A DNA stretch of 64,000 bases from Thermodesulfobacteriota bacterium (GCA_963422265.1 OY729416.1:1088001-1152000); one strand, 5' to 3'. Numbered from the stretch's first letter, positions 1 through 64,000 are shown. Notes: generated by a model not told the origin, from the letters alone. A program made the numbers and translations.

Positions 1-305
1 TTAATCATTTCTTTCTCTTCATCGGTAAGGGCGTTGACAAAGCTCTTTCTGAGCCATTCCTCAGGAATTTTCATAAATTCCTCTGTATCAATTTTCTCAA
101 TACCATTAAAAAAGTAGCCAAACAAAAGGTCAAACCTGTCAAAGTGGTGCTCGTGTTTAATTAAAGAGAACCGGCTGAGGTAATAGAAATCATTGGTGCT
201 GTATTGGACTACGTCCCTGTCAAGAGCCTCAAGAAAAGTCAGATACTCTTTAATGGTGACCGGTATTCCATCGCTTTTAAGAAGGAGGAAGAAATCTAGG
301 AACAT
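1..305 (-). CDS. VWA domain-containing (CoxE-like) partner of MoxR; N-terminal part, runs off the window
   Basis: Manual translation from ATG 305: MFLDFFLLLKSDGIPVTIKEYLTFLEALDRDVV...DFYYLSRFSLIKHEHHFDRFDLLF...IPEEWL, typical of MoxR-associated VWA proteins; same strand downstream of MoxR. Confidence 0.8.
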   Translation of the reverse strand, partial: MFLDFFLLLKSDGIPVTIKEYLTFLEALDRDVVQYSTNDFYYLSRFSLIKHEHHFDRFDLLFGYFFNGIEKIDTEEFMKIPEEWLRKSFVNALTDEEKEMI

Positions 306-408
306 TTATCTGATAGTATAACCAAAAACGAGATAAGACACGCATCGGACTGGGAAGGTAAAGTAAAATAATGGAGACTGCATCTTTTGATATTTCTTTA
401 GAAGCTGG

Positions 409-764
409 TCATTTACCGCAGAGTTCCTTTACCTGATTAGAAGTTAGGATTAAAAAAGTATTATCATCGCGATAACGGAGGAGTGTAATTTCGTCTTTTT
501 CTACTCGCTGGTCAGGATAATACCGAGAAAATCAACCTTTTAGTTTGCCCGGTTAGCCGAGACAAACATATCCATCCTTATTAGCACCTTTAATAAATGA
601 TAACTTATACTCTTTGCCATTCAAATCTATAAGAGATATTCATCATGGACTTTAGGAAAATCACCTTGCTGCTTTATTATGATTTCTCTTCTTGACCAAC
701 GATCTTTATCGTCGTTAGATAATGTGCGAATTCTACCTTTTAAGATCATATTTACTTCTCCCAT
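409..764 (-). pseudogene. Degraded hypothetical protein
   Basis: Reads MGEVNMILKGRIRTLSNDDKDRWSRRE..., shifts frame near 630, then LIDLNGKEYKLSFIKGANKDGYVCLG*PGKLKG*FSRYYPDQRVEKDEI...; family not recognised. Confidence 0.35.
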
Positions 765-790
765 CTTTATGATTTGTTTCCTCGTATTAG

Positions 791-1115
791 TCACCTCGTA
801 TCACGCCTACAATAAAACACCCTGCCAAATTCCCTTATATACTCAAAAAGTGGCTTATACCGAATAGAGTTATGCGCTATGACGTCAAACTTGTAGGGAA
901 GGGGCAATTCATCAAGAGCCGTGTCAATTCTTTCTATATGCAGATCGTCTTCAATTCTATACACCTCTATACACCGCGAAATCGACGTCGGAGTTATTTT
1001 TAAATTTGCCGTTTGCGCGAGAGCCGAAGATAACCACCCTCTCAATGCGATTGTCAACCGAGAAAACTCCGTTGATAAGATCGCACCCTCTCTTATTAAG
1101 CCCAATTCCCATCAT
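791..1115 (-). pseudogene. MNT-type nucleotidyltransferase antitoxin, frameshifted
   Basis: From ATG 1115: MMGIGLNKRGCDLINGVFSVDNRIERVVIFGSRANGKFKNNSDVDFAVY (GSRA..DxD motif). C-terminus LDELPLPYKFDV is in another frame because of a 10-bp tandem duplication at 956-975. Confidence 0.8.
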
Positions 1116-1547
1116 TACTTTTCACCTTCAGATGAGAGCTTTCTGTGCAGAGAGGCAAAGGCGCCCTTGTAGCGTTCTTCGAGAACCACAAGGATCTTTT
1201 TGAATTTCTTGAAATCGTAGGTGCGAGAAAGCATGTTGCAACGATCTATCATGTCAATCCACACCTGCCCATCGTCTATAAGACCAGATTTATACGCTTC
1301 CTTGACAACGTTGCGGGGCGTTGAAGGTTTGACGGTCATATCACCATCTTCAAGGTAATCTTTAATAGCTTTCCACGCCCCGGCAAGCCCACACGTGTAC
1401 TGAAAGCGCTGTATAAGCCCCTCTTGCTATAACGCAGAGTATTCCTCAAGCCTTTTTTCTTCAATTGCGGAGCGCGAAGAAGTCCAAAAGTCATATCAAA
1501 CTTACTAAACCGTTGTTTCCCCATCTGATCTCCCCAACCTCACTCAC
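1115..1547 (-). pseudogene. HEPN toxin (HI0074-type nucleotidyltransferase substrate-binding protein), broken
   Basis: Fragments IRW/KQRF, QEGLIQRFQYT, AWKAIKDYLE, PRNVVKEAYKSGLIDDGQVWIDMIDRCNMLSRTYD lie across frames with a stop; RNxxxH motif altered. Confidence 0.8.
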
Positions 1548-1548
1548 C

Positions 1549-2385
1549 CTATCGTGCCCTCCGGTATCGTAAAACCTTCAACAACCCGTGATCCTGCTCA
1601 TTCTTGAGCAACGCGCCAGCGAATGGTGGAAGTTTCTCGGAAAGGTCAATAGAGCCTAGTTCGGATTCCGTAATTTTCCCTACTATAATTAGTTTCAACC
1701 AGTCTATTAACTCGCTTGTAGAAGGCTTCTTTTTGAGTCCGTCTATATCTCTTAGTTCATAAAACATATTCATCGCCCTGTCGAGCAGTCTGTCCTCCAG
1801 CTCAGGATAGTGCACTTTGACTATGGACTTAAGAGTCTCTCTGTCTGGAAAGGCTATGTAATGGAAAAAACATCGCCTCAAAAACGCGTCAGGCAACTCC
1901 TTCTCATTATTGGACGTAATTATAACAAGCGGGCGCTCCTTTGCCTTGACAGTTTTCTGAAGCTCGTAACAATAAAACTCCATCTTATCAAGCTCTAAAA
2001 GAAGGTCGTTAGGAAACTCTATGTCAGCCTTGTCTATCTCGTCAATTAACAAAACAACCTGCTTTTTAGACTCAAAAGCCTCCCATAACTTTCCCCTATT
2101 TATATAATTTGAAATATCGCTCACCCTCTCGTCTCCAAGTTGTGAATCGCGGAGTCTCGAGACGGCGTCATATTCATAAAGTCCCTGCTGAGCAATGGTC
2201 GTGGACTTTATATGCCACGTAATAATCTCCTTGCCGAGGGCGTTCGCAACCTCAAACGCCAGCATCGTCTTACCCGTTCCGGGCTCGCCTTTTATTAGGA
2301 GCGGGCGCTCAAGCGTAATAGAAGCGTTTACGGCAAGATTCAGATCCCTTGTAGAAATATAGCTCTCTGTTCCTTCAAATTTCAT
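1549..2385 (-). CDS. MoxR family AAA+ ATPase
   Basis: GEPGTGKT Walker A, LLIDEIDKAD Walker B, ELPDAFLRRC. Confidence 0.92.
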   Translation of the reverse strand: MKFEGTESYISTRDLNLAVNASITLERPLLIKGEPGTGKTMLAFEVANALGKEIITWHIKSTTIAQQGLYEYDAVSRLRDSQLGDERVSDISNYINRGKLWEAFESKKQVVLLIDEIDKADIEFPNDLLLELDKMEFYCYELQKTVKAKERPLVIITSNNEKELPDAFLRRCFFHYIAFPDRETLKSIVKVHYPELEDRLLDRAMNMFYELRDIDGLKKKPSTSELIDWLKLIIVGKITESELGSIDLSEKLPPFAGALLKNEQDHGLLKVLRYRRAR

Positions 2386-2395
2386 TGAATAAACC

Positions 2396-4261
2396 TCACT
2401 TTTCCGTCACGGGCGGAGTTTCCGTCACGCGCTCAAGGATTTCATACACCCGGCTGACCATAGAACGCGGATCCTCCAAAAAACCTGCCGAAATCAGCGT
2501 GTTATCAAAGATCTGCTCGGCAATCAGCTTGGCTAGATCAGAATCCTCGCCTATTAAGTTCACTAGATTCTTTATAAGCCCATGGCGCGGATTGATCTCT
2601 AAGTTAACGGAGTCTTTAACGTTCATGTCCTGCTTCATTGCCTTCATCATTCGCCGCATAGAAGGGGTCATAAGTTTATCGGCGTTCAAAGCGATTGCAG
2701 GACTATCAACTAACCGTTTGCTCAATCTCACTTCGTTAACGCGCTCACTCAGGGTTTCCTTCATCCATTCACAGAGCATCTTGGCTTCCTTTTCGGAAAT
2801 CGCCGCCTCTTGGGAAGAGACTTCTTTAAGTTCCATATCGGCATTATCAGCCGAAACGAGGTTTTTACCGTCATACTGTGAAAGGCTTGACATAACAAAC
2901 TCGTCAACTGGCTCGTAAAGGTAAAGAACTTCCAGCCCCTGCACCTTAAAAGTCTCGAGATGAGGTCCTGCTTCTAACGTCTCGCGATTAGATGAGTAGA
3001 GGTAGTAAATTTCTTTCTGATCCTCACCCATACGAGACACATAATCGTCTAACGTTGTAAATTGATCTTTCTGGGTTGATGAAGATTCGTAACGGAGGAG
3101 TTTGGCAAGCTGATCGCGGTTCGTAAAATCTGCCGCAACACCCTCTTTAATAAATATTGAGAATCTCTTATAGAATTCTTCATACTTTTCGGCGTCTTTT
3201 TTGGAATCATCGCTAAGGAACTTAATAAACTTGCTTATAATTACCTGCCCTATCTTACTGGTAAGGGCGCTGTCCTGCATAGCCTCACGCGAAATGTTAA
3301 GTGGGAGATCAGCACTGTCAACTACGCCCTTTAGAAAACGCAGCCAGTCTGGCACAAGCCCTTTGGGTTTAGAATCAATCAATATTTTCTTGCAGTATAA
3401 GCTTAATCCCGGATCAATCTTACCAAAGCCGAACCTCTCAGGGTTTTCTTTCGGAACGAATATAAGCGCGTTTATATCAAGGGGAGCTTCAGAGCTGAAA
3501 TGGAGCCTGTAAGTCGGCTCGTCAAAAGCGTCTGACTGAAATTTATAAAACTCCGTATAGTCATCATCCGCAATCTCATTTCTATTCCTCATCCAGATCG
3601 GTTGCACGTTATTAATTTGCTCGCCCTTCAGCTTAATCGGAAACTGAACGAAGCTCGAATAGTGAGTGAGAACGCTCTTTACTCTATCCGAATTTGAAAA
3701 CTCTTTACTCTCTTCTTTCAGGTGAAGGACTATCTTGGTGCCTCGTCTAACGCCCCTAGCGGACGTTATTTCATAGGCACCGGAGCCGTCGCTCTTCCAT
3801 AATAAGCTCTTAGTACCCTTTTTCCAGCTATGCGTATATACCTCAACCGACTTGGCAACCATAAACACGCTATAGAATCCAACCCCAAACTGCCCTATAA
3901 GATTATCATTGACGCCACCGTCTTCTTTTACAGCTTGTAAAAAAGCTTTAGAGCCTGAATGAGCGATTGTCCCAAGATTCTCGATCAGTTCGTCCTTTGT
4001 CATTCCGATCCCATAATCCTCAATAGTAATGGTATTCTCAGAATCATCCACGTGAACGCTGATCTCGAGATCCAGATTGTCATCATATATCTCTTTTTCC
4101 GTCAACTGTAAATATCTCAGCTTCTCAAGAGCGTCCGACGCGTTTGAAATAAGCTCCCTTATAAATACCTCTTTGTCCTTATAGAGAGAGTTTATTACGA
4201 TATCTAGAACCTGCTTGACTTCGGCTTGGAATTCATGCTTCTTCGGAGATTTCTCAGCCAT
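2396..4261 (-). CDS. htpG: Molecular chaperone HtpG (Hsp90)
   Basis: FQAEVKQ, LYKDKEVFIRELISNASDA, IGQFGVGFYS, LPLNISRE, LEINPRH. Confidence 0.97.
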   Translation of the reverse strand: MAEKSPKKHEFQAEVKQVLDIVINSLYKDKEVFIRELISNASDALEKLRYLQLTEKEIYDDNLDLEISVHVDDSENTITIEDYGIGMTKDELIENLGTIAHSGSKAFLQAVKEDGGVNDNLIGQFGVGFYSVFMVAKSVEVYTHSWKKGTKSLLWKSDGSGAYEITSARGVRRGTKIVLHLKEESKEFSNSDRVKSVLTHYSSFVQFPIKLKGEQINNVQPIWMRNRNEIADDDYTEFYKFQSDAFDEPTYRLHFSSEAPLDINALIFVPKENPERFGFGKIDPGLSLYCKKILIDSKPKGLVPDWLRFLKGVVDSADLPLNISREAMQDSALTSKIGQVIISKFIKFLSDDSKKDAEKYEEFYKRFSIFIKEGVAADFTNRDQLAKLLRYESSSTQKDQFTTLDDYVSRMGEDQKEIYYLYSSNRETLEAGPHLETFKVQGLEVLYLYEPVDEFVMSSLSQYDGKNLVSADNADMELKEVSSQEAAISEKEAKMLCEWMKETLSERVNEVRLSKRLVDSPAIALNADKLMTPSMRRMMKAMKQDMNVKDSVNLEINPRHGLIKNLVNLIGEDSDLAKLIAEQIFDNTLISAGFLEDPRSMVSRVYEILERVTETPPVTEK

Positions 4262-4442
4262 TTTGATCTGCTACCTCCCCACTTATTGGTTCTATTTAAC
4301 AGCTAAAGTGATTTACAATAATAGAAAAATATGCACGTAGAGGCAAATTTCAAGTTGCGATTTCCATCTTTACTTGCTTTTCATTGGTATTTCAACAAGA
4401 TTTATAATTATAGATATTTATAAACATTCTTAATTTTATACT

Positions 4443-5627
4443 ATGCCTGACGTAAGCTCGCCTGCAAGGGCAAGGGGTCAATCTATTAGACCAGAACAGC
4501 TATATCTCTTCGGAGAAACATCTGCATACTCTATCGAGACAGAAGGGATAAAATATATTGGCTCTAAACTCAAACTATTGCCCGATATCCTTTCTATAAT
4601 TAGATCCCTTCCTGTAAGACGGGTTCTTGATGGATTTTCAGGCACAACAAGAGTCAGTCAAGCATTTGCCCAGTGTGGCTATGAAGTAATATCTAATGAT
4701 ATTGCCGTTTGGTCAAAAGTATTCGCAGAATGTTATCTAAAGGGAACTATTACAAAACAACTTGAAGATAAAATAAAATATCTCAATGCCGTAGAACCTA
4801 AAGATGGCTGGTTCACATATCACTACGGGGGAGAAGTTAATAATGGAATATCCATCCAATCAGACGGAAGGAAGCGAGTATGGCAAAAGTATAATACAAG
4901 AAAGTTGGATGCGATAAGATCAGAGATAGATAAAATAGCAGACGATTCTATAGAAAACTCAGTTCTATTGACCAGCTTGATATTAGCATTAGATAAGGCA
5001 GATAATACATTAGGACATTATGCTTATTATCTTAGGGAGTGGTCTCCACGTTCATTTAAAAGCTTAAGACTCTTGTCACCTCGTACTCAAGGTTTAACCG
5101 AAATCTCTGACCGTCATCGAATTACAAATACGGACGTTTTTAATATACTACCTGAGGTAAAAGCAGATTTATCTTATTTCGATCCACCCTATGGTTCCAA
5201 TAATGAGAAAATGCCACCGTCTCGCGTCCGCTATGCCTCTTATTACCATATTTGGAAGACAATATGCTTAAATGATGAACCGGATATAGCAGGAGTTGCA
5301 AACCGCAGAGCAGATTACAATGACAGAGATGCGGGTTCAGTTTTTGAAGAGTTCCGTAAGAATAAAGAAGGAAGATTTATTGCCTTAGAAGCTATTGAAC
5401 AGCTTTTATCAGAATGCACTTCTCCTTACATTTTACTTTCCTACAGCAATGGAGGGAGAGCAACTAAAGAAGAGATCGGAGAAATTATTAGTCGTCTATG
5501 TAAAAACGTCAATGTATTTTCTATGGATTATCAACGCAGCGTTATGTCAGGTATGCGCTGGACTTATGATTGGGTTAGTCAACGAGAAGACAACAATATG
5601 GAGTTCTTGTTTTTAATTGAGAAATGA
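4443..5627 (+). CDS. Orphan DNA adenine methyltransferase (D12/FokI-like class)
   Basis: KYIGSK, LDGFSGT (motif I), YFDPPY (motif IV), LSYS. Confidence 0.85.
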   Translation: MPDVSSPARARGQSIRPEQLYLFGETSAYSIETEGIKYIGSKLKLLPDILSIIRSLPVRRVLDGFSGTTRVSQAFAQCGYEVISNDIAVWSKVFAECYLKGTITKQLEDKIKYLNAVEPKDGWFTYHYGGEVNNGISIQSDGRKRVWQKYNTRKLDAIRSEIDKIADDSIENSVLLTSLILALDKADNTLGHYAYYLREWSPRSFKSLRLLSPRTQGLTEISDRHRITNTDVFNILPEVKADLSYFDPPYGSNNEKMPPSRVRYASYYHIWKTICLNDEPDIAGVANRRADYNDRDAGSVFEEFRKNKEGRFIALEAIEQLLSECTSPYILLSYSNGGRATKEEIGEIISRLCKNVNVFSMDYQRSVMSGMRWTYDWVSQREDNNMEFLFLIEK

Positions 5628-7066
5628 TGAGAAAGCAAAATAAAAAACATATTACAAACACAATGAAAAAACCAAAAATAGCCCCAGAATACGCTTGCCA
5701 AGAGTGTGGTAATTTGTCTCCCCGTTGGCTTGGGAAATGTCCAGAATGCGCAGGGTGGAATACTTACGTGGAAGAAAGTAGCACCCCACGACGCGGTAAT
5801 ATGGGAATGACCGCTAAAAAAGACAGAGCAGGGCTAAGTAAGCCCGTCCCCGTAACTCAAATCCAAAGCGAGAGAGAAAAGAGAATAACCACCGATAATA
5901 AAGAGCTAGACAGAGTGCTAGGTGGAGGCTTGGTCCCAGGCTCGGTAATACTCGTAGGTGGAGACCCCGGTATAGGCAAATCCACCATCACGCTCCAAAT
6001 GCTGAATAAAATTAGTTCAGGGGCGCAGAAGAGGGAAGTTAAAGATAGCTTTGACCTTCTATATGTAACTGGAGAAGAATCGCCTGAGCAAGTAAAAATC
6101 AGAGCGGAAAGGATAGGCGCACTATCCAATAACATTTATGTGCTAACAGAAACGTCCGTTGAAGATATAGTGCAACAAATAGACAAACTCTCACCTAAAA
6201 TAGCGGTAATAGATTCGATACAGACTATGTTCACGGAAGAATTGTCATCAGCCCCTGGAAGCGTCGGACAAATCAGGGAATGCACGTCAAAGCTGATGAG
6301 CTACGCAAAGTCAAGCGGCACCGCAATGCTTCTTATAGGACACGTAACGAAGGAAGGGGCTATCGCTGGTCCAAAAGCACTCGAGCATCTCGTAGATACG
6401 GTTCTTTATTTTGAGGGAGGAAAGGACCATCCATATAGAATTTTAAGAGCCGTAAAAAACAGATTCGGCTCGACAAACGAGATAGGAGTTTTTGAAATGA
6501 TGGACAGCGGGCTTAGGGAAGTTAAAAATCCATCTGAAATCTTCCTATCTGAACGTCCAGAGCACGCTCCAGGCTCAGTTGTAACGCCAAGCATTGAAGG
6601 GACAAGGACTATACTGGTTGAGATACAAGCTTTGGTCTCTCCTTGCAACTTTGGGGCGCCAAGGAGAACTACAATAGGATTAGACCACAATCGCGTATCG
6701 CTTCTAGTCGCCGTCCTTGAAAAAAGGGCTGGTCTTCAAATTTTGGGACAGGATATTTTCATGAACGTCGCCGGGGGCGTCAAAATAGAAGAACCGTCAG
6801 TGGACCTGGCAATCTCAATGGCACTAGCGTCTAGCTTTCAGGACAAGCAGATAGACCCATACACCATAGTATTAGGAGAGATTGGCCTTGCAGGGGAGAT
6901 AAGAGGGGTTTCACAAATAGAGCTAAGGCTAAAAGAAGCTGAAAAACTGGGCTTTAAGAAATGTGCGCTCCCTCAAATAAACCTTGACAGGCTAAACTCA
7001 TACGACAATTCTATTTCGCTTGTCGGAGTGGATTCTATTGAAAAAGCAATTGAAGCATTGTTCTAA
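5624..7066 (+). CDS. radA: DNA repair protein RadA/Sms (start may be 5663)
   Basis: C4 zinc finger CQECG..CPEC, GGDPGIGKST, KNRFG, Lon-like C-terminus. Confidence 0.97.
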   Translation: MMRKQNKKHITNTMKKPKIAPEYACQECGNLSPRWLGKCPECAGWNTYVEESSTPRRGNMGMTAKKDRAGLSKPVPVTQIQSEREKRITTDNKELDRVLGGGLVPGSVILVGGDPGIGKSTITLQMLNKISSGAQKREVKDSFDLLYVTGEESPEQVKIRAERIGALSNNIYVLTETSVEDIVQQIDKLSPKIAVIDSIQTMFTEELSSAPGSVGQIRECTSKLMSYAKSSGTAMLLIGHVTKEGAIAGPKALEHLVDTVLYFEGGKDHPYRILRAVKNRFGSTNEIGVFEMMDSGLREVKNPSEIFLSERPEHAPGSVVTPSIEGTRTILVEIQALVSPCNFGAPRRTTIGLDHNRVSLLVAVLEKRAGLQILGQDIFMNVAGGVKIEEPSVDLAISMALASSFQDKQIDPYTIVLGEIGLAGEIRGVSQIELRLKEAEKLGFKKCALPQINLDRLNSYDNSISLVGVDSIEKAIEALF

Positions 7067-7096
7067 ATTTAAGAACTCAAATAGCCACTTTGCAAA

Positions 7097-7912
7097 ATGA
7101 CCGAGTATAACAGTAAACCCATAGGAATATTTGACTCTGGAATAGGGGGACTCACCGTTGTAAAGGAGCTAATACGAAGACTTCCCAACGAGAGCATTAT
7201 TTATTTAGGCGACACGGCAAGGGTGCCTTACGGCACTAAATCCAGCAGGACTGTCACAACCTACTCGCACAGTAACGCTAAGTTTCTCGTCTCCAAAGGA
7301 ATAAAGCTTTTAATAGCAGCCTGCAACACGGCCTCCTCCGTGTCCATTCCCAGCCTCAACCGAGACTTAGATATTCCCGTAATCGGAGTAATAGAGCCCG
7401 GCGCTAGGAAAGCAGCAACTGTTACGAAAACCAAAAAAGTGGGTGTTATAGGCACTCCATCAACTATAAATAGCGATGCTTATAAAAGCGCCCTAGAAAG
7501 TATTGCGCCTGGCATAGAAGTTCTTTCCAAAGCCTGCCCTCTATTTGTCGCCCTTGCGGACGAGGGTCGAGTAGAGGGTGAAATATCGGAGCTTATCGCG
7601 GAAGAATATCTAAAAAATCTGAAGCACTCTGGAATAGACGCTTTAGTGCTTGGGTGCACGCACTACCCACTTCTGAAACCGGTAATCAGGAAAATTATGG
7701 GCAAAGATATTATATTAGTCGACTCGGCCGAGGAAACAGCCATTGAAACAAGCAAAGTCTTAAACGAAGGGAACATGCTGAATAATGACCCAAAACAAAC
7801 TCAAAAAAAATACTATCTGACGGACGTATCAGATACGTTCTTATCAGTCGCCGAGAATTTTTTAGGGGAAGAAATAGAAAAGATTGAGATGGTGGACATA
7901 ACTGCTCCATAG
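7097..7912 (+). CDS. murI: Glutamate racemase
   Basis: FDSGIGGLTV, PYGTKS, ACNTAS, LGCTHYP. Confidence 0.97.
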   Translation: MTEYNSKPIGIFDSGIGGLTVVKELIRRLPNESIIYLGDTARVPYGTKSSRTVTTYSHSNAKFLVSKGIKLLIAACNTASSVSIPSLNRDLDIPVIGVIEPGARKAATVTKTKKVGVIGTPSTINSDAYKSALESIAPGIEVLSKACPLFVALADEGRVEGEISELIAEEYLKNLKHSGIDALVLGCTHYPLLKPVIRKIMGKDIILVDSAEETAIETSKVLNEGNMLNNDPKQTQKKYYLTDVSDTFLSVAENFLGEEIEKIEMVDITAP

Positions 7913-7925
7913 TTATATAGAAAAG

Positions 7926-8321
7926 CTAAACCCTCTCCAGGTCCTCCTGACACGAAAGGCACAGCTTAGTAAAGGGCATTACGATTAGTCGTTCTTTATC
8001 TATACCTTCGTCACAGGAGCCGCATATACCATAAGTGCCTAACTCTATACGCTTAAGTGCATCGTCCACGTGAGCGAGTTTTTCCCTTTCTCTATCTGCT
8101 AGCATAAGAGCAAGTTCTCTGTCTCTCTCGTTCGAGGCATGATCGTAAAAATCACCTATGTCGTGCTTTAGGTGATCCGATTCAGCCTTCATTGACTCGG
8201 CGACTTCCTGCAACAGTTCTGTTCTCATTGCCAAAAGAGCCTGCTTGATCTCTTCTCGCCAATCATGCTTTTTTCTCGACGCCTTTCTTTTAGCTTTGGA
8301 TGGCTTTTTGATTTCCGTCAT
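7926..8321 (-). CDS. dksA: TraR/DksA C4 zinc-finger transcription factor
   Basis: GTYGICGSC...CLSCQE and a DFYDHA coiled-coil tip. Start placed at ATG 8321 because the ORF's TTG at 8420 is part of a TTGACA -35 box. Confidence 0.8.
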   Translation of the reverse strand: MTEIKKPSKAKRKASRKKHDWREEIKQALLAMRTELLQEVAESMKAESDHLKHDIGDFYDHASNERDRELALMLADREREKLAHVDDALKRIELGTYGICGSCDEGIDKERLIVMPFTKLCLSCQEDLERV

Positions 8322-8392
8322 TTTATAGTTATCTTTCTGCTTAGCTGTTCTTGTTAATTTTCTGTTTATGTTCTTAATTTGGAAGGCACGGT

Positions 8393-8420
8393 AGGATAAG
8401 CACACTAAACCATTTGTCAA
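8393..8420 (-). promoter_or_regulatory. Putative sigma70 promoter of the dksA-like gene
   Basis: TTGACA-16 nt-TATCCT on the minus strand. Confidence 0.5.
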
Positions 8421-8531
8421 GAATTCTTGCTAGAATTCGGGAGCGCTATTCAAGCATCGCGCAAAGAAGTCTCGGCGGCCATAGCTCTAATTGCATAACA
8501 ATTAAAACGTCAAGTTAGGATAGTTAATTAA

Positions 8532-10085
8532 ATGAGCGACACCTCGCCAATACGTAGGGATTTATGGGTAACAAGGTCAGGTCTAATACTCGCAATGGCG
8601 GGCAACGCGGTTGGGCTTGGGAACTTCCTGCGATTTCCCGTTCAGGCTGCCGAGAATGGTGGAGGGGCTTTCATGATTCCCTACTTCATTGCCTTTCTTC
8701 TTATTGGCATACCCCTAATGTGGACAGAGTGGGCTATAGGCAGATACGGAGGCGCCCAGGGTCGTGGCACTACGCCGGCGGTCTTTGGTTTACTATGGAA
8801 CAACGCTTTTTCACGAGTAATCGGCGTATTCGGTCTTTGGATTCCCCTAGTAGTGGCAATTTATTACATATATTTAGAGTCATGGACCCTGGGCTACTCA
8901 ATCCATTTTATTACAGGCACCAGTCCTCAATTAGACGTTGGGGGAAGCGGCACAAAAGATTACGTTCAGCCATTTAGCGACTTTCTGGGAACTTACATAG
9001 GTGCGGGAGGAGGGAATCTGTTTAGCCCTTCCGTTATGGCGTACTGCGCCTTTATAGCAACTTTAGCTATAAACTTCGTTATCCTGTTAAGAGGAATATC
9101 AAAGGGAGTTGAAATTTTCGCCAAATTCGCTCTGCCTGCTTTATTCATAATGGCAATTGTTATTCTTGTCCGCGTTCTGACGCTAAAGACGCCTAACGGA
9201 AGTGCGATTGAAGGATTGAATTTTCTATGGAATCCCGATTTCAGCGCCTTAAGGAATCCCGGAGTATGGGTCGCCGCCGCGGGACAGATCTTCTTTACGC
9301 TTAGCCTAGGCTTTGGAGCCATAATAACTTATGCCTCTTACTTAAGGAGCAAGCAAGACGTAACGCTTAGTGGACTTACTTCCGCTACGATCAACGAGAC
9401 CGCCGAGGTCGTATTAGGCGGATCTATAGCAATACCAGCAGCAGTCGCCTTTTTCGGCGTGGCGGGAGCGGTGTCTATCGCTAAATCGGGAGCTTTTAGT
9501 CTTGGTTTCGTAAGCCTTCCCGCAATATTCGCCAGTATGCCTGCAGGACAGTTTTTGGGGTTTCTTTGGTTCTTCCTTCTTTTCTTTGCGGGTCTTACTT
9601 CTTCCTTAGCGATAATGCAGCCCGTTATTACATTCTTTCAGGACGAGTTCAGCTTGAGCAGGACTAAAGCAGTACTTACCACGATGGGAATAATAATAGT
9701 TAGCGTGCTTATGGTTATTTTTATAAACCAGACGTTAGATGAATGGGATTTCTGGGTGGGAACCATAGGAATTGTAGTGTTTGGGCTTTTGGAGATTATT
9801 ATCTTTATGTGGATTTTCGGTGGGGAAAGGGCATGGAAAGAAATAAACCGAAACGGAATTATAAAAGTACCCAGAATATTCTACTATGTGTTAAGATATA
9901 TTACACCATTGTTTATGCTAGTGCTTTTAGCTTGGTGGGGCGTTAAACACCTCCCAAACGAACTTGAAAAGACCGGCTGGACAATATGGGTTTCAAGAGC
10001 CTATTTAATACTGCTCTTTGCAGTCCTTACCGTTCTCGTATTCATCGCTGAGAAAAGGAGGAAAAGAAAAAATAATGGAACTTGA
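8532..10085 (+). CDS. Sodium-dependent transporter, NSS/LeuT family
   Basis: [47 protein letters not shown]. Confidence 0.93.
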
Positions 10086-10215
10086 CGCTCTTATATTTAT
10101 GGTTTGCGCCTGGGGAGCTACATTGGGACTTTTATCCTTCTGCGTAATAACGCTTTTTAGAAACCCACAATCCGCTAAGCATCCATTTGAGAGCAAAAAA
10201 GATGTTCGAGACTAA
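10075..10215 (+). CDS. Small single-TM protein, probable NSS transporter small subunit (MetS-like)
   Basis: AGGAGG upstream, ATG overlapping the transporter end; [28 protein letters not shown]. Confidence 0.6.
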
Positions 10216-10235
10216 GAAAGCCGTGCTATCATTCT

Positions 10236-11561
10236 CTATTTCAGAACGCTAGAATCAGGATCAACTCTTCTTAACTTTAGTATGTCTTCTAACTGATGGA
10301 TCAAAAATAACGTCAGCGTTACTGTGGTAGCCCCCACTACCCATGGATATCCACCAAAGATAGCCAGCACGAGCAAAGCTAGAGAGTAAAAATTCCTTCT
10401 ACCCATAGGCCTAAGCAACTTAATTAGCTTGCGTATATGGGTCGTCTTCTTATCATCTATAAGCCTATCAATCTCAAAATAGGTTACTAGACTTCCAGAG
10501 CTAGTGTATCTGCTGAGAAAGTAAAAAGACCAGATGACAAAAAACATAAAAATTCCTATATTAATGCTTCCTAATATTATAGGGATCGGACTTTCCGTAA
10601 CCAAGTAATATCCAAGAGGTGCTCCTATTAAAAAAGATAGGACAGTTACTTGATCCGAAATGGTATCAACCCATTGCCCCTTTTTCGTCTCCATTAGCTT
10701 GACCCTAGCCACCTCTCCGTCGCAACGATCGAGAATAGTGGCGATCTGCAGACAGATTGCTCCGATCACCGGATGTCCGATAGCGTAAAATGCGCCAGAG
10801 AAAGCCCCTATAACGTTGATACCAACGCTTATCATATTTGGAGTAAGCGGGCTTTTAACCAACAACCGACTAGTAGGTAACGAGAACTTACTGTTTATGC
10901 TTCTTGAGATCCATCCGGTTGCTGTTTTTCCCACGTGAGCGAATATCAAATCTTCCGCTCTCTTCACCGAGTCTCCATCAGAGGATAATCTCATCCAATA
11001 GGTGCCTGAGAACCCCTTGTATGTAAGCCTTTCCCTACCAGCCAACTCCTGAACCAACAAGTTTATTGATCCAAAATCCCTTATGGATTCTCCCAGCAAC
11101 TTGCCCGACGCGATGAATGCCCCAACGGCTCTACCGCCGGTTGAAAAAACATCTACAATATCACCCTCCTGAGTAGCTTTGATCCATGCGTCCTTTGAAA
11201 TATCCACCAAAACAAGCAACTCTTCTTCCTTTACTTCTGAATCAATGAAGCTTGAAAGAGCTTCGGGAGTGATCACGAGGTTTGATTGTAGTATAAGAAA
11301 CGGTTTTTGCTTAAGAGCTACCTCGGAGATAGAAGAGCACCAGGCGACTTCGCTTTCTATACGCTTATCGCCTTCTAGCAATTTTTTTAAGGGGAAACCA
11401 GCATTCTCAGCAATTATGGTAAACCGCTTGATTCCTGCTCTTTGAGCAGTTATGATCAACCTTTTTATTTGGGGTAAGGAGCCAAAAACTTCTTTCCCAT
11501 GCGAGCGTAGTTCTTCTCCGTCTATACCTATACCAGACGCTAAAATTATTGCGTAATCCAT
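10236..11561 (-). CDS. CDP-alcohol phosphatidyltransferase with N-terminal NTP-transferase-like domain
   Basis: TPNMIS and DRCDGEVAR-x8-GQWVDTISD signature; N-terminus AIILASG...RAGIKR. Confidence 0.85.
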   Translation of the reverse strand: MDYAIILASGIGIDGEELRSHGKEVFGSLPQIKRLIITAQRAGIKRFTIIAENAGFPLKKLLEGDKRIESEVAWCSSISEVALKQKPFLILQSNLVITPEALSSFIDSEVKEEELLVLVDISKDAWIKATQEGDIVDVFSTGGRAVGAFIASGKLLGESIRDFGSINLLVQELAGRERLTYKGFSGTYWMRLSSDGDSVKRAEDLIFAHVGKTATGWISRSINSKFSLPTSRLLVKSPLTPNMISVGINVIGAFSGAFYAIGHPVIGAICLQIATILDRCDGEVARVKLMETKKGQWVDTISDQVTVLSFLIGAPLGYYLVTESPIPIILGSINIGIFMFFVIWSFYFLSRYTSSGSLVTYFEIDRLIDDKKTTHIRKLIKLLRPMGRRNFYSLALLVLAIFGGYPWVVGATTVTLTLFLIHQLEDILKLRRVDPDSSVLK

Positions 11562-11564
11562 GTT

Positions 11565-12338
11565 CTAGCTTGTTTCTACGATTCCTAGAACCCTTTCTTG
11601 ATACAACCCACCCAAAAATTTATTTGAATTAAACCTAGCTTCGAACAAATCCCTCGGATAATCCACGTCCATCCAGAATAAACTGCCAATATCAAGCGAG
11701 TTAACTTTATATCCCTTTTTAATTAGCCTATAAACTGAAGAGATGTACCATTTGCTCTCTGCCCCGGGCGTCCTCATCTCTTCTTCTATAGACCCTCTTA
11801 TTAGCTCTACGCCAGTGTCTCTAAAGACTCTTATTCCTACCGATTCAGCGGACGTCCTACTCGCCAAAGCTTTGCTAATGCCAATTACCTTTCTTCCATT
11901 TATCTCCACTTTCATGTCTTCATCTTCATAGTTTGTCTTACGCTTGACTGGGATACATATTTTTTCATCCCTCATCTTTAGGGCTTGCTCAAGCACTTCA
12001 ATTTCAAAAACGTCATCTCCGTTCATTACTACCATATCGCCATCCATTTCTCCCCTGGCAATCCAGAGGGATATAAGACTGTTAGTAGTTTGGTAGAATG
12101 GATTATAAAGCGTTTTAATCTTCATTCCCAACCCATCATAATTTCTCAGGAAATTTTCGACTTTCTCAAAACCAAAACCTACCACGATTACAACCTCGTC
12201 AATACCACAAGCTCTTATATGATTTATTTGGTTTTCAAGTATCGTTTCACCACCAATGTCAAGCAAACATTTGGGGACGTATTTGGTATAGGGATACAGC
12301 CTTTTGCCTCTACCAGCCGCAAGTATGAAAGCTTTCAA
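11565..12338 (-). CDS. Sugar/choline/inositol-phosphate cytidylyltransferase family protein
   Basis: ILAAGRGKRL..PKCL, MNGDDVF, WMDVDYPRD. Confidence 0.88.
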   Translation of the reverse strand: MKAFILAAGRGKRLYPYTKYVPKCLLDIGGETILENQINHIRACGIDEVVIVVGFGFEKVENFLRNYDGLGMKIKTLYNPFYQTTNSLISLWIARGEMDGDMVVMNGDDVFEIEVLEQALKMRDEKICIPVKRKTNYEDEDMKVEINGRKVIGISKALASRTSAESVGIRVFRDTGVELIRGSIEEEMRTPGAESKWYISSVYRLIKKGYKVNSLDIGSLFWMDVDYPRDLFEARFNSNKFLGGLYQERVLGIVETS

Positions 12339-12527
12339 AATATTTCTCCGTTACGTCTATATCAAATATATCGAAACCACGTCTAGTGCTCCGATAACAT
12401 GAAAAAGAGGGGATCTTATACAAAGCTACATATTCCTTATTCTCTTAACTTGCCTATACTTATAACCCGTATAATTATTTCTGTCAACTTACTGGTTATT
12501 ACAAAGTTGACAATAAGCAACTTAAGG

Positions 12528-13835
12528 TTACTCAACAGCACCTCTATAAGACCAGTCAAGCAGCTCTACGGGATGAGCGACCTTTACGTTGAGTCCATGA
12601 TCTTTCAGACCTTTTCGGAGTTGAAGAAGGCATCCGGGATTGCCGGCAACTAAATAATCCACGTCAACTTCCTTGACGTTAGATAATTTTCTCTCAAGGA
12701 GCCCTTGCGACATTTCAGGTTGAACCAAGTTGTAAATGCCGGCGCTTCCGCAGCAAACGTCCGACTCGTTCATTTCTATAAGCTCTAATCCCGGAATCTG
12801 ACTTAAAAGTCGTCTAGGCTCGTCTTTTATTCTCTGTGCGTGTCCCAAATGGCAGGCATCCTGATAAGTTACCCTCAAATTAAGCTCCCCCATCTCATCG
12901 TTAAGCCCGACATCCGCCAAAAACTCCATAACGTCTTTTGTCTTATCGCTTATATGCTTGGCTCGCTTGGCGAACAAAAGATCATCTTTAAGCAGACGCT
13001 CATACTCTTTAATAGTGGAACCACAGCCTGCCGAGTTAACTATGATAGCTTCGACGTCAAGACCTTCAAAGGCTTTTATCATACTTTTCGCGAAACCTCG
13101 TCCCTCAGAAAGTCTCCCAGAATGCACGGAAAGCGCCCCGCAGCACCCCTGCTCCTTTGGAACAACTACTTCACACCCGTTCTCACTGAGCACCCTGGCG
13201 GTAGCTTCGTTCGTGCGTGAAAACAAAACGCTTTGAACGCATCCGGTGATGAGAGCTACCCTGTGGCGCTTTTTGCCCCTAGCCTCAATTAACCGAGGAA
13301 GGTCAGAGGAAAGTCTCAGCGAGTCTATACTCGGTAGCATCCCTTCCATCTGCGCCAGCTTGTCCGAAACAATCCTTAGAATCCCTGTTGAATGTATTAG
13401 CCTTCTTAAACCAATTTTTTGATAGAGATTGAAAACAGGCATTATCAATTTTAGCCTTTCGGGATATTGAAAAAGAGAGAAAATTAGAAATCTATGAAGT
13501 CTTTCAAAAAAAGGCCTTCTATGGCGCCTTTCTATTTGAGACCTTCCAGCTTCAATTAGACTTCCATATCTTACTCCCGATGGGCAAGCGGGCTCGCAGG
13601 CTAGACATCCAAGACATCTATCCAGATGTCGTATCAAGGAATCGCCCATAGGTATTTTCCCCTCGGCTGCTGACTTTATTAGATAGATTCTACCCCTTGG
13701 GGAATCAAGCTCGTTTCCAGTCTCCAAATACGTAGGACAGGCGGAAAGGCAAAAACCGCAATGAACGCAGTCCTTTATAATATCAGCATCCGGCTTGTCC
13801 TTGTCATCAAAGGCGGTAAAATTAATCTCTTTCAT
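12528..13835 (-). CDS. glcF: Glycolate oxidase Fe-S subunit
   Basis: CVHCGFCLSACP, DSPRGRI, CLGCLACEPACP, two CCG domains. Confidence 0.9.
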   Translation of the reverse strand: MKEINFTAFDDKDKPDADIIKDCVHCGFCLSACPTYLETGNELDSPRGRIYLIKSAAEGKIPMGDSLIRHLDRCLGCLACEPACPSGVRYGSLIEAGRSQIERRHRRPFFERLHRFLIFSLFQYPERLKLIMPVFNLYQKIGLRRLIHSTGILRIVSDKLAQMEGMLPSIDSLRLSSDLPRLIEARGKKRHRVALITGCVQSVLFSRTNEATARVLSENGCEVVVPKEQGCCGALSVHSGRLSEGRGFAKSMIKAFEGLDVEAIIVNSAGCGSTIKEYERLLKDDLLFAKRAKHISDKTKDVMEFLADVGLNDEMGELNLRVTYQDACHLGHAQRIKDEPRRLLSQIPGLELIEMNESDVCCGSAGIYNLVQPEMSQGLLERKLSNVKEVDVDYLVAGNPGCLLQLRKGLKDHGLNVKVAHPVELLDWSYRGAVE

Positions 13836-13844
13836 TTCAACTGG

Positions 13845-14648
13845 TTAGCCCTTTCTTATTGTGAAATCAAGTGTTTTGCTCTCTGAATTGTTAAGGACTT
13901 CTCTGTATTGACCTTCACTCTTAAACTTACCACTATCAACCCTTTTTGCTTGAATCTTAAGCTCTATTAAGTTCTGCCTAAATGGATAAGGGCTTAAAGT
14001 ATAATCAAATCCATCCTCTGATTCTATCCTGATGCTTACCTCCGACCCTGTATAATCAATAGGAACACCTGTTATTTCCGCCGACTTCAAACCGCGGCAA
14101 AGCATGAGAGATAGGACGTCGCCTATCTGAAGAAATCTGAGGTTTATACCCACCCGTTTGGGGATTGTTGCCAAATGAGAGTTAGCGTAAGAGATATTAA
14201 GGTTATTAGAAATGAATTTATCCATGCCTTGCTGCAATGATTTTGCCAAGCCATTCACGGGATTTTTACTCAGAACTTTTCTGTTGAACCTAGCAAAATG
14301 AAGTGCTATTAGAGAAGAAGCGTAAGGGTGCTCGTCGGCGTGGGACCTGTAACACCTGCTCCAAATTTCATATTGGTCCTCGGCGCTCATCTCCATAAAG
14401 CTTACGGGATAACTAGTATTGGGATTCAGCTTTGGGCAAGAGTCCCAATCTATCCACCCGCAGTCGTGCTCTTTAATGGCGAAAAGCACCTCGTCGTACG
14501 GATCGGGCAAGACAAACCTATCATTCCCCCAGAATCTCATAACCTCCCATGCAAGCTGGGCGTGGTCATGCTGGGTAATGAGTATCCATCCTTCCTTTTC
14601 TTCTCTTCTTATCACTAATCCGAGACCGGTAAGATTAAATTTATTCAA
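13845..14648 (-). CDS. DUF3891-like protein (start may be about 11 codons later)
   Basis: ITQHDHAQLA...AIKEHDCGW...IGDVLSL...PYPF. Confidence 0.7.
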   Translation of the reverse strand: MNKFNLTGLGLVIRREEKEGWILITQHDHAQLAWEVMRFWGNDRFVLPDPYDEVLFAIKEHDCGWIDWDSCPKLNPNTSYPVSFMEMSAEDQYEIWSRCYRSHADEHPYASSLIALHFARFNRKVLSKNPVNGLAKSLQQGMDKFISNNLNISYANSHLATIPKRVGINLRFLQIGDVLSLMLCRGLKSAEITGVPIDYTGSEVSIRIESEDGFDYTLSPYPFRQNLIELKIQAKRVDSGKFKSEGQYREVLNNSESKTLDFTIRKG

Positions 14649-14685
14649 ATAATAGAGGTAATGTCCTAGTCCACCCCTTAGACTC

Positions 14686-15993
14686 TTATATGAACCTTCC
14701 GGGGTTAAGCAAGTTCATAGGATCTAAATTCGATTTTAGCCTTTTCATTAGAGCTGTCCCCGATCCTATGTTACCCCAAACGTCAATTTTTGTCTTAATT
14801 TCCTCAGGTGCTCTCTGAACCACTAGATAACCACCAACGGAGTCGCAGAAATTACGGAGGTGAGTAACAGATTCCAAAAGAGTCTCGTCTTCCCCTTCAA
14901 TCAATATATTGACAATTCCGTTACCCGCCTTCGCGCCCGCGTAAGTCTTTACCTCATGTAACCGCTCAACGGAGTTAAACACCTTTGCCACGTCTTCAAT
15001 AAGAACGCCCGCTTTACATAATGCGCGCCCCGATCCGTCCGAGCCGCCTTCAAACTTTCTTAACCCTAACCAGAACCTCTCCTCTTCCTTATCCCCAAGT
15101 AAAACCCCCCTTCCCCCGTTCTTACTGCATATTTCCTTCACCTGAGATATCTGATCCTTAACGGCTCTCTCTACGCTCATAACCCTTACGGCGAGCGAAT
15201 ATCCATTACTATTCAGATCAAGTTCCGTGCTTTTGGCTATGGATTTCAGAACGCTAGAATTAAAAAAGTCGAGCGAGGCAAGGACAAGATTAGAATTCAT
15301 TATTGAGATTACTGTTTCCTGACATTTATCGGCAGAGACAAAACTTGCCAGATAGGTTCGTGAGTATTCTGGGATCGGGTATAACCTAAAAGTCGCTTCA
15401 ACAATAATCCCTAGCGTTCCTAACGAGCCAACATAAAGCTTGGGAAGATCATAACCGGAGACGTTCTTAACCACCTTGGATCCACCCTTAAATAAACTCC
15501 CGTCCGCCCTTACTACCCTTAAACCTATTAAAAGCTCTCTCGCAGTTCCATATCTTAACCTAAGAGAACCGCTATCGTTCGTAGCGATTATACCCCCAAG
15601 CGTGGTTTTATACCCATGAGAAGGATCAATAGGCAAAAACTGATTCTGCTCTTTAAGCACGTCCTGCAATTTATCAAGCGTAATCCCACACTCCGCCGTA
15701 GCGGTCAGGTCCGACGCCGCATGTTCAACCACCGCGTCAAGCTTCTCTGTGCAAAGTATAAGATCAGCCCTATCGGGATTGTTGCCGAGCCCCATCTTCG
15801 TCCCTGAGCCGCGCGGGATTACCGCTAGGGATTCTCGCGACGCAAATCTCATAACTTCCGAGACTTGCTCAATATTCTGAGGAAGGACAACAACTAGGGG
15901 TTTTGAAACGCCAAGGACCAAACATCCGCTCTCAATTGAGACGTTATCATTGCCCAGCATAGCTGATAAACTATTGATTAAGGAATCAGACAT
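14686..15993 (-). CDS. glcE: Glycolate oxidase FAD-binding subunit
   Basis: GGSKVVKNVSGYDL, GSLGTLG, DPMNLLNPGR; lies between glcD and glcF. Confidence 0.88.
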   Translation of the reverse strand: MSDSLINSLSAMLGNDNVSIESGCLVLGVSKPLVVVLPQNIEQVSEVMRFASRESLAVIPRGSGTKMGLGNNPDRADLILCTEKLDAVVEHAASDLTATAECGITLDKLQDVLKEQNQFLPIDPSHGYKTTLGGIIATNDSGSLRLRYGTARELLIGLRVVRADGSLFKGGSKVVKNVSGYDLPKLYVGSLGTLGIIVEATFRLYPIPEYSRTYLASFVSADKCQETVISIMNSNLVLASLDFFNSSVLKSIAKSTELDLNSNGYSLAVRVMSVERAVKDQISQVKEICSKNGGRGVLLGDKEEERFWLGLRKFEGGSDGSGRALCKAGVLIEDVAKVFNSVERLHEVKTYAGAKAGNGIVNILIEGEDETLLESVTHLRNFCDSVGGYLVVQRAPEEIKTKIDVWGNIGSGTALMKRLKSNLDPMNLLNPGRFI

Positions 15994-16007
15994 GGGCTAA
16001 TAATAGA

Positions 16008-17495
16008 TCAGTACATATCCCCCAAACCTGCTTTTTGTATAGGATGCTCTCTATATGATTTGGTTCCGGGCTCTACGCAAGTTCGCGGGGTTGGAAAAAC
16101 CTTGCCAGGATTGCATAGCCCCTTATAATCAAAGGTGCATCTGATTAGATTCATGGTATCAAGGTCCTCTTCATTAAACATAAGAGACAAGAACCTCTTC
16201 TTATCATATCCGACCCCATGCTCTCCTGTAATGCTTCCTCCGGAATCAACGCAAACTTTCAATATATCACCCGCGAGTTCAAGGGCTTTTCCGGTCTCAC
16301 CCTCATTTGAAGCGTCGTAAAGCACAAGTGGGTGAAGGTTACCATCTCCCGCATGAAACACGTTAGCTACTTTAAGACCGTATTTCTTGCTCAGTCCTTT
16401 GATTTCTTCCAGAACCTTAGCGAGTTTGCTCCTCGGTATAACGCCGTCCTGGACGTAATAATCCGGGCTAATGCGTCCCATAACTGGAAAAGCACTCTTT
16501 CTACCCTTCCAAAAAAGGTTTCTTTCCTTATCGTCTTTGGCAACCTTTACCTCAAGAGCATTGTTTTGTCTAAGAACTTCCATGACTATAGGAGTCTCGG
16601 CATTCACTTCGGCGGTCGGACCATCCAGCTCAACCAAAAGAATAGCCCCAGCGTTTACTGGGTAGCCAGCACCTACGACTTCTTCCACGGATTTAAGGCA
16701 TAGACCATCCATAATTTCCATACCCGCCGGTATTACTCCCCTTGCGGTTATTCCTGAAACGGAAGCCCCAGCCTGCTCAATCTTATCGAAGGAAGCTAAA
16801 AGGGTTTTTATGGATTCAGGTCTCTTTACAATTCTCAAAGTTACCTTCGTTACTATTCCCAAGAGACCTTCCGAGCCTACTATAAGACCAAGCAGATCGT
16901 ATCCGGGGTTATCGAGAGTTTTACCTCCCAACTCAATTATTTCGCCGTCTGGGAGAACAATCTCTACGCCCAGAACGTGATTTGTGGTTACTCCATACTT
17001 GAGACAATGCACACCACCTGAGTTCTCCGCCACGTTACCCCCTATAGTGCAGACGATCTGGCTCGAGGGATCAGGAGCGTAGTAATAGTCGTTAGCACTC
17101 ACCGCGTTTGTAACCCAGATATTTACCACGCCGGGCTCAACTACGACGCGCTGGTTAGGTATATCCACCTCCAGAATCTTATTCATGCGGGTTAGCGAAA
17201 TCACAATACCCTCTTCGGTGGGAAGCGCCCCTCCAGAAAGACCCGTCCCCGCCCCTCTGGGCACGTAAGGAATTCCCTCTTCATAGCAAAGCTTTATGAC
17301 GTTAGAAACTTCTTTGGACGTCTTAGGAAGAACTACGAATATAGGCTTTACTCTATAACCAGTAAGTGCGTCGCTGTCGTATGCTATAAGCTCGTCCTCA
17401 TAAGATATAACGCCGTCGGCGCCAAGTATGTGAACTAGCTTGCGCTCAAATTCCCTTTTCCAAGTTGGCGATTTTGTTTTTTGTTGAGATGACAT
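16008..17495 (-). CDS. glcD: Glycolate oxidase subunit GlcD
   Basis: RGAGTGLSGG, APDPSSQ, HCLKYG, HAGDGNLHP, GEHGVG. Confidence 0.93.
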   Translation of the reverse strand: MSSQQKTKSPTWKREFERKLVHILGADGVISYEDELIAYDSDALTGYRVKPIFVVLPKTSKEVSNVIKLCYEEGIPYVPRGAGTGLSGGALPTEEGIVISLTRMNKILEVDIPNQRVVVEPGVVNIWVTNAVSANDYYYAPDPSSQIVCTIGGNVAENSGGVHCLKYGVTTNHVLGVEIVLPDGEIIELGGKTLDNPGYDLLGLIVGSEGLLGIVTKVTLRIVKRPESIKTLLASFDKIEQAGASVSGITARGVIPAGMEIMDGLCLKSVEEVVGAGYPVNAGAILLVELDGPTAEVNAETPIVMEVLRQNNALEVKVAKDDKERNLFWKGRKSAFPVMGRISPDYYVQDGVIPRSKLAKVLEEIKGLSKKYGLKVANVFHAGDGNLHPLVLYDASNEGETGKALELAGDILKVCVDSGGSITGEHGVGYDKKRFLSLMFNEEDLDTMNLIRCTFDYKGLCNPGKVFPTPRTCVEPGTKSYREHPIQKAGLGDMY

Positions 17496-17638
17496 AGCAT
17501 TCAGTTAAATACTTAGCTAGCGATACTGTAATCTCACCTTGAATGCCAATACTACTGATACTAAATTGGACTATGGATAAGCAACAACTCACCCTATAAC
17601 ATTCAAATTATACTCAATTACAATTGATATAACAGGAA

Positions 17639-19069
17639 TTGTTGAATAGAATTTCAATTGGGCAGGTTGATGATCCTATGCTCACAAAGGAACAAATCAG
17701 CTACTACAAAAACCGGAGTAATGGAGAGTTGGCACGATTTGTTAAAACCAACTCAGATAATAAAAGTATTCTCTTTATCTTAAAGAATCTCGGGCATCTC
17801 CCCCAACATTTTGATGATGCTTGGATAGCCCCCTTGCTTTCAAGTTGCAATCAAAAAATCCGTCTCTGGTCCGCAAAAACCTTGGGAAAGACAAGGAAAG
17901 AGAAAAATGTGCAGATACTACTAAGAACGGCGTTGCAAGATGAATCGACGGAAGTGAGACGCGAAGCGGTTTCTTCAATAGGAAGGCTAAAAACGGAGAT
18001 GATTATTCCCGTCTTGCTTGAGTTTCTGGATGACGGCGACCCAAAAATCGTTCTGCAGGCAATCAGAGGACTTTTGACTTTTAAGAAAAACGCGGACGTA
18101 AGCGAACGGCTTAAATCCTTGCGCAATCACCCAAATGAAACGATTCAAAAGTTAATCGAAAAAGAATACTTTACGTCAAGTTCAGCACCCCGCGTTCCAA
18201 TACAAGCGCATAGAGATTCTTATGGCTTTTTGAAAAACGTAGTAGTTCTTGGGGACGTCCGAGAGGCATTAAGTTACGTTCCAGATGAAAGTCTTCACCT
18301 TACCTTTACTTCTCCACCTTATTATAATGCAAGGGACTATTCAATTTACAAAAGCTACCAGGAATACTTAGGCTTTCTCGAGGAAGTATTTCATCTCACT
18401 TATCAGAAAACAAAGGAAGGGCGTTTTCTGATAGTTAACACTTCGCCGATTATTATTCCGAGGGTTAGCCGTCAGCATTCCAGCAAGAGATACCCCATTC
18501 CTTTTGATGTCCATGGTCTCCTAGTCAAAATAGGCTGGGAATTTATCGACGACATCGTATGGGAAAAGCCGGAAACAAGCGTAAAAAACAGGAACGCGGG
18601 GTTCTTACAACATCGCAAGCCTTTGGCATATAAACCCAATGCCGTAACTGAGTACTTGATAGTTTATAGAAAGAAGACCGATAAACTGATAGATTGGAAT
18701 ATAAGACAATACGACGGAAAAACCGTAAACGAGAGTAAAATTGAGGATGGATACGAGACTTCAAACGTTTGGAGAATAGACCCCAAGCACGACAAGGTTC
18801 ATTCAGCGGTGTTTCCCGTCGAGTTATGTGAAAGAGTCGTAAAATACTACTCATTCAAAGGGGATTTAGTCTTTGACCCGTTCGCTGGCAGTGGGACGTT
18901 TGGCAAAGTGGCAAAAAATCTCAGTAGGTTTTTCTTTCTCGCAGAAAAAGAGCCGAAATACTTTAATTACATGAAGACAATTCTCACCACAGGAAATATG
19001 TTTGAGGAAGAAAAATCTAAAAGTAATTTTTTGACGCTTAATGAGTTTATAAAGAGTGTGAACAATTGA
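17639..19069 (+). CDS. Site-specific DNA methyltransferase (N4-C/N6-A, beta class) with N-terminal HEAT repeats (start may be 17678)
   Basis: IRLWSAKTLGK, EVRREAVSSIGR and KIVLQAIRGL HEAT units; TSPPY, HSAVFP, DPFAGSGT. Confidence 0.9.
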   Translation: MLNRISIGQVDDPMLTKEQISYYKNRSNGELARFVKTNSDNKSILFILKNLGHLPQHFDDAWIAPLLSSCNQKIRLWSAKTLGKTRKEKNVQILLRTALQDESTEVRREAVSSIGRLKTEMIIPVLLEFLDDGDPKIVLQAIRGLLTFKKNADVSERLKSLRNHPNETIQKLIEKEYFTSSSAPRVPIQAHRDSYGFLKNVVVLGDVREALSYVPDESLHLTFTSPPYYNARDYSIYKSYQEYLGFLEEVFHLTYQKTKEGRFLIVNTSPIIIPRVSRQHSSKRYPIPFDVHGLLVKIGWEFIDDIVWEKPETSVKNRNAGFLQHRKPLAYKPNAVTEYLIVYRKKTDKLIDWNIRQYDGKTVNESKIEDGYETSNVWRIDPKHDKVHSAVFPVELCERVVKYYSFKGDLVFDPFAGSGTFGKVAKNLSRFFFLAEKEPKYFNYMKTILTTGNMFEEEKSKSNFLTLNEFIKSVNN

Positions 19070-19977
19070 CGCTTACAAAACAGGTTACAAAGAGCATCAT
19101 CAAAAAACTCCTCAAGGGCGAGGACTACAGAATAGAAGTAATTACCCTTATAAACGCCGAATTTTTGCAATTTGCGATAGGATTTTTCAAGAAGGTGATC
19201 GATTCAAAGCTGAATAATCAAGGGGTAACTATTGATTGGTATAAAAGGGAATTCCTTGCCCCTGCACTTCCCAAAGAAGACATAGCGATAAACTCCGGGC
19301 TAAACATGAAGACTATAAGCAATATGTTTAATTCGGCAAGAAAAGAGATAGTTATAGACGCCTCAAATAATCACTATGACGCTTTGTATGAATCAATTAA
19401 GGGTCTTGTAGATTCAGAGGAAGACCTTGATCTGACACTGACGCTAAAGTTTCAGGGCGTAAGCGTGGATTTGAACGTAAGTGAGACCCTAATAATAATT
19501 AACACGCTTGCCGTTAAAAGAGCGGCGTTAAGGGGTGGGTTCTGGAGTACTGCCGGCAAGAGAGTAGAGAAGCCACTAATGGAAACCTTATGCAAATTAT
19601 ATGAGGTTCCCGATGAGAATTATAAGTTTGAATTAAAGGGTGCAGATGGAAAAAAAGATTTTACGCGTGAGATTGATTTTTACTTAACCAGGGATAACTC
19701 AAACTATAAATGTGAAGTAAAACTAATGGGCAAGGGCAATCCCGAAAGTGCAGACGCGGTTATCGCAAGAGATAGTAAAGTCTTTATCGCTGATAAACTG
19801 TCCGATACCAACAAAAACCAACTTGATAGCCTAAGCGTGGAATGGGTTGAATTAAGAGCCACCAATGGCTTTCAAAAGTTTAAGACGTTACTAGAAAATC
19901 TTGAAATACCTTTTAGGGATATTGATTTAGAAAACCTCGAAGCTGACGTTGAAAGAATATTTAGTGAGATTTTTTAG
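19066..19977 (+). CDS. CfrBI family Type II restriction endonuclease
   Basis: WSTAGKRVEK, REIDF...CEVKLMGKGNPESADAVIAR; coupled to the MTase. Confidence 0.82.
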   Translation: MTLTKQVTKSIIKKLLKGEDYRIEVITLINAEFLQFAIGFFKKVIDSKLNNQGVTIDWYKREFLAPALPKEDIAINSGLNMKTISNMFNSARKEIVIDASNNHYDALYESIKGLVDSEEDLDLTLTLKFQGVSVDLNVSETLIIINTLAVKRAALRGGFWSTAGKRVEKPLMETLCKLYEVPDENYKFELKGADGKKDFTREIDFYLTRDNSNYKCEVKLMGKGNPESADAVIARDSKVFIADKLSDTNKNQLDSLSVEWVELRATNGFQKFKTLLENLEIPFRDIDLENLEADVERIFSEIF

Positions 19978-19991
19978 AAGGGAGCTTATGA
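19918..19991 (+). repeat. Direct repeat copy 1 (REase 3' end plus following RBS/ATG)
   Basis: 74 bp, 4 mismatches versus 27846-27919. Confidence 0.92.
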
Positions 19992-20102
19992 CTCTGACAG
20001 AGTAAGTAGTTGTTTTTTTATCTGGATAGCTAATCGGCCTCACCCTAAGAGCACTATGGGCGAATATCTCAGATGGGGTCGCTTGAACAAATTAAAGAGT
20101 GG

Positions 20103-20128
20103 TATCCCCGATCGGGGTCAGGGACATG
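20103..20128 (-). repeat. REP-like palindrome, copy A
   Basis: CATGTCCCTGACCCCGATCGGGGATA; 22/26 identical to 42389-42414. Confidence 0.6.
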
Positions 20129-20160
20129 ATCATCTAGTAGCCTCTACAGGTCGTTTCAGC

Positions 20161-20215
20161 TTGACGGAGGCATCCATAAAAATATATATTTGACGCGCCT
20201 ACGTTTATATACGTA
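20161..20215 (+). promoter_or_regulatory. Putative promoter and operator of mazE
   Basis: TTGACG (20161) with a TATATA/TATATT box, then palindrome TACGT-TTATAT-ACGTA at 20200-20215. Confidence 0.4.
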
Positions 20216-20231
20216 AGGGAGAGATGAAAGT

Positions 20232-20462
20232 ATGGAAGCTAAAGTCAAGAAATGGGGTAACAGTCTTGCCCTACGTATTCCTAAACCCATTGCCCGCCAG
20301 ATTGGTCTCGAACCTGATTATCTAGTTAGGCTGTCCCTTCGCGGCGCAGACTTGACTATACCGCCTGTGCAACGTCCCAATGCTCAACTATATGCCCTCT
20401 TAGCAGGCGTAACAGAGCCTAATTTACACGGTGAAATAGATACCGGACCTGCGGAAGCATGA
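20232..20462 (+). CDS. mazE: AbrB/MazE family antitoxin, no toxin partner
   Basis: VKKWGNSLALRIPK and LLAGVTEPNLHGEIDTG. Confidence 0.85.
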   Translation: MEAKVKKWGNSLALRIPKPIARQIGLEPDYLVRLSLRGADLTIPPVQRPNAQLYALLAGVTEPNLHGEIDTGPAEA

Positions 20463-23400
20463 ATAAAACTTCCGCCAAGGATTTAGTAAAGCGAACGCTA
20501 GAGCATTCTTTTGACAAAGGGCGCTTTGCTTATTTAGTTAAGAATATCCTTAACCATGTTGACGAAGACTCTTTCACCTACCAAGGCAATTTAATATTTG
20601 ATGACTTTGACGATTCTATAGCGAAAGTAGAACGCACAAGCAAATATACTGACCCACAAGATAGACTCCTCGACATTCTGGTTGTCCACCTTAAAAAAGA
20701 AACCTCGCTTGAGCGAGCGCGGACGATGCAAAGAAACTTCGTCGCCAAATACCTTAATGGTAGTCGGGGCGGAGTATTAAAAGACGCCGCGCTTGTAGCG
20801 TTCGTAGCGCCTAATGGTGAAGATTGGCGTTTCTCCTTTGTCAAGATGGAATACAGGTTAGATGAAAAGGGTAAAGTAAAAGAAGAGTTCACTCCCGCCC
20901 GCCGTTACTCATTTCTAGTAGGTAAAAACGAACATAGCCACACTGCCCAGAGCAACCTCTTGCCTCTGCTTTTGAACGATGAAGCGAAACCCACGCTCGC
21001 ATACATAGAACAAGCCTTTAGCGTAGAGCGGGTTACGAAAGAATTCTTTGAAAAATACAGAGAGCTTTACCTACATCTTAAAGAGGCTTTGGATGAGATT
21101 GTAGAGAAAGACCCAAAAATAGAAGCGGACTTTGAAGGCAAAAGCGTAGATACCGTTGATTTCGCTAAAAAGCTTATGGGTCAGATTGTTTTCCTTTACT
21201 TTCTACAAAAGAAGGGATGGTTTGGGGTGGCGAGAGGAAAAGAATGGGGTGAAGGCAATAAGCAGTTTTTGCGACACTTGTTTCCAAGGGCGCAGGAAGA
21301 AGATAAGAACTACTTCAATAGATTTCTAGAGCCATTGTTCTACGAGGCTCTACGATTAGAGCGTCCCAAAGACTATTATGATCAGTTTGAATGTCGTATT
21401 CCGTTCTTAAACGGTGGGCTTTTTGATCCTATAAACGATTACGATTGGCAAGATACGGATATAGAGATACCGAATGAGATTTTCAGTAATAATGAATTAA
21501 CGAAAGAAGGGGATACAGGAAGCGGGATTTTAGACGTTTTCGACCGTTACAACTTCACTGTCAAGGAAGATGAACCACTAGAGAAGGAAGTGGCGGTTGA
21601 CCCTGAGATGCTCGGAAAGGTCTTTGAGAATCTCCTTGATATTAAAGACCGAAAGTCCAAAGGGACTTACTACACGCCGCGTGAGATTGTTCATTACATG
21701 TGTCAAGAGAGCTTGATCAATGCGTTACACGTTAATCTTGATGGAATTATTCCTATAAATGACTTGGAAGCGCTTATAAAACATGGTGATGCTTTTATTG
21801 AGCATGAAGAGACCCGTATTGAAAAAATTGCTAATAGAAAGGCTAAGGATGCAGATTACAAAGGAAGTTACAAGAGGCGGCGGCTTCCAGCTAGTATTGA
21901 AGAATATGCTGAACTTATAGATGATGAACTAGCTTCAATGCGTGTATGTGACCCGGCAGTGGGAAGTGGCGCATTCATAGTGGGCATGATGAATGAGATA
22001 ATAAGAGCAAGAAGGACGCTCGCATCATATATTGACGTGAACAAAGAAGACGCATCTTATCGCTTCAAACGTCACGCAATACAGCACTGCCTTTACGGTG
22101 TAGATATAGATCCCGGAGCGGTAGAAATCGCTAAGCTCAGGTTGTGGTTATCGCTGGTCGTAGATGAGGAGGATAGGGGGAAAATAAAACCTTTGCCCAA
22201 TCTGGACTATAAAATTATTCAAGGTAATTCTCTTTTAAGCGTTGAGAAAGACCTTTTCAACCAAGAGCTGTTTAACCAGCTTGAGAAATTGAAACCGCTT
22301 TACTTCAATCAAACTAATCCAAAGGACAAACAAAAGTATAAAAACCAGATAGATGAACTCATTAGTCATATTACCAAAGGACATAAGGAGTTTGATTTTG
22401 AGGTTTACTTTTCAGAAGTTTTCCATGATGAAAAGGAAGGCTTCGACGTGGTAATAGGCAATCCACCGTATGTGGTGACCAAAGATAATCAGTTGAGGGA
22501 ATTATACAAAGAAGGTATCTACGGTCGGATGAACACCTACGGACTGTTTATCCAGCGCGGCCTGCAATTGGCGCGTAATTTGGGGCAACTGTGCTTCATC
22601 ACCCCAAGAACTTTACTTACAGATAGGTACTTCAGTAATCTCCGCAAAGCTATCAAGAGAAAATCTGAATTAAAGGGCATCGTGCTAATTGCGGACCGGT
22701 ATAACACTTTTGAGAGCGTTTTGCAGGAGTGCATTATTCCGCACCTGGTCAGAAAGCAGACGCCATCCTTGCAGTACGCAGTGAACGCGCGCACCATCTC
22801 AGTACCGACTGACCTCAATGACCCGCAGGCTGCATTTTCGGTAGGTTCGGACCGGGTCCTGCTGGGGAATGAGTTTGACGGGACTTTCTACATAGGCAAT
22901 TCCGAGTTTGATTATCAAGTGTTCGAGCGGATTAACGAGATGGGTGTGAAACTGTCGGCTTTCGGACTCAAGGCCGAGACCGGCAAGATACAATTTGACA
23001 AGTGCCGGGAGTATGCTCAGCCGGACAATTCCAACGATGCGTGCCGGCTGATTTGGGCGGAAAACATACAGCGTTACATCTGTCGGGAATCCCGTCACCG
23101 GGTCGGCAAAGAATGGCTTTCAAAGGCTATCAGATCAGCAGTACGTCCAAATATTACCGGTTTGGGGATTGTGATTCAGCGTATTACCGCCAACGAACAG
23201 CCACGGCGAATCATTGCCACACTGGTAACTCCTGAATACTTTAGTTCGGAAAATGTATACTCTGAAAACCACACGAACTTTATACAGATTAGCGGTCGTG
23301 TAAACAGTGCTTTTTTGTTGGGGGTTCTCAATTCCAGCTTAACAGAGTTCGTGTTCAGAAGATTGAACAGCAATACACAGGTATCAGCGGGAGAATTAAA

Positions 23401-23635
23401 CCTGCTGCCACTTCCACAAGCGTCAGACGAAACCGCTATTCGCGAGATTGAAACGCTCGTTTCAAATCTTATGAAACTGGGTGGTGTTGATTGCCAATCT
23501 GATGATTTAAAACAGGCGGTAGAATATGAACATCAAATCGATATTCTGGTGGGCTCGCTGTATGGAATTACTCCTAGTGAAGTTGAACAAATTCAGCAAT
23601 TATTGCCATCATATAAAACAGTTTATGGAGTATAG
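20459..23635 (+). CDS. Type IIG (Eco57I-like) restriction-modification enzyme / N6-adenine MTase
   Basis: IPFLNGGLF, DPEMLGKVFENLL, GTYYTP, DPAVGSGAF, VIGNPPY, C-terminal target recognition domain. Confidence 0.9.
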   Translation: MNKTSAKDLVKRTLEHSFDKGRFAYLVKNILNHVDEDSFTYQGNLIFDDFDDSIAKVERTSKYTDPQDRLLDILVVHLKKETSLERARTMQRNFVAKYLNGSRGGVLKDAALVAFVAPNGEDWRFSFVKMEYRLDEKGKVKEEFTPARRYSFLVGKNEHSHTAQSNLLPLLLNDEAKPTLAYIEQAFSVERVTKEFFEKYRELYLHLKEALDEIVEKDPKIEADFEGKSVDTVDFAKKLMGQIVFLYFLQKKGWFGVARGKEWGEGNKQFLRHLFPRAQEEDKNYFNRFLEPLFYEALRLERPKDYYDQFECRIPFLNGGLFDPINDYDWQDTDIEIPNEIFSNNELTKEGDTGSGILDVFDRYNFTVKEDEPLEKEVAVDPEMLGKVFENLLDIKDRKSKGTYYTPREIVHYMCQESLINALHVNLDGIIPINDLEALIKHGDAFIEHEETRIEKIANRKAKDADYKGSYKRRRLPASIEEYAELIDDELASMRVCDPAVGSGAFIVGMMNEIIRARRTLASYIDVNKEDASYRFKRHAIQHCLYGVDIDPGAVEIAKLRLWLSLVVDEEDRGKIKPLPNLDYKIIQGNSLLSVEKDLFNQELFNQLEKLKPLYFNQTNPKDKQKYKNQIDELISHITKGHKEFDFEVYFSEVFHDEKEGFDVVIGNPPYVVTKDNQLRELYKEGIYGRMNTYGLFIQRGLQLARNLGQLCFITPRTLLTDRYFSNLRKAIKRKSELKGIVLIADRYNTFESVLQECIIPHLVRKQTPSLQYAVNARTISVPTDLNDPQAAFSVGSDRVLLGNEFDGTFYIGNSEFDYQVFERINEMGVKLSAFGLKAETGKIQFDKCREYAQPDNSNDACRLIWAENIQRYICRESRHRVGKEWLSKAIRSAVRPNITGLGIVIQRITANEQPRRIIATLVTPEYFSSENVYSENHTNFIQISGRVNSAFLLGVLNSSLTEFVFRRLNSNTQVSAGELNLLPLPQASDETAIREIETLVSNLMKLGGVDCQSDDLKQAVEYEHQIDILVGSLYGITPSEVEQIQQLLPSYKTVYGV

Positions 23636-23636
23636 A

Positions 23637-23738
23637 GCGGACACCACCGCTCTGAAAGCCGATATAGACAAGCTGGTCTACACGCTGCTGTACCGGTTGA
23701 CGGCAGGGGAAATTGACATTGTGGAGAGGAAAAGATGA
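23637..23738 (+). pseudogene. Relic C-terminus of another Type IIG enzyme
   Basis: ADTTALKADIDKLVYTLLYRLTAGEIDIVERKR* matches the EIDxLVYxLYGLTxEEIxIVE tail; begins right after the intact gene's stop. Confidence 0.75.
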
Positions 23739-25920
23739 GCACGTCTGAACGGCAAGACACAACCGCCAGAATCCTGGCATTGATTAAGGAAATCACAGCA
23801 AAGTCCTCCGATGGAAACTACATCTACCGCGGTGAACCAGAATGCTACCCTAAAGTATCCTCGACGCTTCACCGCCAATTCGAAGACGTGGATGCGGAGC
23901 ACTTTAATCTGGAGGAAGTCCAGAAGGAGATACTGGAACAGGCCAAGAAATACACATCCGCAACTGATGAGGTGGAAATCCTGACACAACTCCAGCACCA
24001 TGGCGGCAAAACCAACCTTATCGACTTTACAAACGACTGCCACATAGCCCTCTTTTTCGCCTGCGACGGTTCCTATGACAAAGATGGCAGGGTTATCCTG
24101 CTGAAGAAACAAGCAACGGAACAAGGTCATATCAGACAGCCCCGGAACCCTGCCAACCGCGTCATCGCTCAGAAGAGCATCTTTGTGCATCCACCGAAAG
24201 GCTTTATTAGCCCCGATGGTGATCCCATCATCATCCCGAAAGACCTCAAAAAACACATACTGGACCATCTGCAAAGATACAACGGCATATCCACGGAAAC
24301 CATCTACAACGACCTGTACGGCTTTATCAAAAATCAGGGAATCCACCAAAGTGCCTACACGGAGTTTTACAGAGCTTTGACTTATTGGACAAAGGGAGTT
24401 GAATCGGCAGACAAGAAAAAACAACGGGAATTCTATAACAAAGCCATTGAACATTACGCTGAAGCCTTGAGATTGAACCCGAATCTCGCCCCAGCCTACT
24501 GTAACCGAGGAGTCGCCAAGGAAAAACTTGAACGACACGAAGAAGCCATTGAAGACTATAACAAAGCTATTAGAATCTATCCTGAATATGCGGCAGCATA
24601 TTCCAATCGCGGGATTGCCAAAGACAAACAAGGCAAATACGGAGAAGCCATTGAGGACTTCGACAAAGCTATTAGTATCAATCCTAAATATGCAGAGGCA
24701 TATCTCAATCGCGGGACTGCTAAAGATAACCTAGGCAAACACAAAGAAGCCATTGAAGACTTCGACAAAGCCATTAGCATCAATCCTGAATATGCGGCAG
24801 CATATTCCAATCGCGGGCTTGCCAAGCTAAATTTAGGCAAATACGAAGGAGCCATTGAGGACTTCGACAAAGCCATTAGTATCAATCCTAAATATGCGGC
24901 AGCATATTCCAATCGCGGGCTTGCTAAAGGAGAACTAGGCAAATACGAGAAAGCCATAAGAGACTTTGACGAAGCCATCAGCATAAATCCTAAATATGCG
25001 AAGGCATATCTCAATCGCGGGATTGCCAAAGACAAACAAGTCAAACACGAAGAAGCCATAAAAGACTTTAACGAAGCCATCAGCATAAATCCTAAATATG
25101 CGAAGGCATATCTCAATCGCGGGATTGCCAAAGACAAACAAGTCAAACACGAAGAAGCCATAAAAGACTTCGACAAAGCCATCAGCATAAATCCTGACTT
25201 TGCAAACGCATATCTCAATCGCGGGATTGCCAAAGACAAACAAGTCAAACACGAAGAAGCCATTGAAGACTTCGACAAAGCCATCAGCATAAATCCTGAC
25301 TTTGCAAACGCATATCTCAATCGCGGGATTGCCAAAGACAAACAAGGCAAATACGAAGAAGCCATTGAAGACTATAACAAAGCCATCAGCATAAATCCTG
25401 ATTTTGCAGACGCATATTACGCTCGCGGGAATGTCAAAGACAAACAAGGCAAACACGAAGAAGCCATTGAAGACTTCGACAAAGCCAACAGCATAAATCC
25501 TGATTTTGCAGACGCATATTACGCTCGCGGGAATGTCAAAGACAAACAAGGCAAACACGAAGAAGCCATTGAAGACTTCGACAAAGCCAACAAGATAAGA
25601 CTAAATATGCAAACGCATATCTCAATCGCGGGAATGCCAAAGACAAACAAGGCAAATACGAAGAAGCCATAAAAGACTTCGACAAAGCCATCAGCATAAA
25701 TCCTGACTTTGTTGCAGACGCATATTGCAATCGCGGAGAGGCTTGGCTGCACTTGCAAGTATGGGAAAAAGCCAAATCAGACCTGACCAATGCCAAGAAA
25801 AAGGGAGTAGATATAATCGCTTCGTTTCATAACGACTATAAGAGCATTGAAGACTTCGAGCGGAAGAATGACGTTGAGCTTCCGGAAGACATCAAAGCCC
25901 TGCTGATACGAAAGTCGTAA
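23735..25920 (+). CDS. FRG domain plus TPR-repeat protein; frameshift near 25600 (ORF as written stops at 25672)
   Basis: YIYRGE, LQHHGGKTNLIDFT..IALFFA, RVIAQKSIF; about 12 TPRs; repeat register and tail AYCNRGEAWLHLQVWEKAKSDL...LPEDIKALLIRKS* continue in another frame. Confidence 0.85.
24443..25740 (+). repeat. Tandem 102-bp (34-codon) TPR-coding repeats, about 12-13 units
   Basis: Recurrent GAAGCCATTGAAGACTTCGACAAAGCCATCAGCATAAATCCT units. Confidence 0.95.
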
Positions 25921-26214
25921 TGAGTTTTTATAAGCTGAGCTTTTACAATTAATATGCAAAACCTTCTTCCCCCACCTCCCCTATTAACTGTATAACAAAC
26001 CAACGTCTGTGGATTATCGGTCTTAGTTTTTAGTACCCCAAGCTGTGGTTAGTGAGTTCACCAAACCGTTCAGCTCTCCCGCCCTTTTGAAAACCTTACA
26101 AACTTATACTTTTTAGCGATTTTCTGGCTATCTAAAAGATGGTTTGACACGGCTTTAAGTGCTTTTAAGAACAGAAACCCTAATGATTGCAGGGTCTTGC
26201 AAAAGATTTTTGCC

Positions 26215-26264
26215 CGTAAAGTTTTTAATAACTTTTACGAATAACTTTCACGGATAACTCTCAG
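26215..26264. repeat. 13-bp tandem direct repeats plus one inverted copy
   Basis: AATAACTTTTACG / AATAACTTTCACG / GATAACTCTCAG, preceded by inverted CGTAAAGTTTTT. Confidence 0.55.
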
Positions 26265-26417
26265 ATTAAACAACTTTCAAAACGCTATTTAAGCCTTTAT
26301 TTATAGGGGTTTAATGGACGTTTAATGAGATGAATAAGTGTCATATTATACCAACTTGTGCAGTAAAGTTTTTTTAAGTTCGCTTCTTAAATTTGATTTC
26401 TTTAATCCTGTATCAAA

Positions 26418-26448
26418 TCCCCCTTAATCCCCCTTTTCTAAAGGGGGA
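26418..26448. repeat. Short C-run/G-run hairpin element
   Basis: TCCCCCTTAATCCCCCTTTTCTAAAGGGGGA. Confidence 0.55.
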
Positions 26449-26702
26449 AAAGAAAGGGTAACCACCGATAAATTGCTCGTGTTGTTTTTGGCAATGAGTG
26501 CATATTGGAGTCGTCATTTATTTCCTCCGTTCTTTACGTAACCTTTGGGCTAAGCCGACTGAGCACCCGATCAAACGCGCAAGCCCTGACGTTGTAGTAT
26601 TGGGTTAGGATACCACTTCCTCATTTTCATAAGGACATGCTGTGTATATTGCCACCACCAAAATAATTATGCGATCTGCTCCTCGCCTCAACCAATACTT
26701 TT

Positions 26703-26935
26703 GGAAACGTTGATATAGGCGATAAAGTGAAGGAAGAGGCTTATGTGTTTTCTCACCCAAGGGGGGATAGCTCATAGTTTATCGGTTCAAAAGTAGAAAT
26801 CAGGCTCAGAGAGAAAATCGAGCAAATCGGCACACCACTGAAAGAATAGGATATTTCCATTTATATAGGAATACTGACCGGCTACAACAAGGCATTTACA
26901 GTAGATAATCAGACCAAAGAAGCACTGGTTGCCAA
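26703..26935 (+). pseudogene. Relic internal fragment of a Type IIG RM enzyme
   Basis: S*FIGSKVEIRLREKIEQIGTPLKE*DISIYIGILTGYNKAFTVDNQTKEALVAK matches the KIExxGTPLKDWDIxIYRGILTGYNEAF block, with both Trp positions now TAG. Confidence 0.78.
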
Positions 26936-27049
26936 ATACCATCCGTGAACAAGATAGACCAGCTTTTGTAGCTTAAGCGGGCTGATCGGCGTATCTTTCC
27001 CAAATGATAACTTCAATACACTATTGGACGCTTGCAGTGCAGAATACAT
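26909..27049 (-). pseudogene. Truncated Panacea (DUF4065/SocA) antitoxin N-terminus
   Basis: AGGAGG then MYSALQASNSVLKLSFGKDTPISPLKLQKLVYLVHGWYLAT; cut after about 41 codons. Confidence 0.78.
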
Positions 27050-27112
27050 TCTTGGCTACCTCCTAACCCATTTGTGCATACCCTTATCCCTTTAGCATAA
27101 ATATACTGCATT

Positions 27113-27178
27113 ATCTATCAACTCTATGACTTGACGGATGGGGAAATTAAGATCGTAGAAAGTGCGGCAACCGACTAA
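27113..27178 (+). pseudogene. Second relic Type IIG C-terminus
   Basis: IYQLYDLTDGEIKIVESAATD*. Confidence 0.7.
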
Positions 27179-27276
27179 CAAATCCGCACCAACCCAACTG
27201 AGACTGATACGCTGTGCTATATGTCTTATAATTCGATCCGTAAAAAGATCTTGACTTTGAGAGGACACAGATAACT

Positions 27277-27736
27277 ATGAAAGATAAATTAGAGGTCTTG
27301 ATTAATAAGGGTATTCAATTTCTAAAAGAAAAAACTGGGATCAGGCGATCCGGGCTTGTAAGCAGGGCACTGGCTTTAGATCCGCCTTCCGGCAAAAGGG
27401 TACGCCTATTTGGTCATTTCGCTCAGGCTTAGCAAGTGAAGGACGATTGCCAATTATACGTAGGCTATCAAGATCAACCCACAAGATGCTAATGCCTTTT
27501 ACAACCGCGGACTCACTTAGGGTATGAAAGACAATTACGACAAAGCAATCAAAGACTTCGACCAAGTCATCAGTATCAATCCCAAATATGTAGAAGCGTA
27601 TTACAATCGCGAGAATGCTAAATACACACTAGGCAAATACGAGGAAGCTCGTGCAGATTGGCAACGTACCTTAGAGTTAGCAAATAAACAAGGAAACCAA
27701 GAGTTGGTTCAACTCATCCAGAAAAATTTGATATAG
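27277..27736 (+). pseudogene. TPR protein, frameshifted
   Basis: MKDKLEVLINKGIQFLKEKNWDQAIRAC..., AIKINPQDANAFYNRGLT*, YDKAIKDFDQVISINPKYVEAYYNR. Confidence 0.7.
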
Positions 27737-27845
27737 CCTTAATCTTTATAGATTGTCCCTCTCTTCTTAAACTTTTTGTTAAAATGTTCCATTTTATTCA
27801 AAATATTAGTTGAAAAGGCTTAATAACTTCAGCAGGCTTTTTACA

Positions 27846-27919
27846 GATATTGATCTAGAAAACCTCGAAGATGAAGTTGAAAGAATATTTGGTGAGATTT
27901 TTTAGAAGGGAGCTTATGA
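27846..27919 (+). repeat. Direct repeat copy 2 (relic CfrBI-family 3' end)
   Basis: Encodes DIDLENLEDEVERIFGEIF* followed by the same GAAGGGAGCTTATGA. Confidence 0.92.
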
Positions 27920-27982
27920 AGTTGACATAACAAAAACTTCAGCCAGTCTCATCATGGAGCAACCCAGTGGAGAACGTCAGAT

Positions 27983-28969
27983 ATGAAAACGACCAAATTA
28001 GAAAAATTAATCAACTTTACTAGAAATTATTTTAATACTGATCCATATGACATCTCGGAATGCGAAAAAGAATTGACAAAATCAGTCCCGGGCTGGAGAG
28101 ACACTCTGAAAAACCCTAGAAATTGGGAGCGAATAGAAGAGAATCTACCGCTTCGTCATCCCATAGAGGACTTTGAGAGTTCAGAACTATACCTTTACGA
28201 AGGTTTATGGACAATTTTTGTCAGGGCAGGCGGGCGGGAATTAGCAAAAAGATGGTTTTTTTATTCTTGGGATGTGCCGCGACAAGCTTCAAGGAATTGG
28301 CTGATGGATAACATGGACTCCGATATATGGAATGCCCTTGAAGACAAAATGAAAAAGGCATTAATAACTGAAAATTGTTTCCTACCCATGATTCACTTTT
28401 TGCCTGACGTTTATGGTGATGTGAAATATGATAGATCCAGTTCCTACTTGCTTGAGTTATCACGCAGGTATGAAACAACTTACAAAGTTCGCTCTGTCAT
28501 AAAAGAAGCCGGCGATAAAAAATTTCTGCACTTAATGGATTCACTGAATTTTTTTACTTCGATAAAAGAACTGTATAACCCCAATATGTATGAAAAAAGT
28601 TTTATTGACAGGCTAATAGAAAAAATAAGCAAGAATGGATACGATAAATCATCCGATTTACCATCAATCCTCGTTTCTCTCGAGCCCCCTCCTATATTTA
28701 AAGAGCATCCTGAGCTAGAGGAGAGGGAATGTGAAGATATCGAAATGGAGTATTACGATATCGAAAAGTTTCTAGGCGTTTACAAACCCGTTGAAGAACA
28801 GATCGTTATTTATGCAAGAGGAATTACATGGTGGACAAAAAAATATCCTGATTTTGACTCACAGTGGCTATTCTCTGTCGTGCTGATCCATGAAATTGCA
28901 CATTGGATCACCCATAAACTTCCCCACTCAAAAGTCCCCACTTGGCCGACTGAAGTGGAAAGAAGTTAG
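27983..28969 (+). CDS. Hypothetical protein with C-terminal HExxH metallopeptidase-like motif; possibly truncated
   Basis: FLGVY...VVLIHEIAHWITH; a plausible C-terminal tail lies in another frame up to 29120. Confidence 0.55.
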   Translation: MKTTKLEKLINFTRNYFNTDPYDISECEKELTKSVPGWRDTLKNPRNWERIEENLPLRHPIEDFESSELYLYEGLWTIFVRAGGRELAKRWFFYSWDVPRQASRNWLMDNMDSDIWNALEDKMKKALITENCFLPMIHFLPDVYGDVKYDRSSSYLLELSRRYETTYKVRSVIKEAGDKKFLHLMDSLNFFTSIKELYNPNMYEKSFIDRLIEKISKNGYDKSSDLPSILVSLEPPPIFKEHPELEERECEDIEMEYYDIEKFLGVYKPVEEQIVIYARGITWWTKKYPDFDSQWLFSVVLIHEIAHWITHKLPHSKVPTWPTEVERS

Positions 28970-29147
28970 ACATATTGGACTTACACATTTCGAGCCGGGT
29001 AAGGCTTTTGAGCTAGACACAAAGAGAGTAATATGTAAGATAATGAAGCCTCTTGAGAAATTAAGGCGCCTGTCAAAACCAGCTACACTGCAAGATTGGA
29101 AAGATGCAACTGAAAAATAAGCTGACGCATATTACACTCCTGAGAGA

Positions 29148-29226
29148 CTAAGAGCAATTCCAAGTAACGTAATTGACTTTGGAGTCATGTCTCCGCCCTA
29201 TAACAAATAGGAAAAGAATAGAGGGA
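29148..29226 (+). pseudogene. Relic fragment of a beta-class DNA methyltransferase
   Basis: LRAIPSNVIDFGVMSPPYNK*EKNRG (motif IV region). Confidence 0.65.
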
Positions 29227-29526
29227 TATCTTAATTGTGCAGAAGAGCGACTAAAAAATGCCGAAGATGAATTAAGCATGGTAAAAAAAGAACAAGAACA
29301 TCATCGGGTTTCTGAAACCTTTAGGAAAGCGGGAGGAGAGTAACGTAGGGAAGTGGCGCATCTAGCAATACAACAGATGTGAAGATGAAACCTGTATCTT
29401 TAATTCCCTTTACTAACAGAGTAAATATGATAAAGATTCTTGCCAATTTACAAACCGTACTGTTATCAGGGATAACGTCAAAACCATATTATAGTTATCT
29501 CGCTTCAAGAATAACTTAGCTAAGCC

Positions 29527-29555
29527 TTGACTAATGAGCGTGAAGTTGGTAAAGT
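29527..29555 (+). promoter_or_regulatory. Putative rplM-rpsI promoter
   Basis: TTGACT-17 nt-TAAAGT with TGn extension. Confidence 0.55.
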
Positions 29556-29590
29556 GAGTGGCTTATCCAGCAACTTACGCGAGGCGTAAA

Positions 29591-30019
29591 ATGAAGACTT
29601 ACATGGCTACAAGCCAAAGTATTGACAAGAAGTGGTACCTTATTGACGGTAACGGTAAGACCGTAGGAAGAATAGCGACGAAAATCGCCACTATACTAAG
29701 GGGTAAAGACGTCCCGCAGTTCACGCCCCATGCGGGGAGTGGAGGTTTTATCGTAGTAATAAACGCCGAAAAGGTTAGATTCACTGGTAAAAAATGGAGC
29801 CAGAAGACTTACTACTCACACTCTCCATATCCCGGCGGAATTAAGTCAATTACGGCGGAGAATCTGCTAAAGAAAGAACCTGAGAAGATCTTAAAGAACG
29901 CGGTGTGGGGAATGCTTCCCAGGAACAAATGGCAAAAAAAGCTGATTTCCAGATTAAAAGTTTACTCAGGTGCTGAGCATCCTCACGCTCCCCAAAAGCC
30001 TGAAATTTTGGAGGTGTGA
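29591..30019 (+). CDS. rplM: 50S ribosomal protein L13
   Basis: MKTY...WYLID..GRIA...FTPH...VWGMLP...LKVYSGAEHPH. Confidence 0.97.
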   Translation: MKTYMATSQSIDKKWYLIDGNGKTVGRIATKIATILRGKDVPQFTPHAGSGGFIVVINAEKVRFTGKKWSQKTYYSHSPYPGGIKSITAENLLKKEPEKILKNAVWGMLPRNKWQKKLISRLKVYSGAEHPHAPQKPEILEV

Positions 30020-30026
30020 CTAACAA

Positions 30027-30419
30027 ATGGCTGAGGTGAATTGCTATGGAACGGGGAGGAGGAAAACCTCGATAGCTAGAGTTTGGCTCCGCTCGGGAGA
30101 CGGTAAAATAATAATCAACAAACGCGACGTAGAAGAATATTTCCCTCGTCCATCATGGGTCTCTCATGCTTTAGAACCCCTGGACACAACTCGGACAAGG
30201 GGTAAATACAACGTGTTGATAAATGTAAAAGGCGGCGGGCTATCGGGACAGGCAGGGGCTATTAGACACGGGCTCGCAAGAGCGCTTACGAAAACCGACG
30301 AGTCCCTAAGGCCGCTTGTTAAAGCAGCAGGACAACTTAAAAGAGATCCAAGAATGGTAGAGAGAAAAAAATACGGTCTCAAGAAAGCGAGACGTGGACA
30401 GCAATTCTCAAAGAGGTAA
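30027..30419 (+). CDS. rpsI: 30S ribosomal protein S9
   Basis: [37 protein letters not shown]. Confidence 0.98.
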
Positions 30420-30426
30420 TGCTTGT

Positions 30427-31779
30427 TTGCCTACTTCAACATCTAAAAAGAAACCTAACGAAAAGAGCGTTCGCGCCGCCGATGGCAAGCTCGGGGTCCT
30501 TCTTCCTGGCATGGGAGGTGCCGTCAGCACCACTTTTATTGCCGGCGTCGATGCTATAAGGAAGGGGCTTGGAAAGCCAATCGGTTCCTTAACCCAGATG
30601 GGTTCAATAAGGTTAGGGAAGCGCACGAAGAAAAACTTTCCTTTGATCAAGGACCTATTGCCTCTTAGCAATTTGGAAGACCTTGTTTTCGCCGGATGGG
30701 ATATATTCCCTGACAACTGCTTTGAGGCATCTCTAAAAGCGGGAGTGCTGGATAAGAGCCTGGTAGCAGAGCTAAAGGACTCACTAGAAGAGAAGATACC
30801 TATGCCAGCGGTATTTAACAGGGAATACGTTAAAAACCTAAACGGTAAGAACCTAAAGCGCGGCAAGACTAAGATGGATCTTGCGGAGCAGCTTATAGAC
30901 GACATTAGAAAATTCGAGAAGGAAAGCGGGGCAGACCGCCTTGTGATGGTCTGGTGTGGAAGCACCGAAGTCTATATAGAGGCTTCGGAAGTTCACAAAT
31001 CGATAAAATCGTTTGAAGAAGGGTTAAAACTAAACCACCCGGGCATTGCACCAAGCATGATATACGCCTATGCCGCCATACAGTGCGGCGTCCCTTACGC
31101 AAACGGTGCCCCTAACCTTTCTGCAGATATTCCTGCTTTGACCAAGCTTGCGGAAAAGAATAACGTGCCGATTGCCGGAAAAGATTTTAAGACCGGACAA
31201 ACGCTTATGAAAACTATACTTGCACCTGGTCTCAAGAGCAGGATGCTAGGTCTAAGCGGCTGGTTTTCCACAAACATACTAGGCAACAGAGATGGTGAAG
31301 TTTTGGATGATCCCTATTCGTTCAAAACAAAAGAGGAAAGCAAGCTCAGCGTCTTGGAATACCTATTTCAACCTGAGCTTCATCCGGATCTTTATTCCAA
31401 CTACTACCATAAGGTAAGGATCAATTATTACCCTCCACGGGGCGACGCAAAGGAGGCTTGGGATAATGTGGATATATTCGGATGGCTTAATTACCCTATG
31501 CAGATAAAGGTAAATTTTCTTTGCAGGGACAGCATACTGGCTGCTCCTATCGTCCTTGACCTTGCGCTCTTCCTTGATCTAGCTAAAAGAGCGGGATTTA
31601 GTGGCATTCAGGAATGGCTTTCCTTTTATTTCAAGAGTCCGATGCATGCAGAGGGGCTATACCCTGAGCATGACGTGTTTATTCAACTTATGAAATTGAA
31701 AAACACGCTCCGTTATTTGAAAGGGGAAGACTTAATTACGCATTTAGGACTTGACTACTATTACGACCCTGATAATTAG
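30427..31779 (+). CDS. ino1: Inositol-3-phosphate synthase (start uncertain; TTG 30427 chosen)
   Basis: GKDFKTGQT, NILGNRDG, YYPPRGDAKEAWD, RDSILAAP. Confidence 0.92.
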   Translation: MPTSTSKKKPNEKSVRAADGKLGVLLPGMGGAVSTTFIAGVDAIRKGLGKPIGSLTQMGSIRLGKRTKKNFPLIKDLLPLSNLEDLVFAGWDIFPDNCFEASLKAGVLDKSLVAELKDSLEEKIPMPAVFNREYVKNLNGKNLKRGKTKMDLAEQLIDDIRKFEKESGADRLVMVWCGSTEVYIEASEVHKSIKSFEEGLKLNHPGIAPSMIYAYAAIQCGVPYANGAPNLSADIPALTKLAEKNNVPIAGKDFKTGQTLMKTILAPGLKSRMLGLSGWFSTNILGNRDGEVLDDPYSFKTKEESKLSVLEYLFQPELHPDLYSNYYHKVRINYYPPRGDAKEAWDNVDIFGWLNYPMQIKVNFLCRDSILAAPIVLDLALFLDLAKRAGFSGIQEWLSFYFKSPMHAEGLYPEHDVFIQLMKLKNTLRYLKGEDLITHLGLDYYYDPDN

Positions 31780-31802
31780 CAAAGGAAATGCAATAGCGCC
31801 TT

Positions 31803-32666
31803 CTAGGCTTGAGCGCTTATGGCAAGCCATTTGCGGGTAACGTAAGGCTTCCCATTCTCATCCAAACTTCCGTGCATCACAATAGCGGGACCTACAGAAT
31901 ACTTCATCGCTTGCACAGCATCGCTTATAGGGTAGCCTCGTAGCGCCCCTGCGGCGTACTGCTGAAAAGCGCTTATATACTCCCACGCTTCTTGGTGCAT
32001 ATCAGCAGCGAATTCTTTAGCGGAAACAAGGCTAAACCCAGCTTCCTTAACCAAATTTTCGTAATAAGAGCGAGGGAGAAATTTTGCAGCTTCCGTCCTG
32101 GCATTTGTTTTTTCTCTCTTTACCCCCCTATCTCTCAAATACTGAACCGCGTTCTTAACTTGCGTGCGGTAAAAGGGGAGGGTATCGGGGGGCCTTGCCT
32201 CTTCGTAAAACGCAGTATTAAAGAAAAGGAATCCACCGGGCTTAAGGGCTTTTTTAATTCTCTTTACGCAGTCGAGTTGATCGTCTTCAGGAAGGTAGTG
32301 TATGCCATTTCCCCAAACGGCTATGTCCACGCTCTGGTCCGGGATCATCATATTCTCTATTGAAGAATGAACGAGCTTTAATCTGTCCACAGTCTTTTCT
32401 AGTTTTTGCTGCGCCAATTTTAAAGCCCCTGAAGACTGATCGAGGCACAGCACAGCAACTTTTTTCCAACTCCCCGGAAAATTATCAAAAACGAGTTGAA
32501 CCATAGTACCCGCACCCGTGGCAACGTCTAACATTCTTTCAAGGCTGCTAATCCCTTTTTTCTTCATTATTGCAGTCCAACTCAGTATGCACTCTCCGTT
32601 TACTTGCTTATATTCCTCAGTTTCCGCAAACGGCTCATAATTATAATTCTCTTTTGTCGCCTTCAT
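31803..32666 (-). CDS. Class I SAM-dependent methyltransferase
   Basis: LDVATGAG motif I, GNGIHY, LKPGG. Confidence 0.82.
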   Translation of the reverse strand: MKATKENYNYEPFAETEEYKQVNGECILSWTAIMKKKGISSLERMLDVATGAGTMVQLVFDNFPGSWKKVAVLCLDQSSGALKLAQQKLEKTVDRLKLVHSSIENMMIPDQSVDIAVWGNGIHYLPEDDQLDCVKRIKKALKPGGFLFFNTAFYEEARPPDTLPFYRTQVKNAVQYLRDRGVKREKTNARTEAAKFLPRSYYENLVKEAGFSLVSAKEFAADMHQEAWEYISAFQQYAAGALRGYPISDAVQAMKYSVGPAIVMHGSLDENGKPYVTRKWLAISAQA

Positions 32667-32798
32667 ACATATAACCTCCCGAGATTATCAGCTAAACTAT
32701 CGATTCTATTATAGAATTGGTTCCCGAGCAAATAAACCTCAATTTATAATATAACACAAGATAATGAGAAAAACAAACGTCAATATCTTAACCAATTA

Positions 32799-33440
32799 TC
32801 AAACGCCCCTTTTAATTCCCCAAATAATCTTGTGAAGTTGGGGTAAAACCCTTACCCTTCCTAATCCTTCGTCAATCACCTTTTCCACTATCCAGCTAAT
32901 TTCTAACCCGTGTGCAGGCTGAAAGATCACATTAGCTTTTATATCATAACCGCTCAATACACTCAGAGCATACTTATAATCAATATCATCCTGCAATACG
33001 AATTTGAGCTGATCCGTTGCGCGCAGTTTCTCAAAAAGATCAAAGTTCATTCTGTCCTGCATATTAGAGCTAGGACACTTACAATCCATACTTATCACGC
33101 TTTGTTCCCGCCAAAAAACGGGGGGAGGTATCCTATGCCCGCTAGTTTCAAGTAATACTCTATAACCCAACTCTATTAAATCACCGGCTAATATCTCTAC
33201 CTCCTTTAGTTGAATAAGGGGCTCTCCACCGGTAATACAAACCCTCTCACAGTTAAACTTTCCTATCTCTTTTTTGACAGTATCAACGGCAAGATTCTTA
33301 AAATCCACGCCTTCGACCGCATACATAGTGTCACACCACGAACACCTTAGGTCACAGGCGAACAGACGAACGAAAACTGTCGGCAACCCTATATCCACTC
33401 CCTCACCCTGTAGGGAGAAAAAAATCTCGCTTATCTTCAT
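32799..33440 (-). CDS. queE: 7-carboxy-7-deazaguanine synthase (radical SAM)
   Basis: EIFFSLQGEG, CDLRCSWCDT, TGGEP, QLHK. Confidence 0.93.
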   Translation of the reverse strand: MKISEIFFSLQGEGVDIGLPTVFVRLFACDLRCSWCDTMYAVEGVDFKNLAVDTVKKEIGKFNCERVCITGGEPLIQLKEVEILAGDLIELGYRVLLETSGHRIPPPVFWREQSVISMDCKCPSSNMQDRMNFDLFEKLRATDQLKFVLQDDIDYKYALSVLSGYDIKANVIFQPAHGLEISWIVEKVIDEGLGRVRVLPQLHKIIWGIKRGV

Positions 33441-34114
33441 CTTTCGTACTCGGTAAGGTCAGGGTATCCTGACTGCTGAAAAGCCCTTTTTCTCTCTCTG
33501 CAGGAACTGCAAATACCACAGTGAACCCCCGCGCCTCTGTAGCACGTCCACGTTGCCTCAAGTGGCACGCCGAGCTCAATGCCGAGTTTGACTATCTCTG
33601 ACTTATCAATATCAACAAAAGGAGCATCAATAACAAGACTAGGATTGTCCGTCGCAAGCCTCTCAGAATACTCAAATGCCCGAACAAACTCTTTTCTACA
33701 GTCCGGATAAACGCCTCTGTCCGAAAAATGAGCGCCGAAAAACACGCTATTGGCGCCTATGCTCACAGCATAGCCTACCGCTAATGATAACAGTATAGCA
33801 TTTCGGTTTGGGACGATAGTAGCTTTAAGTGTCTCATAATGCTGGGTCGTCTCAGGAACGCTTGGTATATCCACCGCTGAATCCGTGAGCGCCGACCCTT
33901 GCAGCAGTTCTCTAATAACGGACACATCTACTACTTTATGGAGAACGCCTAGCCCATCGCATACATTGCGGGCAGCCTGAACTTCTTTTTTATGCTTCTG
34001 TCCGTAGAGGAACGTAAGCGCCCTCGTGTCAAAACCCTTTTTATAGATTTTATATAGTAGAGCTGAACTATCAATCCCACCAGAAAATACGACTACGGCT
34101 CTCTTAGCGCCCAT
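33437..34114 (-). CDS. queC: 7-cyano-7-deazaguanine synthase
   Basis: FSGGIDS, YGQKH, VPNRN, YPDCR, CGICSSC. Confidence 0.95.
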   Translation of the reverse strand: MGAKRAVVVFSGGIDSSALLYKIYKKGFDTRALTFLYGQKHKKEVQAARNVCDGLGVLHKVVDVSVIRELLQGSALTDSAVDIPSVPETTQHYETLKATIVPNRNAILLSLAVGYAVSIGANSVFFGAHFSDRGVYPDCRKEFVRAFEYSERLATDNPSLVIDAPFVDIDKSEIVKLGIELGVPLEATWTCYRGAGVHCGICSSCRERKRAFQQSGYPDLTEYER

Positions 34115-34158
34115 TTACAAAATTATACTGAACTACGCGGAAATAGAGCGAAATCTAT

Positions 34159-36357
34159 CTAAAGTTTTGTTAAATAGGCTTTTGAAGGCTCACCGCTCTT
34201 TGAAACAACGTCGTCGTAGAAATCAGTCAGCTTGTTTTCCAGTCCATCCACGTGTCCCATCACTTCCTGTATTCGCTTATCCAGATCCTCGGCTTCAAGA
34301 TCAATGTCCTTACATCTTCTCCAGCTTATAATGTGACCCTTTATATGATCAAAAGCCTCGTAGATAGATTTCATATCATCCCCTATTTGCGAGACGCTTA
34401 CGGCTATCTCCCTTTTGTCCCTTTCCCTTCTTACGTAGCCAAGCCAGAAAAGGGCAAATGCGAATGCTAATATCATTAAAGCCTGAGGTGCAGCCGTCTC
34501 AAAAGTTGGATATATGCCCAATGCTTCTAATCTTGGAAGGAAGCCAGCCGATGTTTCGCTGACGACTCCAGCCTCCTGAAGCTCCCTTATCCCTTTTCCC
34601 AAAAGGGTGAAGGAAAGGAGATACAAAAAGATGCTCGTAAATGAGAAAAAGTATCTGATCGGAATACGAAGAGCCATCTTAAACACTACTATAAACAGAA
34701 CAACTAGAAGCGCTAACCCCGCAATAAATCCCCAGACTACGGCTGACTTTGAGTTTTCAGACTGAAACCAAAGCGCTTGATAGAAAAGCACTGTCTCAAA
34801 GGCTTCTCTATAAACTGCAAAAAAGGAAACGCTTGCCAAAGCCAACAGGTTCTTTTTGGTTAAAGCCCTTTTTACCTTTCCCTCAATGTATTCCTTCCAC
34901 TTCCTGACTTCTATTTTAGTAATCAGCCAGTAGCTTACGTAAAACAAAACGCAGGCGGCAGTCAGGGCGGTCAAGCCCTCAATAACCTCCCTTTGAGCCC
35001 CGCTGATGGAAATAATAGTTCTTGCCAAAACCCAAGTAAGCAAGCCTACGACTATAGCCAATATCCAGCCAAAGTGTATGTACCTGACGTAGGCTCTAGC
35101 ACCCGTTGCGTTAAGAAAAGCGATGATCGCAGCGATTACCAATATTGCTTCCAGCCCTTCCCTCAATATAATGGCGAAGGAATTTAAGAAAGACATATAG
35201 GCGTCAACGGGTTGCTCACCCGCTAAAACATCCGAAGCGCTTTCAAGATCCTTCCCAATGTCGTCCCTTAGCGCAGTTACTTCTTCAATTGGTATTTCCG
35301 ATTTTATAGCTTCTCTCAGTTGGGAAAGCTTAGATTCTATTTGGCTGGCAAGACCCTTGTCCCTAACAAATAGATCAGATTCTACCTGCTCGAACCCCAG
35401 AAGGTAGGCATCAAGAGCTTTCTCATGAGCTTCCCGCGAGCTGCCACTTCTGTAAAGCTTAAGGGAATCATCAAGCAATTGATTGGCCATAACAAGTGGT
35501 GAATCTAGAGATTGATAATCACCGCTGCGCAAATAGGCAAAAACGTATTCCCGTTCTCTCTTGTCACCAATATGCTCGCCTATCCTATCTTTAACTTCAT
35601 CGTTAGTGAGCGTTGCGAGAATCTTATAATCCTTTACCTCTTCAGGAAGATCTGAGGCAAGATTACCTCCCTTATTGTTACCGTCTTCATCAGCCGCAAG
35701 AGACGAGAGGTAAAAGGCAACATCCCACTTGTCGATATCCGAGAGCGCCGGAAAAGATGGCATGGCGGTTCCTTTAAGCCCAAAAGTCATAGCGTTATGC
35801 GCCTTAAACGGCGAAAGCCCAGCGTAGAAATCCGGATCCAGGAAGTTTGTTGGACGAGGACTTAACCCCATCGCCAAAAGACCGTCTCCTGCACCTTTTA
35901 CCCCATGACACTGAGAACAATAGCTAGAATACAATTCCTTTCCCGCAGCGCGCGAGGGAGGCTTCTCGGGATATGGATTTATGCCATAAGAAACAACGAT
36001 TTTTTCCTTTATGCTTTTTGATAAACGCTTGACCTCCTTTACCGAAGATCTATCGGTTATCAGAGCGGAAAGCCGTATAATATCTGATCCTATATCCGCC
36101 TTATCCTCCCTTGAACCTAACAACCGTCCAAAGAGATGCTCAGCCTCGCTAGAGAACTCTAGCATTTCATTATATTCGTTATGATTAATGACTGCGCCGT
36201 TCTCCACCGCATTCTGATAATCACTGCCTATATAATCAATTAGAGACAGTATCCTCTTGGGATCAGAAGAAGAAAAAGCGGGCATCTCCGCCATAAACAA
36301 GAAAAGACAACCGTATATCAATACAGACAGCACCCTAATTTTTAGACCTACTATCAT
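34159..36357 (-). CDS. Cytochrome c / FTR1 family iron permease
   Basis: CSQCH heme motif; REGLE and REAFE motifs. Confidence 0.9.
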   Translation of the reverse strand: MIVGLKIRVLSVLIYGCLFLFMAEMPAFSSSDPKRILSLIDYIGSDYQNAVENGAVINHNEYNEMLEFSSEAEHLFGRLLGSREDKADIGSDIIRLSALITDRSSVKEVKRLSKSIKEKIVVSYGINPYPEKPPSRAAGKELYSSYCSQCHGVKGAGDGLLAMGLSPRPTNFLDPDFYAGLSPFKAHNAMTFGLKGTAMPSFPALSDIDKWDVAFYLSSLAADEDGNNKGGNLASDLPEEVKDYKILATLTNDEVKDRIGEHIGDKREREYVFAYLRSGDYQSLDSPLVMANQLLDDSLKLYRSGSSREAHEKALDAYLLGFEQVESDLFVRDKGLASQIESKLSQLREAIKSEIPIEEVTALRDDIGKDLESASDVLAGEQPVDAYMSFLNSFAIILREGLEAILVIAAIIAFLNATGARAYVRYIHFGWILAIVVGLLTWVLARTIISISGAQREVIEGLTALTAACVLFYVSYWLITKIEVRKWKEYIEGKVKRALTKKNLLALASVSFFAVYREAFETVLFYQALWFQSENSKSAVVWGFIAGLALLVVLFIVVFKMALRIPIRYFFSFTSIFLYLLSFTLLGKGIRELQEAGVVSETSAGFLPRLEALGIYPTFETAAPQALMILAFAFALFWLGYVRRERDKREIAVSVSQIGDDMKSIYEAFDHIKGHIISWRRCKDIDLEAEDLDKRIQEVMGHVDGLENKLTDFYDDVVSKSGEPSKAYLTKL

Positions 36358-36420
36358 TGATTTTTGAAGAATTCTTCCGCTATAAGTTAGTATTAAGTTT
36401 ATTTATCAGACAATATCAAG

Positions 36421-36443
36421 AAGTTGAGATTGAATATCAATTT
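36421..36443. promoter_or_regulatory. Fur-box-like operator
   Basis: 7-1-7 inverted repeat TGAGATT-G-AATATCA, about 65 bp upstream of the iron permease start. Confidence 0.65.
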
Positions 36444-36538
36444 AACTGAATCCTCAGGCTACCACAAACGTGTTAGCTGTCAAGAATTGAATTTGCAAGA
36501 AAAGAAGTTTTACTTATCATTATTCAGGCATAGTTAGC

Positions 36539-38620
36539 ATGCTGGAGACATGGAAAATGAACGGCGTAGATAAAAAACGCAAAGACAGGGATGAGAATGG
36601 ACAAAAACTCTTCGGAGAATTTCCTGAAACAACTAAAGAAGAGTGGAAAGAGCAAATCTTAAAAGATTTGCGTGGACAGGATTTTGAAAAGCTAAACTGG
36701 AAACCTTACGAAGGTTTTACTGTTAACCCTTTCTATACTGCACAGGATGTAGAACATTTCGACTATTTAGCAAATAGCACCGCTTCCAAAAATCCTTTTA
36801 TTAAAAATACTGAAACCAAGGATAATGACTGGAAAGTGAGCGTGGCTATTTCCAAAGGCGATATAAAGCTAGCTAATGAAGCTGCGAAGAAAAGCCTTAG
36901 AGCCGGGGCGGACTCTCTGACGTTTATATGTGAAATAAACGGCAACGTAATTTCCGGCGTTCCAATCCAGAATAAAAACGAATTTGCGGAGCTACTAGCA
37001 GACATACCCATAGGCAAAATACCAATACACTTTAGGTGCGGCAGCACCTGCTCAATGGGAATTTTATCGCTTTTTATCAATGAGGCTAAAGAGAGGAGTA
37101 TAGATGCTAACAATCTAACTGGTTCATTAGATACGGATCCTCTGAGAACTCTGGAGTTAAATGGGTCCTTCGACTCAAGCGAATCAGACGTTTTTAGTGA
37201 ATTAGCATCCCTTATGCTTTATCTTAGCGATAATATGCCCAAATTTAAAGGACTCAAAATACATGGAAATCAGTTTCACGAGTCGGGCGCTTCTATAACT
37301 CAGGAGCTTGCCTTCGCCATGTCTTCAGGAGCCGAGTATTTAGACAAACTTACTTCTAGGGGCTTAACTGTAGATCAAATATCAAAGCATACGAGCCTTT
37401 CCTTCTCAATAGGTTCAAACTACTTTATGGAGATAGCCAAACTGCGGGCGGCTAGATTGCTCTGGCGTAATATTATAGGGGCTTTCAAACCTAAGGATGA
37501 GGCTTCAAAAGAAACGTCCATTGAGACTGAAACCTGTCTTTGGAACAAAACGTCCTATGATCCCCACGTCAATCTGCTTAGAGGCACAGTTGAAGCAATG
37601 GCCGCATCAATAGGGGGAAGCGATTTCATAACAGTATTACCCCTGGATTCGACTTTCAAACCTCCCGATGATTTCTCATCAAGGATAGCGATAAATACAC
37701 ATCTTATATTAAAAAACGAGGCTTACCTAGATAGGGTTATAGATGCCTCGTCAGGCTCGTATTACATTGAGACCTTGACATATTTATTAGCTTGTAAGTC
37801 GTGGAGCCTATTTCAGGAAATAGAAAAGCTTGGGGGCATGATGGAAGCGCTCAGATTAGGGTTTATTCAGAATGAGATAGAAAAAGTTAGACTAGACAGG
37901 GAGGCTAACGTTGCGACAAGGAAAGAAACTTTGCTGGGAGCGAATCAATATCCGAACCTTAAAGAGAAATTAAACGGAAGTATTGGATCCCCGCAAAAAA
38001 GCGAGCGCCTTAAGAAATCAGGGAAAAAGATCACCCCTAGCAATAGAAATTCTATGGAATTCCTCCTGAATTTCCTATACAAAGATAGCTCCCATATAGG
38101 CGATATAGCACCGAGAAGTCAAAAGAAAAGAGGGGTTAAGTTGAAAACCCTGCAACCTTACAGAGGAGCTGAGGAATTTGAGGATATGCGTCTTGCTAGC
38201 GAGATACACGCAGAGGAATCTGGAAAAAGCCCCGCCGTATTCCTTTTACCGATTGGAAGCTTGGCTATACGTACCGCGCGTGCATCCTTTTCAGCTAATT
38301 TCTTTGGATGCGCAGGGTTTAACGTCATAGAAAACGCCGGCTTTGATTCTCCTGATCAAGGCGTTGATGCAGCGCTTGAAAGCGGCTCAAAAATTGTTGT
38401 TATCTGTGGATCGGACGAAGATTACCGGCAGGTCGCCCCCGCAATTTCTAAAAAGTTGAAGGCGAAGAATCCCCAAGCTCGCGTGGTAATCGCCGGCAAT
38501 CCAAGGGATCATATTAGAGAGCTCACCGAATCGGGAATAAATGACTTTATTCATATACGCTCAAATGCACTGCAACAACTTAGAGACTATCAAAAGCACT
38601 GTGGAATTCAAGGTAGATAG
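36539..38620 (+). CDS. mutA: Methylmalonyl-CoA mutase small subunit
   Basis: YFMEIAKLRAARLLW, DPHVNLLRGT, GSYYIETLT, ARASFSANFF; lacks DxHxxG. Confidence 0.9.
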   Translation: MLETWKMNGVDKKRKDRDENGQKLFGEFPETTKEEWKEQILKDLRGQDFEKLNWKPYEGFTVNPFYTAQDVEHFDYLANSTASKNPFIKNTETKDNDWKVSVAISKGDIKLANEAAKKSLRAGADSLTFICEINGNVISGVPIQNKNEFAELLADIPIGKIPIHFRCGSTCSMGILSLFINEAKERSIDANNLTGSLDTDPLRTLELNGSFDSSESDVFSELASLMLYLSDNMPKFKGLKIHGNQFHESGASITQELAFAMSSGAEYLDKLTSRGLTVDQISKHTSLSFSIGSNYFMEIAKLRAARLLWRNIIGAFKPKDEASKETSIETETCLWNKTSYDPHVNLLRGTVEAMAASIGGSDFITVLPLDSTFKPPDDFSSRIAINTHLILKNEAYLDRVIDASSGSYYIETLTYLLACKSWSLFQEIEKLGGMMEALRLGFIQNEIEKVRLDREANVATRKETLLGANQYPNLKEKLNGSIGSPQKSERLKKSGKKITPSNRNSMEFLLNFLYKDSSHIGDIAPRSQKKRGVKLKTLQPYRGAEEFEDMRLASEIHAEESGKSPAVFLLPIGSLAIRTARASFSANFFGCAGFNVIENAGFDSPDQGVDAALESGSKIVVICGSDEDYRQVAPAISKKLKAKNPQARVVIAGNPRDHIRELTESGINDFIHIRSNALQQLRDYQKHCGIQGR

Positions 38621-38632
38621 AGGCAAAACAAG

Positions 38633-40786
38633 TTGAAACCAGACTTTACAAAAATAGACCTAAGCTATCGGGGAAATACCAGATCACCTATGAATAGGAT
38701 CAAGCCAGAGGCTGAATGGGCGACCCCAGAGGGAATTCTGGTAAGCCGTATCTATACTAAAGACGATCTCACAGGAGTTGAGCATCTACGCTTTTGCGCT
38801 GGCTTACCACCCTATCTGCGGGGTCCTTATCCAAGTATGTACTTAACCCGCCCCTGGACGATAAGACAATACGCCGGGTTCTCTACGGCGGAAGAATCTA
38901 ATGCGTTCTATAGGAGAAATCTAGCTGCAGGGCAGAAGGGATTGTCGGTCGCCTTTGACCTTCCGACGCATAGAGGATACGACTCTGACCACGAGCGCGT
39001 GGTGGGAGACGTAGGAAAGGCTGGCGTCGCTATTGATTCCGTCCTGGATATGAAGATCCTCTTTGATAGAATCCCACTTGATGAAATATCGGTATCTATG
39101 ACAATGAACGGAGCAGTGCTGCCCATAATGGCGTTTTACATAGTAGCTGCTGAGGAGCAAGGGGTAAGCCCTGAGAAGTTAAACGGGACTATTCAGAATG
39201 ACATTCTAAAGGAGTTTATGGTTAGAAACACCTATATCTATCCACCCAAGGCGTCCATGCGCATAATCGCCGACATATTTAAGTACACCGCCGACCATAT
39301 GCCCAAGTTCAACAATATCAGCGTGAGTGGATACCATATGGAGGAAGCGGGAGCTTCTTCCGACATTGAACTCGCTTACACGCTCGCCGACGGGCTCGAG
39401 TATCTTCGTACGGGCATAGGAACCGGGATGAATATAGATGATTTCGCTCCCCGCATATCATTCTTCTGGGGCATAGGAATGAACCACTTTATGGAAATCG
39501 CTAAGATGAGAGCGGCGAGGATGCTCTGGGCGAAGATCGTAAAGCAATTTGAGCCTAAAAATCCCAAATCAATGGCGCTTAGAACGCATTGCCAAACCTC
39601 TGGCTGGAGCCTGACCGAACAGGATCCTTTTAATAACGCAATCAGGACGTGCATCGAAGCATTGGCGGCTGCCCTAGGAGGCACTCAGTCACTTCATACG
39701 AATGCCCTTGACGAGGCGATAGCGCTTCCCACGGACTTTTCAGCTAGAATTGCGCGAAACACGCAGATTTACCTTCAGAAAGAGACTAATGTCTGCCACT
39801 CAGTTGACCCTTGGGCAGGATCCTACTACGTTGAGTACTTGACGGATAGACTCGCCCGCCGGGCATGGGAGCTTATAGAAGAGGTTGAAGAACTAGGGGG
39901 AATGGCAAAAGCAATCGAAACTGGGCTACCAAAAATGAGGATAGAAGAAGCGGCGGCGCGGAAACAAGCTCGCATAGACTCCGGACAAGATACGATAGTA
40001 GGAGTAAACAAGTATAGGGTGGAAGAAGATGACGATGAGATCGAAACTTTAGAGGTCGATAACGCAGCAGTAAGGACGGCGCAGATAGAACAACTTGAGG
40101 AATTAAAAAAAATGAGAGACAACAAAGCTGTAAAAAACGCACTTGAAGCCATCACAAGGAGCGCCGAAAGCGGTAAGGGCAACCTCCTTGAGCTCGCAGT
40201 GGAAGCCGCGAGAAAACGCTCTACACTCGGCGAAATATCTTATGCTTGCGAAAAAGCATACGGTAGATATAAGGCGGTCATTCGCTCAGTAAAAGGGGTT
40301 TATTCATCTGAAATTTCAAAAGACGAGAGCTTTGTTAAAACGAGAGAGTTAGCCAATGAGTTTGCTGAAATTGAGGGAAGAAGACCTAGGTTAATGGTTG
40401 TAAAGATGGGACAGGACGGACATGATAGAGGTGCAAAGGTGATAGCCACTAGTTTCGCCGATCTTGGATTCGACGTGGACGTCGGAGCCCTGTTTCAAAC
40501 GCCTTTAGAGGCAGCGAGGCAGGCAATGGAAAACGACGTCCATATAATCGGGATTTCAAGCCTTGCCGCAGGGCACAAAACCCTTGTACCTGAATTAATA
40601 AAAGAGCTTAAAAATATGGATTCGGACGACGTTATTATAGTAGTAGGCGGAGTGATTCCAAAGCAGGATTATGATTTTCTATATGATGCGGGGGTAGCCG
40701 CTATATTTGGACCTGGAACGGTAATATCGCAGGCGGCTCAGCATATACTAACAATAATGTTAAATAAAGCCAAACGAGGATCGTGA
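38633..40786 (+). CDS. scpA: Methylmalonyl-CoA mutase large subunit
   Basis: [26 protein letters not shown]12 motif [13 protein letters not shown]. Confidence 0.96.
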
Positions 40787-40848
40787 ACCAAGCGACCCTA
40801 CTATCACTCACTTTAATAATTACAAAATGAAGTTTAGGGAATGATGGT

Positions 40849-41304
40849 ATGGAAAAAGCTGCAAAATTTGAGATGGATTTTATGAGTATAGATGACCTGG
40901 ATGACATAATTACTATTGAAAACGCAAGCTTTCCCTCCCCCTGGTCAAAGAGGATATTTGAAAAAGAGATTAAAGCCTCTAACTCATATAAAAGGGTAGT
41001 CAGAATGAGCGGTATGGTCGTAGGATATATAGTTACGTGGATTATACGCGATGAAATTCACATACTGAACGTCGCCGTGCACCCAGACTTTAGAAACATA
41101 GGGATTGGAGAAAAACTCATAAGAGACTGCATCAATTACTCTTCCGAAGAAAACCTAAGATACGCTATATTAGAGGTCAGAATCTCCAACATGGCAGCAA
41201 AGAGACTTTACGAAAAGATAGGTTTCAAGGGTATGCAGTTAAGAAAAAAATACTACTCCGACACGGGTGAAGACGCCATAGTCATGGCGTATGAAATACT
41301 TTAG
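40849..41304 (+). CDS. rimI: Ribosomal protein S18 alanine N-acetyltransferase
   Basis: SFPSPWS, HILNVAVHP, LEVRISN, YYSDTGEDAIVM. Confidence 0.9.
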   Translation: MEKAAKFEMDFMSIDDLDDIITIENASFPSPWSKRIFEKEIKASNSYKRVVRMSGMVVGYIVTWIIRDEIHILNVAVHPDFRNIGIGEKLIRDCINYSSEENLRYAILEVRISNMAAKRLYEKIGFKGMQLRKKYYSDTGEDAIVMAYEIL

Positions 41305-41311
41305 AAATCGG

Positions 41312-42295
41312 CTAGTTTTTCCTCTCTACAATGTAATCCGCCAGTAGTCTTAGCGAATTTCTATAAGGACTATCAGGTAGTAGGATAAGAGAGCTTTTCG
41401 CTTTATAGGCAAGGTCGCTCGCAATGCACTTTGTTCTTTCAACCCCTTTATACTTATCTACAATCTCACGAACAAAAGCCCCCTCGTCCTTATCAAGACC
41501 CTCATTTTTTACGAGTATGTTATCTATCCTGGATCTCTCAGTGGCGGATGCCTTCTCTATAGAGTAATAAAGCGGGAGGGTCATCTTATTCTCAATTAGG
41601 TCTTGACCTATATTCTTTCCGGATTCCTCTTCGGTAGAGCAATAATCAAAGACATCATCAATAAGCTGAAAAGCAACACCCGCATTAAACGCGTACTGCT
41701 CAATGGATTTTTTTACATTGTCCTCGGCTCCTGCAAGAATAGCCCCTATTCTCCCACAACTTTCTATAAGAGAAGCTGTTTTATGCTCTATTATCTTAAA
41801 ACAAACTTGCTCAGAGACGTCAATCATGCTCCTTGCACTCATTACCTCAAGCACCTGACCCTCAGCTAGCTTAGCGGAAGCGTCCGTAACGGCTTTAATG
41901 AGCTCCAGGTTGCCACACGACTGTATTAAACCAAGTGCTTTGGTCAACATGAAATCTCCAACCAGAACAGTAGGCTTATTTCCCCAAACCACGTTAGAAG
42001 CTGTCTCTCCTCGCCTTAAGTTAGCACCATCTACGACGTCATCGTGAAGCAGCGTGGCAGTATGAATAAGTTCAACTCCCGCCGCTGAGCATATTCCCTC
42101 CCTTCCGTTTAATCCACCGCACGATCCACTTGCAAGTAATAAAACCGAGGGACGAAGCCGCTTGCCGCCGTTTCCGAGCAAGTACCTAGAAATTTCATAA
42201 ACCAAAGGAACAGAAGACTGAATGCTGCTTTCAAGCTGTTTCTCAACCTCTTCAAGGTCAGAAGCGACAACTGAAAGAATATTGGAGAAACTCAT
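41312..42295 (-). CDS. ispB: Polyprenyl (octaprenyl) diphosphate synthase
   Basis: GGKRLRP, LLHDDVVD, FQLIDD. Confidence 0.88.
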   Translation of the reverse strand: MSFSNILSVVASDLEEVEKQLESSIQSSVPLVYEISRYLLGNGGKRLRPSVLLLASGSCGGLNGREGICSAAGVELIHTATLLHDDVVDGANLRRGETASNVVWGNKPTVLVGDFMLTKALGLIQSCGNLELIKAVTDASAKLAEGQVLEVMSARSMIDVSEQVCFKIIEHKTASLIESCGRIGAILAGAEDNVKKSIEQYAFNAGVAFQLIDDVFDYCSTEEESGKNIGQDLIENKMTLPLYYSIEKASATERSRIDNILVKNEGLDKDEGAFVREIVDKYKGVERTKCIASDLAYKAKSSLILLPDSPYRNSLRLLADYIVERKN

Positions 42296-42382
42296 TGGAT
42301 CTTTAAGCTATCTGAATGCTTTAAGTTAGTCAAAGTAGTAGGGGAAATGAGAGTTATATCTTGCAATGTATCCGCAGATTAG

Positions 42383-42414
42383 CACAGACATGTCCCCAAC
42401 CCGGATTGGGGATA
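42383..42414 (+). repeat. REP-like palindrome, copy B
   Basis: CACAGACATGTCCCCAACCCGGATTGGGGATA. Confidence 0.6.
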
Positions 42415-42829
42415 GACGCAAATAGCAGAACAGGTCAATCTAACTAATCTTTTGACTACGCTATATGAGGATTCTCGTATTTCTTGTAATTTACTATTGA
42501 ACTATAGAGCTGCATAGATATGGAATTGTCGTCTCGTAAAACCCCCTGGACGTTCATAAGAACGAGAATGTTGTAGATATACCGTTGAGTATTTTTTGTT
42601 GGTTTAGTTGCCCTTTATTAAGCTATACCTCCCAAGCGAACTCAACCACAAACTGGGAGACCTTTCTGATAGATGCTCCTTTGTGATTCCCTAGGGATCG
42701 CCCCCACAAATCAAACGAGGCGAAGTCCACAAGACTTGCCCTAACTTACTGTTGTTAGTTATCATAAAATACTCATAAGTATTGAGTTTCCGTTGCATCA
42801 ATTATTTTGTAAGGAGGGAAGCCCGTAGA

Positions 42830-43414
42830 ATGAACTGGTTAGATATTGTAATAATCGCAATTGCTATTATTTTCACCATCATCGGGCTAAGCGGAGGGTT
42901 TGTTAAGCAAATACTCTCGGCAGCTGCACTGATAGGTGGGATATTTACCGGACTAATATTTTACGATATCGCAGGAGGCATATTTATTAGCAATGGGCTG
43001 GTTGAGAATAAGCCAATAGCAAACACCGGTGGGTTTTTTATTTTAACGTTCATAGGGTATGGGATAATACAAATTTTTGCGTGGGCAATATCAAAACTCA
43101 TTGCCACTCTCAAGCTCAGCAGAACAAATAGGATGTGTGGAGCTATACTGGGCTTTATCATCGGAATCACCATAGTCTTCCTAATGACCTCTTTCCTTAG
43201 CCTATTTATATCCGATAAGAATCTACCCTTAAGAGAATCTAAACTCGTTCCACGTATAAACGCCACCTTTGAAGCCGTAACGTATTCTCTTCCAAAGGGA
43301 CTTGAAGCAGACCTTAAAAAGTCAAGAGAGCACATAAGAGAAAAGGGACTAGAAGCCGCAATAAAAATAAGGGATTCAAGATTGGAGGTAGATAGAAGTA
43401 AACCTGACACGTAG
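42830..43414 (+). CDS. CvpA family membrane protein
   Basis: MNWLDIVII...GFVKQ...NRMCGAILG...ESKL; AAGGAGG upstream. Confidence 0.85.
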
Positions 43415-43460
43415 GAAGCAGGTTAGGACTTTTCCTAGTAAATTTGGTAGTATAATCGCT

Positions 43461-44474
43461 ATGATTGGGATTCAAACTTTAGATGAGTTTATTATCAGAA
43501 AGCAAACGGAGTTTCCCTATGCAACAGGGGAATTATCCAGATTGCTACGCAACATCGCCTTAGCGGCTAAGATAGTCAATAGAGAAGTTAATAAAGCTGG
43601 ACTAGTAGATATAATTGGAGCTGCTGGATTCACGAACGTGCAAGGAGAAGAGGTAAAAAAGCTAGATGTATTAGCCAATCAAAGATTTATAACTTCGCTT
43701 GAATTGGGAGGACAGTGCTGTGGCATCGCCTCTGAAGAAAACGAGGGCTTAATAGTATTTGACGACAAATCATCGTCGCAGGGAAAATACGTAGTCGCAA
43801 TAGATCCGCTTGACGGGTCATCCAACATTGACGTTAACGTATCAGTCGGAACGATATTCTCAATATATAGAAGAATTACGCCGTCAGGAACCGCCTGTGC
43901 GAAAGAGGACTTTCTCCAAAGAGGATCCGCGCAAGCGGCGGCAGGCTACATAATATACGGTTCTTCAACCATGCTGGTCTATACCACTGGACACGGCGTC
44001 AACGGATTTACTTTAGACCCTTCAATCGGTGAATTTTGTCTCTCTCATCCAACCCTGAAAATACCTCGTAACGGAAGAACCTATTCCGTCAACCATGGGA
44101 ATTTCTACGGTTTTTCAGAAAGCATAAAACTGTTCATCAGATACTGCAGAGAAATGGATCAAGACAGCGGACGACCATATTCATTAAGATACATTGGCTC
44201 TATGGTAGCAGATATTCACAGAAACATAATAACAGGAGGAATTTTCCTCTACCCAGCCACTCACGACGCACCCCAGGGTAAGCTGAGGCTCCTCTACGAA
44301 TGTAATCCCATGTCATTCATAGTAGAGCAGGCCGGAGGAAGATCAACGGACGGACATAGGCGAATTCTGGACATTGATCCGAAAGAGCTTCACCAACGAA
44401 GCCCAATACTTATCGGCTCTGAGGAAATGGTTCTCAAGATCGAGGAATACATTAAAAATTCAGATATGAATTAA
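43461..44474 (+). CDS. fbp: Class 1 fructose-1,6-bisphosphatase
   Basis: [30 protein letters not shown]. Confidence 0.97.
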
Positions 44475-44673
44475 ATACAAACTGACGTTTATACCACACC
44501 GATCACGCTCGGCTATCCTGCATATATTGCAATCTAACCTGACGTAATCCTTGCCAGATTCTATAAAATTAGACATTCAGCATTCTTGAACTAGCCTACC
44601 TTGACATTCAAACGCCAGAATGTATTTTTTCAGGCGGTTTTATAAACGTTTGTAACAGCTAGGAGATAACTAT

Positions 44674-44889
44674 ATGAATACAAGGCTTGAGCTACTAATC
44701 CACGTTCCTACCCTCAATCAGGGCAAAGATGAAGAATGGGGCGATGACAATGATGAATTTGATGAGAGTGATGAGGAATCGTGGGACGAGGAAGACGAGT
44801 TTCTTGATGAGGATGAGTATGGCGAAGATTGGGAAGAAGAGATAGAAGACGATCTGGATGAAGATGAGGATGAAAAGATAATTAATTGA
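44674..44889 (+). CDS. Small highly acidic protein
   Basis: AGGAG RBS, TTGACA at 44601; 36 of 71 residues are D/E. Confidence 0.65.
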   Translation: MNTRLELLIHVPTLNQGKDEEWGDDNDEFDESDEESWDEEDEFLDEDEYGEDWEEEIEDDLDEDEDEKIIN

Positions 44890-45179
44890 GCTATTATAGA
44901 GATACCCTGCGCTCCCCCCCCCCTACTAATACGGCTAGGTCAGTTTAGGTTTCCTAGCGATAGCGGCAAATCCAACTAACGCTCCCCGTGCAAACGGCAA
45001 TTTCCAAAGCTTTAGATCATAAATAGACAAAGGAGAGTGCAGGGCCGGTATTGAACCATGTTATAATCAATTGTTTTAATGCACTTCATCGGTTCAATTT
45101 TGCAGTTATACCGTTAAAATACCGACAAATCTGTAAGCAAAATTTGGGATTTGAACCTGCACCAAAAAATTTTCTGATT

Positions 45180-48100
45180 CTAGTCCTTTTGCATTGAATA
45201 ATGGTAATAGACGCTTTGATCGGACGGTTGTCCAGACTCTAACACGGTAACTTCATCAACCCAGGACTGAAATTGCTCTAGTGTTTTTTCGTGCCGCCGA
45301 TTTAATTTGAAAACATTACAAATAAAGTCAACCGGGTCATTCGGCGACTGTTGTATAGCTAAGCGAGCTAGCCCTTTTGCTTCAGGGTGTGGAACTTCTC
45401 TCCAATCTCGCTCATCACCAAACGCATCGAGACCCCGCCAAGGAATCTCATCGGCCACATCTTCTGGGCTAGACCAAACCACCGGCTTACGATTACCGTA
45501 ACGTTTTATACCTGCCCAAGGTTTGATAAGGTCGGTGACATGACCCAATTGCTTTTTGCTTGTTCGAGACAACCCATGAAGATTCGCTATATCCAAGGCT
45601 AATTCATGGAGAGTGATGCCGTTCTTTTCTTCTAAAATACTTTTGGCAATTCCTATTAGCGTTGGCTTGTAATCGTTATCAAAATATCGTCTGTGATCAT
45701 ATTCACTAACGGTAGAGCTCGACAGGCTCTCCGAGACCTCGGAATCAGTTGCAGAAACGATATCCGAACTATCATCGACTACATCACATAGAACACTATC
45801 TGTTCCTGTTTGTTCTTGAGATTCGGCACGAGCGCTTGCTTCTTTTTCTCTCAACTCAGCTTTACGACGATACTCGGCCAGAATACCTCTCAGTCGATGA
45901 TCAATGCGTGATAAAGCCCCGTCAGAGTCCTGAAAATAGTCTATAGACCATAGTCGAATTAGTCTCCATCCAAGGTTTTCTAGAATGATATGACGTACTC
46001 GGTCACGGTCTCTAGCTGACGGTGAACCGTGATAGGTCGCGCCATCACATTCTACGCCCGCCAAGTACACACCTGGATAATCCGGGTGTACTACACCCAA
46101 ATCAACCCGAAACTTGCTGACCCCGATTTGAGTTTGTATCTTCCAACCTTTATCGCGCAAAGCCCCAGCCACTGCTTGTTCAAAATAGCTGTCGAACTGA
46201 TCCACGCCATAAGTGGCCGTCGATTGCTCAGCCAAGGCAATAGGTCCTCTCTCAGCAAATTCCAAATAGTGTTTCAGATGTTCTACCGCCTGCGCCGATG
46301 TCCAACTTAGATCTATCATTGAGGAGTCAAAACTTGAAAATAACAATATCTCGCTGGTTGCCCGGTTTATGGCAACATTCAATCTCCGTTCGCCACCAGA
46401 CTTATTTAACGGGCCAAAATTCATACTCATAGTGCGCCCACCCGGCTCGGTCGGCCCGTAACCTAAACTTAAAATAATGACATCCCGTTCATCACCCTGT
46501 ACGGACTCAAGATTTTTTACAAATACACCATCGTAGGTATCGGTGGATTGAAAGTAAGGCTCAATTTGGGGATGTTTGTGACGGGCGTCGTCCAACAAAT
46601 CCTCTACCGTACGTTGATGCTCAGTATTCAAGGTAACGACTCCTATGCTCTGTTTACAGCATTCGGGGTCGGTAAGGCGTTTAACAATTTCTTTAACTAC
46701 CTCTTTAGCCTCGATAGGATTATTTCGCCCCTTACCTTTGGCATAAACACCATTTACGCGGTGTAGAGTCACCGCAGAGTCTTTGGTATGCGAGGAGGGA
46801 TATGTAACAAGAGAGTTCTCGTAATATTTGCTGTTCGAGAAAGCTATTAAAGTTTCGTGGCGGCTGCGATAGTGGCCTTTTAATCGTAGATGAGGCAGTC
46901 GAGCTGCCAGCGCTTGATCCAAGATTGACTCGAGATCTTCTTCATCTGGATTATCCGCATCCACAGTTCTACTAAAGAAGTTAGTCGGTGGCATTTGCTT
47001 AGGATCGCCGACCACAATGACGTTTTTTCCTCTGGCAATAGCGCCAACGGAATCCCAAGTTGTCATTTGGGAAGCCTCGTCAAAAACAACCAGATCAAAA
47101 CCTTTAAAGTCAGAGGGAAGAAACTGTGCGACGGATAAAGGCGACATCATCATACAAGGACACAGATCCAATAAGTGCCTGCCCATCTCGTTAATTAGGG
47201 CACGTACGGGCTTATGCCTAGTTTTCTTTTGAAGCTCCCTAGCCAGTACTCCAAACTCCTTAGGGCTATCTTTAGCAAAAGGATCAGGTACTGTTTGTGC
47301 AGCAATGGCGGCAACATAAGCGCTGGTCGTTTCAGCAACTTCAGCATCAATTTGCCTAAATTCAGTTATCAGTTGTTCATGTGTTGATGCTTTAAACTGG
47401 CGTAGCTGGTCACAACTATCAATTAACTGCGGAGCAATCCAGCGACAGAAAGCTGTTAGTACCTGATCCTCAGCATCCTCAGTCAGAATACTTCTTGCCT
47501 CAAGCCCAATCGTCAATGCATTGAGCTGATAGGCTTCAACCGCCTCTTTAGCCGCTAGCTATTCATTCCATGCTTTAAATTTTGGAGCATTATCAATCAG
47601 CCCCTCTATAGCAGGGATTACCTGTTCAAAGGGCTCGCTTTCAGCAAAATGTAACTCTAGTTTCTCGACCTCAGCCGCTATAGCTACATAAGCATCCCAG
47701 CATTTTTTGAACTCATTCTTTTGGTTGATAAGCTTCGAACTATCGAGGAAATCACGCCCATCAACAAGCTTGGACTTAACTGCTGTAAGCACAACTGTAG
47801 GATCGTCAGTCAGACCACGTGTGTCCACCAAGGCTTTATGAGCTGCCTTTCCTCTTATGAAAGCCTCATTCAAACTATCATGTGTTTTATCCCAACCATG
47901 CCAAATATTATCCTCCTCAAAAGGTGGAGCTAGAGTAGTTATTGATTTTTGTAGACCTGTAGCCCTTTCAATACCGGATAGAATCTCCATATCACTGAAT
48001 TTTTCATATCCCAGTTTTTTGGCCGCTCCGTTGATTTTTATTTTCGCAAAGAAACGTTTAAGCCAACTTCCCTGTGCTTGACCATAGGTGGCTGCCCACT

Positions 48101-51092
48101 CGGCGATAGGAGTATTTGTCAATATCTCAGGCGAGATATTATGCCCAATAGCCTTTAGACTCTGATCAAATTCTTTCTTTGTTTCCCCTAGTTTTTCCAG
48201 ATCATTCAATAAACCCTGAACTCCCTTAGCAACAAGATAACTCAGTGGGTTAGATTCCGCTGAATCAATCAATTCTGCTAGAGAATTGATACGAGATATA
48301 TTGGCTAAGGTGTTTTCCCGAAATTCAATGTTGAAGTTTGAAGCTAAAATGGCCGCACTTGGGTACAGTTTGTTAAGTGTTAATTTATAGCGTTCGAGGC
48401 AATCCACCACACTGCTTTGCCAGGCATTAGACCAATTTCGTGCGCTCAAAATACGAAACTGAGCTGCATTAAGATGAGAAACATCATTATAGGCCAATGC
48501 TGCCATCTTGGCAGTTTTCAGCATTTTGTCGAGCTGGTCGTCAGTTTTCACTGGGGCCGCATCGAAGCCGAGTGGCCAGCCAAGTGCTAGAGTATGTTTA
48601 TTTCTGTAGAACACATCCCGCTCTATCGCTTCACGAGCAGATATCCCATAATTTGATTTTTTATGAAGTGCTTCGACAAAACTATTCAGGCGGTCGCGTT
48701 TCCCTTTAAGCGCCCGAACAGACTCTACCCATCCTTCGCTCTTGGCTTCTTCGTGTTTATCCGTCGCCGTTCGTAGCTGTTCAAGTACAGCCTTCTTATT
48801 TGCTTTGTTACTGTGGAGCTCCAAACATAAGTGATCAAGCCCTACTTTCTTCATGCGGCGGTATACCACATGAAGTGCAGCCATTTTTTCCGCAACAAAA
48901 AGTACCTTTCTACCTAGAGCCAGGTTGTGGCAAATAACATTTGCTATTGTCTCTGATTTACCGGTTCCTGGCGGTCCCTCCAATACAAAATCCTGTGGCC
49001 TTCCGGAAGCTTCTACTGCAACGAGTTGGGAGCTGTCACAGTTAAGAGGTGTAAAAACTTTTTCAGGGTTTACCTTTTCGTCTACCTCATCCGGCAACAC
49101 AAAGCTTGCATCTTGCACATAGGCATCTTGGGGATGATCAACCAAATGTTTAACAAAGGGGTTTTCTTTCAGATCGTCAATTCGGTCCTTTAAATCTTTC
49201 CACATCAGATACTTGGCGAAGGAAAAAGAAGCAAGCACAAGGTCTTCAACCACCTCAAAGCCTGGTTGTTCCGCTACCGCTGATCTAACGGTACTCCAGA
49301 CTGAATGCACATCAACACCGGACTCGTCTTCAGGTAACGTTTCACGAAACTGATTAAGATCAATACTGTGCTCGGCGCACAGAAATTCAATCAGCGTCAT
49401 ATTGAATATGGGTGTCTCATAAGGTATTTGACGCACTTTGACAGGGGCTCTGGCACTACTTCTGGTTAGCTCGGCGGGTATTAGTATCAGGGGAGCTCTA
49501 TATGACCTGTCATCTTTGGGGTTTTCTTTCCAGCGCAGCATTCCAAGTGCAAGGTATAAGGTATTTGATCCTCCTTCTTCTAGGTCATTTTTCGCTTTAC
49601 GTAGTAGAGTAATTGCATTCTGTTCCAGCTTTTTCCGGGGCATATTTACCAGAAGCACATTTTTCTTAAGCTGCTCCAAAGCGTACTCTTTGTGGATATC
49701 TGAACCAACCTGTAATCTAAACGTCTCCTCACTGCGTTCGCTGTCGTTTAGAGGACTCTCTTCTGCAGACAGAAATTTAAATGAAACGCCATCAGCCAGG
49801 CTATCTTCCATCGAGCCAATATCTGGGCAATAAAGCTTAATGGCTACCGCTCGATCCTTGAGTGCTAATAAAGCGTTTCGTTTAGTAAGGTCCAAGAGCT
49901 TCCGCTGCCAGGTATCGATGCGAGTGTCGGGTGTTTCTGGGATAACCTGCTCATTTGCCCTCACCGGCGGTAAAGGTGGGATAGGTGGTAAGCTCAAAGA
50001 ATAATCGGCATCAGAACTCTTTTCCTCCGGCTTTTCCTCAACAGTTGATAAAGGCTTTATCTTACAGGCTCTTGCTTGCCCAATGTCGATAACATAAACA
50101 AAATCGTCTTCCTTCTCTTCGCTAATCAACTCGCGAGCATACTCTTTGGCTTGTTCAAAAGTTACTGAAGCCGTATTGGTAACTAAGGTACTCTCAAACA
50201 GCACCATATCGCGGGCATCAACTCGCTTCCTAAGTTCCATCGGATCGTCATTGGTGAGCACTAGGAAACGCTCATCTATTAGCCAAACTCCGACAAAAGC
50301 ATGTTCTTTACCTAATGCAATTACCGGATTCAGTCCCATCAATTCAAGACAACTTGCAAAAAGTAGTGAAGTATCAAGACAAGCCCCTAGCTTAGATGCG
50401 CTGATATCAGTAGCCAATCTGATACGCTGGCCTTGACGGGCGAAACCCGGAGGGGGTGTCACATAGGCAATTTGCTGTGCAAAAATAACATTCCACAGAG
50501 CGGCAGCCATCATGTAAGGCTTTTCCCGAGTATTGGATTGATAGCCATCAGCACTCCGGCCATGCCCACTTTTTTCCAGTACTTCTGTAACCTGACGAAC
50601 TAAGGATTCGACGTAGACACCATTGGGTTTTACGAAAGCAGCTAAAAGCTCGGGCTGCCGGCTCTCACCACCCCAGTAATTAGCTGGTAGAACCGCTATT
50701 GATATATCTTTTCGCCAATAAACAACATTAGGGTCATCAGAAGGACAAACGGTTAACCTCCCCGTAAGCGTTATTTCCTCGGTCAGCTCAAAAAGGACGT
50801 TATGGGGAATACTCAGAGGCCGCTGTTGCAAGGAAATAGTCTGGCCAGGATTTATTTCATCTACAGGCCATTCTTCGGCGGCAAAAAATTCTGGTACTGC
50901 CGTCAATCTAACGACAAGGTCACGTAAAGGGCTCAAATCCTGTGAGATGTCGTTATCAGATGCTTGGTAATGTAAGCGCAGACTGCGAAATAGCGGGTAA
51001 GCATTTTGTTATGCAGCTAATGAAAAGGTAGAAAGATGCTCGACTTTTAGTGTTACTGGTGATTCGGTAATAACGGGTGAATCTATGCTCAT
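45180..51092 (-). pseudogene. DUF4011 + SF1 helicase + Vsr-like nuclease protein (Hhe-like), two in-frame stops
   Basis: One frame from ATG 51092: TAA at 51009-51011 and TAG at 47559-47561. Motifs WQRKLLDLTKRNALL, EGPPGTGKS, FDEASQ, GDPKQMPP, VQGDERD, RRLNVA, VECDGATYH. Confidence 0.88.
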
Positions 51093-52026
51093 TATTCCTT
51101 AATTCATTATTTTCAAATATTAACAGCCTGCTATTAATACTTACTAAATCTATGGTTATCTAAACATACCATTATTTATTGAAATGATCTTTATTTGAAG
51201 GCAACAAACAGGTACGGCTTGAATACAAGCACTTAATTAATAAATAGAGGCCTAAAAACAACATAAGGCATCCATAACTTATTGATTTTAAATAAAAATA
51301 TAGGCATGCAAGCATAATAGAGCTGAATTCAAAAATTTACCCGCATCTAGCGAATACATACTACCAGATACCAATTAGCAAATATTACGGGCCATCCAAA
51401 TGTCAGCGTCCAGCCAGGGAGTGTGGGGTTGGCTGCTAGCAGCCAACTGGGTCATAATCGTCGTCCACCGTCTCACCACCTGCCGGACTTGTCCAAGAAC
51501 CCTGTAATTGTCCAGTCCAATCAGCCTCTTTACCGAGGGCTTCCAAGATTACCTTTACAGTTAGCAGCGGGTTGCTGGCAATAGGAGCTTGGTACCTTCT
51601 TCAAGATACCATTTCAGGTGTTTTAGCTGGTACTGGTAGGCTCCTTCTACCTGAAATCTTGTCCATAGTAGGGCAGATATTAAGAGAGTATCCGATTGTA
51701 ATGCTCGTTAATTTTCTGCCTGCTGCCTTTAAACGGCGCTTCATTTGCGGGTCTAATAAACCGTAAATTGCCACAGAGACGGGTAACCCACTGATCGCCG
51801 CATTTTTCATTTTGAGTAATCACCTCATGGTTAACTAAGGGTTGAGTTAAGGGTTCAGTGTGTGAATGCAGAAATCCAGTTGGTTCTGATTCACGAAAAA
51901 GTGCCGTCAGTAAACTAATGGCACTTGCCTGCAACACAATTGCCATTGCAGGGCTTACGGTGCGACTAAGTCTGTAGTCGCCACAGTTCAGTGGGGCTAT
52001 TAAAGCAATTAGGTATCGGGCGCTCT

Positions 52027-52065
52027 ACAAAAAACCTTTCAGAAACAAAGAAAAAGGTTTTTTGT
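52027..52065. terminator. AT-rich hairpin, possible terminator downstream of the tRNAs
   Basis: ACAAAAAACCTTT ... AAAGGTTTTTTGT, 13-bp stem. Confidence 0.4.
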
Positions 52066-52238
52066 TGTGGTCTCCTTCCTGAATTGAACCGCAGATACCG
52101 TCAAAAGTACCGACAAATTTTTTGGCTGTTAATGGAAGTTAGAAGATTGGAGTAAACAGCAATAGATTTTTAACGTACTGTTTTTATTGAATTTTTTGTT
52201 TTTATCGGATTTCTTCGGACGTTATCGGAAGTGCCAAA

Positions 52239-52325
52239 TGGTGCCCGGGGCCGGACTCGAACCGGCACGGGCGTTAACCCGAGGGATTTTAAGTCCCTTG
52301 CGTCTACCAATTCCGCCACCCGGGC
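52239..52325 (-). tRNA. tRNA-Leu(TAA)
   Basis: GCCCGGGTGGCGGAATTGGTAGACGC..GGGACTTAAAATCCC..long variable arm..GGTTCGAGTCC..GGGCACCA. Confidence 0.97.
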
Positions 52326-52394
52326 ATTGGCTTATTACAACTGAATTAAGTTCAGCATAAGCATAGAATTGCATAATAGAACCTTATAAAAACA

Positions 52395-52469
52395 TGGAGG
52401 CGGCGCCCGGATTCGAACCGGGGCATTGCGGTTTTGCAGACCGCTGCCTTACCACTTGGCTACGCCGCC
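52395..52469 (-). tRNA. tRNA-Cys(GCA)
   Basis: GGCGGCGTAGCCAAGTGGTAAGGCAGCGGTCTGCAAAACCGC..GGTTCGAATCC..GCCTCCA. Confidence 0.97.
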
Positions 52470-52683
52470 TATGATACATTAAATACTATTCCATTATCTT
52501 ATTTTATCGTCATAAATTTCTTTCAATTAGGATAGATTACACAGCTCATACGAGTTATACCGAGAATGAATCTTTATATTGTGAACTTATTCTGAATGAT
52601 TTTTGAAAATTTTCAAGCATCATTATACGTAACTTCATAATCATTAAGTAGAAACCATGATAAAAGTGAAGTCTAACTTGAAG

Positions 52684-52711
52684 TTGACATTTAGAACGAT
52701 TTCCTTATTAT
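52684..52711 (+). promoter_or_regulatory. Putative pan operon promoter
   Basis: TTGACA-16 nt-TATTAT. Confidence 0.5.
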
Positions 52712-52756
52712 CTGTAATCTTTGTATAAAGTTAAGCAAAGGGAACTAGTATTCAAA

Positions 52757-52862
52757 GCCGCTTGGATCTTCATCCATAAGACCAAGACGGGAAGAAACTT
52801 TGGAACGATAAATAACCATAAATTAAGGACGGAACCAGCGCCGTGCCTCCAAAATTAGGCAA
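52757..52862 (+). ncRNA. pan-motif-like cis-regulatory RNA leader
   Basis: Bulged hairpin at 52758-52790 and GGACGGAACCAGCGCCGTGCCTC..AGGC directly upstream of panB, followed by a terminator. Confidence 0.6.
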
Positions 52863-52868
52863 ACTATC

Positions 52869-52905
52869 AAGCCAGTAGAAATATATGTTTCTATCTGGCT
52901 TTTTG
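52869..52905 (+). terminator. Intrinsic terminator/attenuator in the panB leader
   Basis: AAGCCAG-TAGAAA...TTTCTA-T-CTGGCTT then T-run. Confidence 0.75.
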
Positions 52906-52921
52906 CGTCTTAGAGAGTTTG

Positions 52922-53719
52922 ATGAACAAGATTACCGCACCTAAAATCAGATTTATGAAAAATGACGCTAAAGTAGTCATGGTAACTGCTTACGACGCCA
53001 CCACCGCCAATATAGTAGATGAAGCTGGCGTTGATATAATACTGGTCGGAGATTCTCTAGGGAACGTAATACAAGGCTCCCCACACACGCTTGCAGTTAC
53101 GATGGACGAGATGATTTATCATACCAAAATAGTGTCGAGGGGCATAAAGAACGCTCACTTATGCGCGGATATGCCTTTTATGTCCTTTCAGTTATCGAGA
53201 GAAGAAGCTATAAGAAACGCCGGTAGGCTAGTAAAAGAAGCTGGTGCTGAATCGGTTAAAATCGAAATCGCAAAAGAACAACTGGAGACCCTTAGTGGAA
53301 TCTACAACGTCGGTATTCCGGTTATCGGACATATAGGACTCAGACCCCAAGCGATACACTACATGGGAGGATACAAACTGCAGGGCAGAACAAGGCAGGA
53401 AGCCGATGATTTAATGGCTCTTGCCAGAGAGGTAGAAGAAGCGGGAGCCTTCTCACTTCTTCTTGAGGGCATACCACAAAACCTAGCGACAAAGATCACC
53501 GAAGCGGTTGGAATTCCCACAATTGGTATCAGCGCCGGACCCGGATGCGACGGACAGGTGCTAGTAATAAACGATTTGCTAGGCTTATCAGAGGAACCTT
53601 TACCCAAGTTTGTAAAGAAGTACGCAAATCTTAGGCGTATAATGACTGCATCTACAAAACAATACGCAGAGGAAGTAAGAAACGGCTTATTCCCGTCCGC
53701 TGAGCATTCACATGACTGA
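52922..53719 (+). CDS. panB: 3-methyl-2-oxobutanoate hydroxymethyltransferase
   Basis: MVTAYD, LVGDSLG, ADMPFMS, CDGQVLV. Confidence 0.97.
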   Translation: MNKITAPKIRFMKNDAKVVMVTAYDATTANIVDEAGVDIILVGDSLGNVIQGSPHTLAVTMDEMIYHTKIVSRGIKNAHLCADMPFMSFQLSREEAIRNAGRLVKEAGAESVKIEIAKEQLETLSGIYNVGIPVIGHIGLRPQAIHYMGGYKLQGRTRQEADDLMALAREVEEAGAFSLLLEGIPQNLATKITEAVGIPTIGISAGPGCDGQVLVINDLLGLSEEPLPKFVKKYANLRRIMTASTKQYAEEVRNGLFPSAEHSHD

Positions 53720-54560
53720 AATAAGAATCCTAAACACTACTGAGCAAATGCAGTCTTTCTCCGGCACCCTTAAAAAAGAGGGCAAAAAAATCGCCTTTGT
53801 CCCAACCATGGGAGCCTTGCACGAAGGACATCTTAGCCTTATTAGAGAGGGAAAAAGAAGAGGAGATATTCTTATCGTCAGCATTTTTGTCAACCCCACG
53901 CAATTTGGGCCAAGCGAAGACTATCTAAATTACGCCAGAGATATCAACGAGGATATAAAGAAGCTAAAACTCATAGGTGCAGACGCGGCGTTCGTACCGA
54001 AAGTGGAGACGATCTATCCTGATGGTTTTCAAACCTACGTAGAGGTAGAGAAACTAGAAAAACCCCTGTGCGGTGAGAACCGCCCTGGACACTTTAAGGG
54101 AGTCGCAACAGTAGTGCTCAAGCTGTTTAACATAGTAAAGCCTGACATAGCAATATTTGGCAGGAAGGATTACCAGCAGCTTAAAATAATTGAGAGGATG
54201 GTCAAGGATCTCAACCTAGAAGTAGAAGTGCTGGGAATGCCAATTGTCCGGGAGCAAAGTGGACTTGCTCTAAGCTCAAGAAATGGTTACCTGACCCCTG
54301 AAGACAAGGAGCGGGCTGCCGTGCTATACAAAGCGCTTGTGGAGATAAAAAACAAATTTGACTCTGGAGTAAGAATAGTCGACGATCTGATAGGATCAGG
54401 ACAATTGGTATTAAAACAAGCAAATCTAACTAATGTAGATTACCTAGAAATAAAAAATGGCGAGACTTTGACCATCAAGGACACGGCTGAGTCCGGAGAC
54501 ATCGTAGCGGTAGCGGCAAAAATAGGCAAGTCAAGACTTATTGATAATACTATGCTTTAG
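53712..54560 (+). CDS. panC: Pantoate-beta-alanine ligase
   Basis: VPTMGALHEGH, FVNPTQF, RPGHF, KDYQQ, LSSRN, RLIDN. Confidence 0.97.
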   Translation: MTEIRILNTTEQMQSFSGTLKKEGKKIAFVPTMGALHEGHLSLIREGKRRGDILIVSIFVNPTQFGPSEDYLNYARDINEDIKKLKLIGADAAFVPKVETIYPDGFQTYVEVEKLEKPLCGENRPGHFKGVATVVLKLFNIVKPDIAIFGRKDYQQLKIIERMVKDLNLEVEVLGMPIVREQSGLALSSRNGYLTPEDKERAAVLYKALVEIKNKFDSGVRIVDDLIGSGQLVLKQANLTNVDYLEIKNGETLTIKDTAESGDIVAVAAKIGKSRLIDNTML

Positions 54561-54591
54561 TATATATAATTGGTTAGGGAGGTAGGAATAT

Positions 54592-54981
54592 ATGAATAGG
54601 ACGCTTCTTAAATCTAAAATACATAGGGCAACCGTTACGGAGGCGGATCTGGAGTATGAAGGAAGCCTTACCCTAGACAGAAACCTAATGGATGCAGCGG
54701 ATTTACTCCCTCACGAGCAAGTGCATATTTTCAACATAACGAACGGGTATAGATTCTCAACCTACGTGATAGAGGGTAAAAGGGAATCTAACGTCGTGTG
54801 CGTTAACGGAGCCGCCGCCCACCTCGCAAGAGAAGGAGACTGCCTTATTATCGCAAATTTCGCTTCTTATAACGAAGACGAAGCGAAAACCCACGTCCCC
54901 AAACTTGTCTATGTAGATGAGAACAACGAAATTATCAAGATTAAGCCCGAGCAGAACAAGCTAAAGGTGGCTAAGAACTAG
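54592..54981 (+). CDS. panD: Aspartate 1-decarboxylase
   Basis: [19 protein letters not shown]. Confidence 0.97.
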
Positions 54982-55004
54982 AAATCAATAATCTTATTAA
55001 TAGG

Positions 55005-55856
55005 ATGAAGATAGAGTCCAAAGTTATTCTCGGAGATTGCTCCGAACAACTAAAACAATTGAAGGACAACTCAGTAGATTTAATCGTAACATCCCCTCCT
55101 TATGCTGACCAAAGAAAACAAACCTATGGGGGAGTTCATCCTAATAAATACATTGATTGGTTTCTCCCTATTTCCGGGGAATTACTAAGGGTTTTAAAGC
55201 CAACGGGAACTTTCATATTAAATATAAAAGAGCGCGTAGCTAATGGCGAACGTCACACCTATGTCTTAAATCTAATTCTAGCAATGAGGGAACAGGGATG
55301 GCTATGGACAGAGGAATTTATATGGTGTAAAAAGAATTCCTACCCGGGCAAATGGCCCAACCGCTTTCGGGATTCTTGGGAGCGACTTCTCCAATTCAAC
55401 AAAGACAAGAAATTCAAGATGTTTCAAGAGTCGGTAATGGTTCCTATGGGAGATTGGGCAAAAGGAAGGCTGAAAAATTTAAGCGCCGCTGACAAAGTAA
55501 GAGATGAATCAAAGGCGGGTAGCGGTTTCGGCAAAAAAGTGTCGAACTGGATCGGAAGAGATAAGGCATATCCAACCAACGTTCTACACATGGCTACTGA
55601 ATGCAGCAATAAAAATCACAGTGCGGTTTTTCCTATATACTTACCAGAGTGGTTTATTAAACTATTTACAGGAGAAGGTGATTGGGTGTTAGACCCTTTC
55701 ATGGGTTCTGGAGCAACGCTGAAGGCAGCTCAAAAGTTAAGAAGGAATTCTATAGGTATAGAAATTCAAGCTCGGTATCACGAGATGGTCGAGCAAGAAA
55801 TGAAACAAAACGAGTATTATCTTCTTGATAAAAGACAAAAATATGGAACAAGTTAA
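55005..55856 (+). CDS. Site-specific DNA methyltransferase (beta class, probably N4-C)
   Basis: VTSPPY, HSAVFP, LDPFMGSG. Confidence 0.92.
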   Translation: MKIESKVILGDCSEQLKQLKDNSVDLIVTSPPYADQRKQTYGGVHPNKYIDWFLPISGELLRVLKPTGTFILNIKERVANGERHTYVLNLILAMREQGWLWTEEFIWCKKNSYPGKWPNRFRDSWERLLQFNKDKKFKMFQESVMVPMGDWAKGRLKNLSAADKVRDESKAGSGFGKKVSNWIGRDKAYPTNVLHMATECSNKNHSAVFPIYLPEWFIKLFTGEGDWVLDPFMGSGATLKAAQKLRRNSIGIEIQARYHEMVEQEMKQNEYYLLDKRQKYGTS

Positions 55857-56571
55857 TATTCAAGAAGTTGTAGAATATGTTGAAAGCAACATAGGAAGTT
55901 TTCATGCAAAAAGGATAGAGAATCTTGAAAAACTCAAACTCAGCGGAATTTTAAGAAGGAAAAACCCTTATCTATTTAAGGCTAAAAACATATTAACAGC
56001 TCATGATCTAGTTAAAACTATACTAGATGCTCATTTATCCTCCCAAGAGGAGACCATATTTGGAGATTTTCTGGAAGGGTTAGCAATATTCATCAACAAA
56101 AAAGTCTATGGTGGGGTTAAATCATCTGCGGAGGGCATCGATCTAGAGTTTGAAAAAGGTGGAAAGAGATTTATAGTCGCAATTAAGTCTGGGCCTAATT
56201 GGGGTAACAGCAGCCAAATAAAAAGAATGAAAGAAAACTTTAGAAAAGCAAAGCGTATATTACGCACTAGCGGTTCTAGGCTAGAAATTATACCAGTTAA
56301 TGGCTGCTGTTATGGATACGAAAACAAAACTGACAAAGGAGAGTATTTTAAGTACTGCGGACAAACATTCTGGGAGTTCATATCCGATGATGAATTTCTC
56401 TATACAAAGATAATAAAACCACTTGGGTATAAAGCCAAAGAGAAGAACGACACTTTTATACAATCTTATTCTCAGATAACAAACAAGTTTACATTAGAGT
56501 TCGGTCAGCGGTTTTGTAATAAAGGAATCATTGACTGGGATTCGCTACTGCGATTTAATTCTTCTAACTAG
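55843..56571 (+). CDS. PmeII-like Type II restriction endonuclease
   Basis: RKNPYLF, SQEETIFGDFLE, GIDLEF..AIKSGPNWGNSSQ; overlaps the MTase end. Confidence 0.75.
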   Translation: MEQVNIQEVVEYVESNIGSFHAKRIENLEKLKLSGILRRKNPYLFKAKNILTAHDLVKTILDAHLSSQEETIFGDFLEGLAIFINKKVYGGVKSSAEGIDLEFEKGGKRFIVAIKSGPNWGNSSQIKRMKENFRKAKRILRTSGSRLEIIPVNGCCYGYENKTDKGEYFKYCGQTFWEFISDDEFLYTKIIKPLGYKAKEKNDTFIQSYSQITNKFTLEFGQRFCNKGIIDWDSLLRFNSSN

Positions 56572-56744
56572 CCGGAAAGGTTAGCTCTACCGACAGAAAC
56601 GAAACCACCAAGTTATTAGATATCAACTTTCATCAAACCAGAAATCAGGGTGCTATTTCTCAATTCCAACTATAACCCTAGAACCTTGCATAAACTATGC
56701 GTGATTCGGTATTATTTCGCATAGCTTAAGAACTTATTTGAATT

Positions 56745-58359
56745 ATGAATACGTTGTTCGATAGTCAGGAAGATGAATTGCTGAGTCTCAAGGGAGCGAG
56801 TGTTTGGGCTGGTAGGTACATACGAAAAAATGTCACAGAATCCAATATCTCATATTTAATTCAATACGGATTGATTAGCAAATTGCGCAATAACGGCGCA
56901 GTTTACGTAAAGAAAAGCGAGCTAAAAAGTATTATGACTCCTATTACGAAAAAAGGGAGAGCAACTGGCGGAATAAACTAGGCGATGATCTCAACTGGCA
57001 CTTATCTTTTGACTACTTAAAGGAAGCCGATACTATTAAGCACGTTCACAGACTCCACCCATATAAAGGCAAGTTCATTCCTCAGTTAGTCGAATATTTT
57101 CTTGATGGTCACGTAGATGAATTCAAAAGAGAGACTTATTTTCGCAAAGATGATATAATTCTTGATCCTTTTTGTGGTAGTGGAACCACTTTAGTGCAAG
57201 CTAATGAGCTAGGCATGCACGGCGTGGGGGTTGATATCTCCGAGTTTAACTCCATGATCGCGCATGCTAAGGTTGCCCATGTCAACCTATTAAAACTTAA
57301 CGAATCTATCAAAAGTATAACCTACTCTTTACAAAAGTTTCTTTATGATTCTAAAACTACGTCTTTTGAAGATAACCTTTTGGAAGAACTTAAAAGATTC
57401 AATTCTGAATACTTCCCCAACCCTGAATTTAAGCTTTGGGTTAAGAATAAAAGAGTAAACGAGAAAAAATACGCAGAGGAGAAGGAAAAAGAATTTCTAC
57501 CTATATATAATAAGCTAATTGATGAATTTAGAATAGACATAAAACAAGAGAAACAAGATAACTTTATTGATAAATGGTATTTCAACTCAGCAAAGGAAGA
57601 AATTGATCTTGTATTCAATAAGATTAAAAAGATAAAAGACGTAAATATGCAAGATTATACTTGCCGTCATTCTAAGCAGAACAATTCGCTCATGTAGAGC
57701 AACCACTCATGCAGATTTAGCAACGCTGAAAGAGCCTGTCCTATCAACCTATTATTGCCATAAACACGGAAAAATCTGTAAACCCCTTTTCAGTATAGCC
57801 AAGTGGTGGAAAACGTATTGCAAAGATACAGTGAAGAGACTTGACGTATTTAATAAACTACGCACAAACTCTTATCAGTACTGTCTAAGTGGTGACTCTA
57901 GAGCTATTGATATACTTGCTGAAATTAGAAAAAAGAATTCACAATTTTATGATCTCATAAAAAATAAAAAAATCCGAGGCGTCTTCTCCAGCCCTCCATA
58001 CGTTGGGATGATTGATTATCACGAGCAACACGCATACTCCTACGACCTATTCGGTTTTAATAGAAGAGATGAGTCCGAGATAGGACCTTTAAGTAAAGGT
58101 CAAGGTAAAGAGGCGAGAGAATCTTATACCAAAGGAATAGCCGACGTATTAAATAGACGTATTAAATAATTGTAGAGAATATATGGTCAATGATTATGAC
58201 GTATTTCTCGTTGCGAACGATAAATACAATTTATATCCCGATATAGCGTCGCAAGCTAGCATGAAGATCGTCAACAGATTCAAAAGGCCCGTCTTAAATA
58301 GAACTGAAAGAGACAAAAGCGCCTATTCAGAGATAATTTTTCACCTAAAATCAGAATAA
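56745..58359 (+). pseudogene. DNA methyltransferase with N-terminal HTH-like region, three frameshifts
   Basis: KHVHRLHPYKGKFIPQLV, LDPFCGSGTT, SSPPY, RPVLNRTE. Breaks near 56925 (A-run), near 57650 and at a 13-bp duplication 58143-58168. Confidence 0.88.
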
Positions 58360-58364
58360 CCGCA

Positions 58365-59144
58365 ATGGCTATTAGCAAAAAACAAAGGTTTGATATTGAA
58401 GAAACGATAAAGAACTGCCTGCGAGATAAATTCAGAAGTTATAACCCTGAAACTAGCAATATGCCGTTTCACTTCCGTCTGCTCGGAAAAGACAGAATGG
58501 CTCTATATTCTTTTATACACTCTCTAAACACAAGATTCGGGACATCCATCTTTGAGCCAGTCGCCACAGCTCTTGCGAAAGAAAAATTTAAGAGTGCGAA
58601 GAGGAGCCAGGCTGGTGTTGGAGACAAGATTAGTGAAGAAGTGCACAAAACTATACAGTCGATTATGAATGAACTAGCAACCGGAGAGCGGAATCCGGAC
58701 AAAGAAAAGGAAACTAGCCTTATTAGAGAAGTCTGCCGCTCGGGCAAGATGAAGAAAGTTAGGCTAACAAAGGCTGACTTATGTATTCAGGACTATGCGG
58801 GAACTATTTATATGTTTGATATTAAAACGGCTAAGCCGAATGTTGGAAACTTCAAAGAATTCAAAAGAACCTTATTAGAATGGGTTGCTGTTATTTTAGC
58901 AAAGAATCCTGACGCGGACGTCAAAAGCGCAATTGCAATACCTTACAATCCCTATGAGCCCAAACCTTATGAACGGTGGACTCTGCGAGGGATGTTGGAT
59001 TTAGAGCAAGAATTGTTCGTTGCAGACGAGTTTTGGGATTTTCTTGCAGGGAATGATGGCTATGAAGACTTGCTAAATTGTTTTGAGAGAGCTGGGATAG
59101 AATTGAGGACAGAGATTGACGCGTATTTTGGCAGCTTTACATAA
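58365..59144 (+). CDS. TdeIII/MjaII family Type II restriction endonuclease
   Basis: MPFHFRLLGKDRMALYSFIHSLNT.FGTSIFE, ADL..FDIKTAKPN, IPYNPYEP, EFWDFL. Confidence 0.82.
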   Translation: MAISKKQRFDIEETIKNCLRDKFRSYNPETSNMPFHFRLLGKDRMALYSFIHSLNTRFGTSIFEPVATALAKEKFKSAKRSQAGVGDKISEEVHKTIQSIMNELATGERNPDKEKETSLIREVCRSGKMKKVRLTKADLCIQDYAGTIYMFDIKTAKPNVGNFKEFKRTLLEWVAVILAKNPDADVKSAIAIPYNPYEPKPYERWTLRGMLDLEQELFVADEFWDFLAGNDGYEDLLNCFERAGIELRTEIDAYFGSFT

Positions 59145-59240
59145 AGCACCAACACTAAAGCTGAAGCAAGAAATATCATTCCGCTTAATTCCATATTAAT
59201 TTATTGACAGCTCAGTTAATTTGTGATAAAAAAGTAGCCG

Positions 59241-61142
59241 ATGCTATACAGGTATCTATTGCTTTCGGCTCTCGTATTAGCTGGATGCAGTGCAAAGAAT
59301 TACCAATCAACGAGTACTCTGTCGGACTATTCCGGAAACGAAGAGAGTGCCATTGCTTCTCCCGAGCCAGAAATTGTTGGTGAGTCGGCTGACGAGCAAC
59401 CAGAGGTAAGCGAGCAATCGAAGGAAGGGGCAGACGCGAAACTTACTCAGCCTCAGGAAGTCTTAGAGCAGTTTCCCGAAGTCGACCCCGAGACTGAAAA
59501 GATAATCCCTTTAGTCTTTAACCATAAAGTAAATCACTACATAAAATACTTTCAAACCAGGGGACGCAAGTCGTTCAGTCTATGGCTTGAGCGATCGGGG
59601 AAGTATATACCCCCTATGAAGGAAATACTTAAAGAGCATGGTTTGCCAACCGATCTTGTCTATATGTCTATGATAGAAAGTGGGTTTAACGTAAAGGCTA
59701 GATCTCATAAAGCCGCGGTAGGTCCCTGGCAGTTTATCAAGCCGACGGCAAAGCGTTATGGATTAAGAATGAACGCCTGGGTAGATGAAAGGATGGATCC
59801 AAGAAGATCCACCGTCGCCGCCGCAAACTATATGAGCGACCTATACGCGATGTTTCAATCTTGGGAACTCGCCGCCGCGAGTTATAACTGTGGTGAAGAT
59901 AGAGTGCAGAACGCAATAGACAAATACCAGACAAATGATTTTTGGCAAATTTCAGAATTAACGCTCCCAAGGGAGACAAGAAACTACGTTCCCAAATTTA
60001 TGGCGGCTCTGATTATTTCCAAAAATCCGTCTAAATACGGATTTGCGGAAGTCAGATATCACGAGTACGAGCCTTATGAAGTCGCTCTTGTAGCACCGCG
60101 AAAGAGCCTCAAAGACATAGCAAAGATAATAGGAATTAGCCCCAAAGCACTCATAGGATTAAATCCGGCTCTGCGGCATAAGGCGACGCCCCCAGGCTCC
60201 CGATATGAAATTAACGTGCCCTTAGGATACAAAACCATCATCGCCCAAAATAGTCAGGCGATATCGGGACTCAGAAACGTTAGCCTTCTAAGAGCTAAAG
60301 GATTCGGTTCTTCACAGCATAGGGTGAGAAGGGGAGACTCGCTGACCAAATTGTCTAAGAGATACAAGGTAAGCGTACCCGAGATAAAAATGGTGAACAG
60401 GCTAAAAGACTCGACTATAAGGATTGGACAGTCGTTGAAAATACCGGGCAGATACGGCGATGCGATGAAATATAGGGTCAGGCTTGGCGATACCCTAGGA
60501 CACGTTGCTCGTAGGCACGGGGTTAGTGTTAAGTCCATAAAAAAGGCGAATGGTATCAGAGGATCGTTGATAAGGGAGGGACAAATTCTCGCTATCCCCA
60601 CGGTTTCGGGCATTCATTACAATTATAAGAAGCGCCCTGCACTAACAATTACTAAAGCCACTAAATATGAGGTTAGACCCGGAGACACGCTCGGTGCTAT
60701 ATCGGCTAGGTTAAACGTGAGCGTCGCGGCGCTAAAGGCAGCAAACGGAATAAACGGGACTTTCATAAAGGCGGGGCAAACGCTCAATATCCCACCAACA
60801 ACTATGGGAAGAGCAAAGCACGCAAAGACCAACGCCGCTGAGGCGGAAACGAAAGCGAAAAAATATACGGTTAAGACCGGAGATACTTTAGGGGTTATCG
60901 CTCAAGAGCACGGGGTAAAGCTTATAGCCTTAAAAAGCGCGAATGATCTCACGGGTTCTATGATTCAAACAGGACAAACCCTTACGATACCCAACGGCGT
61001 AATCGACTATCGTGTGAGGAGAGGCGACTCACTATGGGAGATAGCTAATCAACACAGCGTATCGGTAGATAAGATTAAGAGATGGAACAATCTAAGGTCT
61101 GACAACCTCTTTCCAGGAGAAAAACTGATAATTTACCAGTAG
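59241..61142 (+). CDS. mltD: Lytic murein transglycosylase (MltD-like) lipoprotein with five LysM domains
   Basis: LAGC lipobox, IESG, GPWQF, SYNCG, ETRNYVPK, repeated VxxGDTL/GDSL. Confidence 0.88.
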   Translation: MLYRYLLLSALVLAGCSAKNYQSTSTLSDYSGNEESAIASPEPEIVGESADEQPEVSEQSKEGADAKLTQPQEVLEQFPEVDPETEKIIPLVFNHKVNHYIKYFQTRGRKSFSLWLERSGKYIPPMKEILKEHGLPTDLVYMSMIESGFNVKARSHKAAVGPWQFIKPTAKRYGLRMNAWVDERMDPRRSTVAAANYMSDLYAMFQSWELAAASYNCGEDRVQNAIDKYQTNDFWQISELTLPRETRNYVPKFMAALIISKNPSKYGFAEVRYHEYEPYEVALVAPRKSLKDIAKIIGISPKALIGLNPALRHKATPPGSRYEINVPLGYKTIIAQNSQAISGLRNVSLLRAKGFGSSQHRVRRGDSLTKLSKRYKVSVPEIKMVNRLKDSTIRIGQSLKIPGRYGDAMKYRVRLGDTLGHVARRHGVSVKSIKKANGIRGSLIREGQILAIPTVSGIHYNYKKRPALTITKATKYEVRPGDTLGAISARLNVSVAALKAANGINGTFIKAGQTLNIPPTTMGRAKHAKTNAAEAETKAKKYTVKTGDTLGVIAQEHGVKLIALKSANDLTGSMIQTGQTLTIPNGVIDYRVRRGDSLWEIANQHSVSVDKIKRWNNLRSDNLFPGEKLIIYQ

Positions 61143-61185
61143 GCGCATATAAAAGACGAGCGAGACCCTCCTTTTGGAGTAAATC

Positions 61186-61219
61186 CACAGACATGTCCCC
61201 GCCTCTCTGAGCAGGAATC
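61186..61219 (+). repeat. REP-like element, degenerate copy C
   Basis: CACAGACATGTCCCC is identical to 42383-42397. Confidence 0.5.
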
Positions 61220-61274
61220 AAACCAGATGAAAAACTGATCCTGACATAGCTCTGATCAGGACAAGCAGATTCAA

Positions 61275-61961
61275 ATGACGGGCGCAAACAATCGTGTAAA
61301 AAAGACACTATATGAAAAAAAACACTACGCTGATTTAGCGTCTTCTTACTCCAAGAATAAAACCCTTATCAAAATCCGCCTGAAAGAATTCAAAGACATA
61401 TATAAACAAGGAGATGACCAAAGATTATTTGAGGAACTCTGCTTCTGTATATGCACGGCTGGCGCTAGTGCTAAGATGGGAATTAGATCAATAGACGCTA
61501 TAAGAGACGTCCTGCATGACGGTAGCCTAAAGCAATTACAGAAGCGTTTAAGAGGCGTTCACAGATTTCCAAACAAGAGACCGACCTACATAGTTCATAC
61601 AAGGGAGTATTTGAAAAAAGAGCACGGGTTTAAGATCAAGGATTTAATAAAGTCGTTTAAGAACCCGATGGAGAGAAGGGATTTCCTCGCCAAGAACAAG
61701 AACGTTAAAGGAATAGGATACAAAGAATCCAGCCATTTTCTGCGTAATATCGGCTTTACTGGCTACGGAATCCTTGATAAGCACATTCTCAACACGCTTT
61801 ATGAGCGCGATATAATAGAAAGTCCCAAACCGCCTTCAACAAGGAATAGATATATAGTGATAGAAAACAAGTTAAAGCAGTTTGCCGAGGATATGAACGT
61901 CTCGATGGATGAACTTGATCTTCTGCTGTGGAGAGAAAAGACCGGAGTGATTTTGAAATGA
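61275..61961 (+). CDS. ogg: 8-oxoguanine DNA glycosylase/AP lyase (OGG2 type)
   Basis: FEELCFCICTA, HRFPN, VKGIGYKESSHFLRNIG, ILDKH, C-terminal Lys. Confidence 0.88.
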   Translation: MTGANNRVKKTLYEKKHYADLASSYSKNKTLIKIRLKEFKDIYKQGDDQRLFEELCFCICTAGASAKMGIRSIDAIRDVLHDGSLKQLQKRLRGVHRFPNKRPTYIVHTREYLKKEHGFKIKDLIKSFKNPMERRDFLAKNKNVKGIGYKESSHFLRNIGFTGYGILDKHILNTLYERDIIESPKPPSTRNRYIVIENKLKQFAEDMNVSMDELDLLLWREKTGVILK

Positions 61962-61971
61962 ATAGGAATTA

Positions 61972-62286
61972 TTATAAACCGTCTGACCTGTTCAGTTTAT
62001 CAGCAGTCTTCTTTGCATCTATCATTGAAAAGATCACAAGCGCTAAGCCCGCAAGCGTATAAGCGAGCACAATCAAAGTGGTTGGCTCATCAGCAAAAGG
62101 GTCTCCTTCCAATTCCATCAGGCGTGACAGTGGCTCCCGTATCAACAGGCTTATCACAAAATTAAGACCTATAAGAACTAGCCCTTTCACTAGCTGGTTA
62201 TTATATATCTGCCCTAGTCCGGGCAATAAGCCTGATAAAACGAGGGCTATTATTGGGCTTTTTCTCTTCTTCTTTTTATCTTTCAT
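61972..62286 (-). CDS. Small membrane protein
   Basis: KSPIIALVLSGLLPGLGQIYN motif; coupled to trpC. Confidence 0.75.
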   Translation of the reverse strand: MKDKKKKRKSPIIALVLSGLLPGLGQIYNNQLVKGLVLIGLNFVISLLIREPLSRLMELEGDPFADEPTTLIVLAYTLAGLALVIFSMIDAKKTADKLNRSDGL

Positions 62287-63086
62287 GGCTCTACTAAGGT
62301 AGAGGAACGCAAGAGGTTCTTCAACTCCTCCGAGGGGTCACACGCCTTCATAAGAGTCTCTCCTATCAAGAAGACGTGGATGCCGACTTCTCTTAATTTC
62401 CTTATGTCATTGTAGGCCTTTACACCACTTTCCGCAATTACAATCTTTTCCTTGGGAATCCTCTTAGAAAGTCGGACGGAAATGTCTAAGTCAACGTCAA
62501 AAGTCTTTAGGTTTCTATTGTTGATACCGATTATTCTGCTTCCGGCTCCAAGAGCCACATCCACCTCTCTCTCGTCGTGAACCTCAACTATGGCGTTCAT
62601 ACCGAGAGAATGGGTAAGATTTAGAAAATCTCTAAGGTTAGCCTCGCTCAAAGCCGATACTATTAACAATAGTGCGTCCGCCCCGTGTAATCTGGATTCG
62701 TAAATCTGATAGGCGTCGAGAATAAAATCCTTTCTCAGTAAAGGTATAGCTACCTCCTGCTGAATCTGACGCAGATAATCGAGTTTGCCCTTAAAGAATT
62801 GGTTATCCGTAAGAATAGATAGGGCTGCTGCGCCTCCGCAAGCGTAGCCCTTTGCAATTTGAACCGGGTTGAAATCCTGCCATCTAAAAACGCCCTTTGA
62901 GGGAGACGCCCTCTTAATCTCAGCGATTATATGGAGATTACCGTTAGGATTGATAGCATTATAAAAATCCCTTGGAGGCAGCGCACTTTTGAGCTTTTGA
63001 ATTATTGACTCTATAGGAAGGGAATTCTTAGATGCTTGGACTTCAGCGAGCTTGTTGTCAATAATTTTATCAAGAATGGTGTTCAT
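62283..63086 (-). CDS. trpC: Indole-3-glycerol phosphate synthase
   Basis: IAEIKRASPSKG, LRKDF, GINNRNL, AESG, IGETLM. Confidence 0.97.
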   Translation of the reverse strand: MNTILDKIIDNKLAEVQASKNSLPIESIIQKLKSALPPRDFYNAINPNGNLHIIAEIKRASPSKGVFRWQDFNPVQIAKGYACGGAAALSILTDNQFFKGKLDYLRQIQQEVAIPLLRKDFILDAYQIYESRLHGADALLLIVSALSEANLRDFLNLTHSLGMNAIVEVHDEREVDVALGAGSRIIGINNRNLKTFDVDLDISVRLSKRIPKEKIVIAESGVKAYNDIRKLREVGIHVFLIGETLMKACDPSEELKNLLRSSTLVEP

Positions 63087-63122
63087 TGGATAACTTAGAT
63101 TAAGGACAGGTGCTCTCCCCGT

Positions 63123-64000
63123 TTATGAGGATACCCCTGCGGACGCCATCCGCGTTAATTGTTCTAAGTTTTCGAGGGCTTTGCCCGAATCTAGGGATTC
63201 TTGAGCTCGCTCTAAACCCGATTGGAGATCGGACTCAGCGCCTGATACGTAAATCGCAGCAGCAGCGTTGATCAATACAATATCCCTCTTTGCTCCCTTG
63301 TCATCTCCGTTTAAGATTGAAATGAGCATTCTGGCGTTTTCTTTAGGGCTATGGGCTCCCTTTAGCTCTTCGATATTCCTTATTTTGAATCCCAACTCAA
63401 TAGGGTCAACTTGGTATTTCTTTATCACTCCATCCCTCAGATTGGATACTATAGTTTTGCCGGTCACTGTAATCTCATCGAGAGAATCAGCCCCGTGAAC
63501 GACCATTGCGTTTTGATGTCCCAAGTTTCTTAAGACATGTATTATCGGGTCTAGTAGAGTCTCGGAATAAACTCCGATGACCTGATATTTAACCCGAGCT
63601 GGATTTACTATCGGACCTAGAATATTAAAAATTGTCCGAACGCCAATGTCTTTTCTAGTCTGAGCTACATTTTTCATCGCAGGATGATATACGGGGGCGA
63701 ATAGAAAAACTATTCCTATCTCATCCAGACATTTCTGGGCGATTTCCGTTGAATGATGAACGTTAATTCCAAGCGCCTGTAGCACGTCTGCACTTCCGAC
63801 TGGGCTCGAGACCGAGCGGTTGCCATGCTTGGCAACTGCCACCCCTGCCCCGGCAACGACAAATGAAGCTGTGGTCGAAATGTTAAAAGTCCCCCGCCCA
63901 TCTCCCCCCGTGCCGCACAGATCGACTACAGTATCGCGATCCGAACTTAATATGGTTGCCTTTCTCAACATTGCCCTTGCAGCACCGGTAATCTCCGATA
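63123..64000 (-). CDS. trpD: Anthranilate phosphoribosyltransferase, 5' end outside the window
   Basis: DLCGTGGD, TFNIST, KHGNRSVSS, RTIFNILGP. Confidence 0.96.
   Translation of the reverse strand, partial: SEITGAARAMLRKATILSSDRDTVVDLCGTGGDGRGTFNISTTASFVVAGAGVAVAKHGNRSVSSPVGSADVLQALGINVHHSTEIAQKCLDEIGIVFLFAPVYHPAMKNVAQTRKDIGVRTIFNILGPIVNPARVKYQVIGVYSETLLDPIIHVLRNLGHQNAMVVHGADSLDEITVTGKTIVSNLRDGVIKKYQVDPIELGFKIRNIEELKGAHSPKENARMLISILNGDDKGAKRDIVLINAAAAIYVSGAESDLQSGLERAQESLDSGKALENLEQLTRMASAGVSS

Follow-up and report, generated by a model that had tools for sequence, protein, structure and literature searches.

Conserved ends of restriction-modification genes as probable recombination seams in a nested defence patch of a Thermodesulfobacteriota bacterium

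Two described processes come closest to what is reported here. In long target duplication (Furuta 2010, PMC2853133), the parts of the paper drawn on here describe a restriction-modification (RM) insert of less than 20 kb, a direct repeat of more than 30 bp spanning a stop and a start codon, and an empty site elsewhere; RM genes are among the targets, including a Type IIG gene, with a common 5' part and a different C-terminal part. In the C-terminal displacement of Rhs genes, as set out in the sections considered of Jackson et al. 2009 (PMC2935791), incoming 3' ends displace older ends downstream via homologous recombination, resulting in arrays of silent pieces with intervening genes, and MafB arrays are described too. 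These component processes are known, whereas no publication describing tail arrays built serially at Type IIG genes was found. Three further systems, each taken from part of its source, are relevant: programmed inversions in Cj0031-like Type II RM genes with a PLD-SNF helicase (Milman et al. 2023, PMC9881135), the Type I pneumococcal tvr locus with intact reusable specificity regions (TRDs), for which circles were shown (Kwun et al. 2018, PMC6265443), and homology-facilitated illegitimate recombination, in which a single homologous anchor is combined with loss of resident DNA (bioRxiv 10.1101/2020.05.13.090589). By what means defence islands acquire genes in the absence of integrases or transposases is an open question.

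The region studied (17639-29226) lies in a 64,000-nt stretch of Thermodesulfobacteriota bacterium GCA_963422265.1 (OY729416.1:1088001-1152000), hereafter the window, and forms a 12-kb patch of RM genes and relics within the glcD-rplM spacer. We conclude, at a probability of about 0.6, that recombination used the conserved ends of RM genes as seams, and that insertion and replacement anchored by homology at their 3' ends produced a nested defence patch. Its features are as follows.

17639..19069, + strand: intact HEAT-repeat and N6/N4 methyltransferase (MTase) gene, 476 aa (Pfam N6_N4_Mtase 1e-39, HEAT_2; PADLOC MTase_II)
19066..19977, + strand: intact CfrBI-family restriction endonuclease gene, 303 aa (Pfam RE_CfrBI 7.5e-23; PADLOC REase_II 3.9e-111)
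19911..19991, + strand: left copy of an 81-nt direct repeat, with the last CfrBI codons, stop, RBS and next ATG, at the left edge of a 7.9-kb block
20013..20109, + strand: frameshifted tyrosine recombinase gene fragment (73% over 98 nt to C1:624163-624259)
20129..20462, + strand: region 3' of a lost helicase gene, with MazE antitoxin gene at 20232-20462 (80% to C1:616968-617297; Pfam MazE)
20459..22473, + strand: conserved 5' part of the Type IIG gene, motif I at 21950 and NPPY at 22460 (PADLOC REase_MTase_IIG 8.9e-239)
22474..23635, + strand: swapped-in TRD, which has a divergent end and a stop of its own (best relative L108, 38.6%)
~23634..23738, + strand: orphan Type IIG tail 1 (nhmmer E 1.1e-9)
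23735..25921, + strand: FRG-TPR passenger gene (Pfam FRG, TPR; PADLOC PDC-S15; paralog comparison)
25922..26494, no strand: non-coding DNA, almost the same as at the paralog locus (paralog comparison)
26607..26679, no strand: segment 73% identical to DNA directly upstream of the paralog's recombinase gene (sequence match)
26703..26935, + strand: remnant of the central part of an older Type IIG specificity region, with two in-frame TAG stops (E 6e-24)
27099..27172, + strand: orphan Type IIG tail 2 (nhmmer E 2.8e-9 at 27099-27164)
27270..27736, + strand: TPR pseudogene, starting about 100 bp after tail 2
27839..27919, + strand: right copy of the 81-nt repeat, an orphan CfrBI end with RBS and ATG, preceding the HExxH gene
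27983..29111, + strand: broken HExxH gene (comparison with a 481-aa homolog in G053)
~29095..29426, + strand: second N6/N4 MTase copy, internally deleted and decayed, with start, motif IV and C-terminus (versus C1:1643987-1644886)

The earlier note, made from the sequence of the window, had recognised intact MTase, CfrBI and Type IIG genes (the last at 20459-23635), and all three were borne out by Pfam and PADLOC matches. The Type IIG enzyme has the features of its class, namely a single chain with Pfam Eco57I, the motifs DPAVGSG and NPPY, and a C-terminal specificity region. The relics that the note had named downstream, a tail coupled to FRG-TPR, an internal Type IIG block, a second tail followed by a TPR pseudogene, and a CfrBI tail followed by an HExxH gene at 27983-28969, were likewise recovered, and an orphaned RM end followed by a passenger gene indeed occurs three times. 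The MTase-CfrBI pair recurs in metagenome loci. The glcD-rplM interval was empty in 22/22 same-family loci, so the RM hotspot that had been proposed is not a family-wide one. No second full copy of the interval was found, a degenerate rplM pattern matching 0 stretches in the metagenome contigs, and a search for a target duplication flanking the whole 12-kb patch gave only 7-12-nt matches at chance level (E at least 0.09).

Elsewhere in the genome, a paralog is 97.0% identical over the 2015 nt of the Type IIG 5' part (647/671 aa) and changes to a different specificity region directly after NPPY, the likeness between the TRDs being 26-30% in two short stretches. A paralog-type gene on a second contig of run X1, a run with no cover of the window's TRD at 22474-23635, has a third TRD start at the same breakpoint. 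The common 5' half with different 3' halves that the earlier note had predicted is thus seen in window, paralog and X1. Its other prediction, that relic ends occur joined to the same passengers, also came true, for the paralog's tail with FRG-TPR, for the CfrBI end with HExxH in X1, and for a unit shared by two related loci (L091 and L089, below). In the paralog the tail is intact and coupled to the same FRG-TPR gene, stop and start overlapping as they do for tail 1 in the window. Tail 1 is a mosaic relative to the paralog: by visual count about 65% of its first 60 nt agree, and from 23697 on 93/100 do. The FRG-TPR gene itself has a frameshift near 25595-25625 that leaves its last ~97 codons out of frame compared with the paralog; one copy of a genome-wide palindromic repeat lies at 26411-26454. 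As a general partner of Type IIG tails FRG-TPR was rejected, with a tail or Type IIG match within ~1.5 kb in 0/11 kin loci. Three or four runs show loose ends at 22439/22473 and 23640/23677 whose letters are identical or almost so; these resemble another organism's gene and were set aside.

The two copies of the 81-nt repeat have six differences, end at the junction found in run X1, and lie 7,928 nt apart with the fused RM gene between them; extended to 27839-27927 versus 19911-19999, identity is 90% over 89 nt. In X1, a single 62,370-nt contig matches 16900-19991 (23 other letters) and then continues at 27920 onward, without the 7.9-kb block between two CfrBI ends, and represents an empty site with one repeat copy, found in this one run only. 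A mis-join is unlikely because the longest identical run in the repeat, 28 nt, is shorter than the 31-letter word size. The bridging contig was taken as the evidence for the empty site, and missing X1 cover at 22650-23650 was not counted by itself. In runs X3 and X5 there is also a second allele of the CfrBI 3' part (19661-19977, 27 other letters). Its contig leaves the window-type contig unbroken, and we infer that the allele joins the relic-type end. Against insertion, X1 could instead derive by deletion between the repeats; its 23 differences, at positions that are not locatable, are fewer than these 27. The distinction between a new CfrBI end from a donor and a plain target duplication is one that we infer from contig boundaries alone. 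A second CfrBI tail copy was found in 0/9 other CfrBI loci, only one of which had more than ~600 nt downstream, the other eight being short contigs.

The earlier note had named chimeric assembly as a hazard, and an assembly chimera of strains or of two paralogous loci could draw on the 97% identity over 2 kb between the loci and on the mixed alleles in runs. It is highly improbable, given single contigs that run from the end of CfrBI as far as the recombinase relic (X3 and X5, 19661-20291; X7, 19661-20078) and from NPPY across TRD and tail 1 to FRG (X3, 22370-23796; X7, 22399-23905). Because the examined junctions are bridged by contigs of two studies (P3 and P4, one of which may be the window's own source), they are not chimeric.

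Contrary to the claim that the region has no integrase or transposase, 20013-20109 is a decayed tyrosine recombinase fragment. A related recombinase gene is intact at C1:623993-625057 in the same genome (Pfam Phage_integrase); this family has three matches in the genome and none in the window, and the paralog's recombinase scores below every NCBIfam cut-off shown. The paralog locus keeps both this gene and a PLD-SNF2 helicase gene intact, whereas the window holds remnants only. The helicase partner, present in 79/85 related Type IIG loci, is lost at the window copy, and MazF is deleted, paralog and X1 retaining ~0.45-0.53 kb more at the MazE region. Since the wreckage of recombinase, helicase and MazF lies 5' to the intact Type IIG gene, the supposed increase of decay in the downstream direction is not a steady one. 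MazE without MazF, the helicase loss, the FRG-TPR frameshift and the deletion and frameshift in HExxH had been overlooked in the first reading.

The recombinase relic at the block's left edge, and the relic specificity block ending at the inverted repeat of the shufflons of loci L086 and L099, speak against recombination at gene ends. They would suit an alternative in which the block is a decayed recombinase-driven element from a PLD-helicase/Type IIG locus, its circle integrated at the CfrBI end and its relics being spent cassettes or crossover products of inversion (Cj0031-like) or of excision and reintegration (as at tvr). The recombinase fragment upstream of the helicase/MazE remnant is the order expected from a circle of the paralog locus, and the paralog's recombinase is 58% and 48% identical to the recombinases of L086 and L099, which adjoin inverted silent cassettes; in L086, MazE lies between these cassettes. 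An inverted tail occurs in the same-order relative L039, and the relic block, at 52-55% to intact specificity regions, is closest to those of L086 and L099. Nevertheless, we consider this origin unlikely. Opposite-strand tails are present in L086 and L099 but absent in this genome, where all four tail matches are on the + strand; among 85 loci, matches to the paralog's recombinase came from L086 and L099 alone, neither of which is one of the 13 tail-array loci described below; and the 5' borders of orphan tails vary. Moreover, the relic block starts ~50 codons upstream of silent-cassette starts, and therefore looks like a former expressed gene. This extension and its direct orientation also led us to reject the block as a silent shufflon cassette; it and tail 2 are both parts of a single specificity region that has suffered deletion. 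The segment at 26607-26679 was rejected as a further Type IIG relic, as it did not match a DNA model built from 15 genes.

At the downstream end, the HExxH gene, whose product has no family in Pfam, NCBIfam or PADLOC, has an internal deletion and a frameshift after codon ~325, its C-terminus lying in another frame at 28995-29108. The last relic, noted earlier as an MTase motif IV remnant, is real, but it is nearly a whole gene with an internal deletion and has no orphaned 3' end; it is 84% identical to C1:1644047-1644125 and 77% to C1:1644673-1644888, with ~0.55 kb missing internally. Deletions and frameshifts of this kind, which in the MTase relic, HExxH, FRG-TPR, MazEF and the helicase are unrelated to 3' anchoring, would be expected if the paralog locus and a second MTase gene had simply been copied into the spacer and eroded by random deletions in what is a small genome, and most relics do have an intact relative in the same genome. 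The tails would then be survivors beside the start signals of the next gene, without a part in gene capture; many orphan tails in related loci end 12-100 nt before the next start and may persist for that reason. Plain duplication and erosion is nonetheless quite improbable, since it leaves unexplained three TRD starts at one breakpoint, an empty site with the CfrBI repeat as its boundary, the presence in one locus of as many as six near-identical tails and the near absence of orphans from other Type IIG segments.

If conserved RM gene ends did act as seams, three layers may be distinguished. In the first, a patch of MTase, CfrBI, HExxH and second MTase would have entered the glcD-rplM spacer in this lineage only, being absent in family kin. 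In the second, a 7.9-kb block, presumably a trimmed relative of a helicase-MazEF-Type IIG-FRG-TPR-recombinase locus, would have been added at the CfrBI 3' end, a direction suggested by the empty site, keeping CfrBI intact and leaving an 81-nt copy of its end before HExxH. In the third, Type IIG 3' halves would have been exchanged at least twice inside the block, with crossovers falling within the conserved stretch that reaches to NPPY and within or close to the conserved final 30-40 codons, every exchange stranding an older end before its passenger, first the relic block and tail 2 with TPR and later tail 1 with FRG-TPR. Ordinary homologous recombination of incoming DNA is the probable mechanism, a dedicated integrase being unnecessary, either by double crossover with an orphan tail as second anchor or by one homologous and one illegitimate joint. 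ComEC and DprA are encoded in the genome, which is gene presence and no evidence of transformation as such. Against this reading, the block relics are 73-80% identical to the paralog versus 92-97% for other parts, so that the block came already decayed or was homogenised later. The earlier proposal that incoming DNA supplies new RM 3' ends and displaces old ones holds in its two predictions, but the nested layers, the recombinase relic and the last relic do not fit it; a single age-ordered, integron-like stack is contradicted by layers nested on two different anchors, Type IIG and CfrBI.

Of 80 related loci, 17 were dropped for want of a closed Type IIG frame; a further 12 of the other 63 had no canonical tail, which left 51. 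Extra same-strand tails, 21 in all, occurred downstream in 13/51 loci, between defence-type genes, and none was found upstream in 379 kb, an upstream control partly occupied by the helicase gene. Scars of this kind are not confined to the present lineage and occur in unrelated bacteria too. As further controls, six other Type IIG segments gave one same-strand downstream copy in total and the helicase end none. Five of the 21 matches are weak (22-32 bits), and the own locus's tail is the closest relative for 16/21, although kinship and base composition can favour the own tail. Tail scores drop with distance in L075 (138, 126, 102) and roughly so in L089 (170 to 152). An 823-nt unit of tail and cargo (DUF433/DUF5615) is 96% identical between L091, in first position, and L089, in third, whose Type IIG genes are 85% identical. 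Passengers among the loci include Piwi with SIR2, RVT_1, AAA_13, YhcG, Schlafen AlbA_2 and PemK families.

If so, an orphan tail would offer a fresh anchor, and arrays could therefore grow with the newest unit closest to the intact gene. Tentatively, the last 30-40 codons of helicase-linked Type IIG genes may be a portable homologous docking site across phyla, building an integrase-free, age-ordered defence array; it is just as tentative that units of tail and passenger excise, move between genomes and re-enter at an intact tail. The units concerned carry toxin-antitoxin pairs, Argonaute-SIR2, reverse transcriptase, nucleases and FRG-TPR. Were docking to operate, the same seam would also permit specificity change, and the window would show a case for which both the earlier and the later state are available, CfrBI extending it to a second anchor. 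Should the ends of RM genes prove reusable as seams, a short tail profile would mark gene-capture points and delimit cargo units, offering a simple route to mine new defence genes and tying specificity change to cargo gain. Because the paralog is intact, a strain with the empty site exists and one breakpoint has three alleles, the locus allows a direct test of the model.

Compared with the parts of the five sources considered here, the locus resembles each in some respects. It is not an integron, which has an intact integron integrase beside the array, attC sites that form hairpins as single strands and a fixed crossover point, whereas here the integrase is missing and the seams consist of coding remnants whose 5' borders vary. 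With the Cj0031-like loci (PMC9881135) it shares the gene pair, the paralog having helicase and tyrosine recombinase and L086 and L099 the full invertible layout, yet an inverted cassette is absent from this genome, and the window lacks the helicase and has a recombinase fragment only. With tvr (PMC6265443) it has in common direct-orientation specificity pieces and a toxin-antitoxin pair and recombinase near an RM gene; the pieces are intact in tvr and broken here. Homology-facilitated illegitimate recombination (10.1101/2020.05.13.090589) would leave a truncated old end such as tail 1 and the CfrBI relic, but does not predict the repeated survival of the same conserved tail. Rhs loci (PMC2935791) likewise have a constant core, exchangeable 3' halves and old ends downstream; their orphans consist of a core fragment and a whole reusable tip, whereas in the present case the remains are limited to the conserved final 30-40 codons; tail 1 and the CfrBI relic consist of ends alone, and the older TRD is deleted and carries stops. 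Events at other Type IIG loci mostly add cargo and not a new tip, core-fragment (motif IV) orphans occurring in 1/51 loci. As in long target duplication (PMC2853133), there is an insert of less than 20 kb with restriction and modification functions (7,928 nt), a direct repeat of more than 30 bp (81 nt) and an empty site with one copy, in one run (X1). The insert here holds, of other mobile elements, only the 97-nt recombinase relic. The events described there are single; those proposed here came in series and are nested, the two copies of the repeat have diverged, and in other genomes of the present survey a tail is reused up to six times.

The genome is a single contig (C1) of 1.78 Mb, with the window at C1:1088001-1152000. 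The RM patch, about 12 kb, lies in the glcD-rplM spacer, and every patch gene between these flanks is on the plus strand:

ends at 17495, minus strand, glcD, the left flank (rplM is the right flank)
17639-19069, plus strand, HEAT-N6/N4 MTase, intact
19066-19977, plus strand, CfrBI-family nuclease
20232-20462, plus strand, MazE
20459-23635, plus strand, Type IIG gene, 1058 aa, intact
from 23735, plus strand, FRG-TPR
between FRG-TPR and the HExxH gene, plus strand, TPR fragment
27983-28969, plus strand, HExxH gene

In 22 of 22 same-family loci (24 genomes, one without a match and one without the locus), the starts of glcD and rplM are about 139-195 nt apart and the spacer is empty; the patch is therefore lineage-specific and the site no family hotspot. 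Among 7 loci of other families, none had glcD at this position. Close to each patch end lies a copy of an exact 9-nt repeat (17511-17519 and 29514-29522), a match at chance level (E 0.31).

A DNA profile of the Type IIG tail, derived from 51 related genes in which it is intact, had four matches in the whole genome: two intact gene ends elsewhere, and orphan 3' ends at window positions 23634 (tail 1; E 1.1e-9) and 27099 (tail 2; E 2.8e-9). The internal block at 26703-26935 matched a DNA model from 15 related genes (E 6e-24) and was 52-55% identical to intact specificity regions (TRDs), and a second copy of the CfrBI end was found at 27839 (90% over 89 nt). The three units of an old RM end followed by a passenger, described in the earlier note, are therefore real. 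Other parts of that description gave way. The supposed lack of an integrase is contradicted by a frameshifted tyrosine recombinase piece at 20013-20109, 73% identical to the intact recombinase at C1:623993-625057. The last relic, listed as a relic MTase motif IV, is not a 3' end but a nearly whole MTase with an internal deletion (77-84% to C1:1643987-1644886). Nor does decay increase steadily downstream: MazF and the PLD-SNF2 helicase are deleted (helicase matches are present in 79 of 85 related loci), and together with the recombinase piece and the downstream relics this places wreckage on either side of the intact Type IIG gene. FRG-TPR carries a late frameshift, and the HExxH gene is broken relative to a 481-aa homolog in another genome (G053), the only other one with a homolog among 120 genomes.

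At C1:1643222-1644886, the intact MTase relative is preceded by two short frames resembling one frameshifted gene, the first without an NCBIfam match. A 135-nt non-coding segment (26064-26198) has 82-83% copies at C1:271655, near what we take to be a CRISPR-like array with cas1/cas2-like genes, and at C1:1409068, presumably among phage-like head genes. A palindromic repeat of about 40 nt (26411-26454), which we assume to be REP-like, gave 161 BLAST matches genome-wide, of which 137 fall in C1:1.6-1.78 Mb and 0-0.1 Mb; at C1:1737219-1738314, immediately upstream of a parA/parB-like pair, it is repeated in tandem with a period of about 70 nt. Comparable repeats are embedded in the Type IIG ends of three related loci (L060, L089 and L091).

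The second Type IIG locus of the genome (C1:613779-625057) holds a helicase, MazE, MazF, Type IIG, FRG-TPR and a recombinase. Over 2015 nt its Type IIG gene, the paralog, is 97.0% identical to the window gene; the divergence sets in directly behind NPPY, and the specificity regions share just 26-30% in two short segments. The paralog tail is intact and overlaps the FRG-TPR start in precisely the way tail 1 does. Old ends stand before the same passengers. Against the paralog tail, tail 1 shows about 65% identity across its first 60 nt (a count by eye); from 23697 it matches at 93 of 100 positions, as the FRG gene does (92-97 per 100), a step that fits a crossover within the tail. For MazE, the recombinase and 26607-26679 the identity is just 73-80%, so that, beside the 92-97% parts, the DNA common to both loci has at least two ages. 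A third, distant helicase-Type IIG locus (C1:191112-198786; 27% to the window protein) has an intact tail and a coupled 327-aa passenger.

Nine sequencing runs from 4 studies were considered, seven holding the stretch or part of it; four (X1, X3, X5 and X7), all with contigs, were compared with the window over 16900-24380. Contigs of X3, X5 and X7 bridge the window junctions, from the CfrBI end into the recombinase relic and from NPPY through the TRD to tail 1, in X3 and X7 continuing past tail 1 into FRG. They argue against a chimeric assembly, an artefact we consider highly improbable, although one study may be the source of the window. In X1, a 62,370-nt contig matches 16900-19991 apart from 23 differing letters; its sequence then continues for about 318 nt, opening with 30 letters of window 27920 onward. 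In this one run the 7,928-nt block between the two CfrBI-end copies is absent, and CfrBI runs straight towards HExxH, which makes this an empty site whose border is the CfrBI end. A graph mis-join is unlikely, because the longest identical run between the repeat copies is 28 letters. Another contig of X1 has a paralog-type gene with MazE, 529 extra letters and a 5' part about 95% identical; its TRD starts like that of a related locus (L086), which belongs to the same specificity-region family as the relic block. As the earlier note had expected, a shared Type IIG 5' half meets different 3' halves: window, paralog and X1 have alternative TRDs at one breakpoint.

A second 3' allele of CfrBI occurs in X3 and X5; it differs from the window by 27 letters over 19661-19977 (depth 34.6 versus 48.8 and 21.2 versus 18.9, respectively), and X1, as its 23 differences show, does not have it. 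Since this allele leaves the window-type contig unbroken, it probably joins the relic-type end. Going by these contig boundaries, the block would have brought a diverged new CfrBI end, as proposed earlier. We infer that the block was gained, not lost.

From a species-level genome set, the best 80 of at least 516 relatives were fetched; a closed frame was present in 63 and, among these, a canonical tail in 51. In these 51 loci, the tail model found 21 extra same-strand copies downstream (13 loci, 352,870 nt; 5 of the 21 matches weak), none upstream of Type IIG (379,030 nt), and two on the opposite strand, both in L086. For six other Type IIG segments the total was one downstream same-strand copy, and for the helicase end zero. 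The repetition is thus specific to the tail, and it extends across phyla. Orphan tails lie between passengers such as DUF433/DUF5615, PemK, Bro-N, AAA_13, YhcG, RVT_1 and Piwi+SIR2. The tail of the own locus is the closest for 16 of 21 orphans, and similarity declines with distance in L075, L073 and roughly L089. A tail-and-cargo unit of 823 nt occupies the first position in L091 and the third in L089; the two copies are 96% identical, the enzymes themselves 85%. Among the CfrBI relatives, a second end copy occurred in 0 of 9 loci, 8 of them short.

The clearest array found was L089:7006-15500, where six orphan tails separate toxin-antitoxin-like pairs, Bro-N, and an AAA ATPase with a 485-aa gene of no Pfam family. 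At L073:9334-9698, three tail copies stand head to tail with a period of about 123 nt and no passenger between.

In L086 and L099, inverted silent specificity cassettes lie beside a tyrosine recombinase related to that of the paralog, and the patch itself could be a decayed, recombinase-driven shuffling element; we regard this as possible, if unlikely. Such cassettes occur at L086:10001-16728 (with MazE between them), L099:10001-15488 and L039:4650-4918. The core of the L086 gene and the window gene share 78% DNA identity, though the L086 record is titled Gammaproteobacteria.

We favour, with a probability of about 0.6, RM gene ends acting as homology seams for recombination; duplication plus erosion is a reading of the patch that we hold to be quite unlikely. 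Insertion and exchange at these ends would proceed by homologous recombination, possibly by the one-anchor mechanism of 10.1101/2020.05.13.090589; ComEC and DprA are encoded in the genome. Of the integron-like, age-ordered stack suggested by the earlier note, the use of RM 3' ends as seams is the reading we favour, whereas the arrangement, with an order of events that we infer, is nested and messier than proposed. Among titles and abstracts, with most subscription papers outside the coverage, none concerned serial orphan Type IIG tails separating cargo. The region operates in the manner of Rhs C-terminal displacement (PMC2935791) but is no member of that class, because no reusable tip is left in its orphans. 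Invertible Cj0031-like loci (PMC9881135) are related to the region, which also resembles pneumococcal tvr (PMC6265443) but has neither inverted cassettes nor an intact local recombinase. The locus is a real, well-documented case of RM 3' ends as recombination seams, with rare before/after evidence.
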